Below the pieces are notes generated by a model. It was not told the origin of the DNA. It searched no databases and was given only the letters and a program-made list of their open reading frames with translations. A stretch of 63,981 bases of DNA, filler included, from Guillardia theta CCMP2712 (taxonomy: Eukaryota > Protista > Cryptophyta): the NCBI RefSeq assembly GCF_000315625.1. It is 9 parts of 9 records of this genome, joined end to end, with 100 filler letters (N's around TTAATTAATTAA, not from the genome) between each part and the next. Parts side by side here need not be neighbours in the genome. Positions count along the whole stretch, not along the records: positions 1 to 23,636 come from NW_005434632.1; 8 more parts are not named here. One strand, written 5' to 3'. The stretch's first letter is position 1, and each line of letters starts with the position of its first letter. This document shows positions 1-63,981 of this stretch, one piece after another. Made by a program: the position numbers and the translations under genes.

Positions 1-80
1 TTCCTCCTCCTCCTCCTCCTCTCCTCCTCCTCCTCCTCCTCCTCTCCTCTCCCTCTCCTCTCCTCTCCTCTCCTCTCCTC

Positions 81-763
81 ACCTGAAGCCCTTCGCCCAG
101 ATCTGCTTTGCGTCATACTTCTCTGCTATACTTAAAATGCGCCTTGAGCTGCTGGGAGCTGGCAGCCTCGCTCGCGTCCTGCGACGTTCGCTTAGCGGGA
201 GGCACGCGCCTGTCTTTCCTCACTCGGCCTCTCGGACGGCACTGGCAGGCAGCGACGCGTCGTGGGGGGTGAGGATGCGATATCGCCGCTCAGGGACGAT
301 GCGCTTCAGACGAGGATGCTTGAGCTGATCCACCTGGAGGCCATCGCGAAGCACCTGCGAAGAGGTCGGAGGAGGTCGGAGGAGGTCGGAGGAGTCGGAG
401 GAGGTCGGGGGAGGTAGGGGCCCCTGCCTCTCTGAGTACCTTGACAACCATGAAGTCGCTCGGGAAGCTCTGACGAGTGAAGGGTCGGCTCTCCAGCACC
501 TCCTCCCACATCTTGCGAGGAAGAAGCTGTTGACAAGATGCTGTCAGGCATGCGAGCAGGCGAGCAGCATGAGAGAAGAGGGGGCGACTGACCTCGTCAA
601 GGATTTGGTGGCGAGTCTGGTGGTCAAGGAACTGAGTGAACTGGAAGATGAACTCTGAGGAAGTGTTAGCAAGCGTCCTCCCTCCCACAGGCCTTCACCT
701 CCTGCCACTCGTCGAGAAGCGATCTCAACCCCCGACACGTAGGGCGACCCCACGAGAACAACC
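81..763 (-). CDS. Multi-exon hypothetical protein (partial; likely continues beyond both coordinates)
   Basis: Short GT-AG-bounded segments join into non-repetitive peptide: VVLVGSPYVSGVEIASRRVAG / EFIFQFTQFLDHQTRHQILDE / LLPRKMWEEVLESRPF...VVK / VLRDGLQVDQLKHPRLKRIVPERRY. No family recognised. Confidence 0.45.
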
Positions 764-1409
764 TAGAGCAGCGAAGGTGAGGAATGCGGATTCCTCCTCC
801 GCTCCCCTCACTGCTATCCTCTGTCATCTACTTCGCTGTCGTTCTCTTCATTCTCACTGTTCCTCCACCTTGTGTCGAAACTACATCCCTTTCCCTTCGC
901 CCTGGTATCCTTTATCGCCACGTGGACCCACTACATTCAATGCTCCCCACCTTCTTCTTCCCCTCGTCCAAGACTCTTACTTTAGTTTCTTGTATGTATC
1001 TCCGGTGCATCATTCGTTCTCCTGTCTTGAGCTCTCCATCTTTCCTCCTTTTCTTCTCCTCCACCTCTCTTCCTCGGCTTCCCCTCTATCATTTTCCTGC
1101 CATTCGACATCTTCTTCTCTTCTCTTCTCTTCTCTTCTTTCTCCTCTTCTCGTCTTCTCTTCTTCTCTGTCTCTCCTCCCTCTTAACCTCTCTCGCTCAT
1201 CCTTCTCTTCATCTTTCCCCTCCTCTTCTCTTCCGCGTCAGCCGCTCTTACCAGGATCGCCCATGCTGCCAACATGCTTCGGGGATGAGGGTATGGGAAG
1301 TGAGGGAGATGAATTTCCCTCAAATCAGTTAACAAAAATGTTGGCGCCGAAAATTTCGTTCTCGCAGGAACCAAATGCTCCTTCTCCTCCACTCCTCTCC
1401 CCTCCCCTC

Positions 1410-1550
1410 CTATCTCTTCCCCTCCTATCTCTTCCTCTCCTATCTCTTCCTCTCCTATCTCTTCCTCTCCTATCTCTTCCTCTCCTATCTCTTCCTCTCC
1501 TATCTCTTCCTCTCCTATCTCTTCCTCTCCTATCTCTTCCTCTCCTATCT
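1410..1550. repeat. 15-bp tandem repeat (CTATCTCTTCCTCTC)n
   Basis: About 9 consecutive copies visible; source of the spurious LLSLP / GRDRR ORFs. Confidence 0.9.
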
Positions 1551-2078
1551 CCTCCCGCTATCATATCTCTCCCTACATGTCTCCTCTCCTTCCCTCCTCC
1601 CCTCCCCTCCCCTCTTTTCTCGCCTTCCCCTCTGTTATCCTGCCTTCCCATCTTCTCTTCCTCTCCCCTTCCATTTCTCCTACCCCATGGCATCATTTTC
1701 TCACCCATCCCCACCCATTGTCGCTTCTCATTTCATCCCATCTCAATCTTCTCTTCGCATCCTCCCCTGAGTAGCTCAGCCCGTCTCTGTCGATTTCTCT
1801 TCTGTGCGCAAAGATGCTCAGACGAATACAACCACCAGCCGCATGCTTGTTCTGCTTGTTCTGCTGAGCTCATAGTGATTTAGCTGTCGGTTGCTACTGG
1901 TTCCCGCGCTCTGCATGCTCTTTCTTTGATTCACCAACTGGGTTGACTGACGTCCGGATGTCGCAACAGGATCGATCGATGACAGTCCCGGGCAGAGACG
2001 TGCCCAGAGCCTGCCGAGAAATCTCGAGGCTGACAAGAGGAGACGAATAGTGGGGAGGCAGAGGAGGCGAAAGCAGCC

Positions 2079-3851
2079 ATGGGTTCTCTGCGTCGAGACG
2101 CGCAAGGAAGGGTGATATTTGAGCAGCTGGAGAATGGAGGAGAGGACGGGGAAGACTTCCTGCCTGAGTGGATGCGGGAGAGAGAAATGCGGGAAGCAAG
2201 CTCGCAGTCGGAGGAGGTGACCTTAAGGTCCACCGGCGCTCAAGCAAGATTCTTTGAGGCAGTTGCATGCCAGACGTCGAGCTTGCAGGACCTGCTGGCC
2301 CCACGTGAAGATTCGCAGGCGATCAGCAGCAAGTTGGTTAGCGACATGGAGAGTGCGCTGCGAGCAAACGCTTCTTCGCAGGCGTTCCAGGGATACTCAG
2401 CGAGGTGGGAGGAGAACTCGATTGAGAACCTGCACCTGTATACTTTATCCACTCCCGCGCAATCAGACTCTTCCTCGACTTCTTCTTCTGCTGCTGCTGC
2501 TGCCGTTCAGAGTGTCTTGTCTCTCTCGTGGAACTGCAGGGGCAATCTTCTCGCGGTCGCCTACGGCAGCATCTCTCTTCTCGGCACTGACACGCGAGAG
2601 TCACGCGTGGCGGTCTGGAACCTCTCGAGGATTTTCTTGCGAGAAGGAGAACCCGATGACGTCATTCTCGCGTCCTCCAGCGTCACTTCCGTTCAGTTCC
2701 ATCCCAGGCATCCCGGCCTCCTCCTCTACGGCACGTCGTCGGGGGAAGTGAGCGGGCATGACCTGGGGAGGAAGGAGAGCTTTCAAGTGCGTCACGGCTC
2801 CCAGATGCATCGTGAAAGCATCAGCGCCCTCGAGTGGACTTACGACGCTCTGCTGGGTGACTTCCACCTGCTCTCGAGCTCTCTTGAGGGAGCGATGGTG
2901 CTTTGGCGGCTCAAGGAAGGGGATGGGGTCGAGCTCTGGCCGCTTGCATCCTTCAAGATGGAGCCGCCAGAAGATACCAACGTCGCGAGCCTGGGGCTTG
3001 TCTTTGCTCATGGCACTCAGAAGTTGAAGCCGCTAGGCTTGACATGCTTGAGGGTGGAGCGACTCACAGGGATGGAGGCACTGAGAGAAGGAGAACAAGA
3101 GAAGAAAGGACGCCAGGAGACTGGAGGTTTTCTCATCGGCACAGAGGTTGGTGGAGTTTTCCGCTGCTTTCTCAACTACTCGAAGATTCACATGAAGGTC
3201 AAGGCTCAGCTCGGAGAAGATTGCTTCAGGCAGCCCTCCTCGTCCTTCTCTTCCTCCGCCTCCTCCTCAAAGCTTCAGCTGCCCAAGATGGAGTGTCCTA
3301 TCACGTACTCGTTTTATCCTCATATGGGACCTGTGCACTCCGTCGCATTCTCTCCGCTTCTCCGGAATCTTTTTGCTTCGTGTGCCGCTGATGGCATCAT
3401 TCGTGTACACTCCTCCCTGCAGGCTGCGCCGCTCCTCCTCCTCGAGCCCTCCGTCTTGTCCATCTACTGTGTCGCCTGGTCGCCAATGAAGCCCCTGGTT
3501 CTTGCAGCTGGAGGCAGCGGCGGCCTCGTCTTCCTCTACGACCTCACTGTCGACCCCTCCAACCCTGTGCAGACCATGCGGGCGTCTCCTCGGGTCGCTC
3601 GCGCAGGAGGAGCAGGAGGAGAAGGATGGGAAGTGGAGTCAGAGGAGAGGGAGGCTGGAAGCAACGTGAACGCGCTTCTCTTCCAGGAAAGCGGGTCTTT
3701 GCTGGCTGCTGGCTGCTGGTCGGGAGAAACTCATGTGTGGCGGCTGAGAAATGAGGTAGGAAGAGAGCCCTTGCCCGTCTCTTCTGACAGCCTTCAGTTG
3801 TGCGAGCAGGTGCCTGAAGACGGGGAAGCTGCCAAGAAATTGCTAGGATGA
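2079..3851 (+). CDS. WDR34: WD40 protein, dynein-2 intermediate chain WDR34/DYNC2I2 (FAP133)-like
   Basis: 590-aa ORF with WD repeats. LSWNCRGNLLAVAYG, FLIGTEVGGVFRC and FYPHMGPVHSVAFSPLLRNLFASCAADGIIRVHSSLQAAPLLLL...VAWSPMKPLVLAA match my recollection of the WDR34 C-terminal pattern. Confidence 0.85.
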   Translation: MGSLRRDAQGRVIFEQLENGGEDGEDFLPEWMREREMREASSQSEEVTLRSTGAQARFFEAVACQTSSLQDLLAPREDSQAISSKLVSDMESALRANASSQAFQGYSARWEENSIENLHLYTLSTPAQSDSSSTSSSAAAAAVQSVLSLSWNCRGNLLAVAYGSISLLGTDTRESRVAVWNLSRIFLREGEPDDVILASSSVTSVQFHPRHPGLLLYGTSSGEVSGHDLGRKESFQVRHGSQMHRESISALEWTYDALLGDFHLLSSSLEGAMVLWRLKEGDGVELWPLASFKMEPPEDTNVASLGLVFAHGTQKLKPLGLTCLRVERLTGMEALREGEQEKKGRQETGGFLIGTEVGGVFRCFLNYSKIHMKVKAQLGEDCFRQPSSSFSSSASSSKLQLPKMECPITYSFYPHMGPVHSVAFSPLLRNLFASCAADGIIRVHSSLQAAPLLLLEPSVLSIYCVAWSPMKPLVLAAGGSGGLVFLYDLTVDPSNPVQTMRASPRVARAGGAGGEGWEVESEEREAGSNVNALLFQESGSLLAAGCWSGETHVWRLRNEVGREPLPVSSDSLQLCEQVPEDGEAAKKLLG

Positions 3852-4912
3852 TGAGACGAGAGCAGAAGAGACCAGGAGGAGTAGGATGGGGCAAAGGCCA
3901 TCTAGAGTAAGTGCTGTAATCAACTCCACTCCTTCACGCCAAAAGGCTTCGAAGTTTGTTTCAAGCTTGCCTCCCGGGTCTCTTTATAACACCGTCACCA
4001 GTGCTCTTGCCGATTCAATACGCCGCTCTCGAGCATGAAGTGCACGTCGATCTCTCCGTTCTTGTAACTGTCTGAGCTAGTCAACGGCTCACTCTCATCC
4101 GATGATCATGGATTGTCCGCTAGTGACCGTACGGCCGGACGGTGAGGCGGGTCACCGGGCCGGGCCGGGCCGCCCGCCGCTCCGACCGGCGACATGCCAT
4201 TTTCGAGGCTCGGTACCGTATGACTCAGTGATCCGCCGGCATGCCAGTGTCCGAGGACGGTGACGTCAGTGACCGTTGAAGACTCGACCGATTGGACCGT
4301 ACTTGTCACTGGCTGCCGATTTAGACGGTCGGACTCGAGCCTGACTCTCAGTGCCCGGGCCGGGCAACTTGAAGGCACGGTGTCCGAGGTGCCGACGGGC
4401 CGGGGAGGGCCCGGCCCGGCCTACACTGGCACGATGATTATTGAGGCGGACTCTGTTTCAAGTTTATGCCGGGAAGTTTTGTCATTGAGGCTGAGGCGAG
4501 CTCTGTTAGTTAGTACTGATCGGATCACCCCCGAGAGTCACAGGCTTTTGTGTATCAACGAGTACCCCTTGTATGGTACCCCTTGTCGTGTATCCTCGAG
4601 TACCCCCATATACCACCCGTATATCTACCAACTGCCGATAATAACCCCCTCCCACGCAAAAATTTAACCCCCCTTGAGGGTGAGAGGGGTGGGGTCTTTC
4701 TGGACCATACTGAAACGTAACTTTGAGTAAAGAGAATCAGGGTATCTCAGTACATTATTGGGCTTTGAGTAAAAGCTTGTTGGATACACCTTCCTTTTTA
4801 ACCTGCAGCATGGCAGCCCCAGTCGTGAAGCTGTTCCTGTGCTGAAGTTGCTGCCCGAGCCACAACACTTCCATCACCTTCACTCCTTACCCAACCAGAT
4901 TCAGCATCATCC

Positions 4913-7900
4913 ATGAGCTCAAAGCTGCTTGCGCTCGTTATGCAGCCATCTCGGCTCACGTTCCTGCAGCGCAAGTCCAAGCTCTGCCTTGAGAGCAGCG
5001 ATGACAAGGTGCACTTCTTTGTCTTCCGATGGCATCAGGTCAAACACACGGATGGGCTTCGGCAGATAGATGAGGTTGAGGACAGAGAGTTGAGAGCCTT
5101 CGATGAACAGGTGTTTGCGGACGAGCTTCATAAAGAACTGCATGCGAGGATGAAACCAGAGCTGTCATGGTTGTTCAAGATCTATGCGCATAAGATTTAC
5201 CTGGACGTCAACTGCATCTCCTATCTGTCAGTCAACCACCAGGCGTTCAGCAAAGAGAGGTACCTGGGGTACTGCACGATGTTCGTGCCGGTGATAACCT
5301 GGGGTAAAGTGACAAGCGTGCTTGGCATACTGGAAGGAGTGCAGGAGGGGTCTGACAGGGAGTGCGAATTCCTACAGCTTGTACTTGCGATGATCTACCT
5401 GCTCGAGAAGAATGCCGGTCGATTGAGACTAGTCATGCCGATCCTTCGAGACGAGGGAGGAGGATTTGTACCTCTGGAGGAGGCCGTAGGGAGGCTGAGT
5501 AGCGCAGGATCAAGTTTGAACAGCCAGAAGGCGTGCTTGCTCTTGCTAGGGGCGGGAGTGCAGGAAGACAAGGACAAGATGCTGGCTTATCTGAGCGGCG
5601 TGTCGGTGCGAGATGCTGTGATGAAGCTTCTGTCGAACTCAAGCAGGAGGATACTGGGACTTGGAAGTGAACCTGCAGCAGTGCGAGGAGCATGCGGGGT
5701 GTACCTGGTAGCAAAGGGTCTAGACGAGAGGAGGAGTGCAGAGGGAGCTGGTGCTGTAATAACTGAGCACCTGGTTGATGAGCTGAGGGAGCAGGTAGCC
5801 GAACGGCTTTTGCATTATGAGAAGCACAACCCGCGGGGGTCAGAGATGACGCAGGTGTTGAAGCAGACTGGGACGTTCGAGCTCCTGCACGAGTTCTTTG
5901 CGCTTCGGGGCATCGACTCGCTAGACCGACTGACTGCGGTGAACACGATGAAGTCGATGAGGGGTGCGAGGACGTTGGATGACAGCGAGGAGTTGTGCGA
6001 AGAGATCAATAGAGCAAAGGAAACGTTTTACGACCAAGCGGTGGAAGCGATAGGAAGCATGGTAAACAAGTGCAGCAAGGATCAACGTTTCTTGCCGTTG
6101 GACACGAGGCTGGATGTATACAGAGACAACGAAGTTGACGGGATCCTGGCCCTGAGATCAAGTAATGCGCTGGAGACGGCGCTGCTGAAGACGCCAGCTC
6201 AATGCTGTGTTGCCTTCTTGGGCTGCCTTCAATATGCGTTCCAGGGTGTGATGATACGGAGAATGATAGAACGGAATTCTATCTGGTTGTTAGACCCTCA
6301 TGCACAGCTTCCAGTAGAGCCGAGGACAGTGCAGGTGTCTCGACTTGTCGATGCCTGCCTGGGCTTTGTGTGGGGATCCATGTACATGGCAGGGCTCTTG
6401 ATGTGCAAATACAATACGCCATTGAACGCGAAGCGTGTGTTTATAGGAGCAGCACATCTCATGCTTTGGCTGAAGATCATCTCGTCTATATCAGATTTCA
6501 TCCAGTGCGGACCCAGGGAATACGAATCTACAAGTTGCAGCGGGTTCTCTTCGTTTGTTATAATCGCCAGCATAGTGTTCGTTCTTTACTTTGTGCACTT
6601 CAAGCAGCACTACATCTGGATAGTCGCCTTCCTCTTCCAGGGAGCCTACTGCATCAGAGATGGGTTCATAACCCCCGAGGAATCAAAGATCATGTTTGTG
6701 GTTCTCGGGATTATCTGCCTCTTGATTGATGTTATGATTGTTGTCAAGTACCGGATCTGTTACTACCAGACTTTCAAAGATCTCAGTGTGGCCATGGAAG
6801 GCTTCGAGAAGACTTGGAGCCGGATCGTGGCCACCTGCACTGATAAGATAGATGATATCAGCAACAACGTGCAGACAATCTCACAGGAGCTAAAGATATG
6901 GACTCGAAGGCAAGGATGCTTGTTGGCGATGATGAAGGGACGAACTTCGCGGTACTCGAGTAGTTGCGGGAAGATTCGGCAGCAGAACAAAAGCATCGAG
7001 ACGTTGTTCGAGCATGCGCAGGAAGTCAGCGCCGCGTTCCAGATGTGGGTGGGGCAGTGGAACCCTGTGGGTGAAGTTGTGCATGGCAAAGTTAAGTCTT
7101 GCGAGCGAGCGATTCAGAAGACTGTGAGGTCGTACCACCGGGACGCGTCATGCTTGACCGACCTTGTGCGATGTACAGTGGTGGTGAAGACTGTGGAAGA
7201 GGTGCTGGTGTGGGTGAAGGGGTTGCGGTCAATGTCCGTGGTAGCTAAGGGACTGAGTGGATCCATAAATGAAGAGATCAAAATGTTGTCCATAGGCGAG
7301 GTAGGGGAGGGAGGCGAGGCGAGGTCTTTATCGCTGACGTGCACTTCAGGAGACGTATTTGAACATCACAAGCATCAAGAACAGGTAAGAGGAAGAGGGA
7401 AGGGAATCTACTGCGGTGAAGGAGCCAGAGCGTCAACATGGCAAGGGTAGGGAGGCTGATACTCTACGGGCAGATATGATTGGAGATGCAATCTAAAGGC
7501 TTGCGGCGGGTACCGGGACCTTTGTGTGTGTGTCGAGGTAAGACCGAGGAAGAGGCGGGTTTGAAGCAGCCAAACAGAGGAGAAATGTCAGAGGAGTGTG
7601 AAATGCTTTACAGGTGGGATGGACAGTGAACGCAACGAACAAGGAATGCACCTTTGTGCCGCTGAAGCAATGGGATACGACACCGAACCTTCGACGCCAT
7701 ATTTGTGAGATTCAGGTAGAGGACAATGAGAGGATGAGAGAGGAGACCTTTTTTCAAGGGGAGGAGAAGGGCACGATAGAAGAGAGGAGGAGAGGAAAGA
7801 TGGAGACTGATTGATAGAGGAAGAGAGGGGAGAAGGATTGTGGAGGGGAGACGAAGGCCGATATTGAACAAAAGGGACTGCAGGTGCTGTTGGAGGATCT

Positions 7901-7964
7901 GCACAAAGTGAAGAAGCACCTGCACAAGGAGTATGTAAACTTCCGCAACGTCCTATGTCAATAA
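4913..7964 (+). CDS. Multi-pass membrane protein with N-terminal TIR-like and SAM-like regions and a C-terminal RelA/SpoT-like nucleotidyltransferase domain (~889 aa, 5 exons)
   Basis: Exons 4913-7300, 7350-7384, 7474-7537, 7614-7715 and 7884-7964 join in frame through GT-AG introns. They give KVKSCERAIQK...LTDLVRCTVV...SIKNR...GGYRDL...HICEIQ...HKEYVNFR. About 6 hydrophobic helices lie at ~6190-6750. Confidence 0.75.
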
Positions 7965-8027
7965 CATACAATCCTCTGTTGGAGAATTTGTCAACGAAGA
8001 CTATGCTTCTGCTTGAGTTGATTTTAG

Positions 8028-8273
8028 CTAGTCACCAAATGGTTCTCGTGTGAGCGTGTAGATAGATGAGGTGATCGTCCTCCTCTGGTGCCGAACTTCA
8101 TCCTTCAACTCGCCTGCGGAGGAGAAGGCGGAGGAGGCAGTCTCCGGAGGAGAAGGCAGAGGCGGAGGAGAAGGCAGAGCAGGACGAGGACGAGGCGGAG
8201 GCGGAGGCGGAGGCGGACGAGAAGGCCTGAGCGCATCCGAATCCCACTCCGCTGTCAGCGTGGCTCCATGGTG
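8028..8273 (-). pseudogene. 3' fragment of an unidentified gene abutting the WDR34 duplicate
   Basis: Reads ...HHGATLTAEWDSDALRPSR-polyPro-...ELKDEVRHQRRTITSSIYTLTREPFGD*. Its 5' side is replaced by the duplicated block at 8274. Confidence 0.3.
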
Positions 8274-8852
8274 ATCATTCGTGTACACTCCTCCCTGCAG
8301 GCTGCGCCGCTCCTCCTCCTCGAGCCCTCCGTCTTGTCCATCTACTGTGTCGCCTGGTCGCCAATGAAGCCCCTGGTTCTTGCAGCTGGAGGCAGCGGCG
8401 GCCTCGTCTTCCTCTACGACCTCACTGTCGACCCCTCCAACCCTGTGCAGACCATGCGGGCGTCTCCTCGGGTCGCTCGCGCAGGAGGAGCAGGAGGAGA
8501 AGGATGGGAAGTGGAGTCAGAGGAGAGGGAGGCTGGAAGCAACGTGAACGCGCTTCTCTTCCAGGAGAGCGGGTCTTTGCTGGCTGCTGGCTGCTGGTCG
8601 GGAGAAACTCATGTGTGGCGGCTGAGAAATGAGGTAGGAAGAGAGCCCTTGCCCGTCTCTTCTGACAGCCTTCAGTTGTGCGAGCAGGTGCCTGAAGACG
8701 GGGAAGCTGCCAAGAAATTGCTAGGATGATGAGACGAGAGCAGAAGAGACCAGGAGGAGTAGGATGGGGCAAAGGCCATCTAGAGTAAGTGCTGTCAGTG
8801 TAATCAACTCCACTCCTTCACGCCAAAAGGCTTCGAAGTTTGTTTCAAGCTT
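8274..8852 (+). pseudogene. Near-identical duplicate of the WDR34 3' end and downstream sequence (copy of 3396-3968)
   Basis: Direct sequence identity. Differences I could see: one synonymous GAA>GAG and a 6-nt insertion after the stop. Confidence 0.95.
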
Positions 8853-8988
8853 ACACGGGCTGATCAGCCCAACGATGATTGAGGCGGGCTCTGTTTATGA
8901 GGAAGTTTTGTCATTGAGGCGAGCTCTGCTCTGCGGCTAGTACTGATCGGATCACCCGGGCCCGAGAGTCCGGATCACTGACAGGCTT

Positions 8989-9216
8989 TTGAGTATATCG
9001 GAATGTCATCAAGAATTGTATGATTTGAGACGCAAACAAATCAACAAGAATGGTATACTTGCTGACGAAGTGTCAGTGGTGCGGGGTTTGAAATGGTGCA
9101 GATCCACCAATTGTGTTCAAAACCGTATCAAGTCTCGTGATGTCAATGCTGCTATGAATATTCTATTGTGCTACATGTCTCTACCAGCACGACCAGATTT
9201 TCTGAAACGGCCTTGA
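8989..9216 (+). pseudogene. Fanzor/TnpB-like nuclease, C-terminal remnant (zinc-ribbon half plus RuvC-III)
   Basis: VRGLKWCRSTNC...SRDVNAAMNIL...RPDFLKR. The C-x4-C plus RDxNAAxNI motif is the TnpB/Fanzor RuvC-III signature; the trailing RPxxLxR is typical of eukaryotic Fanzors. Confidence 0.8.
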
Positions 9217-9400
9217 ATCACACATGGGTCTGGTTATACTTCAACCTGTTCTTCATAGAAAGGATCAAGTACGAGTCAGACACAAGGACTCTCAAATATT
9301 GGCGTGTGGGTCTTCCATGATCCATAATTTCGACGGGAAATTTAGAATTTTGAAATTTTATGTTTTGTGTCGTTTAGCTAATATCTAAAAGACAGGTCAA
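9217..9400 (+). ncRNA. Candidate Fanzor omega-RNA scaffold / element right end
   Basis: Nested stems just after the Fanzor stop: CATGG(9223)/CCATG(9315) encloses hairpins 9228-9281 and 9285-9314. Further hairpins at 9326-9342 and 9368-9394, then TCAA. Confidence 0.5.
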
Positions 9401-9496
9401 GAACTAACCTGTAACTAAACTGGAATCAGAGCTAAACTCTGACCAGTGCGAGGACCTATCCGATCCTTTCTCCCCTGGGTGAACAGGCAGCAAGAA

Positions 9497-10170
9497 TGAG
9501 CGAGTGAGCGAGGAGTAGACGATAAGTGAGCGAGTGAGCGAGGAGTAGACGATAAGTGAGGGAGTGAGCGAGGAGTAGACGATAAGTGAGGGAGTGAGCG
9601 AGGAGTAGACGATAAGTGAGGGAGTGAGCGAGGAGTAGACGATAAGTGAGGGAGTGAGCGAGGAGTAGACGATAAGTGAGCGAGTGAGGGAGTGAGCGAG
9701 GAGTTGATGATAAGTGAGCGAGTGAGCGAGTAGTTGATGATAAGTGAGCGAGTGAGCGAGTAGTTGATGATAAGTGAGCGAGTGAGCGAGTGAGCGAGTG
9801 AGCGAGGAGTAGACGATAAGTGAGGGAGTGAGCGAGGAGTAGACGATAAGTGAGGGAGTGAGCGAGGAGTAGACGATAAGTGAGGGAGTGAGCGAGGAGT
9901 AGACGATAAGTGAGGGAGTGAGCGAGGAGTAGACGATAAGTGAGGGAGTGAGCGAGGAGTAGATGATAAGTGAGGGAGTGAGCGAGGAGTAGACGATAAG
10001 TGAGGGAGTGAGCGAGGAGTAGACGATAAGTGAGGGAGTGAGCGAGGAGTAGACGATAAGTGAGGGAGTGAGCGAGGAGTAGACGATAAGTGAGGGAGTG
10101 AGCGAGGAGTAGACGATAAGTGAGGGAGTGAGCGAGGAGTAGATGATAAGTGAGCGAGTGAGCGAGTGAG
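9497..10170. repeat. 30-bp minisatellite (GAGTGAGCGAGGAGTAGACGATAAGTGAGG)n
   Basis: About 22 near-identical head-to-tail units, no spacers. Confidence 0.95.
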
Positions 10171-10569
10171 GCTCCCGCTGAAGCAATTCAAGAGCATTTG
10201 TTTGAGCCACGTGTGTTTTTCGATGCGATCTTGACCGGAGCCTCAGACATTGTTCCGTTCCTGAGTAGATAAGAAGTTGAGAAACAAGATGTTGTGACAG
10301 TCGACATCTGTTGAGAGAAGATGTACAAGATGAGAGATTTATTCTTAGATTGATGATGTAAAGACAGGCGGTAGGAAAGGATCTCCATTTTTTTTTCATC
10401 TTCAACCATACTGTACCTTGACATCCATGTCTGAATTCAAATACTAAGGGCTATTTGCGCATTGCCAACATGCTGTGCGGCGTGAGACTTTCGTGTACCG
10501 AATGATTGTGTACCAGAAGGGAGGGATCTGTAGTTGACTTCATCTTTAATTAGAAATCGAAGCTAGAAG

Positions 10570-11751
10570 ATGGGCTGGAACAGTCTACATCAGCTTGGAA
10601 TGGAGGTAAACCGGGTTGATGATATCAACGATGCTATCTACAAGTTAGGAGTCATTGTGGGCGAAAAAACTGATCTGGTAAGTTTCCTTTTGAATCTTCA
10701 AAACTTCAAATTCATTTTGGATCACCATGTGTTCAATTGACATAAAAATGAGGGAGTGACAACGTGCATCGATGTTCTGTGATAGTTTTCTTGCATCACT
10801 GTTCGCACGAAAAAGTTGAAAATCACTATGTGACAACGCTCCTGAGCTCCTGTTCTTCTCTCAGACGGGAATGTCGCCCCTTCACAAAGCGTGTCAGTAT
10901 GGCCGTGTACAGAATGTTGAGAAACTCATAAACGAGGGCGCTGATGTGCTGGCGACAAATGACGTATATCCTTCGGTTCTTTGTCGTGGTTTGCCACTCA
11001 TGCTTCTCTCAGTGGGGTTCTTCAGCGCTTCACTGGGCTGTGAAAGGGTGTATTCACAATCAGAACGAGCAAGGTTTCAACCAGCGAGGTATGATCGACT
11101 GTTTGCAAAATGGGTTTGACGTGGTATTCACAAGATTACGTGGAGATCATTAACCTACTGTGTTCGTCCTCTAGGAGGCTCCTTGAAATGAAAGATGCGG
11201 TATATGACGATGGCCACGGTCCAGCATCATACGCGTTGACACTACATTTCATCTCTCAGACAGGCATGACTGCAGCTGAACTTGCTAAGAAATATCAAGA
11301 CAACGTTCTCCAACAGGTGATCTTATTATCCAACGACAAGCCCAACACTTTTGTCAGCTGTTAGAAAAAAAGGTTGAAAACTTGAGGAATGAAAGAGAAA
11401 AAGCAGGTCAGTCAAGATCTATTGAGATAATACAGGAAGATCTAAGCTTCGTTACAGAGGAGAAACGGATCAGGAACAAGCCCAAGGTTCGGAGGCTGTG
11501 AATCACGTTGCCCAAGCACGATGCCCGGTCTCATGTCGGTTTCACCTTCATCGCAAGCTTGGATGAGATACAAAGTGATTCGGAGATTCCTTTTGGGGAC
11601 TTCATGCTTGAACGTCGTGGCGCTTTCTGCACGCACGGTGCTGCGAGCTCTCTGGTGGGTCTTTCCATCGCTACGATTTTCATGCGGACTCAACCAAGAT
11701 CAGCAAAGCATTTTCGAATATGGGTGCATTAACAAGTTCGTTTCAAATTAA
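10570..11751 (+). CDS. Ankyrin-repeat protein, multi-exon (boundaries approximate)
   Basis: GWNSLH / GMSPLHKACQYGRVQNVEKLINEGADVLATND / WGSSALHWAVKG / TGMTAAELAKK ankyrin motifs separated by short introns. Confidence 0.75.
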
Positions 11752-11911
11752 GAGAGTGGAGCTATTTCTAAGAGAAAGAATATTACAATGTGATGAGCCA
11801 CAAGTCGACTAAACTCAATTGACTGGCGTTATCGAAGCAGGAAAGTAACATGTGCATCAATTCACTACGATACCAGTTGCACAGTTGAAGCTGTACAGGC
11901 TCGCCATATCA

Positions 11912-12268
11912 TTACATAGATGCGCTGCGTCCTATGAAGCTGTTGTAAAGCTTGCGAGAAGGCTGAGCATTGAGCTTGATCTCAATGTACTCGCAATCGG
12001 TACAATCGCTAATGGCTGACTGCAGTTTTTTGGAAGAACCCCCGAAGCTTGCTGACCTTTCACACCCTCGTTTGCCTTGTGGCGATTCAGGTATAAACAA
12101 CGGGCTTGTAGCAAAAGACTCGCCGTCTTGCAAGCTCAATTCACTCAGAATATCTTCAGGATAGAATGTGTCGCCAGCTTGATTCTGCAGAAACTCCAAC
12201 AAGGAAGGTCTTTTCTTGTTCTTCAAAGGGTCAGCAGAAGGGAAAGAGGAATGGCTGTCGACGCTCAT
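11912..12268 (-). CDS. Small hypothetical protein (118 aa)
   Basis: ATG-initiated, non-repetitive ORF downstream of a C-rich promoter-like tract (minus-strand sense). Confidence 0.4.
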   Translation of the reverse strand: MSVDSHSSFPSADPLKNKKRPSLLEFLQNQAGDTFYPEDILSELSLQDGESFATSPLFIPESPQGKRGCERSASFGGSSKKLQSAISDCTDCEYIEIKLNAQPSRKLYNSFIGRSASM

Positions 12269-13160
12269 GACGGCGGGATGGAGAATGAGAGCACAGCAGA
12301 AGTGAGATAAGACCAGGGTGAAGGAGCGAAGAAACTTGAGGTGAGGATGGGACGGGAGGAGTCGAGCAAAGACTTGAGAGGATGGGAGCGGGTAGCAAGC
12401 CCATGGGTTTTATTGTATAATCTTGCGAGATGGGTAGGGTGGGGGTATGGATCTAGAGTCTTTATGGCGGGGTGGGTATTTATGGGATTAAGGTAGGGTG
12501 GTTGAAGGATATGGGAGGGTGAATGTTTCTGAAAGGGGTGGGTGGGTGAGGGGGTGGGAGGGCAGGAGTAAAGCACCACAATCCGTCAACGGACATTCAG
12601 GCCGCCAAGTCACAAGGTTGATCGGACTTTGAGGCAGGAGTTAAAATGGTTTCAATAGGCACTCTAATATTTCAAAGTTTAAGCATGTGTCTTCGAGTTA
12701 GGTTGCTTCAGGCAGGCTGATGAAGCGGTGGCATTTGCGTACCAAGTTGATCCGCCTGTCGCCGTTGGATGTACCACGGGGCCACTAGTGACTTCTTTAC
12801 TCAAAGTTAAGTTAAAAAGCGGCCACTAGTAGTACTGAGTTCCTCCTACCGCGATTCCGCCAGAGGAGGCGAGGTAGCTGTCACGACACTCGTGACAGTC
12901 AAACTTCGCCTCCAACCGTTGCACTTTGACGTCACAAGAACTTGAGGCTTCCTGCTTCCGCTGTCACGCCCTCGTCGCCCGTGACACTACCGGGCCGGCA
13001 AGTGACGGACCGGGCCGCTCAGTTGCGATACCCGGTGACCGCCGGGCCGCCGGGCGCCGGCGACGTGGTAGTGCGATTATTTGAACTGAACTGTGTGTGT
13101 GTATGATGGGGAAGAAAAAGCCTGGAATGGGCCAAGCAAGGGGAAGATGAAGCTGCGGGG

Positions 13161-13718
13161 ATGACTGCGAGCAAGCGAGGAGATGTGCTAAGCGAGAAAG
13201 TCGCCAGACTCCGAGAAAGGCTGCAGACTTGGAACGAGCCAGTGCGACATGAGAGGCTGCTGTCTGTGCAGGAGTCAGGAAGAGTGTTCTCCTCACAGGG
13301 AGCAAGGATTTCAGAGCTTCTCTGGCAAGCCAAGACTCTAGACAAGAAGGTGGTGGATCGGATCATTGTGAAGCAGCTCGCCTATCATCTCGCCAATGAT
13401 ATCACAGACCAACAACCGACAGACACCACGTCGCGAACTGATCGAGGACGATTATCGCAGACAGCCATGCGACTGCGAGTGAGACTTGGAGCAGAAGAAT
13501 TTCATCAGAGGATGAAAGATAATTCTCATTGCACCACATATGACTTTATAGACTTCATCTCGAAAGAGATGTCCTCCAACCGTCAAATCCTGGGTGGTTC
13601 ACCCATGTATCAGAGCAAATCACTTGGTATTGCTGATGCGACGAGCGAGTCAGCTCTGCGGCATCAAATCGAGGAATCGAGGAGATTACGCACAAGAAGC
13701 GAGCGAGTTTTAAAGTAG
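13161..13718 (+). CDS. Hypothetical protein (185 aa)
   Basis: ATG-initiated ORF of normal composition, convergent with RAD21. Confidence 0.5.
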   Translation: MTASKRGDVLSEKVARLRERLQTWNEPVRHERLLSVQESGRVFSSQGARISELLWQAKTLDKKVVDRIIVKQLAYHLANDITDQQPTDTTSRTDRGRLSQTAMRLRVRLGAEEFHQRMKDNSHCTTYDFIDFISKEMSSNRQILGGSPMYQSKSLGIADATSESALRHQIEESRRLRTRSERVLK

Positions 13719-13775
13719 CTTCATATACAAAGTGTGTATTTATCAACGACTAGAGTGAAATCGTCAAGGGTCTGC

Positions 13776-15852
13776 TCACAATCTCACTTTGTACTTCATC
13801 AGCTTGTCTTCCGCTTGAATTGCGATGTCTCCAAAAGCATTCTTCTGGTCAAGAGAAACAAACCCCTTCGCGTGCAAATTAAGTAACTCAAAGAAAGCGA
13901 CAGCAGCCGTGTGCTTGGAAGGAGCTGCAGACTCAGGGGTTCGTATCATCTGAGTGAAATGAAGTGGCTGCACTGATTCACGTCGTTTGAAGTTCTTCTG
14001 CAGCATGAGGATCACCTTCTTGGTTCGCTCCTGATGCTCTTGCACTCTCTCCTGCCCAGCTTCGCCCTCTTCCACCTCTACATCAGGCTCATACTCGTCA
14101 AAGATGTTGCTGGTTGCCAAGAGCGCTTCACGGTCCTGCGACAAGTCGGGCTGAGAGACCATCGGCTCGGCCATAGAATCATCCAAAGGAGCTTCAGGAG
14201 CTTCAGCTTGCTCTAACATCTCTTCGGGGAAAGCTTCTGACTCCATCGGGAATTGACTTTGATCCACCATCTCGTCCTCCGCCTCTCTTGCTCGCACCTT
14301 TCGCTTCCTGGAGCTTGATTGTTGTATCTCGTCTTTGCGTGTGGGATGGTCAGCCATGAACTTGCGCAATCTCGATCCCAAATAACCGCTGGCACGATGT
14401 CATATGTTTAGCAGCGAATCAACCAAACTAACCTCAATGGCTCCTGTGCAAGCATTGATACGAGCTTGTTTCTCCCAAAAGCATCCGAGTTTGCAAGCTT
14501 CGCTTTCTGATCATACACAAATTAACAGAACTCATCCAGTCTGAATGCTCATTAAAACCTCGCAAGACTTTTTGGGGTACTGGCAAGGGTCTCGAACAAG
14601 GTCGCTCGCATTTTCAAGCCATTTCACACGGACTTCCTTTTCAAGCTCCGTCTTTTTGTCCATCTGAATGTCTTTCTTTCGCCTTTTGCTCGCAAGTCTG
14701 CAACAAGTTATCCTTGGAACCGCGTTCTGTATTTCAACCTTTGCCGTTTTGAGTCGAGGATAGGAGTATCCAATTCTAAGCCAACGCTAGCTTGCGACAT
14801 CCGGATAGGCGTGGGAGGAATAGATCCTAAGGAAGGCGGATGCAGCTCTGATTCTCGTGCTGGCGCTTGTTCCGGGTTGAACTCAGGCAGGTCATCTTTG
14901 AAAGCTGAAGTCAAAGTAAGAGCTCAGAAGAAATAACGACAGACAAGAACCCGACTCCTCCATGTTCACGTCCAATAGGTCATCCAAGTGCCCTGCGCCG
15001 TCGCTGTCCCTCCTAATCTCAGGCTCCTCGTCCTGCTCCTTGAGTTAAAGAGCGATAGAGTCACGAGGACCAGCAGAGTACATCGCGTGGGAGCTCGGGA
15101 GAAGCAGCGTCATAGTTGATATCAAGAGGGTTGTCGCCTCCTTGAATTGCCCCGCCGAAGAATAGAGGGTCCTCGTCCTCAAACCTGACGACATGCCCTC
15201 AGGTTTGCTGCTGTGCAGACAGCGTTGATACCTCGCGGCCTCCTCTCTCTGTTCGACGATCACATCGGGCAAGGTAATGTCTGCTGAGGACATTTGGCTG
15301 AAATTCACCCTGCGGGCCACTTACAACTTTCACACACTCAATCTCCACTCACTCTGAACCCAACCAGTCTGCATCAGTCAGGTTGAGCTCCAAGTCTAGG
15401 TCGATGCCCGAGATCCCAGGGTCTTCAAGCGTGATTGCCTTGATCTGTGCTTTGCTGCTCACGGGCGCCAGGTCAACGTTACTTGGGCGGAAGGCCTGGC
15501 AAAGGGCTCACAGACCACTACGGGAGTGGGTTGGGGATACCAGCGTGATCTTGGAGAGAGCTTCGTTGCAGTCGGTAAAGAGGAACTGAACCTTCCTTGT
15601 GTAGATTTTACTGAGGCCAACAAGCAGGTGACTGCTCAATCGCAAGGCCATCTCTTGCTCTGGGTTCTCTATTTGCTCTGCAACTCACTATCAGCGACAT
15701 GGACCGTAGGCAGTTTCCTCACCAGCAGTCTCGCAAATGTTTGTGTTCAAAATTTGCAACTTGGTTAGTTTCTTGGCGACATCATGATGGGCTGCGATCC
15801 ATATGGTCCCGAGAGGACCTTTTTTCTGAAGCACGTTTGTACTATAAAACAT
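13776..15852 (-). CDS. RAD21: Cohesin kleisin subunit Rad21/Scc1 (Rad21/Rec8 family), multi-exon
   Basis: N-terminus MFYSTNVLQKKGPLGTIWIAAH...MALRLSSHLLVGLSKIYTRKVQFLFTDCNEALSKI. C-terminal winged helix SKHTAAVAFFELLNLHAKGFVSLDQKNAFGDIAI. Confidence 0.92.
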
Positions 15853-17702
15853 GGTTCACAACTTCTGGCAGTCGGGCCTCAAATAGGCATAGACCCTGTC
15901 AAGAATATCAGTGAGAGTGTGAGAAAGGAACACAAGTAAGCTCCAGGGAAATCTTCTTCCTTTCCTCGACTTATCTGATCTTATCACCATTCAATACAGC
16001 TATTCCAGTGGATTGAAGGACTATCGCGAACAATGCTAGGGTATCTATGTTCTTCTCAGCGTGGCTCTGTATCCATCGCAAAATGGCTGTTTCTCTCTGG
16101 CTCTCTCTCGTGGTCTTGCTTCTTTCATCACGATCATGATCGCATGCTAACTTTCTGCTCCTCCCGCTCTCCTTCCCCTGCACCCTTCTCTCGGCCATCG
16201 CGCGGGAAGCTAAGGGCATCGTACCTTCACCCTACCTCGGATCCTGATGTGAGAATTCAAACAGACCCACCCATTTCTGTGAAAAAGTGAGGTAAAAGTA
16301 CCGGTACTCCGTAGCCCCCACCCCACGGCCTGAATTCCCATTCAAACCAGTTTTACAATGTTTTCAACAAAAAGGTTTTAATTTTGCTGTACAATTTGGG
16401 TTAATAGTTGATTTTTATAAGTATTTAATCCAAAAATTGTATGGACCATCAGTGTCTCTACCAGATTAAGACATCGTAACAATATTATTTTCGCACAAAT
16501 AAAAGCATATTTAATTTCCAGCAAGTTATCTAAATGAGATTCGATACGACATGTTTGTAACTAATGTATTTTAAACTGTACCATGAATGGGTAGGGGTCT
16601 ATTCAACTCTTCTCAAAAGTATTATAAACTCATTCACGTAACCGTCGATGAACCGACTAGTCTAAGCTCCTTACGGGAGGGGTGGGTGGCCAGAGTGGTG
16701 AGGAGGGGGTGGGAAGCAGGTTCATTTTCTTTTTAGAAAAAGTCTGAGGGGGGGTAGGGTCCGTCTTCCCCGGAATGTTCTTCTGGGGTGGTGGGGTCCT
16801 TCAATTTGGAAACGGTCGTTTTGTAACGGTCAGGTTTGAACGGACTGAGCGTGTACCCACCAGGGTTTGAGATTTGAATGCTATACCACCCCTCCTTCTG
16901 ACCCATCTTAAACCTCTAAAAGACGGGTAGAAAGCAGAGTACCCACCCTTTGTGCTCTACGTCTGGGCCAAGACAGGATTTTCGCCATGACCAGTTCAAG
17001 TGTTGAGGCTCGTAGCAGTTGGTGGGGGAGAGAGAGACAGAGAGACAGAGACAGAGAGACAGAGACCGAGAGTGCTGATGGTGATGAATGATGAAGCGAA
17101 GAAAGACTGGGCAAGGTAACCAATGGCCCATAGAAAAGGCATCAATGTGGTGATGAATATGTCATGACAATCGCATCATCATGTGCAGAGTAGACATTGG
17201 ATCAAACAAGTTGGCCCTAGTCGAGATAAAGATGCGTTATTGTACATGTAGATTCGGAGTTCGATGAGAGAGACGAGATGTAAGCAGGATATGCATAGCA
17301 AATTATCAAGAATCAGACAGGAATGTTGAGTTGAAACAGTTGAGAATCTACAGACTGAAGACAAAGCCCAGAAAGGGGGGTGGGGATGAGAGTTGAAATA
17401 TGACTATTCGAGATTGGGGGAGAGGCAGGCGATGAAAGAACTTGAGATGTAGTACAAGGACTGTCAAGCCTCTTTTGACTGGCTGTAATGGACCAGGCTC
17501 CCAAGAGTTTTGTCCAGCTGTTGGAGGTCGAAGGTCAGAGGCTGAGGGGAGGTGGCGGCCTCGCATGCTTCCTTCTGGTTCTCATGCGAAGAATCAGCCC
17601 GTCAGGAGAATGTGAAGAGGTCTTGAACTCGTCGGAGACGTCTTCCCGGCTGATGCGCGTACTTGCCCTGTGACGGCACAAGGACTCTCGCATCTGTCGC
17701 TC

Positions 17703-20514
17703 ATGACAAGCAAGGAACAAGAGACCAGCGTGGTCTCGCTTGTCCAACAACTCAAGGCAGGCAAGTTGACCAAAGAAGAGCTGTATGAGAGTTTGAGCAG
17801 GTGAACAAAGTTTGCTTCGCCTCGCTTCTTCCTTTCTCTTGTCCCTTGCTCACTTGACTTCTGCACCGTGACAGGCTGCGGAACTCCTCTCAAGACTTGA
17901 CTGCAACAGATCCAGGGAGCGTGTCGTCAGGCGGGCCTGTCGGCAGAAAGAAGATAGAAGGCGAGGTGCAGGAGGAATCGAGAATATCTGGGGGCGAAGG
18001 TGACTAGAAGTTTGCTTGACCTCCGAGTCTGATCTGTCCTGCTCCGACGAACAGAAGATCTTGTTCGGAGAGCGAAACTGAAATATGGCAGCAGTGCGAG
18101 TGACGAGCCCGTCTCTTCGTACAGATCGCGAGAGGACTTGCTAGACCTGGTCGAGCATTCTGATGACTTCGATGCCAGCGCTCCCATCGTACTCTCTGCC
18201 GAGAGGGCAGGCAGAACGGAAGGAGCATGGACAGACCAGCTCCTCTCCTCTACTTCCTCACTTGCTCGTCCGTCCTCCGCTCCTCCTCAGGGACGGCACG
18301 AAGAGATCTTTGGCAATCAACCAGAAGCTCAGGCAATTGGGAGTAGAGTCAGGTCAGCTTTGCTCAAGCACTCCTCCCTCCACTCTCCCGCTCTACGTAC
18401 GAAGAAGACAACACACATTAACCCCGTGGCTTTGTCTGCCCGAGGCCCAGGTAGCCGTGGATGCCGCCCATACGTTTAAATGGCATTCAGATCCAAAGAC
18501 GTTGGCGAGAAGGAAAAAGATCGAGGAAGAGAGGAAGAAGGAGTGCACCTTTCAACCTCAGCTGTATTCGAGCTCTTCGACGCAATACCTCAAGGTGATG
18601 ATCAGGATCGATTGAGCATGTCTGCTGAAAAGGATGACTTACAGTCTTGTTCTGGTGGTCACAAGAGCATCTACGAGCGGCAGGTCAACTTCTCCTGAGA
18701 CTTAACACCTAAACAACGTGACGAGCATGCAGCTTGCTTGGCAGCGCCGCAAAGAAGACGCGATTGAGAGCAAGCGACTGGTGACCGGAATGCGCAGCTG
18801 CCTGCTAGGCGATGACGCGATGCCTGATGGACAGGAGCTGGAGAAGGAGAAGGAAATTGACTGCACCTTTCGCCCCATGACCAGCCAAAGGACGGAGTCC
18901 TTCCTCGGTTTCCCCCGCACTCTGCCCTCCATGACCTGAGCCCCTGGCAGGTGAGCTGGGAGGCCTGTCCAGCTCGAGGGTTCTGGAGGAGGAGCGAGTG
19001 GTGAACAGGCTGTACGATCACGGAGTAGAACAGAAGAGGCAGCTACAGGCTCAGCTCAGGGAGCGACTGAATAAGGAGATAGAAAAGATCTGTACTTTCA
19101 AGCCGCAGGTGAGGTGCAGCTGGGGGTGAGCAGGTGGTGAGGTTGAGCCCAGGTGAACCCGTCAGGGAAGAGAGACCCTACACCCGTGAGAAGCAGGTAC
19201 ATGGACATAACCCCGCGAAAGAATGTCAGCATGGAGGAGAGTCACTTGATGCGAGAGGAGAAGGAGCTGCTTGAATGCACCTTCAAGGTTCATTTTGTCC
19301 CCCTCGCCTCCTGCACTCATGGCCTGAGCAGCCTCGCGTGAACAAGCCATCCAACGAAATGCAGGTTGCCAAGGAGTATCTTTCTGAGCCAGCATGGCTT
19401 CGGCTAAGGTCTCTTCCTCTCTTCCTCGCTTTCTGTGGCTTTGTTCCTTGCTCTCACTGCAGTGTCAGTCGTCCTCGCCCTGTCTCGCCTCAGGTCTCAA
19501 CTGAAAGCTCAACAAACATGAGTAGCAACAAGAAGGAGAAACCTCGACCAGCTAGTGCTCCAAAGGTTCCTCCTCCTCTTTCTTCACCACCACCACTGAC
19601 TCGCTCACTCGCTTACACAGTCACGACCCAACACGAGCGTGAGCAGCGAATCGTCCTTCGACGCATTCTTGGAGCGGCAGGAGCAGTTTGTGAGGAGGAT
19701 GGAGTTTCACATGGCGCAGAAGAGGCAGCAGTCGCTTCCCACGCATCCGCGCTCGCTGCTGTCGGAGAGGTCCAAGCGGCTCATCGACAAGAAGGTCAAG
19801 AAGGACCCGAAGATGGCGGGGAGCTTCCTCGATCGGTTGGAAGCGATGATAGACAGGAGGGAGCAGACGCGGAGGGAACAGCAGGAGAAAGCAGATGGGG
19901 AGCACAGCTTCAAGCCCAAGATCAACCGAGCTAGTCGAGAGCTGCGAGGAAGGTCGTGGCACGAGATGAGCTACGGGGATATGACAAGGCAGGGAGAAGC
20001 CCAGCTTACCGTGAAGAGAGACGTGGAGTACCGTAACACCTCGCTCTACACCTACAAACCCCAGCTCAACGCGGTCCCTGGGGTGGAGAGTCGACTCAAG
20101 ATCAGCTCTGACCCCCACAATTACCTCGCTCGCGTAGAGCACGAGCAGCGTCGAGCCCAGCAGGAGCAGAGCAGAACCGCACAGGAGCTGCGAGAGAAGG
20201 AGCTGGAGGAGTGCACGTTCCAACCGCTAATCCATGAAGCGCCTGAGTTTGTCAAGAGGATCGCACAAACTCACAAGAGGAAGAAGATGGTTGAGGCGAT
20301 GAGGAAGCAGGTGGTACCTCTCGTCCCCCTCCCTCTCCCTCTCCTAATGGCTTCCTCCCTCCCCTTCCTCCCTCTCTCCTGTATCTTCTCTTGTTGCAAC
20401 GTACTCAAGCTGCCGCAGGCTTCGATAGAGAACGTGCATCCTGACTGGAACAGCTCGGTGGCTGTGGAGGAGAAGAAAGCAGGTGGGGTGAGGCGGGCCC
20501 AGTCCTTCGCGTGA
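17703..20514 (+). CDS. Coiled-coil protein with repeated (E/D)CTF(K/Q/R)P motifs, multi-exon (may start further upstream, ~16988)
   Basis: ECTFQPQL, DCTFRP, ICTFKPQV, ECTFKPRVN, EHSFKPKIN, YTYKPQLN and ECTFQPLI occur across exons. Confidence 0.7.
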
Positions 20515-20569
20515 CTTCGGCGAGATGTAGAGCTAGCGAATGTTATTGAATGTGATTAACTTAAGCAAG

Positions 20570-23500
20570 CTAAACCCTAAACTTAAGCGAGCTCACGGGA
20601 CAACCTATGGGAGCTAGCTGTGTCCTTGCTGGGGGTGGCCGACATCTCTCGAGCTTCTGTGTGAAGGTGAGCAAGCAGCTGGAGAAGAGGTGGGAGCTGA
20701 CCTGGTAGAGACATGAGGTGGCCGTGTGGCGAGGAGATGCAGATGTCGGCAGCGAGGCGGGGAGAAGGAAGGAGAGCAAGGCGAGCCTTGTCAAGGATCC
20801 TGGTGGAAGTGAGAGGGGCAACGGAAGTTCTTGCAGGCGAGGGACCTTCGCATCTTGCTCCTCGGAGTGACTTGAGGATGGGAGGCCCTCGGCTGCTGGA
20901 AAAGAGGTGGGAGCTGCTCCAAGTCACCGCTGGCATGAGAGACCAGGCATGAGACCCCTCCTGGGCTTCTGCTCAGCAGTCACTGAAAAAGGAGAGGGGG
21001 AAGGAAGGGGAGCTGCCAAACCGAGGAGGAGCCTGAAGGCTTCCGTTGGAGTAGATGGAGATCGTCTCCAAGAGATCCTCTCGCGTTCTCGCCTTCTCCC
21101 TGCCCATGTCTTCCCTGTCATTGCTTGCTGGCATCATCGGTTGCGAGCGACTTCGCGCGTTTCTTCCATGCTCGTCAGCCCTGGTTGATCTCAGCTGTCG
21201 GATCTGAACAGAAGGTGAGAAGCGTCGATGAACAACATTGACCCTCCACCTCATGTCTGAGCTCTGCCATCGCCTCCATCACATCCGCGTGTACCTTGAA
21301 GCAGGTCAAGATCTGTCCTGCTTTCGCTTCACGACTCACATCAAAAGAAGTCTTCTCCTCCTCAAGGCTGGCGATCCTCTCGCTCAAATGCCGGATCTCC
21401 CCCGTGATATCCGCAAGCTGAAGAATGATCAACAAGGAGAGGATTCGAGAGGGGATGGTAAGAGAAGGGAGAGCGAGCATTGAAGGGAGCGAGGAGATGA
21501 ACGAGGAAGAAGACGACATGAACGAGAGGAGGAGGATGCAGGTAACCATCTCGATGATCTCGTTACAAGGTTGCGAACTAGAAAGGTTGCGATCGGGAAG
21601 CCTAACGGCATCTCAGCGAGAGGAACAACGAGCAGGAAATGGATGATGGCGAAGATTACAAGGAGAGAGGCAAAGTGAGGGGAGTAGGAGGAGTGAAAGA
21701 AGAAGAGTTGACCTTAGCGAGGGGATCTGCAGAGGTTTAGGGTTAGGGGTTAAGTTTAGCCCTGCGCGCGCTTCTTGCTCGGCTTCACATCCATCGCGAG
21801 TTCGGGGAGGCAGGAGTGGCCGATTCAAGTCGGGTCGCGGCATCGCCTCGATCCTGGGAGTTGAGGCGAAGGAGAAGGAGCCGCTTCCTCTGCGAAGCTT
21901 TGCGGGAGCTTTTTGCAGCTGAGGCAGCAGGTGGGTGAAGCCGTTGGAGATCTTGAACCTGTTGAAGTCATGCAGAGCCTTGTAGAAACCTGTCATGGTG
22001 TCGAGCCGATGCTTCTCCAGCAGCTCCGACGGCATCAGCCAGCTGCCCCTCCACCTCCACCATTGCTGGATGACTGAGGCTGCCGCCTCCATCAGCTTGA
22101 GGTGAAGCTGATTCAGATTCATGCGCTTGATCAGCTTATCCTCGTCCCCTGAAAGCTTCAGTGAGCTCGTCGTCGACGCCGTCGTGAGCGCAATGACGAT
22201 GGGGGTCCACGCGATGCACACGAAGCAAGCCATCCTGCCGATGTGAGTGGCGGGGGAGGTCATGCCGTAGCCCGTCGTGGCCTGGGTGAGGACGTTCCAG
22301 ACCTGATCCCAGAAGTACCTGCTGTGATCGACGTAGGCCGGGCCTTCGGAGAGACGGAAGAGGTACGAGCAGGGCATCAGCACCATGATGGTACAAACTG
22401 CAATCACTGCTGGGGGGCTCTTAGACATGGCGATCTTGAAGGAGAGCATGCGATAGCTTGTTCCTCGGTCTTGGCTGAGCTGCTGCACGGACTTTATGAG
22501 CTCGAAGTCTTGAGTGCGGTAGGAAGACTCAAGGTTGAAGAAGAGAAGGTACAAGCTCGCAAGGATCCAACTCCACAGATGAAACAAGCGAACGAGCATG
22601 AGAGCACACATGATGGACTCAAACCGGTAGAAAAGAGGCCGTCCAAGCACGTTCCATTCATAATCATTCTTGTAGAAAGGAAAGGGGTGAATCATGCAAA
22701 TGCCAAGCTCAGCAACTAGCCAGAAGAGCTCTCGCTTTGTTATCTTTATGAGGTGTTCCCTGGCATGAGATCCAAACATGTGGAAGATGTTCTTTTCCTG
22801 CAAACGTTTCTTTGTCTGCTTCAACTGTATCTCCTGCTTGAACCGAATCAAGATTGCAACCAGCAGGCAGATCACTGATAATGAGCACAACGACTTGAGA
22901 ATATTCCCGTACTTCCAATCGCAAGAGCGCGCGTATGCTGAGTTCGACGCTCCTCGTGCGAGAGCTTCTAGCTCAGCTTCGCTTGGAAATTGCGTGACAT
23001 AGTCGGGAGAGACGCAGACTTCGTTGATCAAGATTCCGAGCGCAAGGGTGAGGAGAGACAAGGCTACGACCCAGGTCTGTCGGCGATACACTCCTCGTTC
23101 AAGGGATTGAATCAACTCGCGGTCTTGAGTCGTCAGCTCATTCTTTTCCGATCTCAGCTTCTCGATCTGAATGATGGCCTTCGCCACTTTGCTGCTTATG
23201 TAGCTCCATGTCAGCCATTCAATCCACTAATTTGTTTTCGACAACCTCCTCTCCTACCCTTCTCCGCTTTTCAGTGTCTCCCTTCCTCTGTGACCACCCT
23301 CGCCATTCTACCCTTTTCTATTCTCCTCGCTTTGACTCTCTCCTGCTCTACTGTTCTGCTCTCCTCTTGGGCATGAGTTTACTCTATTCGGTTATTCCTT
23401 TCCATGTCTTTTTCATTCTGTTCCACCGCTTCTCCTTCCCTTCAGGCTTCCCTCCCCTCCCCTCCCCTCCCCTCCCCTCCTCTCCCCTCCCCTCCCCTCC

Positions 23501-23636
23501 CCTCCCCTCCCCTCCTCTCCCCTCCCCCTCCTTCCCTTCAGGCTTCCCTCCCCTCCCCTCCCCTCCCCTCCCCTCCCCTCCCCTCCCCTCCCTCTTCTCC
23601 TCTTCTTCACCTCCTCGATCGTCGGAGCGACTTATG
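20570..23636 (-). CDS. SK/KCNN-like potassium channel (6TM plus IQ-like calmodulin-binding helix); 5' end in gap, 3' exons approximate
   Basis: ELGICMIHPFP, LMLVRLFHL, pore TTGYG, PATHIGR and AASVIQQWWR in ORF 21613-23187; coiled-coil 3' exons. Confidence 0.85.
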
Positions 23637-23736
23637 NNNNNNNNNNNNNNNNNNNNNNNNNNNNNNNNNNNNNNNNNNNNTTAATTAATTAANNNNNNNN
23701 NNNNNNNNNNNNNNNNNNNNNNNNNNNNNNNNNNNN

Positions 23737-26700
23737 ACCCATAGGACATTTCTCCCAGGGGGAAGAAAACCTCCCTTGACCCCCCTGTGTTCTCGACGGA
23801 TCCTGCCGGCCGGGCCCGTCAGTAGACCGACTGCAGCCTTCAGCCCCGCCTCAGACCCCCTGGAGGCCCGCCAGGAGGCTAAGTGTCCGGAGATTGGCCG
23901 GGGGCCCGATCTCTCCGGGCGGCCGTGACCGGTCAGCGGACCGTGTCAGCAGGCCCGTGACATGTCAGCCGGCTGACAGGGTCCGTGACCCGGCTGACAG
24001 GCTCACCTGACCGGTCACGTGACACATCACGTGACCGAGACAAGACTTTTTTATATCGCAGATCCAAAAACCCATAGGACATTTCTCGCAGGGGGAAGAA
24101 AACCTCCCTTGACCCCCCTGTTTCTCGACGGATCCTGCCGGCCGGGCCCGTCAGTAGACCGACTGCAGCCTTCAGCCCCGCCTCAGACCCCCTGGAGGCC
24201 CGCCAGGAGGCTAAGTGTCCGGAGATTGGCCGGGGGCCCGATCTCTCCGGGCGGCCGTGACCGGTCAGCGGACCGTGTCAGCAGGCCCGTGACATGTCAG
24301 CCGGCTGACAGGGGCCGTGACCCGGCTGACAGGCTCACCTGACCGGTCACGTGACACATCACGTGACCGAGACAAGACTTTTTTATATCGCAGATCCAAA
24401 AACCCATAGGACATTTCTCCCAGGGGGAAGAAAACCTCCCTTGACCCCCCTGTTTCTCGACGGATCCTGCCGGCCGGGCCCGTCAGTAGACCGACTGCAG
24501 CCTTCAGCCCCGCCTCAGACCCCCTGGAGGCCCGCCAGGAGGCTAAGTGTCCGGAGATTGGCCGGGGGCCCGATCTCTCCGGGCGGCCGTGACCGGTCAG
24601 CGGACCGTGTCAGCAGGCCCGTGACATGTCAGCCGGCTGACAGGGGCCGTGACCCGGCTGACAGGCTCACCTGACCGGTCACGTGACACATCACGTGACC
24701 GAGACAAGACTTTTTTATATCGCAGATCCAAAAACCCATAGGACATTTCTCCCAGGGGGAAGAAAACCTCCCTTGACCCCCCTGTTTCTCTACGGATCCT
24801 GCCGGCCGGGCCCGTCAGTAGACCGACTGTAGCCTTCAGCCCCGCCTCAGACCCCCTGGAGGCCCGCCAGGAGGCTAAAGTGTCCGAGATTGGCCGGGGG
24901 CCCGATCTCTCCGGGCGGCCGTGACCGGTCAGCGGACCGTGTCAGCAGGCCCGTGACATGTCAGCCGGCTGACAGGGGCCGTGACCCGGCTGACAGGCTC
25001 ACCTGACCGGTCACGTGACACATCACGTGACCGAGACAAGACTTTTTTATATCGCAGATCCAAAAACCCATAGGACATTTCTCCCAGGGGGAAGAAAACC
25101 TCCCTTGACCCCCCTGTTTCTCGACGGATCCTGCCGGCCGGGCCCGTCAGTAGACCGACTGCAGCCTTCAGCCCCGCCTCAGACCCCCTGGAGGCCCGCC
25201 AGGAGGCTAAGTGTCCGGAGATTGGCCGGGGGCCCGATCTCTCCGGGCGGCCGTGACCGGTCAGCGGACCGTGTCAGCAGGCCCGTGACATGTCAGCCGG
25301 CTGACAGGGGGCCGTGACCCGGCTGACAGGCTCACCTGACCGGTCACGTGACACATCACGTGACCGAGACAAGACTTTTTTATATCGCAGATCCAAAAAC
25401 CCATAGGACATTTCTCCCAGGGGGAAGAAAACCTCCCTTGACCCCCCTGTTTCTCGACGGATCCTGCCGGCCGGGCCCGTCAGTAGACCGACTGCAGCCT
25501 TCAGCCCCGCCTCAGACCCCCTGGAGGCCCGTCAGGAGGCTAAGTGTCCGGAGATTGGCCGGGGGCCCGATCTCTCCGGGCGGCCGTGACCGGTCAGCGG
25601 ACCGTGTCAGCAGGCCCGTGACATGTCAGCCGGCTGACAGGGGCCGTGACCCGGCTGACAGGCTCACCTGACCGGTCACGTGACACATCACGTGACCGAG
25701 ACAAGACTTTTTTATATCGCAGATCCAAAAACCCATAGGACATTTCTCCCAGGGGGAAGAAAACCTCCCTTGACCCCCCTGTTTCTCGACGGATCCTGCC
25801 GGCCGGGCCCGTCAGTAGACCGACTGCAGCCTTCAGCCCCGCCTCAGACCCCCTGGAGGCCCGTCAGGAGGCTAAGTGTCCGGAGATTGGCCGGGGGCCC
25901 GATCTCTCCGGGCGGCCGTGACCGGTCAGCGGACCGTGTCAGCAGGCCCGTGACATGTCAGCCGGCTGACAGGGGCCGTGACCCGGCTGACAGGCTCACC
26001 TGACCGGTCACGTGACACATCACGTGACCGAGACAAGACTTTTTTATATCGCAGATCCAAAAACCCATAGGACATTTCTCCCAGGGGAAGAAAACCTCCC
26101 TTGACCCCCCTGTTTCTCGACGGATCCTGCCGGCCGGGCCCGTCAGTAGACCGACTGCAGCCTTCAGCCCCGCCTCAGACCCCCTGGAAGGCCCGCCAGG
26201 AGGCTAAGTGTCCGGAGATTGGCCGGGGGCCCGATCTCTCCGGGCGGCCGTGACCGGTCAGCGGACCGTGTCAGCAGGCCCGTGACATGTCAGCCGGCTG
26301 ACAGGGGCCGTGACCCGGCTGACAGGATCACCTGACCGTTCACGTGACACATCACGTGACCGAGACAAGACTTTTTTAGATCGCAGAGCCAAAGACCCAT
26401 AGGACATTTCTCCCAGGGGGAAGAAAACCTCCCTGGACCCCCCTGTTTCTCGACGGATCCTGCCGGCCGGGCCCGTCAGTAGACCGACTGCAGCCTTCAG
26501 CGCCGCCTCAGACCCCTTGGAGGCCCGCCAGGAGGCTAAGTGTCCGGAGATTGGCCGGGGGCCTGATCTCTCCGGGCGGCCGTGACCGGTCAGCGGACCG
26601 TGTCAGCAGGCCCGTGACATGTCAGCCGGCTGACAGGGGCCGTGACCCGGCTGACAGGCTCACCTGACTGGTCACGTGACACATCACGTGACCGAGACAA

Positions 26701-27891
26701 GACTTTTTTATATCGCAGATCCAAAAACCCATAGGACATTTCTCCCAGGGGGAAGAAAACCTCCCTTGACCCCCTGTTTCTCGACGGATCCTGCCGGCCG
26801 GGCCCGTCAGTAGACAGACTGCAGCCTCAGCCCCGCCTCAGACCCCCTGGAGGCCCGCCAGGAGGCTAAGTGTCCGGAGATTGGCCGGGGGCCCGATCTC
26901 TCCGGGCGGCCGTGACCGGTCAGCGGACCGTGTCAGCAGGCCCGTGACATGTCAGCCGGCTGACAGGGGCCGTGACCCGGCTGACAGGCTCACCTGACCG
27001 GTCACGTGACACATCACGTGACCGAGACAAGACTTTTTTATATCGCAGATCCAAAAACCCATGGGACATTTCTCCCAGGGGGAAGAAAACCTCCCTTGAC
27101 CCCCCTGTTTCTCGACGGATCCTGCCGGCCGGGCCCGTCAGTAGACCGACTGCAGCCTTCAGCCCCGCCTCAGACCCCCTGGAGGCCCGCCAGGAGGCTA
27201 AGTGTCCGGAGATTGGCCGGGGCCCGATCTCTCCGGGCGGCCGTGACCGGTCAGCGGACCGTGTCAGCAGGCCCGTGACATGTCAGCCGGCTGACAGGGG
27301 CCGTGACCCGGGCTGACAGGCTCACTGACCGGTCACGTGACACATCACGTGACCGAGACAAGACTTTTTTATATCGCAGATCCAAAAACCCATAGGACAT
27401 TTCTCGCAGGGGGAAGAAAACCTCCCTTGACCCCCCTGTTTCTCGACGGATCCTGCCGGCCGGGCCCGTCAGTAGACCGACTGCAGCCTTCAGCCCCGCC
27501 TCAGACCCCCTGGAGGCCCGCCAGGAGGCTAAGTGTCCGGAGATTGGCCGGGGGCCCGATCTCTCCGGGCGGCCGTGACCGGTCAGCGGACCGTGTCAGC
27601 AGGCCCGTGACATGTCAGCCGGCTGACAGGGGCCGTGACCCGGCTGACAGGCTCACCTGACCGGTCACGTGACACATCACGTGACCGAGACAAGACTTTT
27701 TTATATCGCAGATCCAAAAACCCATAGGACATTTCTCCCAGGGGGAAGAAAACCTCCCTTGACCCCCCTGTTTCTCGACGGATCCTGCCGGCCGGGCCCG
27801 TCAGTAGACCGACTGCAGCCTTCAGCCCCGCCTCAGACCCCCTGGAGGCCCGCCAGGAGGCTAAGTGTCCGGAGATTGGCCGGGGGCCCGA
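23737..27891. repeat. 332-bp satellite, left array (~12.5 units)
   Basis: Unit spacing 24019, 24351, ... is 332 bp; near-identical copies; runs into a gap on the left. Confidence 0.97.
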
Positions 27892-28109
27892 CATAGCGTT
27901 GACATTTTGCTTTTTGTTCTTTAGGGTACATGGTTTACCGGCGGGGGTTGTTCCTTTGGTGTAGGCGTGTAGGGGGTGGCGTGGAGACCTGTTTCAAACG
28001 ATTTCAAACTGGTTTCGAAATTAAAGTTTATAAGTCGATTCTTGTTTCGGCCAAAACTATTTTAGTTTGTACTTGGGGATTGTTGAGTATAATCTGGGCA
28101 GCGACAGCC

Positions 28110-29285
28110 ATGGCGGACCGCTCGGAGCATCGAGCATCAACAAGAAATGCAGCGCAATTGGGTGTGGCGAAAAGAAGGAAGATGGAAGCGAATGAAAATG
28201 ATGCAATTGAAGATGAAATATCATCACCCCGAGATTTTCTAGACCAGCTTAGAACTCCTTTGTTCTTTTCGTCGAATGCTTTCGTCCTGAATGAACCAGA
28301 GCATACCAACAAGTGTGCACGTTACCGGCTGAGCAGCCTGGATATTGATTTTGTACTTGAGCCTACGCTTGGAGTTGTATTTCAAGATTTGCATGGTAAA
28401 ACTAGGCATGGAATCATTCGGAAGTCTTCAGAGCATTCGGTATCTGTCTACATTTTGTACACCAAGGAAATGTTACAAGAAGTCGGCCAGAATGTGCGAT
28501 TCAATGCACAAACATCAAGGATGATAGGATCTTTGGAGAAATTTGAGTGTTTCCAAAGTTTGTACACAGACGAGTTCCCTTTGAAAGATATCATCGGTGT
28601 TTTTAGAGTGAATTTTCAACAAGTCTCGATGAGAGGTTCAGCAGCCTCCGTAAGTTTGGGAAGTTCGTCGTTGCCACAATGTCTTCTTTGTGTTGGCTAC
28701 ATATACTTTGATATAAACTCTAGGAATGGTCATGAAGAATGTCATTTATCCTTCTTTGGCAAGCTCAATGTCACTTTCGACATGCTAAAAATCTTCTTCC
28801 TGAATGTCAGAAGTCAAGTAGACCCTTTTCAGCTTGCACGAGATATACACAAGCTGAGGACAGAATTGGAACGGTGGTTCAAGACACGTGGAGAACCATT
28901 TCTAAAACCTCATATCAAACGTGTTGAAGTGGACGTCGAGCACGACGAAGTCACCTCATTGCTCTTGATTCTGAAGGCCGCACTGCTGGCAATACCTGAC
29001 AGCGATTATTCAGGACTTACATGCTCAGGCTTGAAAAAAGGCGAGTGTTGTTGGACGGTGTGTGAATCAATCCTCAAGCACCCTTTCATTCAAGAACAGT
29101 TTCCTGTGCCATTCAAAGAAAATCCGTACCAGTTGGAGCCAGGATCTGGTTCGCTATACCTTGAAGGCCCTGTGCAGATCTGCTTGAAGAGAAACAGCCG
29201 TTTCAAAACTGTTCGTCTTTGCATCAAATTCAGTCGACTCGTAAGACTTTGCATGTTTGGAAGTGAAAGTTGGAAGATTCCATGA
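28110..29285 (+). CDS. Transposon accessory protein (391 aa) with BAH-like domain and NLS-like KRRK
   Basis: Intronless ORF (longer ATG start at 27930 possible). RHGIIRK...VSVYILYTKE...ECFQSLYTDEFPLKDIIGVFRV...LCVGYIYFD resembles the BAH consensus ELFxSxxxDxIxxxxIxGKCxV. Confidence 0.65.
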   Translation: MADRSEHRASTRNAAQLGVAKRRKMEANENDAIEDEISSPRDFLDQLRTPLFFSSNAFVLNEPEHTNKCARYRLSSLDIDFVLEPTLGVVFQDLHGKTRHGIIRKSSEHSVSVYILYTKEMLQEVGQNVRFNAQTSRMIGSLEKFECFQSLYTDEFPLKDIIGVFRVNFQQVSMRGSAASVSLGSSSLPQCLLCVGYIYFDINSRNGHEECHLSFFGKLNVTFDMLKIFFLNVRSQVDPFQLARDIHKLRTELERWFKTRGEPFLKPHIKRVEVDVEHDEVTSLLLILKAALLAIPDSDYSGLTCSGLKKGECCWTVCESILKHPFIQEQFPVPFKENPYQLEPGSGSLYLEGPVQICLKRNSRFKTVRLCIKFSRLVRLCMFGSESWKIP

Positions 29286-29431
29286 CGAGGAATAATTTGG
29301 AGGGGATCTCATATGTTGTTCAAGCATGAGGCAGCAGAAAATCGTACCAGGGTGCCTCGCAGACATTTGACTCGCATTTATTCGGATGAATAAAACACTA
29401 CAAAATTCAGTCTGACGTGTACAAGTCATGG

Positions 29432-31908
29432 TCATACGTGGCTTTGCAACAAGAGCTGACCCAGTGTAAAATGTGCTCTGCAACACTTATGGAACTTTCC
29501 CTTCTGGTCTTGCTTGAACGATGGGCCGTTTGCGCTGTTACATGGGCAGCGAAAATCGTTGGAATCTGACCCAGATGCAGATCCTTCATCCGAAGGTACC
29601 AACTTTTTTTTTGATTTTGCGATGTAGTTGTTGGCCAAAATCAATGCTCGCTGATAGGATGGACGGCCCTGCAACCTATGACGAAGCTCGATGCAAGACA
29701 TGTTGAGCAGTCCAATTTCAACTCCATATTTCTCGTAGAGATATGTGAACTGGTCTCCTACATGTCCAGACACCATTGAATGCAAGTAGAACGACTGAAG
29801 AAGTTTTGCTTGTCCAACCAAACGAATCAACTTGTACGCAAAGCTTCTAATCTGTATGGGCAAATTCTTCGCTTGATCCTGACTCATCTTCGCAAAGTGC
29901 TGCGTCTGTAATAGAAAAAGAATATCTCGTAGCTGCTCAATTGCCTCATCCCACATTTTCAATTTCTCTTCGTCTTGACATATGATTCGAATAACTTCAG
30001 GCAATACCCGAATCAAATCATTGCATTGATCGCCATCTAGCTGTGTTCGAAATTCTTGTAACCTTTTTTCACTTAATTGAATGTGTACGCCATTCATTTC
30101 AAATACCTGGTTGATGTGTGACAGCTTCCTCTTGTTATCAGCCACAGAATGAATAAATTTGATAATCGTATTGCAAATTCGCATCTTCAAGTGTAATGAG
30201 CAGTAGATAAAATCCATCGCGGTCAACTTCAAGGGTCGCAGTTCTTCATATTGCCTGCAGATCGGGATGTATCTTTGAACTGCTATTTTTGTCCCTGTAG
30301 GAATTAAATCATCTGGAAACGCCATGCAGTTGTCAATGACTTGCCGATTGTGATCTGTTTTGAGCTGGTCATATTCTGCCTTACTGCAGGAATCGAAGAG
30401 TTCATGAAATCCTGGACCTTCTCTGACCAATAGATTCAAGTCGCGCATGTCCTTAGGAAGAACTTGGTACTCGTTGCAAATACCGTGCCAGGTAAACCTT
30501 TCTTCAGCTGAGACAGTGTGAACAGCAAAAAACTTCGCAGATTTCTTGCTATGAAGCTTCTCGTTGCAGTGGATGCAAAATTCACCATCGCTATCGTGCG
30601 GTCCACCTCGCTGCAGATAAGCGTAATGTCCCGCCAAGTCTGCTCGAAAAAGAAATTCAATGCCTATCTTGTTTGAAGCATTGCCGCCGGCTTTTGACTT
30701 GTCCGCTCCGTACATAGCCTTCCCGTCGTGAATATGCACCCCTTCTGTCTGCAAATCTTGGATCTCCTCAGTGTAATAATGCCAAAAGTTTCTCTCTAAA
30801 TTTCACCGCTGTCCCTGTCGGGAATAATCATCAAAGTCACAAGCCTTGGTGCAAATCGCATCCTGGTTTCATGCACACTGATCCATTCGGCAGAATTCTG
30901 CTTGGTATGGTACGGCAAAATACTGATGGTAATCTCGGTATGTTTTTTGTCACTGCTTGAGCATTTTGTCAATTTTGTACAATCGCTGTTGACGGTTACA
31001 ATCAACTTGTCATACTTTCCAAGGTTCAATCGGTCTATCACTTTTTCAATAGTCCTTCGCAGCGAAGCACCGTGTGCTCCTTCCTCCGTGCAAAACACCT
31101 CCAATTCTTCATGCAGATTGTTTGTCATTGTGACGCGTGTTCGACAAATCTTCCGTACGGGAGTCGCAACGTGATTGCTAGTCCTGGGAGATAATTTCAT
31201 GATTGCCACATATTTCTTCAAAGCTACATTCGAAACTGTCAAACCAATGCTGCCCTCAACTTCATCTGCCAAGAAGAGCTTTGTAATGTACCTCAATGCA
31301 TACTGCAAGTCTTCGTCCGACCGGAGCTCTTTTCTCAAGAATTCTTTGATTCGAGGGTTCTTCATTGTTCCTATGACAAACTTTGCCAAGGGACTCTTGG
31401 GCTGCTTTCTCCGCCTGGGCTTGGAACCTAAATTTGAGCCAGAAGCTACCACCGTGACTGGCGGATTGCAGCGGTTTGTTCCATGATCGTGAGAGGTTGG
31501 CCCTTCATGCTCACTTGCATGTGAAGGTGAATGACTTCCACAGGTTTCAATGATCGGCATTTCTTCTGAACCACCGTGGGCCTCGATGCCTACATTTGAA
31601 TGACACTGCGAAGTACGAGGGGGCCCACTCTCACAAGGAGCTAAAGTCGAATGATTGCAAGGAATAACTGTTGCCTGAGAAGAAGCCATCATGCCAAAAT
31701 CCTGAGCAGGTAATTCCACAGTCATCTCTTCATGTCCATCGTCATCAACCATGTCATGATCATCCATATCCGAGTGACTGGCAGGATCAAATTCAGGAAA
31801 CAGATATGGAAAGTGTTCCAACTTCTTATCATCCCCGCTCTTTTCTATCCCAAAGGCTTGGCCAATCAGAGAAACAAAGAGTTGTACTGTCCTAACCATG
31901 GCTCGCAA
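29432..31908 (-). CDS. RAG1/Transib-like DDE transposase core, split by a 1-nt frameshift at ~30798; further 5' exons probably up to ~33500
   Basis: Ordered motifs IVTVNSD, FRADL...FCIHC, YCSLHLKMRI and FYLHSMVSGHV...IGLLNMSCIE parallel the RAG1 core KESCD, GYDEK...ICTLC, IDALHCDIG and YFHKTLAHV...IGAWASEGNE. Confidence 0.78.
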
Positions 31909-34162
31909 ACAGCGAGTGTGCAGAACAGATGTTCACCGAACATACTCAGAGGAAATTCCTGATGTGTAGAGGTGATGAGCCTGGAGGAGTGCTTCGTACA
32001 GGTCGTGAATCTCACGAAAAATCATTTGGTAAGCGAAGAGCATCAACAATACAAGTGAAAACCACCATCACGAGGATACATTGCAATCGAAACCGAGGCG
32101 TAAAATACCCTAAGCTAACTGCGATGCATGACAGGGAAACTGAGCTGGAGTAGATGGATGGAGGTTACACTGAAGACAACAGGGAATTATCATCAGATGG
32201 TGACTGGATTGTTCAAAAGCTGTACGGTCACCTGTGAGCTCAAGAACACATGTATGTCTGATAGGTTCGCAAGCAATACAGTGCATTTTAACCGTGAGCA
32301 GCTCGACAATGATGATCAAGCAAGTCCCGTGGTCCTGATCGGGATTATTCATCCAAGTTTTCAGAGATGTGTTAGAACAATGAAACATTTTGCAAATCAC
32401 CAAGGCCTGTGTCATTTCATCACATGATGCATCATGTAAATGTTTCTGGTGTGACTCGCATCAGAATGTGTTCACCAACGAGTTGCTGCCAAGCAGACGA
32501 TGTCAGAGCAAACATGAGCACTTTGGAAGATGCTGATATTCCAGGCCGTAGAGCATTTATGATGTGGCCACATGTCACATGCTTCTTGATTAACACAGAT
32601 GCACATCCGACAGGCAAAAGATGGAACGTCGCAAGGATTACAGGGAGGTCGGTTGTACTTGTACCCTGATTGTAACTCTTCTAATAAAGATGTGTTAACC
32701 TGGATGTGCAATTCTGTTTATTGATTCACAGCGTTTGCATGTGTAGCGTTTGCGATTCATTTACAATCGTCGAGTGCTTGCTCTGTATAACAAGGAAATC
32801 CACTGTAAAGCCATGCGACAAGAAGTCTACAGTTGCACAGTAGCATCATGCATTGTGAACTGACAAAACCAGACAGGATTGATTCGAAGAACATCTCATT
32901 TATTGATACGCACAAAGGCATCATCTGCACATTGTTTCATTTCTGACTAGGTTTCTGTGCCATCGAAAGCGTTGTGGAAATATCATGACAGATGAAAAAT
33001 TTGAAGAGCAGAAAACTCATCTAACGTCCTGAAACATGGAAATGCAGCTATCAATGCACTTGATCATGGATATAGTTATTCATGATCAACAGCAGATCTC
33101 TACAGTCATCTATGCGGGCAGGAAAAGTCATCCTCTGTGCAAACATATCTTCACGGTGAACGGTTGAGTGCATGTAACACTTGCCTCCACAATGATAGAA
33201 AAGTAAAGTGCATGAATCCTGACCGTAACACTAGAGGAATTGAAAGTGAGTGATGACATGAGGAAACATTTCCAAACAGAAAAGTCACATAAAGAACAGC
33301 TGGATCCAAAATTCTTACAAACCATGCATTTGAGCGCAACGTGCAACCCACGGCAATTTGAATGGAGGGTCGATCAGAGTTGCTTCTGCTCAATGGTGTA
33401 TGAATTGTTAGTGCCTTACCTGATCATAAAGATTTCATCTTGTCTTCGAAGCATATTTGCAAGTACATCCGCGGATTGCTTAAACCAAGGGCACATATTC
33501 CATTACTGCATGGATGATTCAAATATTGGCCCAACCTGCAGAGTTGAGAAAGAAGCTCGATCATCTCTTACAGGGATGATATGAGATCTTCATCTCATTC
33601 CTATCTCAGTTGGGTTGGATTCGAAGTCTCTCAATGTCAAGGTTCATCCTCGCGAGTCAGGAAGGCACCATTTCATCGCTTCTTGCTCGTCCAGGGAGAG
33701 AGGGCTTGGGGAATGAGAAAAGGGGGCTACCCCCCACCCCCTATTTCAGAGTTTCAAACTCTTTCAAAGGTGGGTAGTTGAGGGTGCTCCATGTCCACCC
33801 CACCCCCCAACCATAGTCAAACGGAGGGGTTCTCAGAGGTCGAGGTTCCGACCAGTTTGGCCCTCGTTTTGTACCATGTAAATGCTTCAATTTTAAGATG
33901 GTACCACATATACTTCTAAAATTCGTACTTTTACATTGGTTTGGCGTGGTGAGGTGTCCAAGCAACCCAAATTCAAATCACCCCACCCCTCATTTGCCCT
34001 GCGCAGCGACCATTTTTCTGAGAGCTAGTACCCTCCCCCAGCCCTGCTCCAAGGGGGGTACTATCTGATGGCATGGGATGGAGGCACCCCTCAGGTCCTT
34101 CGAAAAAAAAAAAATATTGCCAATTTTTCCTATGAGCGCCCGGCCGGAAAAGCAACGCTATA

Positions 34163-35808
34163 TCTCTCCGGGCGGCCGTGACCGGTCAGCGGACCGTGTC
34201 AGCAGGCCCGTGACATGTCAGCCGGCTGACAGGGGCCGTGACCCGGCTGACAGGCTCACCTGACCGGTCACGTGACACATCACGTGACCGAGACAAGACT
34301 TTTTTATATCGCAGATCCAAAAACCCATAGGACATTTCTCGCAGGGGGAAGAAAACCTCCCTTGACCCCCCTGTTTCTCGACGGATCCTGCCGGCCGGGC
34401 CCGTCAGTAGACCGACTGCAGCCTTCAGCCCCGCCTCAGACCCCCTGGAGGCCCGCCAGGAGGCTAAGTGTCCGGAGATTGGCCGGGGGCCCGATCTCTC
34501 CGGGCGGCCGTGACCGGTCAGCGGACCGTGTCAGCAGGCCCGTGACATGTCAGCCGGCTGACAGGGGCCGTGACCCGGCTGACAGGCTCACCTGACCGGT
34601 CACGTGACACATCACGTGACCGAGACAAGACTTTTTTATATCGCAGATCCAAAAACCCATAGGACATTTCTCGCAGGGGGAAGAAAACCTCCCTTGACCC
34701 CCCTGTTTCTCGACGGATCCTGCCGGCCGGGCCCGTCAGTAGACCGACTGCAGCCTTCAGCCCCGCCTCAGACCCCCTGGAGGCCCGCCAGGAGGCTAAG
34801 TGTCCGGAGATTGGCCGGGGGCCCGATCTCTCCGGGCGGCCGTGACCGGTCAGCGGACCGTGTCAGCAGGCCCGTGACATGTCAGCCGGCTGACAGGGGC
34901 CGTGACCCGGCTGACAGGCTCACCTGACCGGTCACGTGACACATCACGTGACCGAGACAAGACTTTTTTATATCGCAGATCCAAAAACCCATAGGACATT
35001 TCTCCCAGGGGGAAGAAAACCTCCCTTGACCCCCCTGTTTCTCGACGGATCCTGCCGGCCGGGCCCGTCAGTAGACCGACTGCAGCCTTCAGCCCCGCCT
35101 CAGACCCCCTGGAGGCCCGCCAGGAGGCTAAGTGTCCGGAGATTGGCCGGGGGCCCGATCTCTCCGGGCGGCCGTGACCGGTCAGCGGACCGTGTCAGCA
35201 GGCCCGTGACATGTCAGCCGGCTGACAGGGGCCGTGACCCGGCTGACAGGCTCACCTGACCGGTCACGTGACACATCACGTGACCGAGACAAGACTTTTT
35301 TATATCGCAGATCCAAAAACCCATAGGACATTTCTCGCAGGGGGAAGAAAAACCTCCCTTGACCCCCCTTTTCTCGACGGATCCTGCCGGCCGCGGGTCC
35401 GTCAGTAGACCGACTGCAGCCTTCCCCCGCCTCAGACCCCCTGGAGGCCCGCCAGGAGGCTAAGTGTCCGGAGATTGTGGCCGGGGGCCCGATCTCTCCG
35501 GGCGGCCGTGACCGGTCAGCGGACCGTGTCAGCAGGCCCGTGACATGTCAGCCGGCTGACAGGGGCCGTGACCCGGCTGACAGGCTCACCTGACCGGTCA
35601 CGTGACACATCACGTGACCGAGACAAGACTTTTTTATATCGCAGATCCAAAAACCCATAGGACATTTCTCCCAGGGGGAAGAAAACCTCCCTTGACCCCC
35701 CTGTTTCTCGACGGATCCTGCCGGCCGGGCCGGTCAGTAGACCGACTGCAGCCTTCAGCCCCGCCTCAGACCCCCTGGAGGCCCGCCAGGAGGCTAAGTG
35801 TCCGGAGA
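34163..35808. repeat. 332-bp satellite, right array (~5 units)
   Basis: Same unit resumes exactly where the left array was interrupted; runs into a gap. Confidence 0.97.
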
Positions 35809-35908
35809 NNNNNNNNNNNNNNNNNNNNNNNNNNNNNNNNNNNNNNNNNNNNTTAATTAATTAANNNNNNNNNNNNNNNNNNNNNNNNNNNNNNNNNNNN
35901 NNNNNNNN

Positions 35909-36837
35909 GCCGCCTGCATCAACAGCGGAAGCAAGTCAATGAAGGGAAGAACAGACGATGAGAGAGAAGAGAGAAGAGATGACGTGGTGATCGCAAGGCA
36001 GACAGGGAGGCATCAGACCGTGAAGAAGATCCCGAGGTTCTGGAACAGCACATCTTGCTTCGAGCCATCCTGCGGCAGAACCTCTGCCTCGCCGAGATCC
36101 ACCGCGAAGCTCGCGAGGATGAGGAGAGCGACGAGTGTCTGGAAGCTCGTTCCCTCGTACATGCTCAGCACCTGCTGTACCTTTACCTTCTTCCTCGCTC
36201 TTGTCTCCTCTATCTCGTCCTCTATCCCTTCCTCTCATCCCCCCCTCACCTCGGCCCTCCTCCTCCTCATCACCTTGTGTCGCGTTCGGTTGAGCAAGCT
36301 CGGCCCGATCTCTTCCATGATTCGCATTTTCTCGTGCCATCGCTTCGCCAACTCTATCTTCTCCTCCACCTCATCGTACCACTCCCACAAGTTGCCCTCA
36401 GGCATTCGGAACGTGTAGTTCCTCCCGCAGTTCCGTCCTCCGGGTATCGTCCTAATGATCATCGTTTCCTCCTCCTCTTCCTCCTTGTCCTTGTCCTTGT
36501 CCTTGTCGAAGCTGCTCAGGCTCGAGCAGGCTCTAGTCCGTCTGGCTCTGGTGCTGACTCGGAGCACGTCAATCAGGGGGATCATGTCGATAACAGCTTC
36601 CCGCTCCTCGGGGTCTGCGAGCACCAGGAAAGACTCGGACAAGATGGCGTATCGTGCCTGCCATGACACAAGCCCGCTAGACGACAGAAACTTCTTCTCC
36701 ACCATCCCTTCCCGCACGCGCTTGTTGGGTGCATCCGATCGCGTCAATTCCACGTCCTTGAAGCCTTGGACCGCTTCCTCCTCTCCTTGCTCGGCTGCTC
36801 GTCTTCTGAGGTTCTTGATGATGATACTAGCCGCCAT
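35909..36837 (-). CDS. PH-domain protein continuing into voltage-gated-channel-like transmembrane segments (3' end in gap)
   Basis: VREGMVEKK...WQARYAILS...YTFR...WYDEVE is PH-like. After an intron, FQTLVALLILASFAVDLGEAEVLP...LFQNLGIFFTV resembles S1-S2. Confidence 0.65.
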
Positions 36838-37469
36838 CGTGCGTCACTAAGACATGAAAGGATCAGCCACACCCTCTCCCTCTCCTCTCTCTCTGCTCTG
36901 CTCTGCTCTGCTCTGCTCTGCTCTGCTCTGCTCTGCTCTGCTCTCCTCTCCTCTCCTCTCCTCTCCTCTCCTCTCCTCTCCTCTCCTCTCCTCTCCTCCT
37001 CTCTCTCTCTCTCTCTCTTCTCTCCTCCCCTGTTGACTAGCGTTACTTCCGAGTCCACTACCCCTACCCCTACAAATAACAGTAAAAACTACCCCTGCCT
37101 AAAGTAAACACTCATCTCCCTCATACCCTCAATTCCTCGACATCCCCTCATCCCTCCTCGTATCCATGGAGGCCCTCATCCCTCCTCGTATCCGGATGGT
37201 GAGGGGTGGGGGGTCATACCCGGTGCTATCTAGAAGGGGTCCATTTGTGGTAGAAAAGGAGGAATACGAGGGTAGGGGTGTGAAAGAGCTCATGGGGTAG
37301 GAGTAGGGTGGTCGCTTGACCTCAAGGGGCACGGAGATGGCATGGGGAAAGTGAAAGGAAACGAATCGATGCGGCAGAAGTGAAGAGAGGAGAGGAGAGA
37401 GGAGAGAGGAGAGAGGAGAGAGGACGTTACCAGAGTTAGCATACAAGGGCAGAGAAGAGAAGAGAAGAG

Positions 37470-40400
37470 ATGGTTAGAAGAACCTTCTGGACAATCTTCG
37501 TCGCGATCGTCTTAGAGTTGGTAAATGCCCAATCCAACATTCCCATGCAGAGCTTGCTGGGTGGTCACCTGAGCTGGGCGATCGATCGGAACTTCGCGCG
37601 CGATCCCAACTCCAGGACGGTCCAGCTAACGCTAAGCACAGCCTTCACCATCCAAGACGGGCTGGAGTGCTCTGTGACTGCACCGTTTGAGCAAGTGGTG
37701 TGCAAGCCTTCAGCCAACAACAACATCTGTCCTGACCCTACCAACGGCTGCCATGAAGCTGAGCTCTTCGGCGTGCTGTGTGTCGCTCAGCTCATCCCCG
37801 ACGCCTCGAGCTCTGGCGTCCTGCGATCCAAGTACTACGTGTCAGGAGCGCAGTGCGGGCATGACGTGAACTATCAATCTGTGAACGTGAGCACCAACTA
37901 CAGCCGAGTGAATGTGAGCCCGTCACAGCTCGGGAAGGCCAACAGGTTCATCGTCACAAACCACTACACGCAGGCGAGACCAACTTCCACGGTTGACCGC
38001 AACTGGATGCCCGCGGGGAAAGAAGTCTTGTCGGGGAAGATGACCCACACCGTGCGGGTGGATCAAGACGCTGTGGGGCTCGTGGCGTGGTTAGCTCCTC
38101 GTGCTCAGTACGACTCGCTCATCCGTTCTCAGACGGGCCTGCTCCTCAAGCAATGTCAGGCCAACATGGACACATGTATGGCTAACCCCTGCAGTGAAGG
38201 GCGAAAAATGTTTCTCAGTCAAGATCCGGTTCAAAGTCAGACTGTAGGCATCACTGGGGACTACTGGGTGAGCTTCAAGTCCCGACTTCTCTTCCCCTTC
38301 AGTCAGCCAAGCGCTGGTTACGAGAACACTCTGGTCAGCTTTTCTCCGGCCTTGGAGACGTTCGTACCTCTGTGCTCAGTCGGGTCTGGGTCATACTCGT
38401 GCTCCAAGGGGCTGAGCAACTACTTCTCTCCTGTCGTTCCCTTCCCCCCCTTCATCGAGATCGCCATCACTCCCTTCACCCGCTCCAGCTCGGCCTACAG
38501 ATACACCTTTGCAGCCTCCTCTTCAACTTACAACGCGCCTCACCGGGCCTTCCGCATGCTCTCGTACGACTACGATGGGCACCAAATGTCGCAGTACTCG
38601 CCGATGCTCAAGCAGGAGATGCGGCAGAACGGCAACAAGAAGGCTGGTTCCGTCGATATCTGCAACGCCCGAGTCGACTGCATCGACAACGACAACCCGA
38701 ACCAGGGGGTATGGCCGCTCGATCCCAAGACAACGGCAGTGACGGGATGCAAGTTCTTCTTCGATGGCGATCGGGATGCGACCAAGAGGCAGGGAGGCTT
38801 GATCAAACTTGACTTCAACTTCTCTCTAGTCCTCAGCTCATCTACAACGCAAAACGTGAAGCATCTCTTTACGCAGCATGTAATCGATACTGTTGACTTT
38901 CCTTTCCTCGACGTGGACAATCCCGATCGAGCATCCTGTGCTGATCCTGTCACTGTCAAGCCTTACGTCGGGAATTTGACGCTTCAGTACAACACCGATG
39001 CCTCCTCCGTCACCCGTGCCATGGTTCAGAACATCTTCGCACTGTACGCGTGCGACGCAGGCTTGAAGAACCAGCCTCCCTGCTTCGTCGACTCCCTGGA
39101 TGCAACCACCTGCGGAGCCTCCAACTACTTCGAGTGCAACTTCTGGGAGCCCTGCTCCATCCCCCTGTACGTCAAGGACTTCACAATCACCAGCACGGGA
39201 GTCCAGCAGACGACCACCTCCTCGGATCAGAAGGTCATCGTCCGCTATGCGGCAGGCTTCGAGAACTACCCCGAGACTTCGCTCACGCAGACCACGGGCG
39301 TCAATGTGTTCGGCAGTGCCTCCTACCTCTACACTCACACACCGTCGGGTGACTGGCTGGGGAACAGGTTTCACTTCAGATCGGCAGGGAACATCTCGGT
39401 CATCTGCTTCGTCGCTTATGACGTGGACAGCACAGAGTCAGTGCTGAGCACATCGGACGCCAAGACCTGCGCCTCCACTCCTCACTGCATCAAGCTCAAG
39501 ATCGTGGCGAGCAAGCCCACCTTCGTCGTGCCGACCCCCCTCACTCCTTCCTACGATGATAACGCGCAGCTGATCCCCAACCGACATGACTTTGCGGTGA
39601 GTCAGCCCTTGCTCCTCTCTCTCTCTGACGGGCCTGCAGGCGTGCGAGGGATGGTCCAAGGACCTCGTGCTGAGAGCGGCAGACTCGGTGACGATGAGCA
39701 TCAGTGACGCTGAATATCAGCAGAGGAAGTTCCGAGTGTTCGTGAGGGACGTCGACGTCAATCCTTCCTACTTCGACCAGGAAGTCTGCAGCAGCTCTTC
39801 TGCCTATCACTTTCTCCCTGATGGGGGACAGGGTAACTGGGACTTCTTCAGCTCGCAGAGTTTCTCCTTCCCTCCTTCGCTTGCTACCTGCGGTCAGTTC
39901 AACGGGTATGGCGCTCAGAGGACGGGAAACAACGCAATGCAGATCTCACCAGAGGCGCAAGAGACAGGAGGCAGCGTCCTGTTCAAGACGGTGGCGTCCA
40001 ACTATGACGCCAAGGTCGAGTATGCGGGAGGAACGGCAGAGCTGCGAGTGAGGTACGTGCCGGACGTAAGCGCGAGGAATGGGATCGAAGTGCACAAGGA
40101 GTGCGCGGCTCCTCTGGTCGAGGGACTCTTCAACTTCAGCTGCTTCCAGAAAGTTGTCAACATGGACCAGACAATCTGTGCGGTCGCCTATGACAACTCG
40201 CGTCAAATCTTCGGGCGATGGGTGGGAGAGAGCGACCCCAACGGCGACGACCTGCCCGAGTGGCTGAGGGATCACAGCAACGGCGACATGGCCTCCGACG
40301 TCCACTGCTGGAAGATTAAACTTGCTGCCCCCCCTCTCGTCTGGGTCCCCCAGCAGCGAGTCCGTCTGCGAGTCCAGCAGGAGTCGAGCTTCTTCTTCGT

Positions 40401-41714
40401 GGCTCAGGTGAGGAAGGAGAGGAGGAGGAGGAGGAGGAGGAGGAGGAGGAGGAGGAGGAGGAGGAGGGCCTGACATGCAGCAGGACCCCAACCCCGAGGA
40501 TGACATTGAGATCTTTATCACCGGCAACCCAGGCCTCCCCCGCGGCGCCTCCGTTGACGTCTCGCGCTGTCACTGGCGGGAGGCGAACACGGAGGGTCTC
40601 TGCACCACCCCCGACCTCGTCGACCTCCAGCAGTACCACCAGCAGGACATTAGAGTCAACTTCCAGCCCTCCATCTCCTCCAGGTGCAGCTCAGCCTCCC
40701 GCAGGTTCAGCTGGACTCCAGGCCCCGATACAGCTGGAATGACGTTCAAAGTGTGCGCGTCGGCGAGGGACAACAGCGATACTTGCTTCAATGCGGGGCC
40801 TGAGCTCGCCACGGCTCGCGGATGGTTCAGCGCTCCTTCCTGCGTCTCGCTCGAGGTTGTTCCCCTACGCGTGCGCTGGGAGGGCTTCTTCTCCTCCCTC
40901 CCTCCCTCCTGGCGCTTCACCACCTACGTGGGCTGCTTGAACGAGATCGTCATCTCCACCTTCGACAACTCCGACCTCCTCGCCCCCGGAGAGCAGCGCT
41001 ACGAGGTCAGCCCCCAGCTCACCTCGAGCAACCTCAGCTCTCTAGAGCAGTCGCGCACGGGGAACCAAATCGTGGTCAGGTGGAAGCAGAACTTCGGAGA
41101 GGAGAGCTTGACCTTCTTGCTCTGCTTCGGGGCCAGCGATCCTTACGGCATCTTCCCCTCCCCCATGAGCAAGGTATGCCATGGCGGAAGCCACGCGCTC
41201 TTGAGCTGCATGGAGGACAGCGAGTGCGGAGGAGGCATCTGCGCTGACGCCTGCGTGCACGTGCTGGTGGGGAAGTGTCAGTACTGTGTGGAGGATCGAA
41301 GCTCCTTGACGTCGCTGGTTGGGGCGATGGGAGTTGACGTCACCTGGTACCACCTGTGGGCCCTCAACAGCTTTCAGCCTCCTGCCCGCACCGCCAACGT
41401 CTCCGGCATCCTCTTCCCTCCATCGGCCCCTGTCATGACTCGCATGACCGACCCCGACATGGTTGAGGTCAAGCAAGACCAGCGCCTGCGCATCGGGATC
41501 TCCTTTCATGCGCTACCAGGCGAGAGCGTTGGACAACTTGCAGCGAGGTAGGGCGGAGGAGGAGGAGATGAGGATGAAGCTGACTATGAGCAGGTTCCGG
41601 ACTACAGCAAAGATTCTCCTTCAGATGAATCCTGAGCTGGACCCGCTCCAGCCCTTCCAGTCCTCTCAGCCCGTTTGCGTCCTCCCTTGCTCAGACCTCC
41701 TCTCTCTGACTTGA
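37470..41714 (+). CDS. Large secreted Cys-rich protein with C-terminal LysM-like domains, multi-exon
   Basis: Signal peptide MVRRTFWTIFVAIVLELVNA. Long exons in ORFs 37470, 39667 and 40475. C-terminal YCVEDRSSLTSLVGAMG..WYHLWALN and HALPGESVGQLAARFRTTAKILLQMNPEL...QPVCVLP. Confidence 0.75.
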
Positions 41715-41879
41715 CCTCTCTCCTCCCTCCTCTAGTCTCTCTGACTTGACCTCTCTCGCTAAGTAAAGCTTGTATGTTCCTGGATACGAAACCCCCTCTG
41801 GGGCAGGCCCGGGTGAACTTTTTTGGGGATATGAGGGGGGATGAGGGGTATCGATGAGTCATGTCCGAAGAATGAGGGA

Positions 41880-42420
41880 GCAGGAGGAGAAGGAGAACGA
41901 GAACGAGAACGAGGAGAAGAAGAAGGAGAAGAGCAGGAGGAGAAGAGCAGGAGGAGAAGAAGAAGGAGAAGAGAACGAGGAGAAGAAGAAGGAGAAGGAG
42001 AAGAGCAGGAGGAGAAGAAGGAGAAGAGAACGAGAACGAGGAGAAGAAGAAGGAGAAGGAGAAGAGCAGGAGGAGAAGAGCAGGAGGAGAAGAAGAAGGA
42101 GAAGAGAACGAGGAGAAGAAGAAGGAGAAGGAGAAGAGCAGGAGGAGAAGAAGGAGAAGAGAACGAGAACGAGGAGAAGAAGAAGGAGAAGGAGAAGAGC
42201 AGGAGGAGAAGAAGAAGGAGAAGAGAACGAGGAGAAGAAGAAGGAGAAGGAGAAGAGCAGGAGGAGAAGAAGGAGAAGAGAACGAGAACGAGGAGAAGAA
42301 GAAGGAGAAGAGCAGGAGGAGAAGAAGGAGAAGAGAACGAGAACGAGGAGAAGAAGAAGGAGAAGAGCAGGAGGAGAAGAAGAAAAGGAGCAGGAGGAGA
42401 AGAAGAAAAGGAGCAGGAGG
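41880..42420. repeat. Purine-rich compound repeat (GGAGAA/GAACGA/GAGCAG units)
   Basis: Low-complexity tract lacking T on the + strand. Confidence 0.9.
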
Positions 42421-42471
42421 AGGCTGCTGCTGCAGCAGCAGGAGATATTGCTGACGTTGGCCTTGCAGCAG

Positions 42472-43221
42472 ATGTCGAATTCGAATCCGGCGAGGGCGAG
42501 GCTGGTGAGCAAGGCATGTGAGGGCTGGGTGAGCTAACGAAGGCGGCAGGCTCAGCTGTTCGAAGAGGAGGAGGAGGAGGAGAGGCTCAGCTCTTCCCTG
42601 CAGTTCAAGGCGCCGAAGCAACCTCGACCTGCCTCCGACTTGATGTCTGCTCCTCCCGACATGCCTCCTGTCTTGCCTCCTCCTCGCCGACCCTCCTCAG
42701 CCTCTCCCTCCATCATCTTCGCCTCCACCTGCCATCCCTTCCGCCTTCTCGATGGCTCCTTCCAAGCCGTCGCGGTGCCTCCGGACCGGGCAGGGCCCGA
42801 CGGGTCACTAGGGGTGGTGGTGATGGGGACCGGAAAGGAGGGGATGAAGCTGCTCGTGTACGACAGGACCAAAGCTCCGGTTATCTCGCATGACATCGCC
42901 GTGAGCTTTAAAGCCGTTCCTCAAGCCAGCAACTACGTGTCCTTCGCTGACTCTTCCAACACGGTACACGACGCTGCTCCTCTCCTCTCCTCTCCTCTCC
43001 TCTCCTCTCCTCTCCTCTCCTCTCCTCTCCTCTCCTCTCCTCTCCTCTGGTCGCATCGTTCGTTCTCATTTGTACCTCACAGGTTTGGAGCATTGGTCTC
43101 AAAAGCGGGGAGGATGTGGTATGCGATAAGAGAGGAGGAGGAGAGGAAGGGGAGGTCGCTGACTAACCGTAGGAAACCTTTATGAGAGCCGTTGCGCTTG
43201 CACGATCAGCCGCATGGACTA
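42472..43221 (+). CDS. FKBP15: FKBP15-like protein, N-terminal part (3' end in gap)
   Basis: ARL/AQLF...LQFKAPKQP and IIFASTCHPFRLLDGSF...LGVVVMG...KLLVYDRTKAPV...NYVSFADSSNT/VWSI match my recollection of the FKBP15 N-terminal domain. Confidence 0.7.
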
Positions 43222-43837
43222 NNNNNNNNNNNNNNNNNNNNNNNNNNNNNNNNNNNNNNNNNNNNTTAATTAATTAANNNNNNNNNNNNNNNNNNNNNNN
43301 NNNNNNNNNNNNNNNNNNNNNCAGACCACCCTACCATCCGCCTCCCATACTTTCCGTCCCTCCCTCAACAGTTTCTTCTGAGTTGCCCCCCTTGCCCCCT
43401 TGTCCTGTCCCCCTTGTCTGGTCTCTCCTCATATGCCAGCCCCCTCTCCGCCCCATTCCTCGTCTTCTTCATACTTCTTTTATCTTGCACATCTGATTTC
43501 CTGCTCAGAGTTCCTCCATTTTCTCCATTCACTGTTCCTTCATACTCTAAGGGACGGTAAAGAGGGGAATTTCAACTCAAGATCATCACTATAAGTGCTC
43601 CCGCTCCAGCTGCTGCTGCTCCTCCTCCTCCTCCTCCTCCTCCTCCTCCTCTTGCACCTTTACTTGCACCTGCACCTGCACCTGCACCTGCACCTGCACC
43701 TTCTCCTCCTTCTCCTCCAGCTCCTCTCCTGCTTCTTCACATTCTAGACCTTTCCATCCCTTCAAATCAGCAACTCGTTGTCTTCCCTGCTCTTCCTCGT
43801 CCCTCTTGCCATCTTCTCTTCCTCTTGCAGTTTTGCT

Positions 43838-48052
<4,215 letters not shown>

Positions 48053-48286
48053 TGAGCAAGTGAGAGAGGGGAGGGGAGGAGAGGAGACGGGAGAAGATAA
48101 GAGGGAAGGGGAGGGAAGGGGAGGAGATGGGAAGGAGGAGAGGAGGGGAGAGGAGAGAGGGAGGGGAGGGTTGATGGGAGGAGGAGNNNNNNNNNNNNNN
48201 NNNNNNNNNNNNNNNNNNNNNNNNNNNNNNTTAATTAATTAANNNNNNNNNNNNNNNNNNNNNNNNNNNNNNNNNNNNNNNNNNNN

Positions 48287-48898
48287 GGGCTGGGAGGGGA
48301 CAAGACAGGAGACGATACCTGAAAGCCTGGGCCTTCTGAAGACTGTAAAAGTGAGAGAGGAGGAAGAAGTTTGATTGGGTTTCTGCACAACGACATGAGA
48401 AGAAAAAGACAATTCGTTGTAGATCATATAGAAGCGAACAATTGGAAAATTAGAAAAGGTAGTAGTTGAGGTGGTGGAGGAGGAAGAGAAGGAGAAGGAG
48501 CAGGAGGACAAGCAGGAGGAGAAGGAGCAGTAGGAGAAGCGAGAAGAGGAGCAGGAGAAGGAGGAGGAGCAGGAGCAGAAGGAGGAGGAGAGGGGGAGAT
48601 AGGAGGAGGGAGATATGATGGTTGTGGACCTGCTTTCGCTGTGTCTTTGCCTGAGGTAACTCTTGACGATCTGATCGAGTGAATTTGGTTTCGACACCGA
48701 GACAGTCGCCAACCCGCTGTGACTCTTCTCCAACATCCCATGAGCATGAAACCCTGCTGCCCCCGTCTCCCCGTTCATCGCTCCTGCTGCTGCTCCTGCT
48801 GCTCCTGCTGCTCCTGCTCCTCCTGCTCCTCCTCTTGTGACTGAGTCAGTCAGGCATCTCCTGCGAGGGCTGAGAGGATTTTCCGGTGTTGCAGGAGT
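48287..48898 (-). CDS. DCAF1/VprBP-like internal fragment
   Basis: Spliced SLDQIVKSYLRQRHSES/RNPIKLLPPLSLL resembles the DCAF1 motif LDSIITEYLREQHARCKNPVATCPPFSL. Confidence 0.55.
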
Positions 48899-49171
48899 CT
48901 GCAAGGATTTCAGTCAAGCCTTTGATGCTCCTCCTCCTCCTCCTCCTCCTCCTCCTCCTCCTCCTCCTCCTCCTCTCGTCATCTTTCATCATCCCATGCT
49001 CCTAACCTCTCCTCTGCCCTCCCCTCTTCCGCCTCCCCTTCTATCGCCCGCCTCGTGTTCCTCTCCTCCTGTCCTGTCCTGTCCTGTCCTGTCCTGTCCT
49101 GTCCTGTCCTGTCTTGTCCTGTCCCCTTTGCCCCCTCCTCTCCCTCCTCCTCTCCTCACTTCGAGCTCCAG

Positions 49172-50777
49172 GTCATGCAAACGTTCCTCCTCCTCCTCGG
49201 CTCCATCATCACCTGCGCCATGGCCATGGCGCGGGTTGGAGGACTCTCGGGCCTCTTCTCAAGCACTCAGGACAAGAGAAACCTTCATCTCCTCCGCTCC
49301 GACAGCGACACGCCGTGAGCTCCTGCCCAGCTAGACCACTGCGGTTGATGACATCATCATCACCAGGTACTCTCTGCTGGGCCTGCTGCTGGGGGCGCCG
49401 TTCCTCATCGGCTGGTACCACTGCTGCAACCAGGACATGGTTCAACGAGGGCTGGCAGCGAAGGATATGGAGCATGCGAAGGGAGGGTGCGTGATGGCGG
49501 GATGGCTGAAATTGCTGCCTCCCTTCCTGTTCCTGCTGCCCGGCATGGCTGCTCGCCTCTTGTTCCCGCAGGTGGGTGGAGTGCAGGGGCGGGGACGGAG
49601 GAGAGGAGAGGAGAGGAGAGGAGAGGAGAGGAGAGGAGAGGAGAGGAGAGGAGAGGAGAGGAGAGGAGAGGAGAGGAGAGGAGAGGAGAGGAGAGGAGAG
49701 GAGAGGGAGAAAGATGAGTAGAGGGGAGGGAGGGGGGGCGAGATGTAGCGACGACAGATCGGGCTTAGGAGAAAGTGGGAGGGAGTGGGAGGGAGTGGGA
49801 GGGAGTGGGAGGGAGTGGGAGGGAGTGGGAGGGAGTGGGAGGGAGTGGGAGGGAGTGTGCAGGGGCAGGATGTCTTGAGAAGTCAGATACCCGCACTGAC
49901 TCTCCTTCCTCCCTCAGGAGCTTCAATGCCACACGACCCCTTCCTCCTCCTCCTGCAGCAACCCGGACGCTGCGTTCCCCCTCCTTGTCCACCAGCTCAT
50001 CCCCGCAGGTCTCCGAGGCCTCGTCCTCGCTGCCGTCCTCGCCGCCATGATGTCTACCCTCGCCTCCGCCTTCAACTCCTCCTCCACCCTCTTCACCATG
50101 GACATCTACCTTCGTGCCCGTCCTTCCGCCTCCTCCCATGAGCTCGTGCTTGTGGGCAAGGCCTGTACTCTCCTCCTTGCCGTCCTCGCCGTCCTGTGGG
50201 TTCCCGTCATCAAGCGCCTCCGAGCTGCCGTCTACGTGTACGCACAGATGGCGAACGGATGCCTCTCTCCTCCCATCTTCACCCTCTTCTGCCTCTCCCT
50301 CTCCTCCTCCTCCCTCAACTCTGCTGGCGCTCTTGCTGGGCTCTCCCTGGGGCACTTGCTCGGCTTCACCCGCATGGCGGTGTGCATAGCAATGGGGGCT
50401 GCGAGGCCTCGCGCTCCTCCTCCTCCCTCCTCGAGCGTCTCTTCCTCGGGACCGAGTTCCTGCTCTTCGCCTTCGCCCAGGGAGTCATCTCCGGCCTCGT
50501 CATGGTGGTTGTGAGCTGGGCAACAGGAGGTGCAGAGCAGGAGAGGGTGCGAGGGCTGACGTGGAGCACGAGGGAGGACTCTAGAGTCTTCGACTCTGTC
50601 GCTTCCTCCTCCCGCCAGCTGCAAGGGGCGGCAGAGATGCTGGAGGAGGACAAGCAAGGGGAGACTGACGAGGCGCCGCTGGTTGAGCATGCGACTAGCT
50701 CCTCCTCCTCCTCCTCCTGGACTTCATGCGGTTGTTGCCGCTGCTGCTGCTACTTCTGTCTTCTCCTTTTTCCTTGA
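49172..50777 (+). CDS. Sodium:solute symporter (SLC5/SGLT-like), C-terminal part; 5' part missing
   Basis: WYHCCNQDMVQRGLAAKDMEHAKGGCVMAGWLKLLP and GLRGLVLAAVLAAMMSTLASAFNSSSTLFTMDIY. One frameshift in a G run at ~50397. Confidence 0.92.
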
Positions 50778-51744
50778 CCCCTCACCTTCTCTTGCCCACT
50801 AGATACCATCCCCAACGCCCCTCCCCTCCCCTCCCCCTCTCCTCCTCTCCCCTGCTCTCCCTCCAACCCCCCCCACCTGCCCCTCCTCTCACTCCTCGTC
50901 TTTCAACCATCTAGCTTAGATCTCCTCCTCCTCCTCCTCCTCCTCCTCATCGGAAGTGCTGTACCATCTGGCTCACTTGGAACTTCACTTGTTCCTCCAG
51001 CAGCTGCAGCTTCAGTCTCCCTTCCTCCGTCGCCAGCAGATTCTCCATACACTCTTGCTGCAAAACATTTCATTAGTCTCTACCTCCTTCTGTCCTCCCT
51101 TCCGACTTGCTATCCTTCCTCTCTCCCTCCCTCCTCTACTCCTCCTCCATTACTCCTCCTCCCCTCCTTTTTGCTGTCTCCTCGTCTCCACCTCCCTCCC
51201 TCCTCCTCCTCCTCCTCCTCCTCCTCCTCCTCCCCCCCTCCATTTCTGCTGCCTCCCCTCTCTCTCCTTACTTCCTCCTCCTCTCCCCCTCACCTCTCTG
51301 TCTATCTTGTAGTCCCTGCTCAGCTCGTCCGCCCTTCGCAGGTCGCCCGTCGACCACATGAGAGGACGAGTGCAGTTTGGGTCCCGCCGCTGCGCCTCGT
51401 CGAACTCTTCTGCCGAGACCTACTCCGAGTCACATGAAGTAGAGGAGGAGGAGAGAGGAGCGAGGAGCGAGGAGCGAGGAGAGAGGAGAGAGGAGAGAGG
51501 AGAGAGGAGAGAGAAGAGAGGAGAAGACAGGAGGAGAGTGGAGAGAGGAGGGAGGAGGAGGAGGAGGATGACACGTATGGGGGCAAGGGCGTGGAGAGGA
51601 GTTGGAGAAGAAGTGAACGGGGAAGACGAGCAAGGAAGCGCGAAGGGGAGAGAGGGAGAGGAAGATAGCATCGATGATATTGGCGGGGATCAACATCACA
51701 ACTTGAAGGAGAATATCCCACGAGCAACTTGAGGGATAACGACT

Positions 51745-52552
51745 TACTGCTCGCATGTAGTGCTTCGTGCAGTACGACCTGCCCTTCCAGTCAAGCTGCT
51801 TGTCCTTGATATGCTGCACCAGCACGCAACGGGGCCCGAGCTCATCGTTCCAGTAGCCGTAGCGGAAGTAGCGAACGAGAGTCTTCTTGTCGCAGTTGAG
51901 CACGTCGTCGATGATGTAGCAGATGAACTCTAGATCCGTCATGCACATGGGCGCGTCGTGCGATGCGAACCTGGTCACCAGTTCCTCCTTGTGGATGCCG
52001 CACAGTCGTGGCATCATGTCGTTTGTGAAGAAGTCCGTCCTTCGATGGTTCACTGGGTCCCAGAGGATTCGGAGGAACGCCACCTGCTCGTTCTTATTCC
52101 ACATGTCCTCTTCCAGCCAGTACATGCTCGAGTCTGGCGGGCAGCTGCTCCCGTAGCCCTCTCCTCCTCCTCCTCCTCCTCCTCCTCCCCCTCCCTCCTC
52201 GTGCGCTCTGGACGACTTCTTGTTGAGAGCGTTGAGCAGCGTCGCTAGCCCGTAGCTGATGGTGTGCTGGAGCTGAGCTGGGAGGTTGTTGAAGATGTGC
52301 AGCAGCCTGTCAGCCTGCAGGCCGAACTCCCAGTAGCGCTTGAGGAGCTCGTAAGACCAGCACGTCGACCATTCCGCACCCAGCGTGAGGGGCTCGGGAG
52401 AGAAGCTGATACGGTTGATGCTGTAGGGGATGGGGCGCTGGATGCGAGGAGAGCGCTGAGCAGAGTAGTTGTCGAAGGAAGGGAGGGAGTCCGGGCTCCC
52501 TGCTGCCGTGGAGGCACTTGGAGAGATGGCCTGAGACGGCCGGTGGGAGACC
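51745..52552 (-). CDS. Hypothetical protein, internal exon
   Basis: Long non-repetitive frame with GC-rich third positions (...WSYELLKRYWEFGLQ...MYWLEEDMWNKNEQVAFLRILWD...) bounded by AG/GT. Confidence 0.6.
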
Positions 52553-52927
52553 TAGCGCAGGGGAGAGTGAGCTCGGGACCAGCTGGGTAGGGACATGAAG
52601 GCAGAGGAGGAGGATGAGAAGAGGGATGGTTGTCAGGAGGAGAAGAACGCGAGGTTTGACAAGACGTTGTGACAAGGTTGTGGGGATGTGCGAGAGAGGA
52701 GAGCGAGCGAGAAAAAGGGAGGAAGACAAGCAAGGGGAGGGGAGGGAGGAAGGGAGGGAGGGAGGGAGAGGGAGGGGAGGGGAGGGGAGGGAGGGAGGGA
52801 GGGAGGGAGGGAGGAAGGGAGGAGGAGNNNNNNNNNNNNNNNNNNNNNNNNNNNNNNNNNNNNNNNNNNNNTTAATTAATTAANNNNNNNNNNNNNNNNN
52901 NNNNNNNNNNNNNNNNNNNNNNNNNNN

Positions 52928-53365
52928 CCCGGTCCGTTGGGTTGGCCATTTCCTTTGCGTTGCAGAGTTCGAAATATGTTCATGTGGTGGAATTTGGGGC
53001 AAGATGTCATCGTGCAAGGACAAGTGAGGAGGATTCGGCCCTTAAAGCACCTAAGTAAGTTTCCTTTCTCCGCAGACGTGTCGAATGATGAGAACACGAG
53101 GAAGAATGTGTACAAAGCATATTATGTGATGACCATGGTGGAAGATATATGCCGAGAGCAAGGAGTACTGCAAGGAAGCGAGGTAATTATGCCTCACAAC
53201 TTCTGTCAATGTTACAGAACTGGTTTCCGTACACTGGTGGAAAGGGCGTACGGAGAAGATGCATGGACGGCGATGGCACAGAGAAAGAGGTACTCGCAAT
53301 ACTCATACATCACATACTACAAGCACTTGGTGGAATATCGTGCAGACATTTTCCAAAGCACGTAG
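52928..53365 (+). CDS. C-terminal fragment of an unknown protein, possibly a Crypton/GCR1_C-like DNA-binding region
   Basis: WPFP...MFMWWNLG...IRPLKHL pattern; AT-richer contig with no introns. Confidence 0.35.
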   Translation, partial: PGPLGWPFPLRCRVRNMFMWWNLGQDVIVQGQVRRIRPLKHLSKFPFSADVSNDENTRKNVYKAYYVMTMVEDICREQGVLQGSEVIMPHNFCQCYRTGFRTLVERAYGEDAWTAMAQRKRYSQYSYITYYKHLVEYRADIFQST

Positions 53366-55054
53366 TGTAGAGCATGTACAGTTCGTTCCTGAATGAAATC
53401 ATTGTTGAGTTGATACATGCGTGTTAAGCCCTAATGTGGAAATGGAATGTTGGAAATGATGAGTCTCGCTACGAGGAAATAAGCGATGGCAGGTTGTGAT
53501 GGTACACTCACTCAAGTTCTATGTGAGAGGATGATGAGAATGAAAGCAACAGATAATGCAGTTGATCAGGTATCATACTGCACTGCAAATCAAGGGTGTT
53601 GTGGGAATTATGACAGTAAAGGGATGCCGGATTATGCTTTGTTGGAGTTGAGGTTGTGAGATGCCGTGGTGAGTATGAGCTGCCATCTGCCATGATGGTG
53701 ATGGAGGAGATATTCGCATCAATCACTGTCTTGATGACATGCTAAACATGATCGGTGGTGTGCATATTGTCATGTACGGCATTATGGATTTTCATGCACT
53801 GGATTCATGNNNNNNNNNNNNNNNNNNNNNNNNNNNNNNNNNNNNNNNNNNNNNNNNNNNNNNNNNNNNNNNNNNNNNNNNNNNNNNNNNNNNNNNNNNN
53901 NNNNNNNNNNNNNNNNNNNNNNNNNNNNNNNNNNNNNNNNNNNNNNNNNNNNNNNNNNNNNNNNNNNNNNNNNNNNNNNNNNNNNNNNNNNNNNNNNNNN
54001 NNNNNNNNNNNNNNNNNNNNNNNNNNNNNNNNNNNNNNNNNNNNNNNNNNNNNNNNNNNNNNNGGCTGCAAGCTGGAGTGCAAGGCTGTGACGGATCAGT
54101 GCAAGTCCGAGACGGGATAGTCAACCCATGAGCAAAGCATGTGCGACTTGAGCACATTCGGACTTCAAAGGCAAGTCAACCTTGGATTTGAGCTGTCGTC
54201 TTGATACTTGGAGGGAAGANNNNNNNNNNNNNNNNNNNNNNNNNNNNNNNNNNNNNNNNNNNNNNNNNNNNNNNNNNNNNNNNNNNNNNNNNNNNNNNNN
54301 NNNNNNNNNNNNNNNNNNNNNNNNNNNNNNNNNNNNNNNNNNNNNNNNNNNNNNNNNNNNNNNNNNNNNNNNNNNNNNNNNNNNNNNNNNNNNNNNNNNN
54401 NNNNNNNNNNNNNNNNNNNNNNNNNNNNNNNNNNNNNNNNNNNNNNNNNNNNNNNNNNNNNNNNNNNNNNNNNNNNNNNNNNNNNNNNNNNNNNNNNNNN
54501 NNNNNNNNNNNNNNNNNNNNNNNNNNNNNNNNNNNNNNNNNNNNNNNNNNNNNNNNNNNNNNNNNNNNNNNNNNNNNNNNNNNNNNNNNNNNNNNNNNNN
54601 NNNNNNNNNNNNNNNNNNNNNNNNNNNNNNNNNNNNNNNNNNNNNNNNNNNNNNNNNNNNNNNNNNNNNNNNNNNNNNNNNNNNNNNNNNNNNNNNNNNN
54701 NNNNNNNNNNNNNNNNNNNNNNNNNNNNNNNNNNNNNNNNNNNNNNNNNNNNNNNNNNNNNNNNNNNNNNNNNNNNNNNNNNNNNNNNNNNNNNNNNNNN
54801 NNNNNNNNNNNNNNNNNNNNNNNNNNNNNNNNNNNNNNNNNNNNNNNNNNNNNNNNNNNNNNNNNNNNNNNNNNNNNNNNNNNNNNNNNNNNNNNNNNNN
54901 NNNNNNNNNNNNNNNNNNNNNNNNNNNNNNNNNNNNNNNNNNNNNNNNNNNNNNNNNNNNNNNNNNNNNNNNNNNNNNNNNNNNNNNNNNNNNNTCGTCA
55001 TCATCATCATCACAGCACAGCAGTATGTCGTCAGTCAACAAGGAACAAGCAAGC

Positions 55055-55644
55055 TCATAACGGATGCATACACATATCTTCCTCCTTCACACCAACACAA
55101 CAGGTGAGATCCACTATATGGCCAAATACATGCGGCTCGTTTGCGAGCCTTTGACTCTCTCTGCCGTGAAAGCGATGGCGATCCAGTGTTCTTTCTTGCG
55201 GTAAGAGTGCTCTCCAGACCCGACCTGGCGAGCACAGGACTGGGTCTTCACGTAGCAGCCGATGGATCTCAGGTACCTTGCGTTCATCTGCTCTTGCCAC
55301 TCGCGGAGATCCCGATCATACTTGAGCACACGATTCTTGACGCGCATCCTTTGAATGCAGCACACGCCAGGAATGATGATGCAAGGAAAGATGAGCATGG
55401 AAGTAGTGAACTGATAGCAGGACGTCGGCTGCTTCTTCCGTACCTCCTCCAGCTCTTTGAGTACAGTATCCAAGTCGTTTCGATTCATTGCGGTCTGAAA
55501 GATCTCTTCGGGTATGGGTACGACAATGCCGCTGCCTTCCTTGGAAGCCCAGCTACTAGGTACCCAGGGGAGGTTTGCTTGGACGAGCTTGCCGTCCTTG
55601 TAGATGAGCTTGGGAGGAGGCTGCTTGACTTGACTGGGATCCAT
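55055..55644 (-). CDS. Cys-rich hydrophobic protein, ERF4/golgin-A7/CHIC-like
   Basis: VPIPEEIF...LIFPCIIIPGVCC...WQEQMNARYL...WIAIAF. Probable C-terminus ...LTCCVGVKEEDMCMHPL* after a frameshift in a (GA)n run at ~55157. Confidence 0.45.
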
Positions 55645-55874
55645 CTCGACAGGTAGAAGGAGGGACAAGGGAACAGTCTCTCCTCCTCTTCTCTCTCCTC
55701 CTCTCCCTCTTCCCGCTCCTCCCCCTCCTCTCCTCCGATTATAAAGATTTATAAAACTCCTTGTAACAACTGTCGCTGGTCAAAAGTTCTTGTTCTCCTT
55801 GGTGTCTTGATCGAAACATCACAAAGATGATCATCTACATGTTACCTGCTCGAGAACTTGTCTGATACACCTTA

Positions 55875-56045
55875 CAGTCCTGTCAGTCTTTACGGCTGCT
55901 CTAGGACATAATCGTCAGTCCTGTCAGTCCTTACGGCTGCTCTAGGATATAATCGTCAGTCCTGTCAGTCTTTACGGCTGCTCTAGGACATAATCGTCAG
56001 TCCTGTCAGTCCTTACGGCTGCTCTACGCCCCGGATATAATCGTC
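55875..56045. repeat. 41-bp tandem repeat, ~4 copies
   Basis: CAGTCCTGTCAGTCYTTACGGCTGCTCTAGGAYATAATCGT units starting at 55875, 55916, ... Confidence 0.9.
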
Positions 56046-56736
56046 GTCGTCTCTAGAAAGTTCCATTCTTCCACATTCAGAGTGACGGCTCGACGAGTGC
56101 TGGAGAGACAGAGAGAGAGAGCACCAAGCCTTCTTCTACAGGCTGCCACGGCCAGGAGTGAAAGTTGCATGNNNNNNNNNNNNNNNNNNNNNNNNNNNNN
56201 NNNNNNNNNNNNNNNTTAATTAATTAANNNNNNNNNNNNNNNNNNNNNNNNNNNNNNNNNNNNNNNNNNNNTCCCCCCCCCCCCTCCCTCCGCATTGTCA
56301 TCAGTTCCCTTGCTGACTCCTCCTCCTCACAGTCATGCTTCCCCTCTTCCTGCTTGTTCTTATGCTCCTTCCTGTTTTCTGCTGCTCCTCCTGCTCCTGC
56401 TGATCCTCCTCCTGCTCCTCCTCTTAGGAGCTCCTGCTCCTCCTGCTCCTCCTGCTCCTCCTCTTAGGAGCTCCTGCTCCTCCTGCTCCTCCTGCTCCTC
56501 CTCTTAGGAGCTCCTGCTCCTCCTGCTCCTCCTGCTCCCCTTCATCCTCCTGCTGCTCCTGCTGCTCATGCTGCCCTTCATCCTCCTGCTCCTGCTCCTG
56601 CTCCTGCCCCTGCCCCTGCCCCTGCCCCTGCCCCTGCCCCTGCTCCTTCTGCTCCTTTCAGACTTGAAACAGGTTTTTGTTTCAAGTCTGCCTCAGCCTG
56701 GATAAAACCTAGCAAGACTAGTCGTTCCTACTGACC

Positions 56737-57475
56737 GAGAGCATCTCTCTACATACTCTGAATGAAGAGAGTGTCTTCACAAGCGCCATCACTGAGAGCA
56801 TCTCTCTACATACTCTGAATGAAGAGAGTGTCTTCACAAGCGCCATCACTGAGAGCATCTCTCAACATACTCTGAATGAAGAGAGTGTCTTCACAAGCGC
56901 CATCACTGAGAGCATCTCTCTACATACTCTGAATGAAGAGAGTGTCTTCACAAGCGCCATCACTGAGAGCATCTCTCAACATACTCTGAATGAAGAGAGT
57001 GTCTTCACAAGCGCCATCACTGAGAGCGTCTCTCTACATACTCTGAATGAAGAGAGTGTCTTCACAAGCGCCATCACTGAGAGCGTCTCTCTACATACTC
57101 TGAATGAAGAGAGTGTCTTCACAAGCGCCATCACTGAGAGCATCTCTCTACATACTCTGAATGAAGAGAGTGTCTTCACAAGCGCCATCACTGAGAGCAT
57201 CTCTCTACATACTCTGAATGAAGAGAGTGTCTTCACAAGCGCCATCACTGAGAGCATCTCTCTACATACTCTGAATGAAGAGATTGTCTTCACAAGCGCC
57301 ATCACTGAGAGCGTCTCTCTACATACTCTGAATGAAGAGATTGTCTTCACAAGCGCCATCACTGAGAGCATGTCTCTACATACTCTGAATGAAGAGATTG
57401 TCTTCATAAGTGCCATCAACGAGAGCATGTCTCTACATACTCTGAATGAAGAGATTGTCTCCACAAGCGCCATCG
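56737..57475. repeat. 57-bp tandem repeat, ~13 copies
   Basis: GAGAGCATCTCTCTACATACTCTGAATGAAGAGAGTGTCTTCACAAGCGCCATCACT; reads ESISLHTLNEESVFTSAIT on the + strand. Confidence 0.95.
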
Positions 57476-58284
57476 CCAGTGACCATGAACTAGCCTGAGA
57501 TGCCGCTACCTGTATCGAGGTCAAATGGTTCGATTGATTGAAATCGGATTTGCCAAGGACGATCTTTTCAACAGATCAGGAGAGCAGAGAACGAGGATGA
57601 TCGCGAATTCGTCAGTGATGTACCACGAACAGTTTCTTCGATGATACCAAGAAATCATCCCTTGTTTCCAACCACCCTGTTGTTGCAACCTGGTTGTCCT
57701 GGGAAAACAGCAACATCAACACCTCCGCATGTGCGCCTTCTCAAAGAGATGAATGTTAATCCTTGCGAGGTGACTGCACTAGTGACTGCAGCTGTGACGA
57801 CTAGCATCTGACAGGAATCTCAGGCGGAGAAAGGCGGAAGGAGCCATAGTAGAGCAGGCAGAGAAAGGCGGAAGGAGCCATAGCAGAGCAGGCGGAGAAA
57901 GGCGGAAGGAGCCAGCAGGTGAAGGGAGCAGGCATCGTACAATCAAGGAAACGCTACAAGCTGACAGGGAAGCTAGAGGTAACTTGAATGACGGGCAGGG
58001 CGGCGACAAGGCAGCAAGGGAGAGGACTGGCGAGGCCGCCTGAGGCTGCCTCGAAGCTGGCGAAGTTGAAGTATCCGCTGCCACTTCATAGTCCGGGGCC
58101 AACAAGACTGGAAAGGAGTGAAGGCGTGTGACGTGTAGGTACTCTGACACTTTGGAAATGCAGCGTAAGGACATACCAGCAAGTGAAGGGCAGGGATTTC
58201 TCCCCAGCAACCTCGGACAGTCGAAGGCAGAGTGATTCGAGGTACCTCATCTAATCGATAGAAGGAGAAGTAAAAGCCTTGGAG

Positions 58285-58584
58285 GTTGAAGCAGACTTGA
58301 TGTATCAAGATGCGGTTGAAGCAGACTTGATGTATCAAGATGCGGTTGAAGCAGACTTGATGTATCAAGATGCGGTTGAAGCAGACTTGATGTATCAAGA
58401 TGCGGTTGAAGCAGACTTGATATATCAAGATGCGGTTGAAGCAGACTTGATGTATCAAGATGCGGTTGAAGCAGACTTGATATATCAAGATGCGGTTGAA
58501 GCAGACTTGATGTATCAAGATGCGGTTGAAGGTTGAAGCAGACTTGATATATCAAGATGCGGTTGAAGCAGACTTGATGTATCA
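58285..58584. repeat. 30-bp tandem repeat, ~10 copies
   Basis: GTTGAAGCAGACTTGATGTATCAAGATGCG (VEADLMYQDA). Confidence 0.95.
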
Positions 58585-59742
58585 GCAATTTGAGAATTTC
58601 TTGACGGAAGAATACGAGCGAGCCACAAGGTTGCGTGGACCTGAGGCGACAGCTGAACAATTCTACGAGTTATCAAAGGTGACTGTATCAGACCTTTTGA
58701 GGCCTTCGAAGCAGGCCGCATGGATATCGCAGTCAGCTTCACCAAGACGTAAGCGGAATCAGATATTTAACAGAGGAAGGAGCGAAATGAATGATTACTT
58801 CATGATGTATGATTTGTAAACCGACTCGCGCATGCTTCGATGAGATGAGGTCATAGGTAGAAAGAGCGCGGATTGTTTGCATCGAGTCAAGGCCTTTCAA
58901 GCCGATGGATTGAAGAAGAGCCTGCTTAGTAGGCTGGTGCGTGTGTTCACACGCCTGAGCTCTGACCCCTGCCAAGACGTGGAACCCACCTTGTTCCCCC
59001 TCATTCGCTTCAGAGGGCTGGACGAGAAGGAAGAGAAGATCCCGAAGGCTCCGCATCCCCTCCTGCTGTCGCTGCGGTCTATGAACTCCATGACGAATTT
59101 TCCTCCATGGGAATGCAATGGGGTCATCTCAGAGCCTACTGTTTCTGTCCTGCTACAATCTGCGCGAGGGGATGCCGTTTGATTTTGATATCTGCGTGGA
59201 GAACGACATGCGCGAAGACTATGCGTTCGAGAAAGAGGAGTGCGAATTCGTCATGGGTCCTTACAGCAGCTTCATCCATGCTTGAGAGTACACTAGAGTA
59301 CACTGAATGACGTGGCCCTGCAGTAAGCAGCTTCTTGTTAGCGCATGTCTTGTGACCAGGCTTCATCTGGTCTAACAAATCAATCACAAGGACCCGCTGC
59401 GTTGACAGACCTACGAAAGCCCTTGGGAATGTCTGACCCTGAACATGCTCGTCCCTTGTAGAAGAGACTGCAGACTCGCTGAAAGCCCGTGAGCTTGAAG
59501 AGAGTGAGGAGAGGAGAGGAGAGGAGAGGAGAGGAGAGGAGAGGAGAGGAGAGGAGGAGAGGAGAGGAGAGGAGAGAGGANNNNNNNNNNNNNNNNNNNN
59601 NNNNNNNNNNNNNNNNNNNNNNNNTTAATTAATTAANNNNNNNNNNNNNNNNNNNNNNNNNNNNNNNNNNNNNNNNNNNNTGTCTGTCTGTCTTGCTTCC
59701 AGCCCCGGATCCTCCTCCGCCCCTTCCGCCCCCTCTCCCCCG

Positions 59743-60123
59743 GTGATCCTCAACGACACTCTTCCCCTCTGTTTCATCAGTCTTCCCTCTGCCGTCATGA
59801 CCTGCATGGCTCTCGTCCCGGCTGGTTGCGAGCAAGCAGCAAGCTCCGCGCATGCCTCCTCATGTCCGGACTCCGTCGCCGCTCCCGCACACCCGCCCGC
59901 CCGCCTCCCCGAGGGCTCTCCTGCATCCCCGTCGATCTCCCCCGCCGGCGGCGTCGAGGAGCACAGCTCCTACTTCCACGTGCTCCAGGCGACCGGCAGG
60001 ACGATGGGCCGGTCGATCGACGCCATGGGCAACTTCATCCTCTACGCCCCGACCCGCCACGGCCAGGCGGACCAGACAGGCAGCTCCCTCATCTCCACCG
60101 GCGAGATCCGGAAGCAGCGGTAG
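59743..60123 (+). CDS. Terminal exon of a hypothetical protein
   Basis: Strong C/G third-position bias in GVEEHSSYFHVLQATGRTMGRSIDAMGNFILYAP...RKQR*. Confidence 0.4.
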   Translation: MILNDTLPLCFISLPSAVMTCMALVPAGCEQAASSAHASSCPDSVAAPAHPPARLPEGSPASPSISPAGGVEEHSSYFHVLQATGRTMGRSIDAMGNFILYAPTRHGQADQTGSSLISTGEIRKQR

Positions 60124-60816
60124 GAGAAGGCCGTGAGGTAGCGTAGGAGGACGGGCCGGAGGAGCGGTGTGTGTACATGTAGAGGAGGAGGAGACCGCTG
60201 TGGGTGTATGCGATGAATAAACAACCGAGTCACCATCCCCTCGTCTACACGGCGCGCGTCGGGTCTATCCGCTTCCATCATGATCGTCACGGGCTGCCGA
60301 CTTTGCAGTGCGGCTGTCTAGGCGATGGGACTCCCGGAGGGACGGGAGCTGGCGGCTTCGCTGCCTGCCACAGGCAAGCAAGGAGGGTCCAGGCTCCCAG
60401 CTCTGACCTTCGACGCCGACCATGCGGGGGCTGCCCGCCTCTTTATGGTTGATCGGCCTGGACTCGCCGAGTCGGCCGGCCTCAGTGCCCGACGGTGACA
60501 AGGCCCTGAGGCTCCAAGCAGGCAGTTCCTGCCCGTCAGGTTCCAGTCTCCCCCCCGGACTGGCGAGCCCTCGCAGCGGCCCGCCGGGGCGGGATACACT
60601 GACCGCCCGACTTGGCAGCCGTTCCAGCCGCTGACCATTATCTTGTCACTCGCTCGGCCCCCGTACGGTCTGTGGGTGTACGAAACTACGACATCACGAC
60701 CGACAGAACACACCCCNNNNNNNNNNNNNNNNNNNNNNNNNNNNNNNNNNNNNNNNNNNNTTAATTAATTAANNNNNNNNNNNNNNNNNNNNNNNNNNNN
60801 NNNNNNNNNNNNNNNN

Positions 60817-61715
60817 AAACCTCCTGGCACACAGCGCACAGCGAGAAGCTGCACAATCACACACAAAACACAAGCCCGAAAAGAACCAGCACTGCTGGCA
60901 CCCAGACGCGGCAGCGCCAGCCCAAGCGCGAAGCCGCGCAGACAAGCAGCCTAAGGGTCAAGCAAGCAAGCAACAAGCAGCAGGAGCATGCAGGAGGAAT
61001 AAAATCCCTTAGACGCGATACCCGGAGGCAGCCGACTGACCACTGTCAGGAGTCGCTGCTCTTGTGGTAGCTGAGGTTGTTACTGCTGATGCCGCCGCCG
61101 CCGCCGCCGGCTTCGCGCGTGGGCTGGCGGTGCCGGGTCTGCTGACAGTTGCCAGCAGTGCTTGTTACCTCTGGTCTTGTTTTTTGTTTGTGTTTGTGCA
61201 GCTTCTCGCTGTGGCGCTGTGTGCATGCAGGTTTAGCTTGTTCCTGGTTTGTTTTGCTTGAGGCACTTTTTACCTTCTACGAGTAAAACTTCGCATCGCC
61301 GCCGCCTTTGCGCCTGCTCCGACTCCCGGAGTCCTTCAGCTGCTGCTGTTGAGGGGAACGCGACTGCGGCAGGAGTCGGGGATCCGAGGGGACCGCAGAA
61401 GTTGCTGCGGCTGCTGCTGCTGCCGCTGTCTTTTGGGCGGCGGTGGCTGCCGCACCCCCTTTGTCTGCTTCTTCCCTTGAGTCACTCTAGCAGGCAGGAG
61501 TAGGCAGATAGCGCTTGCCAGCAGTGCTGGTTGCTTTTGGAGCCAGAGGTTTACTCACACTCGGAATGCCAAGTTAGAAGCTGCACAAACACACACAAAA
61601 ACAAGACCAAAACTGACTGACAGTGGCCAGTCGGATGTCTCCGGGTATCGCGTAGCAACCGTGAACAAGCAGCCGGAGGGGACGTCCGAGATGAAACTCC
61701 CTTAGACGCGATACA
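60817..61715. repeat. Mosaic of diverged inverted and direct repeat modules
   Basis: 60827-60900 is inverted at ~61150-61225 and partly at 61516-61551. 61013-61049 is inverted at ~61617-61653. AGAAGCTGCACAA...CACACAAAACA and CCCTTAGACGCGATAC each occur twice directly. Confidence 0.7.
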
Positions 61716-63029
61716 GCGAGATAGACTGTATGCTAGGATGTGAAACCCAAAGCATCATCCAGACTCAAAGGTTCATGCCAGGGTCGGCCCGCGGGCCGGC
61801 GGAGCGGCCGGGGCCGGGGCCAACTTCTCGGTGACTCATCACTGACTCACACTGGTGGGCCGTCGCGGCCTCATCTGACAGTAGGTCCGCCTCAGATGAA
61901 TTACTATTGTCATAGCAAGACAGCAAAACTTCCTTTAAATTCACTAAATTCCGCCCATCCCACCCTCACCCCCCTCAATCTCTATATTACCCCCATTTCC
62001 CCAGGAATTTCACCCGGTACTTCAAGACTTTATCACCACCCCCTCCCCTCTTTGTCAAAATCCTGATCTTAAATCTGCGAAAACAGTTCTTTTCACGACC
62101 CCACCGTGCGGTCGTAGACTTCGAAATTGGGCAGGTGGATGGATGAGGGGGTGGGGTACTTCGTGTGCATGTAGGGGTCCTAAAGGCTTTCTGGGGTGTC
62201 AAAAGGTTGAGACATACCGGTCATATTATGTGTTATTTACTGGGTGATGGGGGGTGAAGGAAGAAATATCAGGGGTGCTATCGATAGTACACTGATTTTT
62301 AGGGGTAGTCACAAGCCCCCAGCTCTGGGGAAGGGGTAGGGGTGGGTGGATGGAACGGGTGGATCAAGGGGAAACTAGAGAAAAGATGTAGACGAAGCGA
62401 TGAGAGAATGAGAGGAGGAGCAGGAGGAGCAGGAGGAGCAGTAGTAGTATTAGGAGGATCAGGAGGAGGATCAGGAGCAGCAGCAGGAGCAGCAGGAAGA
62501 GGAGGAGCAGGAACAGATGTAGCAGCAGCAGCAGCAGCAGTAGATGCAGCAGCAGCAGCAGCGGCAGCAGCAGCAGGAGAGGAGGAGGAGGAAGAAGATG
62601 ATGATAATGAGGAGGAGGGAGAGGGAGAGGGGAGGACGAGGGAGGGAGGGAGGGAGGGGGGGAGATGAGGGGGAGAAGAGGAGGGAGAGGGAGATAGGGA
62701 GGAGCAGGAGCGAGAGGGAGGGAGAAGGGGATGGATGGAGATAGGAGCAGGAGGGAGGAGTGGGAGGTGAGAGAGAAGAGAGGGGCAGGAAGGAGGATGG
62801 GGTTGGGATGACGGAAGAGTGAAGCCGCTTGTAGCGAGCAACGAGGAGGAGAGAGGTGTAGTATTAGGAGGAGGGAGGTGTAGTATTTGGAGGGGGTTTA
62901 TGTGAGGATAGGCAGGGGTGGTGAGGGTTTGTTGAGGTTCTATGACTAATTGTGCTTGCATGCCAGCGGCGGGGGATGGCGAAGCTTGCGAGAGCCTTTC
63001 CTTCTCCTCGTTAGCGATCGAGACTTGCA

Positions 63030-63981
63030 ATGATGGAAGAAGAACTCGCGCCCGAGGACGACATCGTCCTCAACCTGCAGGCGAACCAGCCATGGCGTGG
63101 ACCGCCGAACGCGTCGCTGCTCCCTCTGGTGTCTTCTGAGATGATGCCCAAGAGCATGGAAGAGACGTGGATTGGGAGCATGACGGGAAAACGAGGGAGG
63201 GAGGAGGGTAGGATTGAGAGCAGCGACGTGGACCTGAGCAAGACAGCACGGGATGTGGTGACGTCAGCCATGACATGGGCTCGCAAAACCTCAGGAGGAT
63301 CGCGAGGGGCAGGGAGGGGGGCGGGGGCAGAAGGAGGAGGAGGAGGAGGAGGAGGAGGAGCGAAAGATATCCAGGCAAGCAAGCAAGTGTCTGCCGTCGC
63401 TCTCTGACTCTCCTCAGGCCCTCGAGAAGCACATCGAGTTTCTGCGGGCTGGACAAAAGTACACCTCCTCCCCGCACATGCGCGCAGCCTACGAGGCCGA
63501 GATCCGCGACCTTGAGCTGAAGCTGCACGAGCTCAGCAAGGTAGAGGCAGTGAGCGAGGGAGCGAGGGAGCGAGGGAGCGAGGGAGCGAGGGAGCGAGGG
63601 AGGCGCGCTAACTTTGGACGTAGGCACAGGGCATGCAGGGCGGCATGTCTGCGAGAGGTCCAGGGCAGGAGATGTCGCGGTGGTTGCCCACGAGCGTTCC
63701 CGTGCAGAAGCCCGCGGTCGCATCCCCCACAACCGCTCGAGGAGGAAGCTACTCGTCGTCCTCCATGCCTCCTCCGAGCAGCGCTGGTACGCGAGGCGGC
63801 AAGTTGACGGACTGGCAGAACTTTCCGAGTTACTCGGCGACCAGCTCGAGTCTGATGCACAAGTGGGAGATGCTGGCGGAGATGGCGAGCAGTCAGCAGT
63901 CGAGCGAGATGAAGCCTTCCCCTCCTTGCGATCAGAGCAGCTCCATCTCCAGCCCGCACGCCTCCCTCGAGTCTCTTGACT
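63030..63981 (+). CDS. Hypothetical protein, 5' part, multi-exon
   Basis: ATG after a purine-rich promoter-like tract. Exons MMEEELAPEDD... / ALEKHIEFLRAGQK...LELKLHELSK / AQGMQGG... are joined by short introns. Confidence 0.6.

Follow-up and report, generated by a model that had tools for sequence, protein, structure and literature searches.

A TIR-like, SAM-like and RSH synthetase-like membrane protein family in the cryptophyte alga Guillardia theta

Background

The RSH enzymes known from eukaryotes are mainly of three kinds: (p)ppGpp enzymes of plastids, the hydrolase Mesh1 of animals, and an effector domain, so far little studied, in some fungal NLRs. Among the bacterial members, RelQ/SAS1 and RelP/SAS2 (PDB 5DED, 6FGK, 6EWZ) are soluble, (p)ppGpp-making homotetramers, Tas1 of Pseudomonas aeruginosa (PDB 6OX6) is a (p)ppApp synthetase toxin delivered by type VI secretion, with the immunity partner Tis1, and the toxSAS enzymes CapRel and FaRel2 pyrophosphorylate tRNA in the toxin-antitoxin setting of bacteria and phages. 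TIR and SAM domains are combined in SARM1/TIR-1, an NADase with the order ARM-SAM-SAM-TIR. In fungal NLRs, RelA/SpoT effector domains are found at the N-terminus (PMC10197012).

Here we describe GUITHDRAFT_109847 of Guillardia theta CCMP2712, which carries the NCBI label "hypothetical protein". The gene lies in a window of 63,981 nucleotides (nine parts of nine records of assembly GCF_000315625.1, joined with filler), in the part taken from NW_005434632.1, and its features are collected in Table 1. Its closest relative by sequence among the systems above is Tas1; however, Tas1 is a secreted bacterial effector, whereas the G. theta domain is the predicted cytosolic C-terminus of a eukaryotic six-pass TIR/SAM fusion. 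RelQ/SAS1 and RelP/SAS2 lack TIR, SAM and membrane parts and have no detectable sequence match to the protein, and CapRel and FaRel2 have a pseudo-zinc-finger as regulatory domain instead of TIR/SAM. Compared with SARM1/TIR-1 the domain order is reversed, with TIR before a single degenerate SAM, the protein is membrane-embedded and its enzymatic output is predicted to come from another domain. Fungal NLRs give a precedent in eukaryotes for modular proteins of immune type that use an RSH-type domain as effector or for signalling (PMC10197012), but the NLRs are NOD/STAND ATPases, soluble and with repeat sensors, whose RSH domain is N-terminal, while the G. theta protein is polytopic, has no NOD and carries its RSH domain C-terminally. 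RSH1-4 and CRSH are likewise eukaryotic superfamily members from photosynthetic organisms; they are targeted to the plastid, have TGS/ACT or EF-hand domains besides an HD hydrolase domain or what remains of one, and pass the Pfam RelA_SpoT model, none of which is seen in GUITHDRAFT_109847. A literature search for algal or protist proteins that join TIR to RSH or to an alarmone synthetase, with the slash-spelled "RelA/SpoT" outside its scope, found no paper.

Results

Gene structure and expression

The open reading frame at 4913..7450 extends through four GT-AG introns into a gene of five exons with a 2670-nt coding sequence and an 889-aa product. All four introns are skipped exactly in transcript contigs from three different studies. 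A single contig of run X6 (2679 nt) spans positions 4900-7960 and one of run X2 spans 5437-7992, each with all four junctions, and intron 2 is kept in one low-depth contig of run X1. The gene is expressed as one spliced mRNA covering the whole coding sequence, and the splicing that the preliminary description had deduced is borne out by cDNA-type evidence. The introns were "missed" by the ORF track only, the gene being already annotated. The NCBI model places the donor of intron 3 at the GT at 7559, 21 nt further on, which adds the seven residues VRPRKRR; this donor was rejected, being absent from both transcripts and paralogues, and the public gene model is corrected by seven residues. The adjoining genes encode WD40 proteins and an SK-type channel, which are unrelated and uninformative on role; the locus being eukaryotic, the operon logic by which a cognate immunity or antitoxin partner would be placed does not apply to it.

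Table 1. Features of GUITHDRAFT_109847, with positions counted along the window
Feature	Position	Strand	Basis
Whole coding region, start codon to TAA stop	4913..7964	+	ORF list, splice model, identity to P0001, transcript contigs
Exon 1, aa 1-796: TIR-like, linker, SAM-like, membrane module, first half of RSH-like domain	4913..7300	+	Splice model, transcripts
TIR-fold core, aa ~32-200; Leu156 (5378-5380) in catalytic-Glu column, Gln155 beside it	5006..5512	+	
Degenerate SAM-like helical module, aa 300-352	5810..5968	+	Profile A4 vs PDB and Pfam; profile A3 top matches are Eph SAM domains
Conserved juxtamembrane motif D-x-R-x2-P-L ... R-D ... N-x2-E-T, just before first membrane helix	6080..6193	+	Alignments A3, A5
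Six-helix membrane module, aa 428-613; acidic two-Cys loop aa 528-542; QGAYC motif	6194..6751	+	Hydropathy, family alignment, loop charges
RSH synthetase-like (Tas1-like small alarmone synthetase) domain, aa 685-889, over exons 1-5	6965..7964	+	Alignment, profile, fold model, Foldseek, structural alignment
Intron 1, 49 nt, GT..AG	7301..7349	+	Skipped in contigs of runs X1, X2, X6
Exon 2, KNR motif; Arg codon split by intron 2	7350..7384	+	Splice model, transcripts, motif mapping
Intron 2, 89 nt, GT..AG	7385..7473	+	Transcripts
Exon 3, GYRDL acceptor-site loop, Y821/R822	7474..7537	+	Splice model, transcripts, motif mapping
Intron 3, 76 nt	7538..7613	+	Transcripts
Exon 4, EIQ motif at its end: catalytic Glu861, Gln863	7614..7715	+	Splice model, transcripts, motif mapping
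Intron 4, 168 nt, GT..AG	7716..7883	+	Transcripts
Exon 5, C-terminal helix with H877-x2-Y880 and R884, then stop	7884..7964	+	Splice model, transcripts, motif mapping

The C-terminal RSH synthetase-like domain

Pfam scans of the open reading frame, its pieces and full-length paralogues returned no significant family, so that the domains had to be assigned from family profiles and folding. The C-terminal domain gave a confident fold model (pLDDT 85, pTM 0.82) with the alpha/beta nucleotidyltransferase fold of RSH synthetases, and the best 50 Foldseek matches were all RSH synthetases (top E 8e-6). When a profile of the C-terminal family (A2) was compared with PDB sequences, Tas1 was the sole significant match (E 1.3e-7). 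The two have the signature P-[IV]-K...E-R-A-x-Q-K...D-L-x-R-x-T in common and are 24% identical in a structural alignment; the G. theta domain differs in having 8-10 residues inserted after the KN(R) motif and before GYR. Among solved structures the best fit by Z is the (p)ppGpp maker SAS1, the best by sequence is the (p)ppApp enzyme Tas1, and the fit of CapRel, which acts on tRNA, is about equal to that of Tas1.

The spliced protein contains every motif of the RelA/SpoT series that had been listed for it: K728-x3-R732-x3-K736, D750-x2-R753, K806-N-R808, G820-Y-R-D-L, E861-I-Q863 and H877-x2-Y880. The basic motif for donor ATP, K-x3-[S/R]-x3-K-x2-R, is present, with K728, R732, K736 and R739 as donor-site residues. 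After it come the Mg-binding Asp, D750 (7160-7162), and the Arg R753, and all six residues align one to one with Tas1. The acceptor-site G[YF]R loop, the catalytic Glu in E-[IV]-Q and the downstream H-x2-Y are likewise in place. Nine residues (K728, R732, K736, R739, D750, R753, R822, E861 and Q863) are invariant in an alignment of 47 family sequences, a pattern well beyond what chance would give; the KNR Arg is conserved there, though not in every sequence. The invariant residues map onto the donor-site residues of FaRel2 (PMC11782079). The residues for donor ATP and Mg2+ and the catalytic Glu are all retained, and the domain is predicted to be an active pyrophosphokinase. The fold model, the Foldseek result, the profile match to Tas1 and the invariant residues all bear out the RelA/SpoT-like nucleotidyltransferase named in the preliminary description.

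Neither GUITHDRAFT_109847 nor its close paralogues matched Pfam PF04607 RelA_SpoT (gathering threshold 27 bits). Weak, colinear matches were found in 8 of the 47 relatives, the best at 22 bits (E 2e-4) and thus below threshold, and the EIQIRT segments of relatives match positions 80-103 of the profile. By these profile comparisons the domains are a divergent clade outside the curated model. HD hydrolase, TGS, ACT and EF-hand domains were not detected in the protein by Pfam at E up to 10, in keeping with the initial view that a hydrolase domain is lacking, unlike in plastid RSH enzymes.

The N-terminal TIR-like fold and SAM-like module

The model of the N-terminal region is of medium quality (pLDDT 72) and its Foldseek E-values to TIR domains are weak (0.016). 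It shows alternating strands (aa 33-40, 94-98, 121-130 and 177-180) and helices (65-87 and 152-165), with the closing TIR helix at aa 272-305 after a helical insertion, and has the flavodoxin-like five-strand TIR fold. GUITHDRAFT_109847 has no direct match to Pfam TIR. Family profile A3, however, aligns to the relative P0034 (98% probability, E 1.4e-13), the TIR of which passes Pfam TIR_2 (34.2 vs 28 bits), as does that of P0069. The TIR pattern read from the sequence at the outset is thus supported by both the modelled strand-helix order and this profile link. The column of the catalytic Glu (the SARM1 E642 position) holds Glu in 15 distinct relatives, but in GUITHDRAFT_109847 and its three closest paralogues it holds Leu156, preceded by Gln155. 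The earlier reading of a Glu-to-Gln exchange was therefore right about the loss of Glu and wrong about the residue, Gln being one position before. With Leu in this column NADase activity is unexpected, and the TIR fold probably serves as a surface for assembly or as an adaptor, without an enzymatic role.

A helical linker joins the TIR fold to the SAM-like module. Family profile A4 retrieved nearly only SAM domains from the PDB, with SHIP2/EphA2 SAM as best match (E 6.8e-7) and about 20 further SAM domains, and 12 of 22 family members matched Pfam SAM_1/SAM_2. The copy in GUITHDRAFT_109847 gave no Pfam SAM match and is thus considered degenerate, its alignable part being approximately the first 40 residues (three helices). 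In the N-terminal model, for which the search lists are filled by TIR domains, this segment, set against the five-helix bundle of SAM domains, forms helices at 307-319, 322-332 and 337-348, followed by disorder. The profiles support a SAM-like assignment for the family and not for GUITHDRAFT_109847 alone; of the SAM-like segment originally placed at ~5846-5950, the location (aa 315-340, nt ~5855-5932) and family identity hold, while the protein's own sequence has no SAM match.

The membrane module

Hydropathy reveals six hydrophobic segments, the number of membrane helices first estimated, in a module that is conserved in the family alignment; the first segment is weak (mean KD 1.46). Loops L2 and L4 and the region after TM6 are positively charged, and L3 and L5 are acidic with a conserved Cys pair. 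From hydropathy and charge counts, both large soluble ends are predicted to be cytosolic, and the acidic two-cysteine loop is predicted to lie on the non-cytosolic side. Searches of PDB sequences (profile) and the ESM Atlas (features and structure) with the module yielded nothing convincing; CD20-like and DsbB-like proteins were the best Atlas rows and were rejected as its family (TM<0.45). Weak Peptidase_M50 matches (E~0.02) were seen in relatives. The family of GUITHDRAFT_109847 defines a six-helix membrane module without a family name.

Recurrence of the architecture

The order TIR-SAM-TM-RSH occurs in 17 collected proteins and two metagenome loci, and recurs in paralogues, other cryptophytes and marine eukaryote data. 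The paralogue survey proposed at the start reveals a multi-copy family with the same domain order; 109014, 109015 and 108018 are among the G. theta paralogues of GUITHDRAFT_109847. Further relatives join the same C-terminal domain to a kinase, HEPN or discoidin domain, and by analogy such modularity of partner domains is typical of conflict or signalling proteins. Metagenome homologues of ~230 aa, seemingly "standalone", sit on contigs of 27-31 kb near a D5_N/PriCT_2 primase-like gene, U-box genes and ankyrin genes. A reading of them as giant-virus genes of their own was dropped: open reading frames just upstream on the same strand encode TIR-like and SAM-like modules, and the homologues are thus C-terminal pieces of the multi-domain genes, split by a prokaryote-style caller. 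No relatives were found when a sub-family of the C-terminal domain was run twice against viral contigs.

Discussion

Three folds on one expressed polypeptide suggest a model in which GUITHDRAFT_109847 is a membrane pyrophosphokinase controlled by oligomerisation, a reading that we favour with somewhat more than even confidence. The membrane module would anchor the protein and possibly also act as a sensor, and the TIR/SAM region would self-associate, possibly triggered via this module. Self-association would switch on the C-terminal domain, which, as a monofunctional enzyme of the small-alarmone-synthetase type, would use ATP as donor and place its beta,gamma-pyrophosphate on an acceptor 3'-OH. 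Adenine or guanine nucleotides are the most likely acceptors, in which case the products would resemble (p)ppApp or (p)ppGpp, and the outcome may be a signal or ATP depletion in stress or defence. A second-messenger or immune-signalling function, as put forward in the beginning for this algal protein, is a reasonable reading, and the host is indeed an alga, the cryptophyte G. theta. A possible role in defence is an analogy drawn from other proteins with these domains. A more specific version, which we regard as doubtful, is an innate-immune or cell-death effector of protists, where membrane-bound TIR-SAM oligomers would activate the Tas1-like enzyme and (p)ppApp-type messengers or an ATP drain would abort infection; in relatives that keep the Glu, the pyrophosphokinase might convert the NAD-derived products of the TIR into a pyrophosphorylated ADP-ribose signal. 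To our knowledge, (p)ppApp-type nucleotides are a messenger class not known from the eukaryotic cytosol.

The same enzyme could instead be aimed at tRNA and modify its 3' CCA end, as CapRel, FaRel2 and PhRel2 do, and would then shut down translation with no nucleotide alarmone being made; we consider this target unlikely. Less likely again is a pseudoenzyme or nucleotide-binding sensor in a protein that is purely a membrane scaffold or adaptor. Enzymatic loss has a precedent in the lineage, as the TIR of this clade is already without its catalytic Glu, but the nine donor-site and catalytic residues are invariant in 47 divergent relatives with ~30-40% overall identity, the pattern expected from selection on catalysis.

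The host bears a plastid and the fold is that of a (p)ppGpp synthetase, from which a divergent housekeeping enzyme of the plastid stringent response, similar to RSH1-4/CRSH, could be proposed. We reject this as highly improbable, given the lack of hydrolase, TGS, ACT and EF-hand domains and of a Pfam RelA_SpoT match, and given an architecture in which TIR and SAM modules and six membrane passes all precede the domain, which forms the C-terminus. Moreover, the N-terminus runs directly into the modelled TIR fold, unlike a bipartite plastid-targeting leader, and the family is multi-copy, with variable fusion partners. That the architecture is an artefact, in which the splice model would have fused at least two adjacent genes in error, would be the least credible explanation of all: the four short introns were inferred and the public model differs by seven residues, but single transcript contigs spanning the coding sequence rule out such a fusion, and the domain order is identical in paralogues and other cryptophytes.

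The present work adds to the RSH proteins of eukaryotes a protist family that is well supported, expressed and multi-copy, in which a Tas1-like synthetase domain whose active site is intact is combined with TIR, SAM and a conserved membrane module. The family may mark an unstudied nucleotide-based pathway of stress or defence in protists. Should the enzyme be active, eukaryotic proteins of signalling or defence would have adopted an alarmone chemistry of the toxin type, TIR/SAM assemblies would gain an enzymatic output other than NAD cleavage, and there would be a direct route to ask whether (p)ppApp-like nucleotides occur in the eukaryotic cytosol.

Gene structure and expression

GUITHDRAFT_109847, a nuclear gene of the cryptophyte alga Guillardia theta CCMP2712, is real and expressed, and is already annotated at NCBI as a "hypothetical protein" of 896 aa with 100% identity to the long ORF 4913..7450. 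Reading beyond the in-frame stop of this ORF requires four short GT-AG introns, as the preliminary description had proposed, and in public transcript assemblies placed on 4700-8200, contigs of three separate studies leave out precisely those introns (49, 89, 76 and 168 nt), with single contigs extending over 4900-7960 and 5437-7992. The lack of the introns in cDNA upholds the proposal where it was most open to refutation. The spliced CDS of 2670 nt encodes 889 aa. The NCBI model places a donor GT at 7559, 21 nt downstream of exon 3, making 7538-7558 coding and adding VRPRKRR; the donor at 7538 is used by the transcript contigs of all three studies and by the paralogues GUITHDRAFT_109014 and 109015, and the extension, absent from transcripts and from both paralogues, was rejected.

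Transcript contigs begin at ~4802-4826, before the main ATG at 4913, and the apparent 5' UTR holds a short upstream ORF. In transcript-assembly run X1 one low-depth contig (147 nt, depth 3, covering 7355-7500) retains intron 2 and has an additional G following 7449; pre-mRNA that was not yet spliced, an allelic variant or an error in assembly could account for it. The WD40 and SK-channel-like neighbours have no evident link to the architecture described here.

Features of the GUITHDRAFT_109847 region and of two metagenome contigs with relatives (L001, L002)
Feature	Position	Strand	Remark
GUITHDRAFT_109847 exons	4913-7300, 7350-7384, 7474-7537, 7614-7715, 7884-7964	+	Splice model and transcripts
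Upstream ORF	4811-4846		11 codons, MAAPVVKLFLC
Juxtamembrane and six-helix module	6080-6751		Part of GUITHDRAFT_109847
WD40 beta-propeller protein	2079-3851	+	590 aa; upstream of GUITHDRAFT_109847
WD40-containing ORF	8088-8729	+	Downstream; probably exon of a larger gene
Purine-rich low-complexity stretch	8110-8230		Repeated GGAGGA/GAAGGC/GGCGGA; just downstream of GUITHDRAFT_109847, at start of next ORF
SK-type potassium-channel-like ORF	21613-23187	-	Neighbouring ORF
RSH-like ORF with TIR-like and SAM-like ORFs	L001:1719-4721; L002:5730-8696		TIR-like and SAM-like ORFs directly upstream of RSH-like ORF, same strand as it
Small TIR_2 protein	L001:5073-5642	-	Separate; 30.3 bits, above threshold; strand opposite to RSH-like locus
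D5_N/PriCT_2 primase-like gene	L001:12363-12721	+	Near RSH-like locus

A divergent RelA/SpoT-type synthetase domain

Neither the protein nor its paralogues matched any Pfam family at E up to 10, and searching the PDB by sequence alone returned one borderline match (E 0.007), Tas1 of Pseudomonas aeruginosa. Tas1 is a type VI effector that synthesizes (p)ppApp. An exhaustive profile search with four paralogues collected 324 proteins, most of which share only the last ~210 residues; the profile of 47 of them retrieved Tas1 at E 1.3e-7, aligned through P-[IV]-K...E-R-A-x-Q-K...D-L-x-R-x-T, and eight of the 47 have weak, colinear matches to Pfam RelA_SpoT. The AlphaFold model of the domain is confident (pLDDT 85, pTM 0.82), and RelA/SpoT homologue (RSH) synthetases fill all 50 of its top Foldseek matches, bearing out the proposed synthetase-like C-terminus. 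Nine positions are invariant in the alignment (K728, R732, K736, R739, D750, R753, R822, E861 and Q863), matching the donor-ATP phosphate binders, Mg-binding Asp, acceptor-loop Arg and catalytic Glu described for the toxic small alarmone synthetases (PMC11782079). We take the domain to be a divergent RSH synthetase of the small-alarmone-synthetase type; because the catalytic set is invariant, we consider the Guillardia enzyme likely to be active. As noted earlier from the sequence, no hydrolase domain accompanies it (Pfam, up to E=10).

TIR-like, SAM-like and membrane regions

The model of the N-terminus is of medium quality (pLDDT 72), with clear strand-helix alternation over aa 33-180, and all seven of its best Foldseek matches are TIR domains of plants (probability 0.87-0.99, E from 0.016). 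Independently of the fold search, a profile of twenty relatives spanning aa 1-425 aligns with the distant relative P0034 (98% probability, E 1.4e-13), whose N-terminus, like that of a second relative, P0069, passes the Pfam TIR_2 threshold; the TIR-like assignment thus stands. In the alignment of P0034 with the SARM1 TIR domain, the Glu of L-M-E-F falls on the Glu of SARM1 K-E-I, the catalytic E642. Fifteen distinct relatives have Glu in this column; other cryptophyte copies have His or Ser there, and the Guillardia protein and its three nearest paralogues have Leu (Leu156). The preliminary description was right that the Glu is missing, but its Gln (Gln155) lies one residue before the column. 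With Leu156 in this position, NAD+ cleavage by this TIR domain is not expected.

The stretch earlier called SAM-like (aa 315-340) is part of a segment conserved over many relatives. Searched against the PDB, a profile built from 22 members recovers SAM domains almost exclusively, with SHIP2/EphA2 first (6.8e-7) and AIDA-1, caskins and Eph receptors next, and 12 of the 22 members match Pfam SAM_1/SAM_2. Since the Guillardia copy by itself matches nothing and only about three of its helices align, we classify this module as SAM-like but degenerate.

Between aa 428 and 613 the protein has six hydrophobic segments. This membrane module, with a juxtamembrane motif at its start, is conserved in 15 aligned relatives and features an acidic loop in which D-x2-Q-C is accompanied by another Cys, a Q-G-A-Y-C motif, and invariant Asp, Glu and Gln. 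Together the two parts match no Pfam, PDB or ESM Atlas family and form a separate, unnamed membrane domain. Throughout the family, the short loops that follow helices 2, 4 and 6 are positive and the loops that follow helices 3 and 5 acidic, a pattern that fits an N-in/C-in six-pass topology, in which the TIR-SAM part and the enzyme would both be cytosolic.

Relatives and domain architectures

The named relatives are cryptophytes (Guillardia loci 108018, 109014-109016 and 117880, Hanusia phi and Baffinella frigidus); the remainder derive from transcriptomes (MMETSP or EukProt) and marine metagenomes. Consecutive numbering, and a 631-kb contig reported for all three, suggest that the paralogous loci 109014-109016 form a tandem cluster, in which 109016 is a C-terminal fragment of 140 aa. 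The TIR-SAM-TM-RSH order occurs in 17 of 185 collected proteins, a sample biased by the query. Among relatives P0022, P0034 and P0077, the same C-terminal domain is combined with a kinase, HEPN_DZIP3 and SAM (1443 aa, on about 20 metagenome contigs) or with a discoidin (F5/8 type C) domain placed after the SAM module.

The 230-aa RSH-like proteins on L001 and L002 (27 and 31 kb, ~51% GC) were rejected as stand-alone versions, given the TIR-like and SAM-like ORFs directly upstream of them. Multi-domain genes broken into pieces therefore account, at least in part, for the many ~230-aa "standalone" homologues listed in metagenome catalogues. The two contigs, which may come from a protist or a large DNA virus, also carry U-box, VWA, ankyrin and E1-like genes close by.

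Predicted function

The combined results support the preliminary description, and we hold the TIR-SAM-membrane-RSH architecture with high confidence. A purine nucleotide is tentatively favoured as acceptor, given the sequence relationship to Tas1 and the basic acceptor loop; tRNA, the main alternative, is less likely. Regulation by TIR/SAM self-association and a role in stress or defence are suggested by analogy to SARM1, to the TIR systems of plants and bacteria, and to those fungal NLRs that bear RelA/SpoT effector domains (PMC10197012). A literature search of incomplete coverage, with the spelling "RelA/SpoT" outside it, returned no paper on a TIR-RSH fusion in protists. The Guillardia protein is a new architectural variant assembled from known kinds of domain, and its output is biochemically testable and potentially surprising.

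Follow-up and report, generated by a model that had tools for sequence, protein, structure and literature searches.

For the origin of V(D)J recombination it is a central question how RAG1 came to act together with a partner that reads chromatin, and to our knowledge every two-gene transposon of the RAG type found so far carries a RAG2-like kelch/PHD protein as the second member of the pair. The locus analysed here, in a cryptophyte alga, raises the question of whether a transposase of the same fold has been joined to a reader of a different kind. The window, by which is meant the whole stretch of 63,981 nucleotides of Guillardia theta DNA that was analysed, had been described in an earlier note as containing a RAG1/Transib-like transposon with two genes, the second of them BAH-like, inserted in a satellite.

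Results

The insertion and its ends

The host sequence is a Guillardia theta array of 332-bp satellite units whose copies are 98% identical (TRF). The left part of the array (23737-27891; 12.5 units, TRF period 332, 98% matches) is cut within a unit after ...GGGGGCCCGA, and the right part (34163-35808, TRF) continues in phase beyond a junction base at 34162. Between them lies a transposon copy of 6270 bp (27892-34161; all three features are unstranded), which is recognizable by a drop in GC content, from about 63% in the satellite to about 44% in the insert, and by end points that it has in common with a second copy. The empty site reads GGGGGCCCGATCTCTCC in 14 uninterrupted satellite units, and the interrupted unit reads ...CCCGA[CATAGCGTTG...CAACGCTAT]ATCTCTCC; comparison of the interrupted with the uninterrupted units shows that the insert is exact, with one extra base. 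The TIR-bounded insert of about 6.27 kb that had been proposed within the satellite is thus real, in that it splits the array cleanly and has inverted ends.

At 9-10 bp the terminal inverted repeat is short, and the ends of the family have the form CATA...TATG. The left repeat, CATAGCGTTG, occupies 27892-27901 on the plus strand, and in related lineages the elements start with CATATTGGTC, CATATTGGGA and CATAGCGTTG. The right repeat, which consists of CAACGCTAT together with base 34162, occupies 34153-34162 on the minus strand. The second copy (L001, 6196-13475) is 7.3 kb long, lies independently at another locus, is 98% identical to the window copy and is bounded by the same ends. A third left flank is found in run X15, and independent copies with defined ends are found in two sister lineages. 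Base 34162 is A in the window copy and G in the L001 copy; it is either the target duplication of 1 bp or, alternatively, a terminal G that has mutated.

A length of 1 bp for the target duplication is shown not only by the single base gained at the satellite site but also by the L005 element, whose removal together with 1 bp reconstitutes the integrase ORF of a Ty3/gypsy element (motif GLTPFEIIYG), and by the flank pairs a/a, t/t, g/g and g/g, which include a single shared base in L003, L001 and L019. The g/c flank pair of L018 does not fit a 1-bp duplication, and the window copy fits only if its terminal G has been lost or changed. A 3-bp duplication (GGG) at the L001 copy was considered and dropped, because the right flank there is a 35-bp fragment of satellite and the locus is rearranged.

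The targets that can be resolved are all repeats, namely the satellite in the window, another element of the family at L001 and a gypsy element at L005; the location of these insertions may reflect survival rather than targeting. A Helitron, suggested by the position of the insert between the A and the T of GATC, was rejected because the element has inverted ends and a DDE transposase and has no Rep/helicase.

The transposase gene

The insert holds two convergent genes, with ORFs at 27930-29285 on the plus strand and at 29432-30754 on the minus strand, whose stops are 146 bp apart, in agreement with the earlier estimate of about 150 bp. The minus-strand gene encodes the transposase, and the reading of it in the earlier note requires correction, since in the window the gene is broken by one frameshift near 30800 and by a 5' deletion of 1007 bp at 31883; the intact L001 copy encodes a transposase of 972 aa. 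The frameshift (30798-30802, minus strand) is due to one base missing from a run of A (GAAAT here, GAAAAT in the intact copies), and RNA contigs from three runs contain the extra T behind 30800. The deletion junction (31883-31884, unstranded) was located by comparison with the intact copy, in which the deleted segment is L001 8488-9494; the deletion takes out the start codon and about 159 codons, and the contigs of runs X1, X8 and X15 diverge from the window at 31883. The 5'-truncated part of the gene upstream of the frameshift (30796-31883, minus strand) contains D456 (30982-30984) and D513 (30811-30813). The part downstream of it (29432-30800, minus strand), identified by conserved residues and a RAG1/Transib fold match, contains D571 (30638-30640), C592/C595 (30566-30577), C717/H720 (30191-30202), H857/H863 (29762-29782) and E888 (29687-29689). 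Upstream of the gene lies a lineage-specific region of 2.3 kb with no long ORF (31884-34152, unstranded), parts of which are transcribed on both strands according to RNA depth, with transcribed pieces lying in 32460-33860; it is 83% similar to L001 4433-5900 and is missing from the 4.6-kb elements of the L003 and L005 types.

The motifs that had been picked out in the transposase (NSD, RAD, CIE, CxxC, HxxxxxH and LH) are all present, and are near-invariant across 18-29 family members. Among the catalytic residues, D456 is conserved in 25 of 26 members, D571 in 28 of 28 and E888 in 17 of 18; among the zinc ligands, C592 and C595 are found in all members, H857 in 21 of 22 and H863 in 19 of 22. 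The D, D, E and C, C, H, H residues occur in the order seen in RAG1 and with RAG1-like spacing, which is a spacing along the sequence and not a spatial superposition. Their counterparts in RAG1 we take to be D600, D708, C727, C730, H937, H942 and E962. The dN/dS values of the transposase are 0.14 and 0.28.

The structural model of the transposase (AF2; pLDDT 88.9, pTM 0.87) has as its top 49 Foldseek matches only RAG1, RAGL or Transib proteins, with E-values down to 7e-9, followed by Hermes at E 0.017, and the language-model features of the protein lead to the RAG1_RNase_H, ZnC2 and ZnH2 clusters. The core is accordingly predicted to have, over its whole extent, the RAG1/Transib fold that the motifs had suggested, with an RNase H-like DDE domain, an inserted helical domain and a zinc site. 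Sequence searches gave a different kind of result: no Pfam family was found for the transposase even at E 10, Transposase_21 (PF02992) included; family profiles run against all PDB sequences gave no RAG1 or Transib match; and the Pfam and PDB sequence searches with all ORFs and family profiles returned nothing relevant. The language-model atlas gave no usable match for the N-terminal transposase ORF. The description of the element as Transib-like therefore holds for the fold and for the order of the D-D-E and zinc residues, and fails for Transib sequence similarity, for the 5-bp duplication and for the CACWRTG ends. The ends of the family, CATAGCG or CATATTG, agree with CACWRTG at five of seven positions, and T stands in place of C at position three in each of the four lineages whose ends are known. 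In the strict sense, the family falls outside Transib.

The partner gene

The partner gene (28110-29285, plus strand) is intact, encodes 391 aa and was delimited by tail-to-tail homologues and by a transcript contig at 28101-29371. Its frame is open from 27930, but since the transcript contigs start at about 28101-28105, the start is probably the ATG at 28110. The N-terminal domain (28290-28766, plus strand; model residues 61-219) is predicted, in a model of medium confidence, to form a BAH-like beta-barrel. Its structural matches are BAH domains only, with RAG2 not among them, as would be expected if the partner is BAH-like and not kelch/PHD, which is how it had first been read. Aromatic and acidic residues that are invariant in the family (Y117, Y152, F200 and D93 in the 391-aa numbering) lie in this domain. 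The C-terminal half (28830-29282, plus strand) is conserved in the family, and no known fold was found for it. Pfam BAH (PF01426) matched none of seven partner sequences at E 1, and the language-model atlas gave no usable match for the partner.

A word-indexed protein search with the partner, both alone and as a profile, returned only its own near-identical copy. This blank is a limit of the method, because the loci that were fetched did contain homologues: across six lineages, in which transposase identity is only 19-58%, partner homologues of 424-460 codons and 22-33% identity occupy the same tail-to-tail position. The expectation that the two ORFs would occur together was thereby confirmed inside the element ends in 6/6 diverged lineages examined; next to the distant relatives in Cymbomonas and on one metagenome contig, no partner was detected. 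The divergence of the partner follows that of the transposase (Mantel r 0.88, p 0.01), and its dN/dS is 0.46 in the L003 lineage (p 2e-4); the value of 0.64 between the two window-type copies is based on only 13 changes and is indistinguishable from neutral. At the level of sequence comparison, these results show co-inheritance of the partner and the transposase, and purifying selection on the partner. A prediction of the complex between the transposase core and the partner gave an ipSAE of 0.00, in a run in which alignments were unused and the partner folded poorly.

Distribution and expression of the family

A complete element of the family is 4.6-7.3 kb long and consists of two convergent intronless genes within CATA...TATG inverted repeats, with a DDE transposase of 740-970 aa and a partner of about 390-440 aa. 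The convergent pair is found in the window and L001 copies and, with defined ends, in L003, L005, L018 and L019. The family is found mainly in the cryptophyte algae Guillardia theta and Hanusia phi, and is represented in the latter by transcriptome proteins; a metagenome scan with the 19-base left end gave three chance matches that have no other similarity. The two genes are represented by separate RNA contigs of differing depth, and strand-matched raw RNA reads occur at both 3' ends. The family is undescribed so far: a literature search found no publication on it, and no paper on a family with the same layout.

Discussion

The insert is probably a defective copy of an undescribed cut-and-paste family of the RAG1 fold that has a BAH-like accessory subunit or regulator. 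The transposase core would combine an RNase H-like domain, which contains D456, D571 and E888, with a zinc site made up of the CxxC after the second D and the HxxxxxH before the E. If it works as RAG1 and HzTransib do, the transposase would bind the ends, nick the DNA at the CA terminus and cut the element out by way of hairpins on the flanking DNA, and insertion with a 1-nt stagger would generate the 1-bp duplication that is observed. The partner would play a part like that of RAG2, as an accessory subunit or a regulator; we infer that it reads chromatin and binds the transposase, and it may tie transposition to nucleosomes or to the state of the chromatin, for example by guiding insertion into repeat-rich heterochromatin or licensing it there. 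A more far-reaching form of this proposal, which we regard as possible and put forward tentatively, is that the family is a new superfamily-level lineage of the RAG1 fold in which the logic of RAG1-RAG2, with a catalytic subunit and a chromatin reader encoded convergently to it, evolved independently or was retained from an ancient ancestor. Its BAH reader would be a nucleosome-binding protein that guides or licenses integration into heterochromatic repeats, and its 1-nt stagger would be new, unlike that of any described eukaryotic cut-and-paste superfamily.

The transposase could instead belong to a deep branch of the CACTA-Mirage-Chapaev (CMC) group and not be kin of Transib and RAG1, in which case the partner would be a counterpart of TnpA/ORF2 that binds subterminal DNA and helps to bring the ends together, and not a chromatin reader. 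In the atlas shape search, Transposase_21 clusters reach TM 0.54-0.58, compared to 0.55 for the RAG1_RNase_H cluster, and because CACTA-type predicted shapes match as well as RAG1_RNase_H, any assignment to a nearest superfamily is provisional, and kinship with this group may exist at a deeper level; we know of no solved CACTA structure for direct comparison. The CATA...TATG ends and the short duplication also recall this group, with its CACTA...TAGTG ends, but the ends begin with CATA, the duplication is 1 bp and not 2-4, and PF02992 is not matched. CACTA elements require the ORF2 protein (PMC4158355), and in the scheme of Kapitonov and Koonin (PMC4411706) Chapaev is grouped with Transib, as a distant clade, so that the CMC and Transib groups are related anyway. 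The language-model neighbours of the transposase, however, belong mostly to RAG1 families, Transposase_21 appearing no higher than rank 47, the spacing of CxxC and HxxxxxH is that of the RAG1 zinc site, and the partner has structural matches to BAH domains alone, all of which make a CMC origin unlikely.

The role of the partner can also be read differently within a RAG1-fold family. It is conceivable, though somewhat unlikely, that the element needs the partner not as a guide for integration but as a regulator that counters silencing or limits the transposase, perhaps without binding it. Conservation, co-inheritance and purifying selection would be expected in this case too, the BAH domains that it matches structurally occur in silencing and DNA-methylation proteins, and the complex prediction gives no support for an interface, which is not evidence against binding; the convergent two-gene layout, on the other hand, parallels that of RAG1L-RAG2L, where the partner is a subunit. 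That the plus-strand ORF is a passenger with no role, either a captured fragment of a host gene or a chance ORF, is highly improbable and has been largely refuted already. The near-identical copy as the sole yield of word-indexed searches, the low language-model recognition and the neutral-looking ratio between the two nearest copies are what such an ORF would produce, but this one lies inside the element ends, is transcribed, recurs at the equivalent place, and in the same orientation, across six lineages with widely diverged transposases, and is constrained in the L003 lineage.

If the RAG1-fold reading with a BAH-like partner is correct, the family shows the convergent arrangement in a distant branch of the eukaryotes, with a RAG1-fold transposase joined to a reader-type domain that is unrelated to kelch/PHD, so that the pairing would be recurrent and not a one-off event. 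An intact, expressed and intronless element (L001, 7.3 kb; 4.6 kb in sister elements) makes the question open to experiment. With its 1-bp target duplication, the family is also an unusual addition to the DNA transposons of eukaryotes, and it might yield a compact transposase whose targeting is guided by chromatin.

Comparison with known systems

The family shares with the core of Transib (e.g. HzTransib) and RAG1 the order and spacing of D-D-E, its CxxC and H(x)nH lie where RAG1 has its ZnC2/ZnH2 site, and its ends share the CA...TG dinucleotide. It has no detectable sequence similarity to either, and the 5-bp duplication and CACWRTG ends of Transib are replaced by 1 bp and by CATAGCG or CATATTG; classical Transib elements are without a second gene, whereas the family, whose hosts are cryptophyte algae, has two. 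With the CMC group (CACTA/En-Spm, Mirage and Chapaev) it has in common a comparable predicted shape, short duplications and CA-initial ends, and it resembles CACTA elements, in which a second protein is needed for transposition, in having two genes. It differs from the CACTA pentamer, 2-4 bp duplication and TnpA-like second protein of that group in its lack of a pentamer, its 1 bp and its BAH-like partner.

The partner is unlike RAG2, a six-bladed kelch propeller with or without a PHD finger, in consisting of a BAH-like domain and a C-terminal half without known fold. It lacks the Pfam BAH sequence match of the domains of ORC1, Sir3, DNMT1/MET1, BAHCC1 and EBS/SHL, and no DNA transposon that encodes a BAH-domain protein is described in the papers searched. 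Parallels in organization are found in the RAG-like transposons ProtoRAG, TransibSU and AanRAGL of Aureococcus (PMC9435367, PMC4411706). Their ends and duplication length differ from those of the family, and the two genes of AanRAGL, which also comes from a unicellular alga, are in tandem and not convergent; the genes of ProtoRAG are convergent and tail-to-tail as in the family, and in both the RAG-like transposons and the family a RAG1-fold transposase is paired with a partner that has a domain of chromatin-reader type.

Anatomy of the element and its copies

The tandem satellite array at 23737-35808 (332-bp unit, GC about 63%, copies 98% identical) is broken once, by a 6.27-kb insert of about 44% GC. 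The 14 intact satellite units read GGGGGCCCGATCTCTCC, and the interrupted unit reads CCCGA, then CATAGCGTTG ... CAACGCTAT, then ATCTCTCC; past the insert the satellite resumes in phase, with exactly one base extra. The element ends form an inverted repeat of 9-10 bp and enclose a plus-strand ORF at 27930-29285, the partner gene, and a minus-strand transposase ORF in two parts, the downstream part at 29432-30754 and the upstream part at 30796-31908, with 146 bp between the facing stop codons of the two genes. The earlier note had described this arrangement of satellite interruption, inverted ends and convergent ORFs, and its anatomy is correct. The repeated 107-codon GTG ORFs of the satellite, at 24019-27660 and 34272-35259, were rejected as genes, since they are a product of the 332-bp period and its internal 21-bp sub-repeats.

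The transposase shares 96% identity with a protein of Guillardia theta CCMP2712, and 36-60% with Hanusia phi transcriptome proteins. A second copy, on G. theta scaffold JH992995 (locus L001), is 97-98.5% identical to the window element and has the same first and last bases; its transposase ORF of 972 aa is unbroken and has no introns, and the 451-codon ORF of the partner is present there as well. Relative to L001, the window copy is missing 1007 bp at 31883, which takes away the start codon and about 159 codons, and is one base short in a run of A near 30800; it is therefore a defective copy, in which the partner gene is intact. Contigs from three sequencing runs contain the intact version.

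At L001 a relative of the type found at locus L011, which has an internal deletion, surrounds the intact window-type copy (3877-6311 and 13476-13644). An 84-bp stretch of L001 (6228-6311), 100% identical to 13516-13599, stands in place of window 34040-34126, and a 35-bp satellite fragment (L001 6160-6194) adjoins the right end of the element; these features suggest repair or conversion events, or flanking DNA that was carried over. A DNA-type contig of sequencing run X15 has another left flank to the left of window 27889 (...GCCGCGCAGCG then CGA then CATAGCG), which gives the window-type element a third site of insertion.

Fold and conserved residues of the transposase

No Pfam family was found for the transposase, even at E 10, and its family profiles gave no relevant match to all PDB sequences. 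When 1.84 billion representatives were searched exhaustively with an HMM, only 47 proteins matched; their sources are G. theta, H. phi, metagenomes and the green alga Cymbomonas tetramitiformis. A language-model search led to RAG1_RNase_H, ZnC2 and ZnH2 clusters. A 42-sequence alignment gave a confident AlphaFold model of residues 329-972 (L001 numbering; pLDDT 88.9, pTM 0.87). In a Foldseek comparison with the PDB, RAG1, amphioxus RAGL and HzTransib make up all of its best 49 matches (E from 7e-9), followed by Hermes (E 0.017); a Foldseek-independent search of 48,161 chains gave the same ranking. Scores of other transposases in the structure comparison were 11 for the P element, 9 for ISCth4 and 7 for Hermes.

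The residues singled out in the earlier note are near-invariant across the family, namely D456 (NSD), D571 (RAD), E888 (CIE), C592/C595 (CxxC) and H857/H863 (HxxxxxH), as is a C717-x-x-H720 motif. In order and spacing the transposase residues resemble D600, D708, C727, C730, H937, H942 and E962 of RAG1. In the model D456 lies in a strand, D571 directly past a strand and E888 in a helix, as expected of an RNase H-like DDE fold. The transposase dN/dS is 0.14 between two window-type copies and 0.28 between L003 and L019, two loci of another lineage, and the gene is under purifying selection. The product is a DDE enzyme of the RAG1 fold in which the catalytic and zinc residues are conserved; the RAG1-like fold proposed earlier is borne out by the structural matches, and the element is very probably a transposon with a RAG1-type fold.

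A fourth acidic residue, at position 513 in a PDKD motif past the third strand (window codon 30811-30813), is the same in all 27 family members compared. Distant transposase relatives (E about 1e-5 to 1e-4) occur at L009 7001-9796, from the prasinophyte C. tetramitiformis, and at L010 2098-5634, from a metagenome, and no partner homologue was detected beside either; some C. tetramitiformis relatives carry a LysM domain-containing annotation.

The partner gene

Database searches with the partner, which were limited by shared words, yielded a near-identical copy only; homologues were also sought in the fetched surroundings of diverged transposase relatives. Every cryptophyte-type lineage has a gene of 386-460 codons tail-to-tail with the transposase and 16-150 bp from it, so that the partner ORF is present in other copies. 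Homology to the window ORF was found at L005 (30% identity, E 8e-54) and L004 (23%, E 3e-17), and by HMM at L012 (E 4e-71) and L011 (E 7e-33). The partner lies inside the element wherever the ends are known (window, L003 and L005 types). Across the six lineages the pairwise identities of the transposases rise and fall with those of the partners (Mantel r 0.88, permutation p 0.01), so transposase and partner share a history of joint inheritance. Between L003 and L019 (95% nucleotide identity) the partner differs by 42 synonymous and 75 non-synonymous changes, a dN/dS of 0.46 (p 2e-4 against neutrality), and between the two window-type copies its dN/dS is 0.64, on changes too few to judge.

The medium-quality AlphaFold model of the 391-aa form was based on 7 sequences only (pLDDT 60, with 74-84 across most of residues 80-160), and its top 50 Foldseek matches are all BAH domains; in the atlas, Pfam BAH appears on 9 of 10 rows. 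These matches are specific to BAH and agree with the BAH-like partner that had been proposed from the sequence, and the partner is likely to be a conserved BAH-like component.

Expression

In run X8 the two genes are covered by separate contigs, that of the partner at 28101-29371 with depth 11.7 and that of the transposase at 29364-31883 and onward with depth 58.7, which fits two convergent transcripts with an overlap of a few bases. Run X22 has raw RNA reads at the 3' end of each gene, plus-strand reads at 29060-29459 for the partner and minus-strand reads at 29260-29659 for the transposase, and they show the intact copy's variant. Contigs begin at 28101-28105, which suggests the ATG at 28110 as the start codon of the partner.

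A region of 2.3 kb lies upstream of the transposase gene and is absent from the 4.6-kb sister elements. Within it, at window 32460-33860, raw RNA reads show transcription of both strands, and loose read ends and short contig pieces (e.g. 32526-32597 within a 1272-nt contig) could be exons or fragments common to host transcripts.

Ends, target duplication and superfamily placement

The ends of two further lineages were set by comparing independent copies. The left and right ends are CATAGCGTTG and CAACGCTAT for the window type (6.27 kb in the window, 7.28 kb in L001), CATATTGGTC and GACCGGTATG for the L003 type (4.6 kb), and CATATTGGGA and GCCCGGTATG for the L005 type (4.65 kb); the left end of the L011 type is likewise CATAGCGTTG, so that CATA...TATG is the signature of the family. 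The L005 element sits in a Ty3/gypsy pol gene (integrase with chromodomain; L005 2314-2947 and 7599-10319), and when the element and one further base are deleted, a 1117-codon ORF is recovered that reads ...ASGLTPFEIIYGRE..., the conserved integrase motif. The flanking base pairs are a/a at L005, t/t at L003, and g/g at both L001 and L019; at L018 the pair is g/c, on a contig of metagenomic origin that, like L005-L007, may be chimeric. The element is shown to be mobile; its inverted ends are defined and its duplication is 1 bp long.

The extra base in the window fits either a 1-bp duplication with the terminal G lost, or no duplication with the G changed to A, and either reading excludes a 5-bp duplication like that of Transib and RAG. 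Target duplications in the CACTA, Mirage and Chapaev groups are 2-4 bp, and these are likewise excluded. The CACTA duplication is 3 bp (PMC4158355).

In the predicted-structure search, Transposase_21 (CACTA type) Pfam clusters reached TM 0.54-0.58 compared with 0.55 for a RAG1_RNase_H cluster, and four unannotated clusters were nearer than both. We know of no solved structure of the CACTA type, so the PDB ranking cannot separate RAG1 from CACTA kinship. Chapaev was placed by Kapitonov and Koonin as a distant clade with Transib (PMC4411706). The earlier description of the element as Transib-like holds for the fold, which matches RAG1, RAGL and HzTransib in the PDB; the element lacks the 5-bp duplication of Transib, and CACTA-type predicted structures are equally near. 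It can safely be stated that the element belongs to a deep lineage within the RAG1/Transib-CMC fold group.

Mechanism and targeting

By analogy with RAG1 and HzTransib, the transposase would nick at the terminal CA, hairpins would form on the flanks, and insertion would proceed by cut and paste. The element has a co-inherited, selected and transcribed partner with a BAH-like domain, and the BAH fold and the parallel with RAG2 raise the idea that this protein might tie the transposase to nucleosomes or to a chromatin state; its role as a chromatin-guiding subunit, drawn from that parallel, is tentative.

Targets could be resolved for three insertions: one is in a satellite, one in another family member and one in a gypsy element. 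L004-type copies lie about 3 kb from arrays of the same 332-bp satellite at L004 (10417-13187), L016 and L017 (G. theta scaffolds JH993271, JH993240 and JH993353). These repeat locations agree with targeting to repeats, and agree equally with the survival of harmless insertions. At L004, L016 and L017 a protein kinase gene lies between the element and the satellite array, and the three loci have common flanks, so that they look like segmental duplicates or alternative scaffolds.

Comparison with known systems

Full-text literature searches found no paper joining Transib with Guillardia, and the phrase "BAH domain" was absent from the 12 RAG/Transib papers listed. Known two-gene transposons of the RAG-like kind, in animals and in the alga Aureococcus, all have a RAG2-like partner and 5-bp duplications (PMC9435367, PMC4411706). 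The family described here has instead a BAH-like partner, CATA...TATG ends and a 1-bp duplication, and we rate it as a RAG1-fold two-gene transposon family that differs from the known ones in its partner, its ends and the length of its duplication.
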